Source of the DNA: Candidatus Bathyarchaeia archaeon | Lineage (GTDB): Archaea; Thermoproteota; Bathyarchaeia; Bathyarchaeales; Bathycorpusculaceae | Direction: 5' to 3' | DNA: 16,137 nt | Assembly (NCBI GenBank): GCA_038882655.1 | Contig: JAVZNT010000019.1 | Location: 1-16,137 of the forward strand | Shown here: in pieces, positions 1-16,137 of the stretch | How positions within the stretch are numbered: position 1 is the stretch's first letter | How the letters are laid out: every line of letters starts with the position of its first letter | Translations under genes and position numbers: made by a program | Notes under the pieces: generated by a model | Seen by the model: only the letters and a program-made list of their open reading frames with translations | Databases searched by the model: none | Told to the model about the DNA's origin: nothing

Positions 1-105
1 ACCAGGATGCGGGTTAGTTTCGAGAAGCTCCCTTAACTCGCTTTCGACGAGAATCTCCTCGGTTGGTGGTCTCTTAATTAGGTCTATTTTTGTTTCTATG
101 TCCAA
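1..105 (-). CDS. tyrS: Tyrosine--tRNA ligase, N-terminal 35 codons (continues beyond the left edge)
   Basis: Manual translation from TTG at 105 gives MDIETKIDLIKRPPTEEILVESELRELLETNPHPG, closely resembling the archaeal TyrRS N-terminus (MDIEERI.L..+PTEE++T...LR.L). A TATA-like TTTTAAG lies on the minus strand at 149-143. The HIGH motif is outside the window. Confidence 0.85.
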   Translation of the reverse strand, partial: MDIETKIDLIKRPPTEEILVESELRELLETNPHPG

Positions 106-148
106 GACTGGTCAAGCCTTCTACATTTACGCCAAACATAAACTTAAA

Positions 149-392
149 AGTTGTTTCGCGGGCGCTTATTGTCTCCCACGTTACCTATCACTTAACCTCA
201 TTGTGGAGCCATGCGCTCCCCTTGGTTAAGCTCTCTCCGGCGTGGGAGGTTTGGCGCCCGCGCCCGCCGGTGTCCCATGTTTGGGTAAACCCGCCTTCAC
301 GGCAACAAGCGTTTTTGCGCTTGCCGCTCTGTTGGGTCCGTCGGCATGGATTTATCCCGGCGGGATTAAGGCTCCGCAAAAGGTTCATCGCC
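149..392 (-). ncRNA. Structured non-coding RNA, probable box H/ACA-type guide RNA with K-turns
   Basis: GC-rich island of nested helices: 157-165/254-262, 173-180/241-248, 191-197/224-230, 205-209/215-219, 263-270/357-364, 275-279/345-349, 302-311/318-327. K-turn patterns at 370-392 and 297-329. ACA triplets follow each inner hairpin and a third lies at 154-152 before UUUU. G-U pairs and purine-rich loops favour the minus strand. Confidence 0.65.
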
Positions 393-462
393 AATTCTAG
401 TCTAAGCCTTTACGGAATTAAATGTTGCTGTTTTAAAAGGTGAAGGTCATATTTGTTGCTGA

Positions 463-630
463 TTTTCGGAAGCCTACATAACCATAAATGGTGAGGGTGT
501 AACATCCCTTATTGCCATTGCAGATGAGGGTACGTCCATCCTTTTGGGCGTGACAGCCCTTGAACTTTTGGAGTTGCAGGTTGACCCAGTTAGTGGAAAA
601 CTTGTACCCATGGAGCTAATGATTCTTTAA
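463..630 (+). pseudogene. C-terminal remnant of a clan AA (retropepsin-like) aspartic protease
   Basis: The frame reads FSEAYITINGEGVTSLIAIADEGTSILLGVTALELLELQVDPVSGKLVPMELMIL*. LLGVTALE...VDPVSGKL matches the typical C-terminus of archaeal clan AA proteases. An in-frame TGA lies at 460-462, and there is no DTG motif or usable upstream start. Confidence 0.65.
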
Positions 631-711
631 GCCGTAGGCTTTTGGAATTTAAGGCTGGTTTTAGGCTTATTTTCTCTACCCCCTTCCTCTCTAGAATTTT
701 GCCTATTAAAA

Positions 712-750
712 TGTCAATTTTGTTGTTGGTGGGGAACTGCAAAATTGATA
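712..750. terminator. AT-rich inverted repeat just downstream of pheT, possible terminator
   Basis: TGTCAATTTTG (712-722) pairs with CAAAATTGATA (740-750). It lies between the convergent pheT and the protease remnant. Confidence 0.3.
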
Positions 751-757
751 GCCCCCT

Positions 758-2425
758 CTAGATTTTTCTTTGTAGTAGCCATTCTAGGTCTATTTCGAGG
801 CTTGCTGTTGGGTTTTCTAGTTCAAAGTTGTTTAGGACTTGTGGGTGGACTTCGCCTAGAACCCCAATTTGTTTATTGCCTATTTTGATGGCTGCCGTTC
901 TGCCTTGCAAGAAGCTTGGATGTTTCGCCTCTTTTATTTGCCAGTTTGTTAAGCCTAGGTTGGCAAGGAGAGCCTCGCATGTGGATTTTATTTCTGTGTA
1001 GTTGGCTGTTGAGTGGCATGTTACCGCTGCCAAGTGTAAGCGTCTCTCACACATAGTTTCTAGTCGACGGTTTATTTTCGCCACGTCTGAAACTTCAAAA
1101 AGCTTTTGGGGGTAGCTTTCATGCTTGTTTTCAGCTAGGTTCTTTAAAAGTCCGGGTAGGAGCGTCTCCCTCATTATGGTGTATTCAGCTGACACTGGGT
1201 TTGCAAGGCGCACAGGGTTTTCTGGTGTGAGCCTCATAAGCTCGTAGTGGATTCTCTCGTTTGTTAGGGTGAAATTCATAACCTCCAAGAAGCCTAAACC
1301 AGACATTATTTGGCGAACGGTGTCCGCCAACTTGTTTGCTGGATGCTTTTCGCCAACGGTAACAGTGGCGGGTATTGTTGGTTCTAAACGATGATAGCCG
1401 TAGCCTATGGCAACTTCCTCGACAAGGTCTATTTCATGCATTATATCAATTCTGTATGGTGGAATGGCAACTTCTAGAATCCCTTTCTCAACGGTTTCCG
1501 CGTCCAGTCGGCACTTTTGCAGGCATTTCACGGCTTCAGCCTCTGAAAGCCTTAAACCCAGCATTCTGTTGGCATAGTTTAACCTAAGCCCCATTTTTTC
1601 AGACTCAAGATTTGGTGAAACCACTATGCGGTCTGGATAATGCACGGTGACCTTTTCCAGTTTGCCGCCCATGTCGGCTAGCGCTGTGGCTAAAACTTTT
1701 AGGCTTTTTTCCACAGCCTCAAAGCTCGGTCCAGTAACATCTAAGAAAAAGTTTCGCGTATTGGTGTCCACTCTTGTGAGTTCACCATTTATTATCGGCG
1801 GCATCGACAAAACCCGTCCATATTTGTCGATTAGTAGCGGATATTTGGGTGCCCAGTCAATTAAGTGGCGGTAAGCCACGCCCTTTTCATGTCTCTCAAG
1901 AATCTCTTTGGGCGTCATTTCCTCTGTCTTGCCAAGTGGAGTAAATTTGACACTTGTCGGCTCGACAGCCGTGTATGTAAAAGGCTGTTCAACAACATCT
2001 AAGTTGTGGATTCCGATAGACGCTTTCTTGCGATCTCTGCCAATTCCCCAGTGGAGGTCTTCTTGCATATCCATAAGCTCAGCAACAGCATCCTCGTCCA
2101 ACCTTACGTCTCGGACTACGGCGGCAAGCATGTAGGGTCTAACGGTGGCAACAGCTTTGTCCACTTTAAGTGTTGTTTTAGACTCTTCCGCATGGTATCT
2201 TGGCATTCCGGTCTCCAGTTCCAAGAAACCTTTTAACGCTCGCGCCACACCAGCATAACTGCAGAAGTCTATACGGTTTGGGTTGTACTCAGCCTTCACA
2301 TAGTCTTCGCCTGTCTCCTCCAAATCAAAGCCTATCCATGGAAGCCACTTTGTCAAGTCTTCAACAGCCACGGGCTTGCCCAAAAACTTCGAAAAACGCT
2401 CTACGTGAAGCGTTATTACTGGCAT
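758..2425 (-). CDS. pheT: Phenylalanine--tRNA ligase beta subunit (archaeal type)
   Basis: Motifs MPVITL, EYNPNRID, GRDRKKASIGIHNLD, PPIING, PPYRIDIMHEIDLVEEVAIGYGY and GEVHPQVLNNF. Start placed at ATG 2425, overlapping the pheS end by 10 nt, rather than the track's 2446. Confidence 0.97.
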   Translation of the reverse strand: MPVITLHVERFSKFLGKPVAVEDLTKWLPWIGFDLEETGEDYVKAEYNPNRIDFCSYAGVARALKGFLELETGMPRYHAEESKTTLKVDKAVATVRPYMLAAVVRDVRLDEDAVAELMDMQEDLHWGIGRDRKKASIGIHNLDVVEQPFTYTAVEPTSVKFTPLGKTEEMTPKEILERHEKGVAYRHLIDWAPKYPLLIDKYGRVLSMPPIINGELTRVDTNTRNFFLDVTGPSFEAVEKSLKVLATALADMGGKLEKVTVHYPDRIVVSPNLESEKMGLRLNYANRMLGLRLSEAEAVKCLQKCRLDAETVEKGILEVAIPPYRIDIMHEIDLVEEVAIGYGYHRLEPTIPATVTVGEKHPANKLADTVRQIMSGLGFLEVMNFTLTNERIHYELMRLTPENPVRLANPVSAEYTIMRETLLPGLLKNLAENKHESYPQKLFEVSDVAKINRRLETMCERRLHLAAVTCHSTANYTEIKSTCEALLANLGLTNWQIKEAKHPSFLQGRTAAIKIGNKQIGVLGEVHPQVLNNFELENPTASLEIDLEWLLQRKI

Positions 2426-3924
2426 AGGGGTGTCCTCCTCAACCATCCCAAATTATTCGCATACAACAGCCTAACATCATCCAAGCCAAGCTCAATCATG
2501 GCTAGACGCTCCAGCCCGCCGCCCCAAGCCAAAACTGGACATTTAACCCTTACTGGCGCCAAAACTTCTGGACGGAAAACTCCCATACCACAAAGTTCTA
2601 TCCAACGCCTAAGCTTCGGATGGTAAGCCACAGCTTGAGCTGAGGGCTCCGTGTATGGAAAGTAGCTTGGCCAAAACTCTATTTTTTCAATTCCAAACTT
2701 TGTGTAAAAGGTTTTTAGGGTTCCCATCAAATCACGGAGTGTAACCTTTTTGTCGACAACTATGCCCTCAATTTGGTGGAACTCGGCCAAGTGTTTGTAT
2801 GTAACCTGTTCGTTTCTGTAAACCCTATCTACCGAGAAAACCTTAATCGGCGGCTTCTTATGCTTAGCCAGATACTTTATTGTTTCAGCTGTTGTGTGGG
2901 TTCGCAGAACAAGTCTCTTGGCTTCTTCTGGGTTCCACTTGTAACGCCAACCCTTAGAGCCGGTAACCCAACCGTCTTCATGGGTTTTCGCCACAGCTTC
3001 CACAAGCCTTTTTGATGACAATCGTCCGGTCTGCGGGTTAGCCAAATAAAATGTGTCCATCATTTCGCGGGCTGGGTGGTCTTGAGGCTGGAACAGAGCG
3101 TCAAAGTTCCAGAAAGCTGTCTCCACCAATGGTCCACGAATCTCCGTGAAGCCCATCTCCAAAAAGATTTCCCGGGCACGCTTGATAATCTGCTGTAACG
3201 GATGCATCTTGCCCGGATAAACCGCTGGTCCGGGAGCAGCCACATCAAACCTTGTGAGTTTTATGCTTTTCCAACGCCCAGAAATTATGAGCTCTGGGGT
3301 TAGCTGCGTCACTTCCTCAACCATTTCCAAACCTTTCCTTACGGTTTTCCAGCCTTCCGCTGTTAGCTCCAGTTCGCGGTAAGCCTTCTCCTCCAATTCC
3401 ACAAGCTTGCGCTTTCTGAGAATGTCTAAGGCTTCTTTTAGCTCTCTGCTTAAATCATCAACTATAATGGAGCGTTTCTCGAAAATTGTGGCTAGAAGCT
3501 TCTCATCATCCCCGAGCGGCGGCTCAGCTTTCACGTTTAAAGTGCACCTTTTGCCTTTTATTGCTCCCAAATGCTTCCTTTTCAGCCAGCCCAAAGCAAT
3601 TGGCACAAGACCAGCACCTAAACCAGCCTCTCTGGCAGCTTCATCCACACTTGCCTCGCCGCCAAGCCTCAACAAGGCGCGGAGAAGACGCCGCTCTGGC
3701 AAGCCGTACTGAGCATAGCCTTCGCCTTCCTCGTTTAATGTGGCTACGTTCCATTTCCGCTCATGAATTTTCACAAGGTTCCTTGAAGAAAGCGTTAAAG
3801 CGGCTCTCATAACAGCGGCGTGTGCCAAACTACTTTTTTCAGCTATATCTTCAACAGAGGCTTTTCCGCCCAGCCCATGCAGTGCCATTAAAGTTTTTCT
3901 TTCATGAAGCCGCAAACCAGCCAT
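2416..3924 (-). CDS. pheS: Phenylalanine--tRNA ligase alpha subunit (archaeal type)
   Basis: Motifs FWNFDALFQPQDHPAREMMDTF, LRTHTT, VYRNE...HLAEFHQIEG, YFPYTEPS and GGGLERLAM. ATG 3924 is preceded by an AGGTG RBS. Confidence 0.97.
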   Translation of the reverse strand: MAGLRLHERKTLMALHGLGGKASVEDIAEKSSLAHAAVMRAALTLSSRNLVKIHERKWNVATLNEEGEGYAQYGLPERRLLRALLRLGGEASVDEAAREAGLGAGLVPIALGWLKRKHLGAIKGKRCTLNVKAEPPLGDDEKLLATIFEKRSIIVDDLSRELKEALDILRKRKLVELEEKAYRELELTAEGWKTVRKGLEMVEEVTQLTPELIISGRWKSIKLTRFDVAAPGPAVYPGKMHPLQQIIKRAREIFLEMGFTEIRGPLVETAFWNFDALFQPQDHPAREMMDTFYLANPQTGRLSSKRLVEAVAKTHEDGWVTGSKGWRYKWNPEEAKRLVLRTHTTAETIKYLAKHKKPPIKVFSVDRVYRNEQVTYKHLAEFHQIEGIVVDKKVTLRDLMGTLKTFYTKFGIEKIEFWPSYFPYTEPSAQAVAYHPKLRRWIELCGMGVFRPEVLAPVRVKCPVLAWGGGLERLAMIELGLDDVRLLYANNLGWLRRTPLCQ

Positions 3925-4183
3925 CTTCAAACACCTAAGCAATGGTTTAAGCTATTTACCGTGTTGTAATGCTTACATAAGAGTTGTTGGAGAGTTTTAA
4001 AACTATGCCCTTTAAAAGCGAAAACAAAGCCGCTTCTCATGTAAATTGGCGGGACATACCTTCACCAGCAACATTTGAATGGAAACGTCAACCCCATATT
4101 TATAGCTTATTCCAGATGAGTTTTTCACAAAATTTAATACGTTTCATAGGAATTGTATAAGGAAGCCGAAAAAGGCTTGGAAA

Positions 4184-5323
4184 GTGCAAAGATTGGTCGG
4201 CGAAGAAAGAAACGAAATGATTGTCACACCTTGGGAGGTTAGGGGTAAAGTCGACTATGAACGCCTAATACGTGAGTTTGGGACCCAACCCTTAACAGTA
4301 GAACTAATCCAAAAATTGGCAAAACACACAGGAGGGCTTCACCTCCAACTGCGGAGAGGTCTCTTCTTTTCGCATCGCGACCTAGACGTTGTCCTAGACC
4401 TCTACGAGAAAGGTAAAAAATTTGTGCTCTACACTGGTCGGGGCCCATCCGGCCCTGTTCATTTGGGACATCTGGTTCCTTGGATTTTCACAAAGCACTT
4501 GCAAGACAATTTCAAGACGAGGCTTTACTTCCAGATGACGGACGATGAAAAATTCTTGGTTAAAGACGAGTTGGAACTCAAAGAGGCAACAAACTTTGCT
4601 TATGAAAATGCTTTAGACCTCATAGCCCTAGGCTTCAAACCGGAAAACACCTTCATAATATATGACGTGCAAGACATAGATTTGCTGTACGACTTAGCAT
4701 TGGAAGTTGCCAAACGCACAACATACTCAACCGCTAGGGCGACTTTTGGCTTTCAGGAAAGCACAAACATTGGGTGGGTTTTCTGGCCAGCCGTTCAAGC
4801 GGCTCCGTGCTTCATCCACGCCAAATTAACAGGTGAGAATGTTCCAGCGCTTATTCCTGCAGCTATAGACCAAGACCCGTATTGGAGGATAACCCGTGAC
4901 GTTGCGCCTAAACTTGGCTATTACAAGCCAGCGCAGATTCACTGTCGCCTTCTTCCTGGTTTAGGTGTTGGCGGGAAAATGAGTGCCTCAGAGCCTGAAA
5001 CATGCATATTCACCATAGACCCGCCAGAAGTGGTAAAGCGCAAGGTTTGGAACGCCTTTACTGGTGGCAAGCCGACAGTGGCGGAGCAGCGAAAAATGGG
5101 CGGAGACCCAGCCATATGCACAATATTCCAGTACTTCCTATTCATATTTGAGGAAGACGACGATAAGCTTGCCGAAAGGGAAAGGCGATGTAAAGCTGGA
5201 GAGATTCTGTGTGGCGAATGCAAAAATGAATTGGCAAATAGAATTAACAGTTTTCTCGAAGACCATAGGAGGAAACGGGAAAAAGCCAGAAACGTTTTAG
5301 ACAAGTTTCACATAAAACGTTAG
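4184..5323 (+). CDS. trpS: Tryptophan--tRNA ligase (archaeal/eukaryotic type)
   Basis: Motifs VTPWEV, YTGRGPSGPVHLGH (HIGH), AIDQDPY, KMSAS (KMSKS), AFTGG and a C-terminal ILCGECK. The start could be a few codons downstream (up to ATG 4217). Confidence 0.96.
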   Translation: MQRLVGEERNEMIVTPWEVRGKVDYERLIREFGTQPLTVELIQKLAKHTGGLHLQLRRGLFFSHRDLDVVLDLYEKGKKFVLYTGRGPSGPVHLGHLVPWIFTKHLQDNFKTRLYFQMTDDEKFLVKDELELKEATNFAYENALDLIALGFKPENTFIIYDVQDIDLLYDLALEVAKRTTYSTARATFGFQESTNIGWVFWPAVQAAPCFIHAKLTGENVPALIPAAIDQDPYWRITRDVAPKLGYYKPAQIHCRLLPGLGVGGKMSASEPETCIFTIDPPEVVKRKVWNAFTGGKPTVAEQRKMGGDPAICTIFQYFLFIFEEDDDKLAERERRCKAGEILCGECKNELANRINSFLEDHRRKREKARNVLDKFHIKR

Positions 5324-5347
5324 AAAAAGCAGGAGGCTTTAACCAGA

Positions 5348-5914
5348 ATGAATGGGAAAGATGTTGTTGATGTAAGTCCTTCAAACGCTTATAGGCTTGT
5401 CCACCCAATGCACACGGTTCTAGTCTCATGTGTCGATAAAGATGGAAAACCCAACATTATTACTTTGGCTTGGGCTATGCCAACCTCCATCAGCCCGCCG
5501 CTTGTAGCTGTCAGCATTGCGCCCCGCAGACACTCCCACAGCCTAATCCAAGAGATAAAAGAGTTTGTCGTTAACATCCCAACAATGGAGATACTGGATG
5601 CAACATTCTTTTGTGGGCGGGTTAGCGGAAGAGACCACGACAAGTTTAAGGAAGCTGAATTAACACCTCTTCCAGCTAGAAAGGTTAAGCCGCCAATAAT
5701 TAAGGAGTGCATCGCCCACTTGGAGTGTAGGCTTCACAGCCAATTCCAGACGGGGGACCACACAATTTTTGTTGGCGAAATCCTCGAAGCCTATGCAAAC
5801 AAGGAATGCTTCACAAGCAGAGGCTATGACCTAGAAAAAGCGAAGATGATTTTTCATCTGGGCGGAGACGAGTTCGCAACCCTCCAGCCCAAGATTTTCA
5901 AGCCCAGAGCCTAA
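5348..5914 (+). CDS. Flavin reductase-like / flavoredoxin family FMN-binding protein
   Basis: Motifs PNIITLAW, SISPPLVAVSI, EFVVNIP, CGRVSGRDHDKF and GDHTIFVGEI. Confidence 0.9.
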   Translation: MNGKDVVDVSPSNAYRLVHPMHTVLVSCVDKDGKPNIITLAWAMPTSISPPLVAVSIAPRRHSHSLIQEIKEFVVNIPTMEILDATFFCGRVSGRDHDKFKEAELTPLPARKVKPPIIKECIAHLECRLHSQFQTGDHTIFVGEILEAYANKECFTSRGYDLEKAKMIFHLGGDEFATLQPKIFKPRA

Positions 5915-6586
5915 CTAGAACTGGTAGCTTTCTCCAGGATTCAGAACAACCACTTTAACTTTCGGCGCCTTCCCCTTCACTTTTTTGACAAACTCTTCTG
6001 TTGATTGGGCTAAAACTGGAAAAGTCTTAAAATGCATCGGAATCACAACTTTAGGCTTCAACAATCTGACGGCTTCAGCCGCCTCCAAAGCGCCCATTGT
6101 GTAGTATCCGCCTACAGGCAGTAGTGCCAAGTCAAGCTTGTAGAGCTGCCCAATAAGCTTCATGTCCCCAAAAAGTCCAGTATCCCCAGCATGATAAACC
6201 CTCTTACCTTCAGCCTCAACAATAACACCTGTTGGTGCACCTCTAGAGCATGTGTGGAAGGCTTGAACCATGTATAACTTTACGCCTTTAACTTCCGCGC
6301 ATCCACCAATGTTTAGTCCAACAACGTCTTTGATGCCGTTTTCGCTCGCATGATTGCCAAGCTCAAAAGTTGAAACAAAAGTGGCGTTGGTTCGCCGGCA
6401 AATGTTTATTGCGTCGCCAAGATGGTCTCCATGGTCATGGGTAACATAAACAATGTCAGCCTTGTCAATTTCAGAAGCTTTTATGGGTGAGGCCGGGTTT
6501 CCATTAAGCCATGGGTCAATTAAGACTGTTTTGTCACCTATCTCGATTTTGAAGGAGGCGTGCCCAAACCATGTTACCTTCGCCAA
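5915..6586 (-). CDS. Metallo-beta-lactamase-fold metal-dependent hydrolase (UPF0173-like)
   Basis: Motifs WFGHASF, LIDPW, THDHGDH, YHAGDTG and IPMHF. The TTG start has an AGGAGG RBS. Its stop abuts the flavin reductase stop. Confidence 0.92.
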   Translation of the reverse strand: MAKVTWFGHASFKIEIGDKTVLIDPWLNGNPASPIKASEIDKADIVYVTHDHGDHLGDAINICRRTNATFVSTFELGNHASENGIKDVVGLNIGGCAEVKGVKLYMVQAFHTCSRGAPTGVIVEAEGKRVYHAGDTGLFGDMKLIGQLYKLDLALLPVGGYYTMGALEAAEAVRLLKPKVVIPMHFKTFPVLAQSTEEFVKKVKGKAPKVKVVVLNPGESYQF

Positions 6587-6635
6587 ATAGCCAAACCTCC
6601 TTTTAGGTAAATCTTTAAACCTTAATACGGTTTAG

Positions 6636-6643
6636 TTTATAAA
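6636..6643. promoter_or_regulatory. Palindromic TATA box between the divergent hydrolase and map genes
   Basis: TTTATAAA ends 25 nt before map ATG 6668, consistent with a leaderless mRNA, and reads the same on the other strand. Confidence 0.5.
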
Positions 6644-6667
6644 GTTAAAAAATTGAAGTGCCAAGAA

Positions 6668-7573
6668 ATGAAAGAATTAGATGATGAAGCCTTTGAGAAG
6701 CTCCGCTTGTCTGGGAGAATTCTCCGCGAAACCAGAGAAGAGCTAAAAAGCTTTGTCCGCGAAAACACGCCAATAATTGAAGTTTGCGAAAAAGCCGAAG
6801 AGCTTATTAGGCGTAAGGGTGGAAAACCAGCCTTCCCATGCAACGTCTCAATAAACGAGATAGCAGCCCACTACACCTCACCGCCAAACGACACGAGGAG
6901 AATTCCAGAAAAATCCCTCGTGAAAGTGGATATCGGTGCCCACGTGGACGGCTATGTAACAGACACGGCAGTAACAATATGCTTCAACCCGGAATACCGT
7001 GAAATGGTAAATGCAGCGGAGCAAGCCTTGAAAAAGGCTGTGGAAGCCATACGCCCAGAAACACCAACATCAAGGCTTGGCGCACTAATAGAACAGACAA
7101 TAAGGTCACGTGGCTTCAAGCCAATATCAAACTTGACCGGGCATAGCGTCGGCAGGTACTTGGTGCATGCTGGAACATCATTGCCAAACGTTGCTCACCT
7201 ATCCTTTACAAAAGTTAAGGTTGGAGAAGCCTACGCTATAGAACCCTTTGTAACAGTTCAAAACGCCATCGGCAAAGTGGAAAACAGCCCAGAAGCCACA
7301 ATATTCCGCTCTGTAAAACAGAAGCCGCTCAAAAACGCTTATGCAAAAAGACTTCTAAAATACATCGAGGAAAACTTTAAGACGCTGCCCTTCACTGAGC
7401 GTTGGCTTCAAAACGTAGTCCCAAAAGAACATTATAGGGAAGCCTTCAAAGAGCTGTTAACTTCAAAGGCAATTATGAGCTATCCAGTTTTCATAGAAGC
7501 CAGTAGAAAACCAGTTGCCCAAGCAGAACACACGGTCCTAATAGTTGAGGATGGATACCTAGTCCTAACCTAA
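6668..7573 (+). CDS. map: Type II methionine aminopeptidase
   Basis: Motifs AFPCNVSINEIAAHYT, KVDIGAHVDGYVTDTA, NLTGH, AIEPF and AQAEHTV, plus the type II helical insert. ATG 6668 is preferred over TTG 6653. Confidence 0.96.
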   Translation: MKELDDEAFEKLRLSGRILRETREELKSFVRENTPIIEVCEKAEELIRRKGGKPAFPCNVSINEIAAHYTSPPNDTRRIPEKSLVKVDIGAHVDGYVTDTAVTICFNPEYREMVNAAEQALKKAVEAIRPETPTSRLGALIEQTIRSRGFKPISNLTGHSVGRYLVHAGTSLPNVAHLSFTKVKVGEAYAIEPFVTVQNAIGKVENSPEATIFRSVKQKPLKNAYAKRLLKYIEENFKTLPFTERWLQNVVPKEHYREAFKELLTSKAIMSYPVFIEASRKPVAQAEHTVLIVEDGYLVLT

Positions 7574-7575
7574 CC

Positions 7576-7995
7576 CTACCGAGGAAAAGAGGATGTTTTA
7601 CCCCTTTCATGGACTTCCCTGTAAATGGCTGTTATAATCATTTTTTCGTTGCATTTTTGGCAAGCCTCAACCTCTTTGAAAACATAGTCGCCTCGCCGAA
7701 ACTCCCGGACACTTTTGAAGCCACACTTCTTACACTCAATAGTGGTGGTAATCGGAGGAGCCTCAATTCTCAAGCGCAATATGCGCTGCCGCGTCTGAAA
7801 CAGCACGTAAGTTGATAGAGCTAAACCTATAAAGCCCAGCAGAAGCCAATAAACGGCGACTTCCGGCGCAGTATTATAGAGGTAGATTGCAAGCACAAGC
7901 GCCGCCAAAGCCAAAGCTAAAGTAACAAATATTATAAGCAGAACAAAGGATGAAACCCTCGTCGCCGCAGACGTGTTACTCTTGTTTGTGCTCAC
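7576..7995 (-). CDS. Small membrane protein with two TM helices and a C-terminal Zn ribbon
   Basis: Two hydrophobic segments followed by CKKC...CQKC. It starts 17 nt after the DUF1512 stop, so it is probably in the same operon. Confidence 0.8.
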   Translation of the reverse strand: MSTNKSNTSAATRVSSFVLLIIFVTLALALAALVLAIYLYNTAPEVAVYWLLLGFIGLALSTYVLFQTRQRILRLRIEAPPITTTIECKKCGFKSVREFRRGDYVFKEVEACQKCNEKMIITAIYREVHERGKTSSFPR

Positions 7996-8012
7996 TTCAC
8001 CGCTCCCCTCTC

Positions 8013-9152
8013 TTATTGTCCTATGCCTATCGTGTTCCCAACACCAGCAATAATAACCTTGTCGCCCTCCTTAGTCCTTTCTAGTACCACTTGCCTAATT
8101 CTTTCAATGGTTTTATCGGCAGCCTCAAAAATCTCCTTGCGCATCGGTGAAACCGCATCGCCAATATCCTCCTTAATTATGACAGCGTTTATAGGAATGC
8201 GATACTTCAGAATTGTCTCCTCAATTTTGAACTGGTCAACGCCAGGACCCCCTATGGCTGCGCCCACACCTTCAGCTACTTCGCCAACATCCTCACCTTC
8301 AAGCTTTAAGGCAGCGTCAATCATTATTATGTTGGCTATTTTGCCCTCATTCTCCTCAATAATCGTTTTAATGGCATCTCCGGGCTTTCCGACGTTTCCG
8401 CCTGGACCCTCAGCTTTTATAACGTAGGCGGTTCTCCCTTCAAAGGGAACTTCAGCTACAACACAGTCTTTAGGAACTTTACGCGCTTGATGCCCATGCA
8501 TAAGTTTAGCCGCTACAAGGGCGCCGACACCATCACCAATGGGCTGACCATAGGCAAAAGCTTTAAGGGCACTTGCATAGGCTTCAGCTTCCCGCATGAC
8601 CAAGGGCAGAATCATCTGAATCTGCATTATAATGTAGAGGCTTAACGTTTTCTTCCCAAGCAAATAATAATGCCTTATAACCTTGTAAATGAAGTTTAAA
8701 GCCATAGCAGCCTCAAGAGTATTTTCCAAATTATTCGCTTGAGTCTCATCAGCCGCTGGGGCGATAAGCTTAACCTCATCCTTGAAGCGAGTATCCCTAA
8801 CGTCTAATATGTGTTCAAGCTTCCACACAATTCCAGCCGGGTCGAGGCTTTGAGGAGTAATGGTGAAATATTCTAGGAAGCGGTCAACCCTAGCAGAGGG
8901 GTCTATCTGGGGCTTTCCAATCTCCTTAATGGTTTCTATGGCTATCCTCCGACCCTCATCTCGGATATACTTCAACTTGTATAGGCTGCCCTCAACCTCC
9001 CTAAGCATAATGTAAAGCTGAATACGTTGACCATAAAATATGGAAATAAATATGAAGGCATAAATTATGAGGGACAAAATCTGTGAGAATATATCTCCTT
9101 GAAATCGAATAAGCTGACTTTTAAGAACGAACAGCGCTGCCACTAGATTCAC
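8013..9152 (-). CDS. DUF1512 family protein (membrane anchored)
   Basis: N-terminal TM segment, then LDPAGIV, PIGDGVGALVA, KAEGPGGNVGKPG, IDAALKLEGE, GAAIGGPG and GVGNTIGIGQ. The GTG start has an AGGTGA RBS. Confidence 0.85.
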   Translation of the reverse strand: MNLVAALFVLKSQLIRFQGDIFSQILSLIIYAFIFISIFYGQRIQLYIMLREVEGSLYKLKYIRDEGRRIAIETIKEIGKPQIDPSARVDRFLEYFTITPQSLDPAGIVWKLEHILDVRDTRFKDEVKLIAPAADETQANNLENTLEAAMALNFIYKVIRHYYLLGKKTLSLYIIMQIQMILPLVMREAEAYASALKAFAYGQPIGDGVGALVAAKLMHGHQARKVPKDCVVAEVPFEGRTAYVIKAEGPGGNVGKPGDAIKTIIEENEGKIANIIMIDAALKLEGEDVGEVAEGVGAAIGGPGVDQFKIEETILKYRIPINAVIIKEDIGDAVSPMRKEIFEAADKTIERIRQVVLERTKEGDKVIIAGVGNTIGIGQ

Positions 9153-9228
9153 AGACTCACCTTCCGAAAAACTAGCAAAAGCCTAGTTATAAATTTTAGG
9201 ATATTCCAAGTTTATTCGCACAATAGAA

Positions 9229-10026
9229 TCAGATATAATTCAAGTTTTTCAATATCATGTTAACGCTTGCTGCCATAAGCATGGCTGCAAAAACAAGGTT
9301 CAAGCTTCTGCTTGAAAGCTTCCTACTCGTATAGGCGCCAACTTGCGCTCCAACAACAGAGCCTATTCCAAGATAAACGGCGTAGAGAGCGTTCACGTTC
9401 CCTTGTTGTATATGGTTGGCTACTCCAGAAATTGACGTGAAAATCATGATGAACATGGAGGTAGGTATAGCAAAATGTATTGGAAAACTAAGCGCGTAGC
9501 ACATAACTGGGACGAGGACGACTCCTCCACCTATGCCTAAAAGCCCAGAAGCCACTCCGCCGAAAAAACTTAAAAATAAACCGTAAAGCATTTTCCGCCC
9601 GTTATGAAGCAGTTCTTTTTCGAAGGCAGCATCAACCACGCCGCATGCCTTAACAGATTTCATGGAAAACGCTTTGTAAATCATTTGAAAAGCAACAAAA
9701 ATTAGGAAGACGCCAAAAATAACGCCGAGCCACATTTTCACAGCTGGAACAGCTGTGATAGATGCTCCAACATAGCCTCCTGGCGCAGTAGCACAGGCTA
9801 GGGCTAAACCAGTTTTAACATAGACACGGTTTTGTTTCAGATAATTGACGGAGGAAGCTATAGACGTGACTATTATTGTGGCTAGGCTTGTGCCTATGGC
9901 TGTTACTGGTTCAAAGTTGTAAAGAAGCGTTAATAAGGGGACTATGAATATTCCGCCTCCGACGCCTGTTAAAGCTGCAGCTATACTTATCAAAAAGCCG
10001 AAGAGTGGAAGCAGCAACTCCCACAT
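9229..10026 (-). CDS. TauE/SafE (TSUP) family sulfite exporter-like membrane protein
   Basis: Duplicated GVGGG / GIGGG..VP motifs, A.GTS / A.PTS motifs and about 8 TM segments. Alternative start is TTG 10032. Confidence 0.9.
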   Translation of the reverse strand: MWELLLPLFGFLISIAAALTGVGGGIFIVPLLTLLYNFEPVTAIGTSLATIIVTSIASSVNYLKQNRVYVKTGLALACATAPGGYVGASITAVPAVKMWLGVIFGVFLIFVAFQMIYKAFSMKSVKACGVVDAAFEKELLHNGRKMLYGLFLSFFGGVASGLLGIGGGVVLVPVMCYALSFPIHFAIPTSMFIMIFTSISGVANHIQQGNVNALYAVYLGIGSVVGAQVGAYTSRKLSSRSLNLVFAAMLMAASVNMILKNLNYI

Positions 10027-10298
10027 GCCCAAATTTCTCCGATGGCAACGTTCGTAAAGAAATAATACACTTGCCGACCGCTATTTAAGGTGTAACCTTT
10101 TTCAGAAAATTTTTCAGGGCTGAGGATGCCGCTTGCCCATCCAAAATCAAAGTTACATGCAACCCAGACCTTCGCCGCCATCATGCCACTAGCATTTGTG
10201 ACACCATTAACGTCAATGGTAGCGCTTTCATCCCGGATAAATCAGATAGCATAAACCATGCAAAATAGAAATTAGACGTTTAATAAGCTATCCATGAA

Positions 10299-10424
10299 GG
10301 GGCTGCCAGCTTTCCCGGCTTCGCGTGGCCGAAGACCACACTACAACCGGGAACGGAGCGCGGTTTAACTTCCGAGTTCGGAATGGGATCGGGTGGAACC
10401 CGCGCCCTATGGCCGGCAAACCCC
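10299..10424 (-). rRNA. rrf: 5S ribosomal RNA (stand-alone)
   Basis: The minus strand contains GGCCAUAG...CCCGAUCCCAUUCCGAACUCGGAAGUUAA with terminal helix UGCCGGC/GCUGGCA (10412-10418/10304-10310). A BRE/TATA-like GCGAAAAGTTAAT lies upstream. The ends are uncertain by a few nt. Confidence 0.97.
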
Positions 10425-10474
10425 AGAATACTCGTTAAAGCTTTACTCATTAACTTTTCGCTTTCTATTGAACG

Positions 10475-11404
10475 CTAGCCTTCTCCTTTTAACAGGGTTT
10501 CCCATATTCCGAAGCCGCCGACGGTTTCTGGACGCTCAACGGGGTTGTACCACTGCTTCTTTGTGCCTATTTTCGCCCGCATTTTCCAACCGAAAGTTTT
10601 TGGCTCTTTGTCTACAGCCTCTAACATCGTGTCTATTTTCCGGGTTATCTCTTCCTTGTCTTCTTTCCCAATTTGTTTAGGGTTTATGTTTGCTTGTGAG
10701 CCAAGCTTGTCAATTTCAGTCAGAAATGCCTTCATTTTTTTGAGGTTTGTTGTGGCTGTGTACCAGAAGCCCCAGTCTTGGGCTAGAATTTTCGCTATGT
10801 ATGATGCGTCTATGCTTTCCTTTTCTGGTTTTTGGCTCACGCCGTGGGCTTTTAGAAGCAGCAAGCAGTCTTTAAGGTCTTTTGCGCTGAAGGCTTCCCA
10901 CATCTGGATTTTTTCAAGAAGCATGTCTGTAACCGTTATCGTCGGATAGTCAAGTTCAAGCCTTCCCTTAAAATCGATGGGGTGGTTCGCTACCAAAAGC
11001 TTGTCGAAGAAAACATCGACATAAAACCATCCTTTCGGGTGAAAGTAAATTTGCCTTTCAGAAGCCGCTGTAGAAAGAGTGGCCCTCCTTTTTGCATAGC
11101 CCAGCCTGTCGAACAACTCCTTAACTTTTTCTCTATAGCCGCGGTATGAGACTAAGTCTATGTCGCTGTACTCTTGACCTTCAACCATGCCAGTTCCAAT
11201 TCTCCCAAGCTTCTGGGCGAAATCTCTATGCTCCCGACAGTGAATTGCTATGCTTAACCCACCTAAAATCCTTAAAATTACGCCTTCGTCTCTGGCTCTT
11301 TCAACAATTCTCTGGGACTCTTGAAGGAAAATTTCTGTTGGGACCACACCCTTCCACTCTTCCGGAAGCTCACGCCTAATTTCTCTATCAAGAAGCCAGG
11401 CCAT
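10475..11404 (-). CDS. Uncharacterised Pol-beta-superfamily nucleotidyltransferase-like protein
   Basis: LRILGGLSIAIH...YSDIDLV...VDVFFD fits the hG[GS]...DhD...D NTase signature. Later motifs are LLEKIQ, KDLKD and DWGFWYT. Confidence 0.7.
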   Translation of the reverse strand: MAWLLDREIRRELPEEWKGVVPTEIFLQESQRIVERARDEGVILRILGGLSIAIHCREHRDFAQKLGRIGTGMVEGQEYSDIDLVSYRGYREKVKELFDRLGYAKRRATLSTAASERQIYFHPKGWFYVDVFFDKLLVANHPIDFKGRLELDYPTITVTDMLLEKIQMWEAFSAKDLKDCLLLLKAHGVSQKPEKESIDASYIAKILAQDWGFWYTATTNLKKMKAFLTEIDKLGSQANINPKQIGKEDKEEITRKIDTMLEAVDKEPKTFGWKMRAKIGTKKQWYNPVERPETVGGFGIWETLLKGEG

Positions 11405-11413
11405 GGCTCGCCT

Positions 11414-12388
11414 CTATCCCTCTATTCTTTGAAGTCTTGTCATCTTGTTGCCTTTAAACTCTATTAGAAAGGCCCTTAAAATTCCCTCCGCGTATTCGCT
11501 TCCAGGGTTCACGCAGTATGTCCTCCCAATCTTCATGGAGCCCGCCGCCTCATGTATATGCCCGTGAAGCCCGAGGAATGGCTGGTACTTTTCAATCATC
11601 TTCCTAACAGCTTTAGAGCCTACCGGAACCATGACAACGCTTCCGCTCTGGATTACTGGGTTTAAGTCTTTGTCTAAGAGCGGAGCTTCGTCAAGTTTTG
11701 ACTGGTATGGCGGAGCGTGAAAGTTGAAGATGGCATTTTCAACATTTTTAACTTGGGAGATGTATTTTTCAAGGCGCTCCTCAAGCTTTTCTTCTTCTTC
11801 TTCGCGAGATGTTTTCCATGGACTTGGATTTACCCATCCGCAGCTTACCATCTCATGCGAGTCGTCAATTTCTACGACTTTTCCTTCTCCGTTTATTACG
11901 TGTTTGTGGCTGTTCACTATTTCGTCAACCACTGGCCTATCGTCGTTTCCTGGGCATACGACAACTCGTGTTTCGCTTGGAACCTTCTGGGGGATGAGGT
12001 CAAGCCAGCTTTTTATTGTTGAAGCCATGACTTTGTGAAAAACTTCGTCAACTTTTTTGGGGGTTTTAACCATTTCCTCATATTCGATTTCATCCGTTAA
12101 GTAGGGGTAGTAGCCTATACCCCTTATCTCTTTTAGGGCTTTTTCTATGTCGCTTTCATCCACCATGTGGGTTCTCTTCAGATGATAGTAGGAGTACTTG
12201 CCATCCTTATGTTTGACAACAGGCACTAGCATTTTCCCTGTTAGGTCGCCGCCACAAATTGCCGCGTCAACCTTAAGCATTGCAGAAGCGTTAAGAAACT
12301 TCCGCCAAACACCCTCAGAACCATGCATGTCTGTGGCAAACAGAATCCTCGTCTCAACTTCCTTCTTCCGTTTAAATAGAAACGACAC
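11414..12388 (-). CDS. Calcineurin-like metallophosphoesterase (Icc-related)
   Basis: Motifs DMHGS, GGDLTGK, PGNDD, FHAPP, HGHIHE and NPGS. It ends 9 nt before the NTase start. Confidence 0.9.
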   Translation of the reverse strand: MSFLFKRKKEVETRILFATDMHGSEGVWRKFLNASAMLKVDAAICGGDLTGKMLVPVVKHKDGKYSYYHLKRTHMVDESDIEKALKEIRGIGYYPYLTDEIEYEEMVKTPKKVDEVFHKVMASTIKSWLDLIPQKVPSETRVVVCPGNDDRPVVDEIVNSHKHVINGEGKVVEIDDSHEMVSCGWVNPSPWKTSREEEEEKLEERLEKYISQVKNVENAIFNFHAPPYQSKLDEAPLLDKDLNPVIQSGSVVMVPVGSKAVRKMIEKYQPFLGLHGHIHEAAGSMKIGRTYCVNPGSEYAEGILRAFLIEFKGNKMTRLQRIEG

Positions 12389-12427
12389 TCTAAATCATTC
12401 CCTACAACGTTTTCCATACTAGAATCA

Positions 12428-12480
12428 CGAATCGCGCTATTTAAATTTAGAGTTCATGGAAAGTTTTAAATTCGAATCGA
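12428..12480. promoter_or_regulatory. Divergent promoter pair with two CGAATCG boxes
   Basis: TATA-like ATTTAAAT (12439-12446) and GGAAAG-TTTTAAAT (TATA at 12464-12471). CGAATCG occurs at 12428-12434 and 12473-12479. Confidence 0.45.
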
Positions 12481-12512
12481 GTTGAAATTAGATATCTGGG
12501 TGTTATAAGAAA

Positions 12513-14291
12513 ATGGCTTCAAGCAAGCCTGGACTTTTTGCTAGAGAAGCAACCGGCCTCGTGAGAGAGATAGGCTTCACCTTAGGCGTCATCATAATCC
12601 TAAGCCATGTTGTCGGGTTAGGCTGGCAGAAACGCGCATTCCAATTCACAGGACCAGTGCCGATGCCCACAAACGAAATGCCTTTAGGCTTGCCAGCAAT
12701 GTTTTGGGCTTTTCTAATCTGCGGAATTATTGTGTTGATCACTGGTTATGCTGCAGGATATGTAGCAGCAGCCATGCCACGTTCAGGCGGAGGCTACGTC
12801 ACAATCTCAAGAATTATACATCCATCGGTGGGTTATATCGCGGGATGGCTAATGTTCCTCGCGGAAGCATTCTCGTATGGATTGATCGGTGTGGCTGTAT
12901 TTGAGGGAATATCAATCTTCTATAACATAGCTCTGGCGCCCACAACCATTCCATTTGGGACCGCTGAACTTTTCATAGGCGGACTCGTAATAGTGTGGAT
13001 TTTCGCTATAATCGCGCTATTGGGAACAAAGCTCTACGGGCGACTGATGGAGGTGATATTCTACATACCAGCTGCTATAACAATAATATTCTTTGCAATG
13101 TGGGTTGCAGGCGTAATGAACCCAAGTCTTGTTGAGGAAGGAATAAAGAGTGTAATGGGTGTCACACCAAAAAGCATTGTTGACTTGGCCATCCAAGGGG
13201 GAATGTTAGAGGCGAAAACTGGTTTCTTTAGTGCATTCTCTGTTGCGCTGGGTGGTGCGTTTTGGGCTTACATGGGATGGTACGCCACAACATTTGTAGC
13301 TGGTGAGGTTAAAGAAGCTAACAAAAAACTTCCTCAAGTGCTTCTAGTTGCAGGATTAGTAATAATGATAATTTATTTGCTTGCTTCATCATTATCCGCG
13401 GCCTCTACAATGAAGGTAGCTGTCGACACAACCTCTGACGTGGGAAACGAGTGGAGCTTTTATCAAGCATACTCGTTCCTAAGTTACGGTGATGTCAACT
13501 GGACGGCAGTATACAAACATGTAGGAGTTGACTCGAACGTTACAAAATACGGTGAAGGAAACTGGACGCACATAGCACAAAGCCCGAAACCTGAGTTTCA
13601 TGGAATTAACTTCCAAAGCGCTTGGAGTACTGGTATAGCCTCGATAATTGCTAGAGGCATGAATCTGGGAATCCTCTCGTGGCTAATCGCCTTAGGTGGT
13701 GTGCTCTGGATTGCTAACGACATTCCACCGTTCTTGCTTGTGGCTTCTAGGACTTTCTTCGCCATGTCCTTTGACAGAATGATGCCTGAAAAGTTTGCCT
13801 ACGTCAGCGAAAGATGGCATGCACCAGTGTGGTCAATAATAATAACTGCGGTTTTCGCCATTCCAGCATGTATGGCTGAGGCAAATTTCCCGAAGGGCGC
13901 CGCTGACTACTTGGCATTCGCGGGGGTTGTTGGCACTGACATATTTGACGCGTTCTTCCTAACACTGTTCTGTGTTTCGTGTATGCTACTTCCATTGGAA
14001 AGAAAGGAAATCTACGACCGAGCAGCTGTTAAGCATTCGGTGGGCGCTGTTACGACCCTAGGATTTATAGCAACATTGGGAGGAGCCTTCTGCTTCTACA
14101 TCTTCATAAAGGAGTCACCATGGATATGGTCCCTCTTCACAACAGGCGCTAAAACCGCAGATATAATAAGCGCTTGCGGATTCTTTGGCTGCATAATCGT
14201 TGGTATACTGCTGTACGTCTACTACATGTACAAGAACACCACTAGAGGCGTTGACATGCGCACGCTATATCTCAGCATACCGCCAGAATAG
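12513..14291 (+). CDS. APC-superfamily amino acid/amine permease
   Basis: About 12 TM segments with GLFAREATGLVRE, AMPRSGGGY, AGEVK, SRTFFAMSFDR and a C-terminal IPPE. Confidence 0.92.
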   Translation: MASSKPGLFAREATGLVREIGFTLGVIIILSHVVGLGWQKRAFQFTGPVPMPTNEMPLGLPAMFWAFLICGIIVLITGYAAGYVAAAMPRSGGGYVTISRIIHPSVGYIAGWLMFLAEAFSYGLIGVAVFEGISIFYNIALAPTTIPFGTAELFIGGLVIVWIFAIIALLGTKLYGRLMEVIFYIPAAITIIFFAMWVAGVMNPSLVEEGIKSVMGVTPKSIVDLAIQGGMLEAKTGFFSAFSVALGGAFWAYMGWYATTFVAGEVKEANKKLPQVLLVAGLVIMIIYLLASSLSAASTMKVAVDTTSDVGNEWSFYQAYSFLSYGDVNWTAVYKHVGVDSNVTKYGEGNWTHIAQSPKPEFHGINFQSAWSTGIASIIARGMNLGILSWLIALGGVLWIANDIPPFLLVASRTFFAMSFDRMMPEKFAYVSERWHAPVWSIIITAVFAIPACMAEANFPKGAADYLAFAGVVGTDIFDAFFLTLFCVSCMLLPLERKEIYDRAAVKHSVGAVTTLGFIATLGGAFCFYIFIKESPWIWSLFTTGAKTADIISACGFFGCIIVGILLYVYYMYKNTTRGVDMRTLYLSIPPE

Positions 14292-14303
14292 CCTTAAATA
14301 CCC

Positions 14304-14320
14304 TCCCTTTTTATTTTTAA
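14304..14320 (+). terminator. Pyrimidine/T-rich archaeal-type terminator after the APC gene
   Basis: TCCCTTTTTATTTTTAA begins 13 nt after the stop codon. Confidence 0.45.
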
Positions 14321-14346
14321 ACCGCAAAGGAAATGGTGTTTCAAAC

Positions 14347-15249
14347 GTGCATGAACTAAATTTTGCCATCGATATGATAGAAGAGCAGCTAGTAAGGGGA
14401 AATCTAAGGTGGCTCGCCAACTTCAGTGAAATCCATAAAGACTACATGATTGACGATGTAACTTTCCCATTATACGCGTCCGGCGGCCTCCAAGAGAAAG
14501 GATTTTTCCTATCAAAAATTTTCTCAGCGCTGGTCACACCAAGATACAAAATTCACCTACTAATCTATACGGAGCAAAATTTTGACCCAAAACTCATTAG
14601 AAAACTGGTTTTGGCTTGCAAAAACAAGTTTGGCTCTGAAGACTGGATTTTTCTAGGACTTGTCCAAAACGAAGCCTTCCAAAAAGCCACAAAAGAGGTT
14701 GTCGCCCACACGGCGGACAAAAATGTCGGCATAGTCGCTTACAGTCTTGCATCAAGGGAGAGAGTAACTTCAGAAAATGTTCTCGGAAAAGGCTTGGCAA
14801 AACAGTTAAATTTGACAGAGGCTAAGTTTGAAGCCTTTGACCTGCCAAACTATTTGAAAAGCTTCACAATAACATTTTTCTTCGTGGTGTTGTTCCTCGT
14901 GTTCCTAACGGTTTCCGGTATACAAAACATTGTTAACCCCTTATCCGTACTAATAGCCATTGCAGTTTCGCTTTTGGCTGGTTATCGCCTCTACAAGGTT
15001 CGTTATCATACAGTACTTTCTCTAAATAGCAAAGGCTTCCAACTCTGGGAAGGCAGAAACGTAAAAGAGGGGAAGTGGACCAATTTTTCAGAAGTATCCA
15101 TTTATATAACACCAAAGCGCGAAACATGTTTGAAGCTCTATTCAAAAAATGGAACGTTTGACTTGCCGCTTTCAAGAACTGGATTATCAAGAAAAGAAAC
15201 ATATTCGATGATTAAAAGATTAATAAAGGAAAGCGAAAAAACTGGGTAA
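14347..15249 (+). CDS. Hypothetical membrane protein (soluble alpha/beta N-domain, 2 TM, beta-rich C-domain)
   Basis: Long open frame. GTG 14347 (MHELNFAID...) follows a GGTG RBS and is preferred over the track's 14200 start, which overlaps the APC gene and its terminator. Confidence 0.75.
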   Translation: MHELNFAIDMIEEQLVRGNLRWLANFSEIHKDYMIDDVTFPLYASGGLQEKGFFLSKIFSALVTPRYKIHLLIYTEQNFDPKLIRKLVLACKNKFGSEDWIFLGLVQNEAFQKATKEVVAHTADKNVGIVAYSLASRERVTSENVLGKGLAKQLNLTEAKFEAFDLPNYLKSFTITFFFVVLFLVFLTVSGIQNIVNPLSVLIAIAVSLLAGYRLYKVRYHTVLSLNSKGFQLWEGRNVKEGKWTNFSEVSIYITPKRETCLKLYSKNGTFDLPLSRTGLSRKETYSMIKRLIKESEKTG

Positions 15250-15324
15250 TTTCTCTTTCCGAAAAACCGTTATCTAACATAGCGTAAATATTCTTGCAGT
15301 AATCAGCCATTTAGGAGATAGTCT

Positions 15325-16137
15325 ATGGAAAAAATAGCTGTTATCGGCGCGGGAGTGATTGGTGGAGCAATAGTTAAGAGCCTCTTAAAGAGGGGATATC
15401 AAGGTAATGTTATCGCTACGAGACGCAATTTGGAAAAACTTAAGGAATTTGAAGGTTTAGGAGCCTATATCTCCACAAACAACAAAGAAGCTGCTGAAAA
15501 AGCTGACATCGTTTTTCTCTGTGTTAAACCAAACGATGTAGAGAGAGTATTACGGGAGATAAGCGAAGAAATCGATGGCAAAATTGTTATTTCCACAGCA
15601 GCAACCGTTCCCCTACAGTTTTACAAGAGTATAGCCCCGAAGGCTAAGTTTGTTAGGACTATGCCTAATATCGCCGCCTTAGTGCAGGAATCCTTTACGG
15701 CCTACTGCTGTGACAGCGGTCTAAACAATGAAGAAAAGGGGAGGGTTAAGAGGCTCTTGGACACAATGGGCATATCCGAGGAGGTTGAAGAAAAGTATAT
15801 GGATGCCATAACAGCCCTAAGTGGAAGTGGACCAGGCTACATTTCCATAATCATAGAAGCCTTAATGTATGCTGGATTAAAAGTTGGCTTGCCAAGAGAC
15901 CTCGCCCTATACAGTTCCGCCCAAACAGTCTTAGGAACTGGAAAACTAATCCTTGAGACTAGGGAGCATCCATCAAAGATAAAGGATATGGTAACGACGC
16001 CCGGCGGCACAACAATTGAAGCTATATTCGAACTTGAAGGAAGTCAAATACGTCAAGCTTTGATGAAGGCTGTTGAAGAAGCTACAAATAAATGTGACAA
16101 GATCCGAGAAAGACTAGGCGTAAATGCTAACAAGGTC
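15325..16137 (+). CDS. proC: Pyrroline-5-carboxylate reductase (stop lies beyond the window)
   Basis: Manual translation gives MEKIAVIGAGVIG, CVKP, VRTMPN, TALSGSGPGY and VTTPGGTTI. It has an AGGAGA RBS and 271 codons with no stop. Confidence 0.95.
   Translation, partial: MEKIAVIGAGVIGGAIVKSLLKRGYQGNVIATRRNLEKLKEFEGLGAYISTNNKEAAEKADIVFLCVKPNDVERVLREISEEIDGKIVISTAATVPLQFYKSIAPKAKFVRTMPNIAALVQESFTAYCCDSGLNNEEKGRVKRLLDTMGISEEVEEKYMDAITALSGSGPGYISIIIEALMYAGLKVGLPRDLALYSSAQTVLGTGKLILETREHPSKIKDMVTTPGGTTIEAIFELEGSQIRQALMKAVEEATNKCDKIRERLGVNANKV

Follow-up and report, generated by a model that had tools for sequence, protein, structure and literature searches.

A likely double-hairpin box H/ACA guide RNA of Bathyarchaeia, probably circular, with 23S rRNA sites as candidate targets

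The window of this study is a 16,137-nucleotide stretch of an archaeal contig assigned to Bathyarchaeia, and the question raised by one locus near its beginning is what kind of RNA the minus strand encodes there. A sequence-only reading had described two H/ACA-like units, each with its ACA inside a larger hairpin, and had proposed either an atypical H/ACA layout or a new class of L7Ae-bound RNA. We observed that positions 155-392 of the minus strand form a conserved, highly structured RNA for which an Rfam model search gave no match. With good but not full confidence, we regard the part at 155-364 as a double-hairpin box H/ACA guide of Bathyarchaeia that is circular and has sites in 23S rRNA as its targets.

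A conserved double hairpin with abutting outer helices

All the structural elements listed by the sequence-only reading were found at their minus-strand coordinates. They are given below together with the flanking elements, all on the minus strand and in the order of transcription.

415..430, minus: promoter-like box CAGCAACAUUUAAUUC upstream of the leader, a putative TATA box
370..392, minus: leader hairpin with a K-turn, box C/D-like GCGAUGA ... GA-GCC (GGC 392-390, GAU 389-387, GA 386-385, GA 374-373, GCC 372-370); not in the abundant RNA
155..364, minus: mature RNA of about 209-210 nt, probably circular; C364 is joined to A156 or A155 in RNA contigs
357..364, minus: 5' strand of outer helix 1, CCCGCCGG; pairs with 263-270 (8 bp)
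349-345 / 279-275, minus: unit 1 lower stem; all 5 pairs covary
344-337, minus: unit 1 5' pocket strand CCGACGGA; GACGGA invariant in 26 and in 28 sequences
339-334 / 292-287, minus: unit 1 upper stem, GGACCC / GGGUUU
329-328, 301-299 and 298-297, minus: unit 1 K-turn (GA, bulge CGU and GA); GA pairs conserved
327-318 / 311-302, minus: unit 1 variable apical stem-loop, 10 bp; first two pairs covary
271..292, minus: 3' side of unit 1, from GGG (292-290) through ACA
289-280, minus: unit 1 3' pocket strand UUUACCCAAA; UACCCA invariant
274-271, minus: G274 followed by the unit 1 ACA (273-271); GACA invariant
254..270, minus: continuous strand CCGGCGGG-CGCGGGCGC, the 3' strand of outer helix 1 and then the 5' strand of outer helix 2; proposed splint
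262-254 / 165-157, minus: outer helix 2, 9 bp; its 3' strand at 157..165 is GCGCCCGCG
248-241 / 180-173, minus: unit 2 lower stem
240-231, minus: unit 2 5' pocket strand CCGGAGAGAG; AGAGAGC invariant across 48 diverse sequences, and conserved in other classes as well
230-225 / 196-191, minus: unit 2 upper stem
197..224, minus: unit 2 K-turn (A222 with G199, A223 with A198, bulge 202-200)
190-181, minus: unit 2 3' pocket strand UGAUAGGUAA
172-170, minus: unit 2 ACA directly after the lower stem; in 26 of 26 sequences
154..156, minus: conserved A-N-A that follows outer helix 2; the joint retains A156 and, in one contig, A155
143..151, minus: AACUUUUAAG, putatively a U-run and/or the TATA-like box of tyrS
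1..105, minus: start of tyrS, which runs off the window

The predicted fold is very stable, as RNAfold gave -106.8 kcal/mol against -82.2 +/- 4.7 in 200 shuffles, none of which was as stable (z = -5.29). Among 26 relatives, 91.9% of 1488 cells were paired as compared to 32-44% when the partners were slid by 1-3 columns, and 29 of the 61 pairs had changed on both sides, with none of 500 shuffles reaching any of these measures. Outer helix 1 was 100% paired in the 26 relatives, with G-C/A-U and C-G/U-A exchanges and 2 of its 8 pairs changed on both sides, and outer helix 2 was 96.5% paired, with 3 of 9 pairs so changed. Changes on both sides were also seen in the lower stems (5/5 pairs in unit 1, 5/8 in unit 2), in the upper stems (2/6 and 4/7) and in the first two pairs of the unit 1 apical stem, where 5 and 13 sequences had them. 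The GGACCC/GGGUUU stem described earlier for unit 1 is present, but only its upper three pairs (CCC/GGG) covary, and some relatives lack the lower three (G-U, G-U, A-U). The cap region of unit 2 is a conserved GAGCG...GCUC, in which A, G, GAGCG, GCUC, C and UGA are invariant.

The two perfect, abutting outer helices of 8 and 9 bp that had been pointed out are thus present and covarying, and they follow each other with zero linker in all 26 aligned sequences. The seven nucleotides before helix 2 have a 7/7 upstream partner in 80 of the 89 loci with the junction text, and the 3' strand of helix 2 shows 7/7 pairing in 87 of the 89. An A-N-A stands directly after outer helix 2 in 84 of the 87 loci where the helix was found, and AU stands directly before outer helix 1 in 74 of 80. 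As for the third ACA noted at 154-152, its letters do exist, but the conserved element is this A-N-A at 156-154, at the 3' processing point.

Copies of the RNA were detected in 31 of 41 relatives. It also occurs in at least 119 records, whose titles are nearly all Bathyarchaeota, Bathyarchaeia or Hecatellales. In other orders and classes the two units occur as separate genes, each with its own outer helix. A covariance model was built for unit 2, and across 20 hits that belong to other orders and classes covariation is seen at 26 of the 27 pairs, all eight outer pairs included, with 96.7% of cells paired. The outer helices are both real and old, since covariation is found within Bathyarchaeia as well as in other classes where the units are separate genes.

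No rival family was matched when the earlier suggestion of a cmscan run against Rfam was followed, and homologues beside tyrS gave the strong covariation it had called for, with the ACA and K-turn positions kept. RNase P RNA or SRP RNA in disguise was considered and rejected, as 5 of 5 relatives have both RNAs at other loci, with scores of 191-219 and 164-186 bits. The Rfam models of these two RNAs gave no match in the window, and neither was found in the window's own genome, which is 84% complete.

H/ACA marks and the candidate rRNA targets

Both units display the H/ACA hairpin layout, that is, a lower stem, a large internal-loop pocket and an upper stem, and an ACA follows the lower stem of each in 26 of 26 sequences and is kept in other classes. 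The GA pairs of the K-turns are invariant in both units. The K-turn lies nine positions from the pocket in unit 2 (G199-A222, A198-A223, one position at G197-C224 and 6 bp) and likewise nine in unit 1 (GA/GA, four mostly non-standard positions and CCC/GGG), and the archaeal H/ACA rule is 9-10 positions. The ACA boxes are not placed in a single-stranded tail or hinge, as outer helix 1 follows directly after 273-271 and outer helix 2 starts 4 nt after 172-170. Each ACA therefore lies in an internal loop, because an extra G+C helix shuts each unit. The view that this is an H/ACA-type RNA with an atypical layout, the ACA being held inside a larger hairpin, is thus borne out, with the outer helices covarying and the H/ACA marks kept. 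Genes for Nop10, Cbf5 (DKCLD domain) and Gar1 are all present in the window's own genome, and among 21 genomes searched they were detected in 16, 18 and 18, respectively. Each hairpin would presumably bind L7Ae at its own K-turn.

Targets were assigned by complementarity and with reference to a solved case in another archaeon, the sR-h45 RNA of Haloferax, and on this basis the RNA is most likely a guide for pseudouridine formation at conserved large-rRNA sites. The 3' unit would open helix 69, with GAGAGAG pairing to CUCUCUC and GUUA to UAAC, thereby leaving U1915-C-U1917-G-A unpaired for pseudouridylation. The 5' unit would pair ACCCA with UGGGU and GACGG with CCGUC, with the third U of UGGGUUUAG placed 15 bases from the ACA. 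By our own alignment, we take this U to be E. coli 2586 and the helix 69 uridines to be U1915 and U1917.

When only Watson-Crick pairs were allowed, the phylum-wide cores GAGAGAG and UGUUAG had helix 69 as their sole site in the 16S and 23S rRNA of a same-genus genome, and any site at all appeared in only 2 of 300 shuffled rRNAs, in a test that was designed after the helix 69 match had been seen. For unit 1, UGGGU-UUAGA-CCGUC was one of two Watson-Crick sites in the same-genus rRNA. Among LSU genes taken from several classes, 8 of 8 and 7 of 8 carry the target texts unchanged, which fits with pockets that are themselves invariant. U288 is the 15th base back from the unit 1 ACA; Watson-Crick pairing ends at base 13, base 14 forms a U-U apposition, and base 15 stands at the third U. 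The 5' pocket strand of unit 1 differs in another class, where almost no second arm is seen and the count is 14 + 1, so that n+15 is kept in two classes though the sequence differs. The spacing of unit 2 to its ACA is 18 and 20 in the window's genome and 15 and 17 in another class.

These duplexes are atypical. Both leave five rRNA bases unpaired against the usual two to four, and they comprise 4+7 bp at helix 69 (3+7 in the window's genus) and 5+5 bp at UGGGU...CCGUC. The window's genus carries a mismatch in the 5' arm for helix 69 (GAUA against GUUA), and a 6+4 Watson-Crick test gave no site there. A canonical target, with two arms touching the upper stem and two unpaired bases, was not found in the 16S and 23S rRNA of a same-genus genome, nor in 5S rRNA, RNase P RNA, SRP RNA, 42 tRNA loci or pre-tRNA-Tyr. 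The best match among the tRNA loci was antisense to tRNA-Gln. Searching the whole of the window's genome for targets returned only G-U-rich scatter, and with G-U pairs allowed or the rules relaxed the rRNA matches were no better than those of shuffled guides (84, 200 and 194 of 200; 115 of 300). Helix 71 (GGGUAA-GU-UCCG) was also tried as the unit 1 target; it leaves the invariant A282 unpaired, gives a spacing of 16-17 and is not kept in other classes, and on these sequence grounds it is ranked below the UGGGUUUAG site.

The failure of the canonical search, the closing of each ACA into an internal loop, and unusually long pocket strands, with 16 and 18 bases between upper stem and ACA, would also be expected of a structural or scaffold RNA bound by L7Ae that carries out no pseudouridylation, for instance a chaperone of rRNA folding like eukaryotic snR30. 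We consider this highly improbable, as the complementarity to helix 69 and to UGGGU...CCGUC falls on exactly those pocket letters that are invariant, the n+15 position of unit 1 is retained across two classes of differing sequence, and the order of the units and the three sites coincide with those of sR-h45, a guide as shown by deletion and in vitro assay.

According to the sR-h45 report (2020, PMC7075261), the product of its 5' stem-loop is Psi2605, at the third position of a UUU run beside m3U2603, and its 3' stem-loop makes Psi1940 and Psi1942 in the unpaired UNUN of helix 69, where a UCUG variant is also modified. The report further describes its deletion and in vitro assay, and an atypical SL2 with spacings to the ACA of 17 and 19. 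The Bathyarchaeia RNA resembles sR-h45 in its length of about 200 nt, in two K-turn H/ACA stem-loops each with its own ANA/ACA, in a 5' unit matched to the third U of a UUU run in the peptidyl-transferase region, and in a 3' unit matched to two alternate helix 69 uridines with an unusually large unpaired stretch and a long ACA spacing. The three sites come in the same 5'-to-3' order, the likeness drawn here being one of layout and target sites. The two RNAs differ in that the stem-loops of sR-h45 are set apart by a 56-nt spacer, its H box lies in a single-stranded hinge, and it has neither outer helices nor a reported circular form, whereas the units of the Bathyarchaeia RNA abut, its ACAs are clamped by G+C helices, its leader is removed and its ends are apparently ligated. 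Because the three 23S sites of sR-h45 find matches in the two pockets, the RNA appears to be a guide of known kind in which the clamped layout is a variant; of the two options first put forward, the H/ACA type holds and the new class does not.

The transcript, its leader and the probable circle

A discrete transcript, which the sequence-only reading had suggested looking for, was found in RNA-seq contigs as an abundant RNA spanning about 155-364. This evidence, including that for a circle, consists of assembled contigs of two runs from one study, derived from relatives rather than from the window's own sample. Depth over bins 151-360 was 613-2773 in run X18 and 691-2255 in run X20; it fell in X18/X20 from 2773/757 in bin 331-360 to 170/34 in 361-390 and 0 in 391-420. 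It was 0 throughout bins 61-150 and 391-690 in both runs; for 1-150 and 391-690, contigs from relatives cannot prove that transcription is absent.

The K-turn hairpin at 392-370, which had been taken as the 5' part of the RNA, is present in the DNA, but it lies outside the abundant RNA and belongs to a removed leader. In 70 of 80 loci GCRAUGA stands no more than 75 nt ahead of outer helix 1, a leader-type hairpin also precedes unit 1 in other classes, and AACAUUUAA(U/C)U recurs upstream of the leader in several relatives (L002, L008, L014, L089).

On the other side of the RNA lies tyrS, whose full same-genus relative scores 419.8 bits on NF006330 (tyrosine--tRNA ligase). Of 107 loci, 81 have it on the same strand no more than 400 nt beyond the RNA, and six more have it farther downstream; AACUUUUAAG is conserved where it follows and absent elsewhere. 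In loci L072 and L088 a two-intron tRNA-Tyr gene stands downstream in its place. This neighbourhood could suggest a link with tyrosine decoding, either as a cis leader of tyrS (T-box-like or a TyrRS operator) or as a guide for Psi35, for which H/ACA guides are known in Sulfolobales. We give such a link the smallest chance of all the readings weighed, as depth is in the hundreds to thousands on the RNA against 0 to 5.6 on the tyrS start, 18 loci lack tyrS within 1200 nt, and the units are placed elsewhere in other classes. Moreover, Psi35 of tRNA-Tyr was rejected as a target, as no consistent pairing around U35 was seen in 17 genome pairs and none by duplex folding in 14, and full-length TruD/Pus7 is present in 20 of 21 genomes. 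In genome G004, no tRNA-Tyr was among 42 RF00005/ARAGORN matches, and the gene was reached through L072; a pattern search for it gave tRNA-Gly instead. A likeness of the pockets to intron text of pre-tRNA-Tyr (GACGGA, ACCCA) was dropped, being same-sense and not conserved.

Returning to the guide RNA itself, we observed that its contigs contain head-to-tail joints. The joint is G157-A156 joined to C364, and those from 364 to 169 and from 353 to 169 carry the letters of the helix 2 3' strand plus A, followed by the 5' strand of helix 1. One 158-nt contig with a depth of 252.5 reads 201..169, then AAGCGCCCGCGA, then 364..254, and a loose contig end at 155 runs on into CCCGCCGGGAUAAAUCC, which repeats the letters of 364-348 exactly. 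Runs X13 and X19, which are DNA-like, cover all 900 nt and have depth 0 at the head-to-tail joints, and no joint was detected in the DNA of a metagenome contig collection or among 80 fetched loci with 19 normal copies. Since the RNA contigs are confined to about 155-364 and the head-to-tail joints are not found in DNA, the mature RNA is probably circular, with a length of about 210 nt. A further five or six joints pass from the ACA plus 0-5 nt straight to C364 without the 3' strand of helix 2, and the simple circle model does not explain these; such ACA-to-helix-1 ('type B') joint text occurs in 0 of 107 genome loci.

The same H/ACA guide could instead be linear, with the outer helices protecting its ends or stabilising the fold, for instance at high temperature, and with joints produced artefactually when the reverse transcriptase switched templates or when the contigs were assembled. 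All joints were read in contigs from a single study, in two of its runs, and an abundant linear RNA could yield them if the reverse transcriptase switched template from one of its ends to the other; the varied 3' points of several joints (ACA plus 0-5 nt) resemble ragged ends, no bulge-helix-bulge motif and no clear circularising Rnl3 were found, and run labels place the relatives in hot springs. Nevertheless we hold a linear form to be unlikely, though not negligibly so. The joint contigs are not rare, with depths of 252.5, 142.7 and 101.9 against 700-2700 overall, and on their 5' side all joints share one base, the one that opens outer helix 1. A nick-like ligation site would require the zero-linker junction that 26 of 26 sequences keep, whereas end protection alone would not, and low-level circular forms are on record for another archaeal H/ACA RNA, sR109, and for many C/D RNAs.

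In the circular reading, the K-turn leader would be cut off before C364 and the 3' trailer after A156 or A155 by putative nucleases. The two ends would meet on the continuous strand CCGGCGGG-CGCGGGCGC, like a nick in a helix, and then be ligated. The product would be a dumbbell circle of about 210 nt, with the outer helices stacked into one closing rod of 17 bp with one bulged A and a guide arm at each end. Candidate ligases were searched for; RtcB was present in 5 of 5 genomes, and for an Rnl3-type ligase we obtained only weak PF09414 matches (28-35 bits, frames of 569-598 aa), none of them clear. A bulge-helix-bulge substrate, in which a 4-bp helix separates two 3-nt bulges on opposite strands at the cut sites, was rejected, as the two cuts fall together at a single point in a coaxial stack; the first four circle bases CCCG have no CGGG partner in the trailer AAACAACUUUUAAG, and the outer helices are perfect, without bulges.

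A bolder proposal is that, in Bathyarchaeia and at least one sister class with separate clamped units, the working H/ACA guides are obligate covalently closed circles, to which we assign somewhat under an even chance. If this is true, the extra helices are built-in splints that set the ligation site, and Cbf5 reads an ACA far from any 3' end. There would then be a lineage of circular, internally boxed H/ACA RNPs with a maturation path of its own, built on a K-turn leader, on AU / ANA as the cut signal and on a ligase that seals nicks.

Relation to known RNAs and meaning for Bathyarchaeia

In canonical single-hairpin H/ACA sRNAs (Pyrococcus Pab/Pf; Sulfolobus sR115 and sR435; PMC2651775, PMC11077068), the lower stem, the pocket, the K-turn upper stem and the ACA are as in the Bathyarchaeia units, and so is the usual distance of the K-turn from the pocket. 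They carry the ACA in a free 3' tail, at a distance of some 14-15 bases to the target, whereas in the Bathyarchaeia RNA a further helix follows the ACA at once (unit 1) or after 4 nt (unit 2), and the 3' pocket-plus-stem strands run to 16 and 18 bases. Circular C/D box sRNAs are described for Pyrococcus, Thermococcus and Sulfolobus (Danan et al. 2012, PMC3326292; PMC9014305). As proposed for the Bathyarchaeia RNA, a terminal helix brings their ends together for head-to-tail joining, with no need of a bulge-helix-bulge. They are single-motif RNAs of 50-70 nt, and the circular reads for the H/ACA RNA sR109 are few, 2 and 2 in its table row; the Bathyarchaeia RNA differs in its 210 nt, its two units, its high-depth joint and its closing helices stacked on one strand. 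Eukaryotic box H/ACA snoRNAs share two guide hairpins per RNA and a helix 69 target (U19, snR191), but they have no K-turn, bear single-stranded H and ACA boxes and are linear.

In summary, this RNA would be the first described pseudouridylation guide of Bathyarchaeia, a widespread and almost uncultured archaeal class, and three modified ribosome sites are predicted for these organisms. The family is absent from Rfam, and the alignments made here could seed an entry. In the textbook picture, the PUA domain of Cbf5 grips a free ACA tail close to the 3' end of the guide; an ACA set in an internal loop, in what is probably a circle, challenges this picture. Moreover, the splint-like stacking of the two outer helices suggests a simple rule by which archaeal RNAs may be circularised without a bulge-helix-bulge motif.

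Layout, folding and conservation of the RNA

The structured minus-strand RNA noted at 149..392 by the sequence-only reading was found to be present as described and to be conserved. RNAfold returned exactly that layout at -106.8 kcal/mol, compared with -82.2 +/- 4.7 kcal/mol for 200 dinucleotide shuffles (z = -5.29), none of which folded as well (0/200). The features of the locus and its surroundings are listed here.

Features of the RNA locus and its neighbourhood
392-370, minus strand: small K-turn hairpin (leader), from sequence
Between K-turn hairpin and outer helix 1, minus strand: spacer of five bases, from sequence
364-357 with 270-263, minus strand: outer helix 1, perfect 8-bp G+C helix enclosing the long hairpin unit 1, from sequence
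262-254 with 165-157, minus strand: outer helix 2, perfect 9-bp G+C helix enclosing the long hairpin unit 2, directly abutting helix 1 with zero linker
3' of outer helix 2, before tyrS, minus strand: AAACAACUUUUAAG
From 105 downward, minus strand: start of tyrS
758-2446, same strand as the RNA, upstream: pheT
2416-3942, same strand as the RNA, upstream: pheS
10301-10420, minus strand: stand-alone 5S rRNA gene (Rfam, 78.3 bits)

The proposed Rfam search matched no other known family: no Rfam family was found for the RNA, the sole gathering-level match across the window was the 5S rRNA, and the region 1-760 gave two matches at E <= 10, both irrelevant. The window's own genome, an assembly of 1.02 Mb that is 84% complete, showed no detectable match to RNase P RNA, SRP RNA or rRNA genes. 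RNase P RNA and SRP RNA were both rejected as identities, because five relatives carry ordinary ones elsewhere.

The proposed structure was scored on 26 relatives (alignment A1), and standard pairs filled 91.9% of 1488 cells, against 32-44% when partners were slid by 1-3 columns. The covariation that had been looked for was observed: both partners change at 29 of 61 pairs, and 0 of 500 shuffles reached any of these measures. Outer helix 1 was 100% paired, with G-C to A-U in 8 sequences and C-G to U-A in 3, outer helix 2 was 96.5% paired with both-side changes at three pairs, and the lower stem of unit 1 covaried at 5/5 pairs. For the unit 1 stem read as GGACCC/GGGUUU, the three upper pairs were supported; the lower G-U, G-U and A-U were not kept, so they are more likely part of the pocket. 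Of 101 usable loci, 89 have the junction text; in 80 of these the 3' strand of outer helix 1 runs straight into helix 2 and finds a 7/7 partner upstream. Outer helix 2 is paired 7/7 in 87 of 89. AU stands directly before outer helix 1 in 74/80 loci, A-N-A after outer helix 2 in 84/87, and the leader motif GCRAUGA upstream in 70/80.

Guide identity and proposed rRNA targets

Both units display a lower stem, a large internal loop, an upper stem and a K-turn with invariant G:A pairs, and ACA lies directly 3' of the lower stem in 26/26 sequences for each. In published work, the K-turn distance is given as 9-10 positions or, alternatively, as a helix 2 of 5-6 bp. The pocket letters adjoining the upper stem are invariant in unit 1 (GACGGA, UACCCA) and unit 2 (AGAGAGC, G.G.U..GU), and those adjoining the lower stems are variable, as would be expected of a guide whose target is invariant. 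The K-turns, the ACA positions and the invariant pockets thus support the H/ACA reading. Nop10, Cbf5 and Gar1 are encoded in the window's own genome. In most of the genomes searched the Cbf5 DKCLD domain was noticed in open frames of only 78-118 aa (G000:C8:36757-36897 and relatives), which suggests a split or intron-bearing cbf5 gene, reportedly a feature of some Crenarchaeota, with "two exon-encoded fragments".

When a target had to follow the canonical rule, with both arms reaching the upper stem and two bases left unpaired, none of the stable RNAs searched gave a convincing site, and a relaxed search was no better than shuffled guides. Next to the upper stem, distant unit 2 RNAs retain GAGAGAG(C) in the 5' strand and (G)UGUUAG in the 3' strand. 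With Watson-Crick pairs only, the unit 2 cores had a sole 16S/23S site in a same-genus genome, UAAC-UCUGA-CUCUCUC of helix 69. Only 2 of 300 shuffled rRNAs gave any site, at a threshold set after the site was seen, and with G-U pairs allowed the helix 69 search was not significant (115/300). The invariant ACCCA and GACGG of unit 1 match UGGGU-UUAGA-CCGUC of the peptidyl-transferase region, which together with helix 71 makes up its two Watson-Crick sites. The two rRNA texts, for helix 69 and for unit 1, are identical in 8/8 and 7/8 LSU genes from several classes. Five rRNA bases are unpaired in each proposed duplex. The third U of UGGGUUUAG lies 15 bases from the unit 1 ACA in the window RNA, a count repeated in another class, whose guide has AACCCA and whose unit 1 almost lacks a second arm. 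The unit 2 spacings to ACA are 18 and 20 in the window genome and 15 and 17 in the other class; the window's own genus has one mismatch (GAUA) in the 5' arm of helix 69. By our own alignment, the target sites would correspond to E. coli 1915, 1917 and 2586. The 16S and 23S genes were unlinked to each other in three relatives.

These proposed targets are the sites of Haloferax sR-h45, the only double H/ACA RNA of an archaeon that has been examined in detail (PMC7075261). According to that work, the 5' stem-loop of sR-h45 directs Psi2605, which is the last U of a UUU run and lies two bases beyond m3U2603. The 3' stem-loop directs Psi1940 and Psi1942, both within an unpaired UNUN of helix 69, with long spacings to ACA of 17 and 19; a UCUG loop, the form present in Bathyarchaeia, was also modified (PMC7075261).

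Distribution, outer helices and neighbouring genes

A DNA search found the RNA in 31 of 41 related genomes, the window's own included. The unit 2 pattern matched at least 119 records in a species-level genome collection, titled nearly all as Bathyarchaeota, Bathyarchaeia or Hecatellales. The locus L067 (DATGZD010000020.1), filed as bacterial Candidatus Sulfotelmatobacter, carries the RNA together with a tRNA-His of archaeal type; the contig was probably mis-binned. The unit 2 covariance model (R1) had matches in 48 of 151 genomes of the phylum, covering whole families outside Bathyarchaeia (14/15, 8/8, 3/3) and absent from several others (0/19, 0/13, 0/13). Among 20 matches from other orders and classes, the unit 2 outer pairs changed on both sides at 8/8 positions with 96.7% of cells paired, in an alignment fitted to the unit 2 model and leaning toward its pairing. 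Judged by these alignments, the clamp is not peculiar to the window's genus. The other orders and classes with these matches encode units 1 and 2 in two adjacent genes; each gene has an outer helix (9-15 bp) to itself and is often preceded by a K-turn hairpin. One other family, with A+T-rich genomes of 1.2-1.6 Mb (L259-L260, L264, L268-L273), shows a K-turn hairpin, clamped unit 1, an A+T-rich spacer of 60-100 nt and clamped unit 2 with an outer helix of 10-12 bp, which looks like two genes as against one fused gene in Bathyarchaeia.

Three overlapping partial copies of the RNA gene (query 116-269, 58-243 and 17-131) were seen within 5 kb of contig C84 of G022, and unrelated A+T-rich DNA replaces the 5' half of unit 1 at L016:361-528 and L076:1266-1389; these look like insertions of mobile DNA with duplicated attachment sites. 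tRNA genes are known targets of such insertions. In 13/107 loci (L018, L019, L056, L067, L072, L088, L091, L092, L094-L096, L101, L115), the RNA is preceded by a tRNA-His gene at a distance of a few hundred bases.

tyrS (419.8 bits to the tyrosine--tRNA ligase model for the full gene of a same-genus relative) follows on the same strand within 400 nt in 81 of 107 loci and at a greater distance in another 6; it is absent within 1200 nt in 18, and 2 have too little sequence downstream. Its place is taken by a two-intron tRNA-Tyr gene in two related loci. Because of these neighbours, a tyrosine-related role was tested and rejected: no U35 pairing was found in 17 genome pairs, Pus7 is present in 20/21 genomes, and RNA contig depth on tyrS was almost none. 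The AACUUUUAAG box 3' of the RNA is confined to loci in which tyrS comes next. Its simplest reading is therefore as the promoter of tyrS, and it may also serve the RNA as a U-run terminator. The shared gene order appears to be inherited, not functional.

Bathyarchaeia tRNA-Tyr genes (L072:872-1025, minus; loci L217-L244) are 140-200 nt long, with a C1-G72 pair, A73 and the anticodon loop CUGUAGA. They usually harbor two introns, the first within the 5' strand of the anticodon stem and the second, of 50-75 nt and conserved text, after position 37, and were missed by RF00005 (42 matches in genome G004) and ARAGORN. A tRNA-Gly(UCC) gene with an intron in the anticodon-arm region (L216:1440-1640, minus; L213:1497-1575) was absent from the RF00005 matches in G004 at E <= 0.01 and was called by ARAGORN in G013, not G004. 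Of a tRNA-Val(CAC)-like gene at L179 (G004:C1:582397-582503), only the 3' part is recognisable; perhaps the 5' part is interrupted or is encoded at another locus.

Transcripts and a probable circular form

Four public runs containing the sequence were mapped as contigs onto window 1-900. X18 and X20 are true RNA-seq metatranscriptomes, both from one study, and the two DNA-like runs (X13, X19) cover 1-900 fully. The discrete RNA that had been looked for showed up in contig depths of 613-2773 (X18) and 691-2255 (X20) in bins 151-360, falling to 170 and 34 in bin 361-390 and to 0 in 61-150 and 391-690.

Joints at which the sequence goes back were seen only in the RNA runs. One contig of 158 nt (depth 252.5) covers 201..169, continues with AAGCGCCCGCGA and resumes with 364..254; another joint reads GGCGCCCGCG-A-CCCGCCGG, and a loose contig end at 155 runs on into the exact 364-348 text. 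These contig joints indicate that the base after outer helix 2 (A156, once A155) is probably joined to C364, where outer helix 1 begins. The uninterrupted strand 270-254 pairs with both RNA ends, as a splint would, and this would account for the conserved zero linker. Ligation would give a circle of ~210 nt in which a 17-bp rod, interrupted by one bulged A, carries one guide arm at each end. The evidence for the circle consists of assembled contigs from one study and from relatives at 85-100% likeness, and similar joints could arise if reverse transcriptase switched templates between the ends of a linear RNA of high abundance. In DNA, the head-to-tail joint was found in 0 of 107 genome loci and not at all in the metagenome contig collection, where the normal gene is present (80 loci were fetched, and each of the 19 copies among them was normal). 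A further five or six joints run from ACA plus 0-5 nt straight to C364, without the 3' strand of outer helix 2. The usual H/ACA 3' end is ACA plus a few bases, and these joints are either molecules trimmed to that end and then joined, or artefacts. No bulge-helix-bulge motif was found at the RNA; RtcB is present in 5/5 genomes searched, and the search gave no clear match to an Rnl3-type ligase.

A limited literature search found no published description of this RNA. The sequence comparisons support the view that it is a double H/ACA guide of a known kind, for the pseudouridines of helix 69 and the peptidyl-transferase region; what is new in it are the clamped units, the internal ACA boxes, the removal of the K-turn leader and a mature form that is probably circular.
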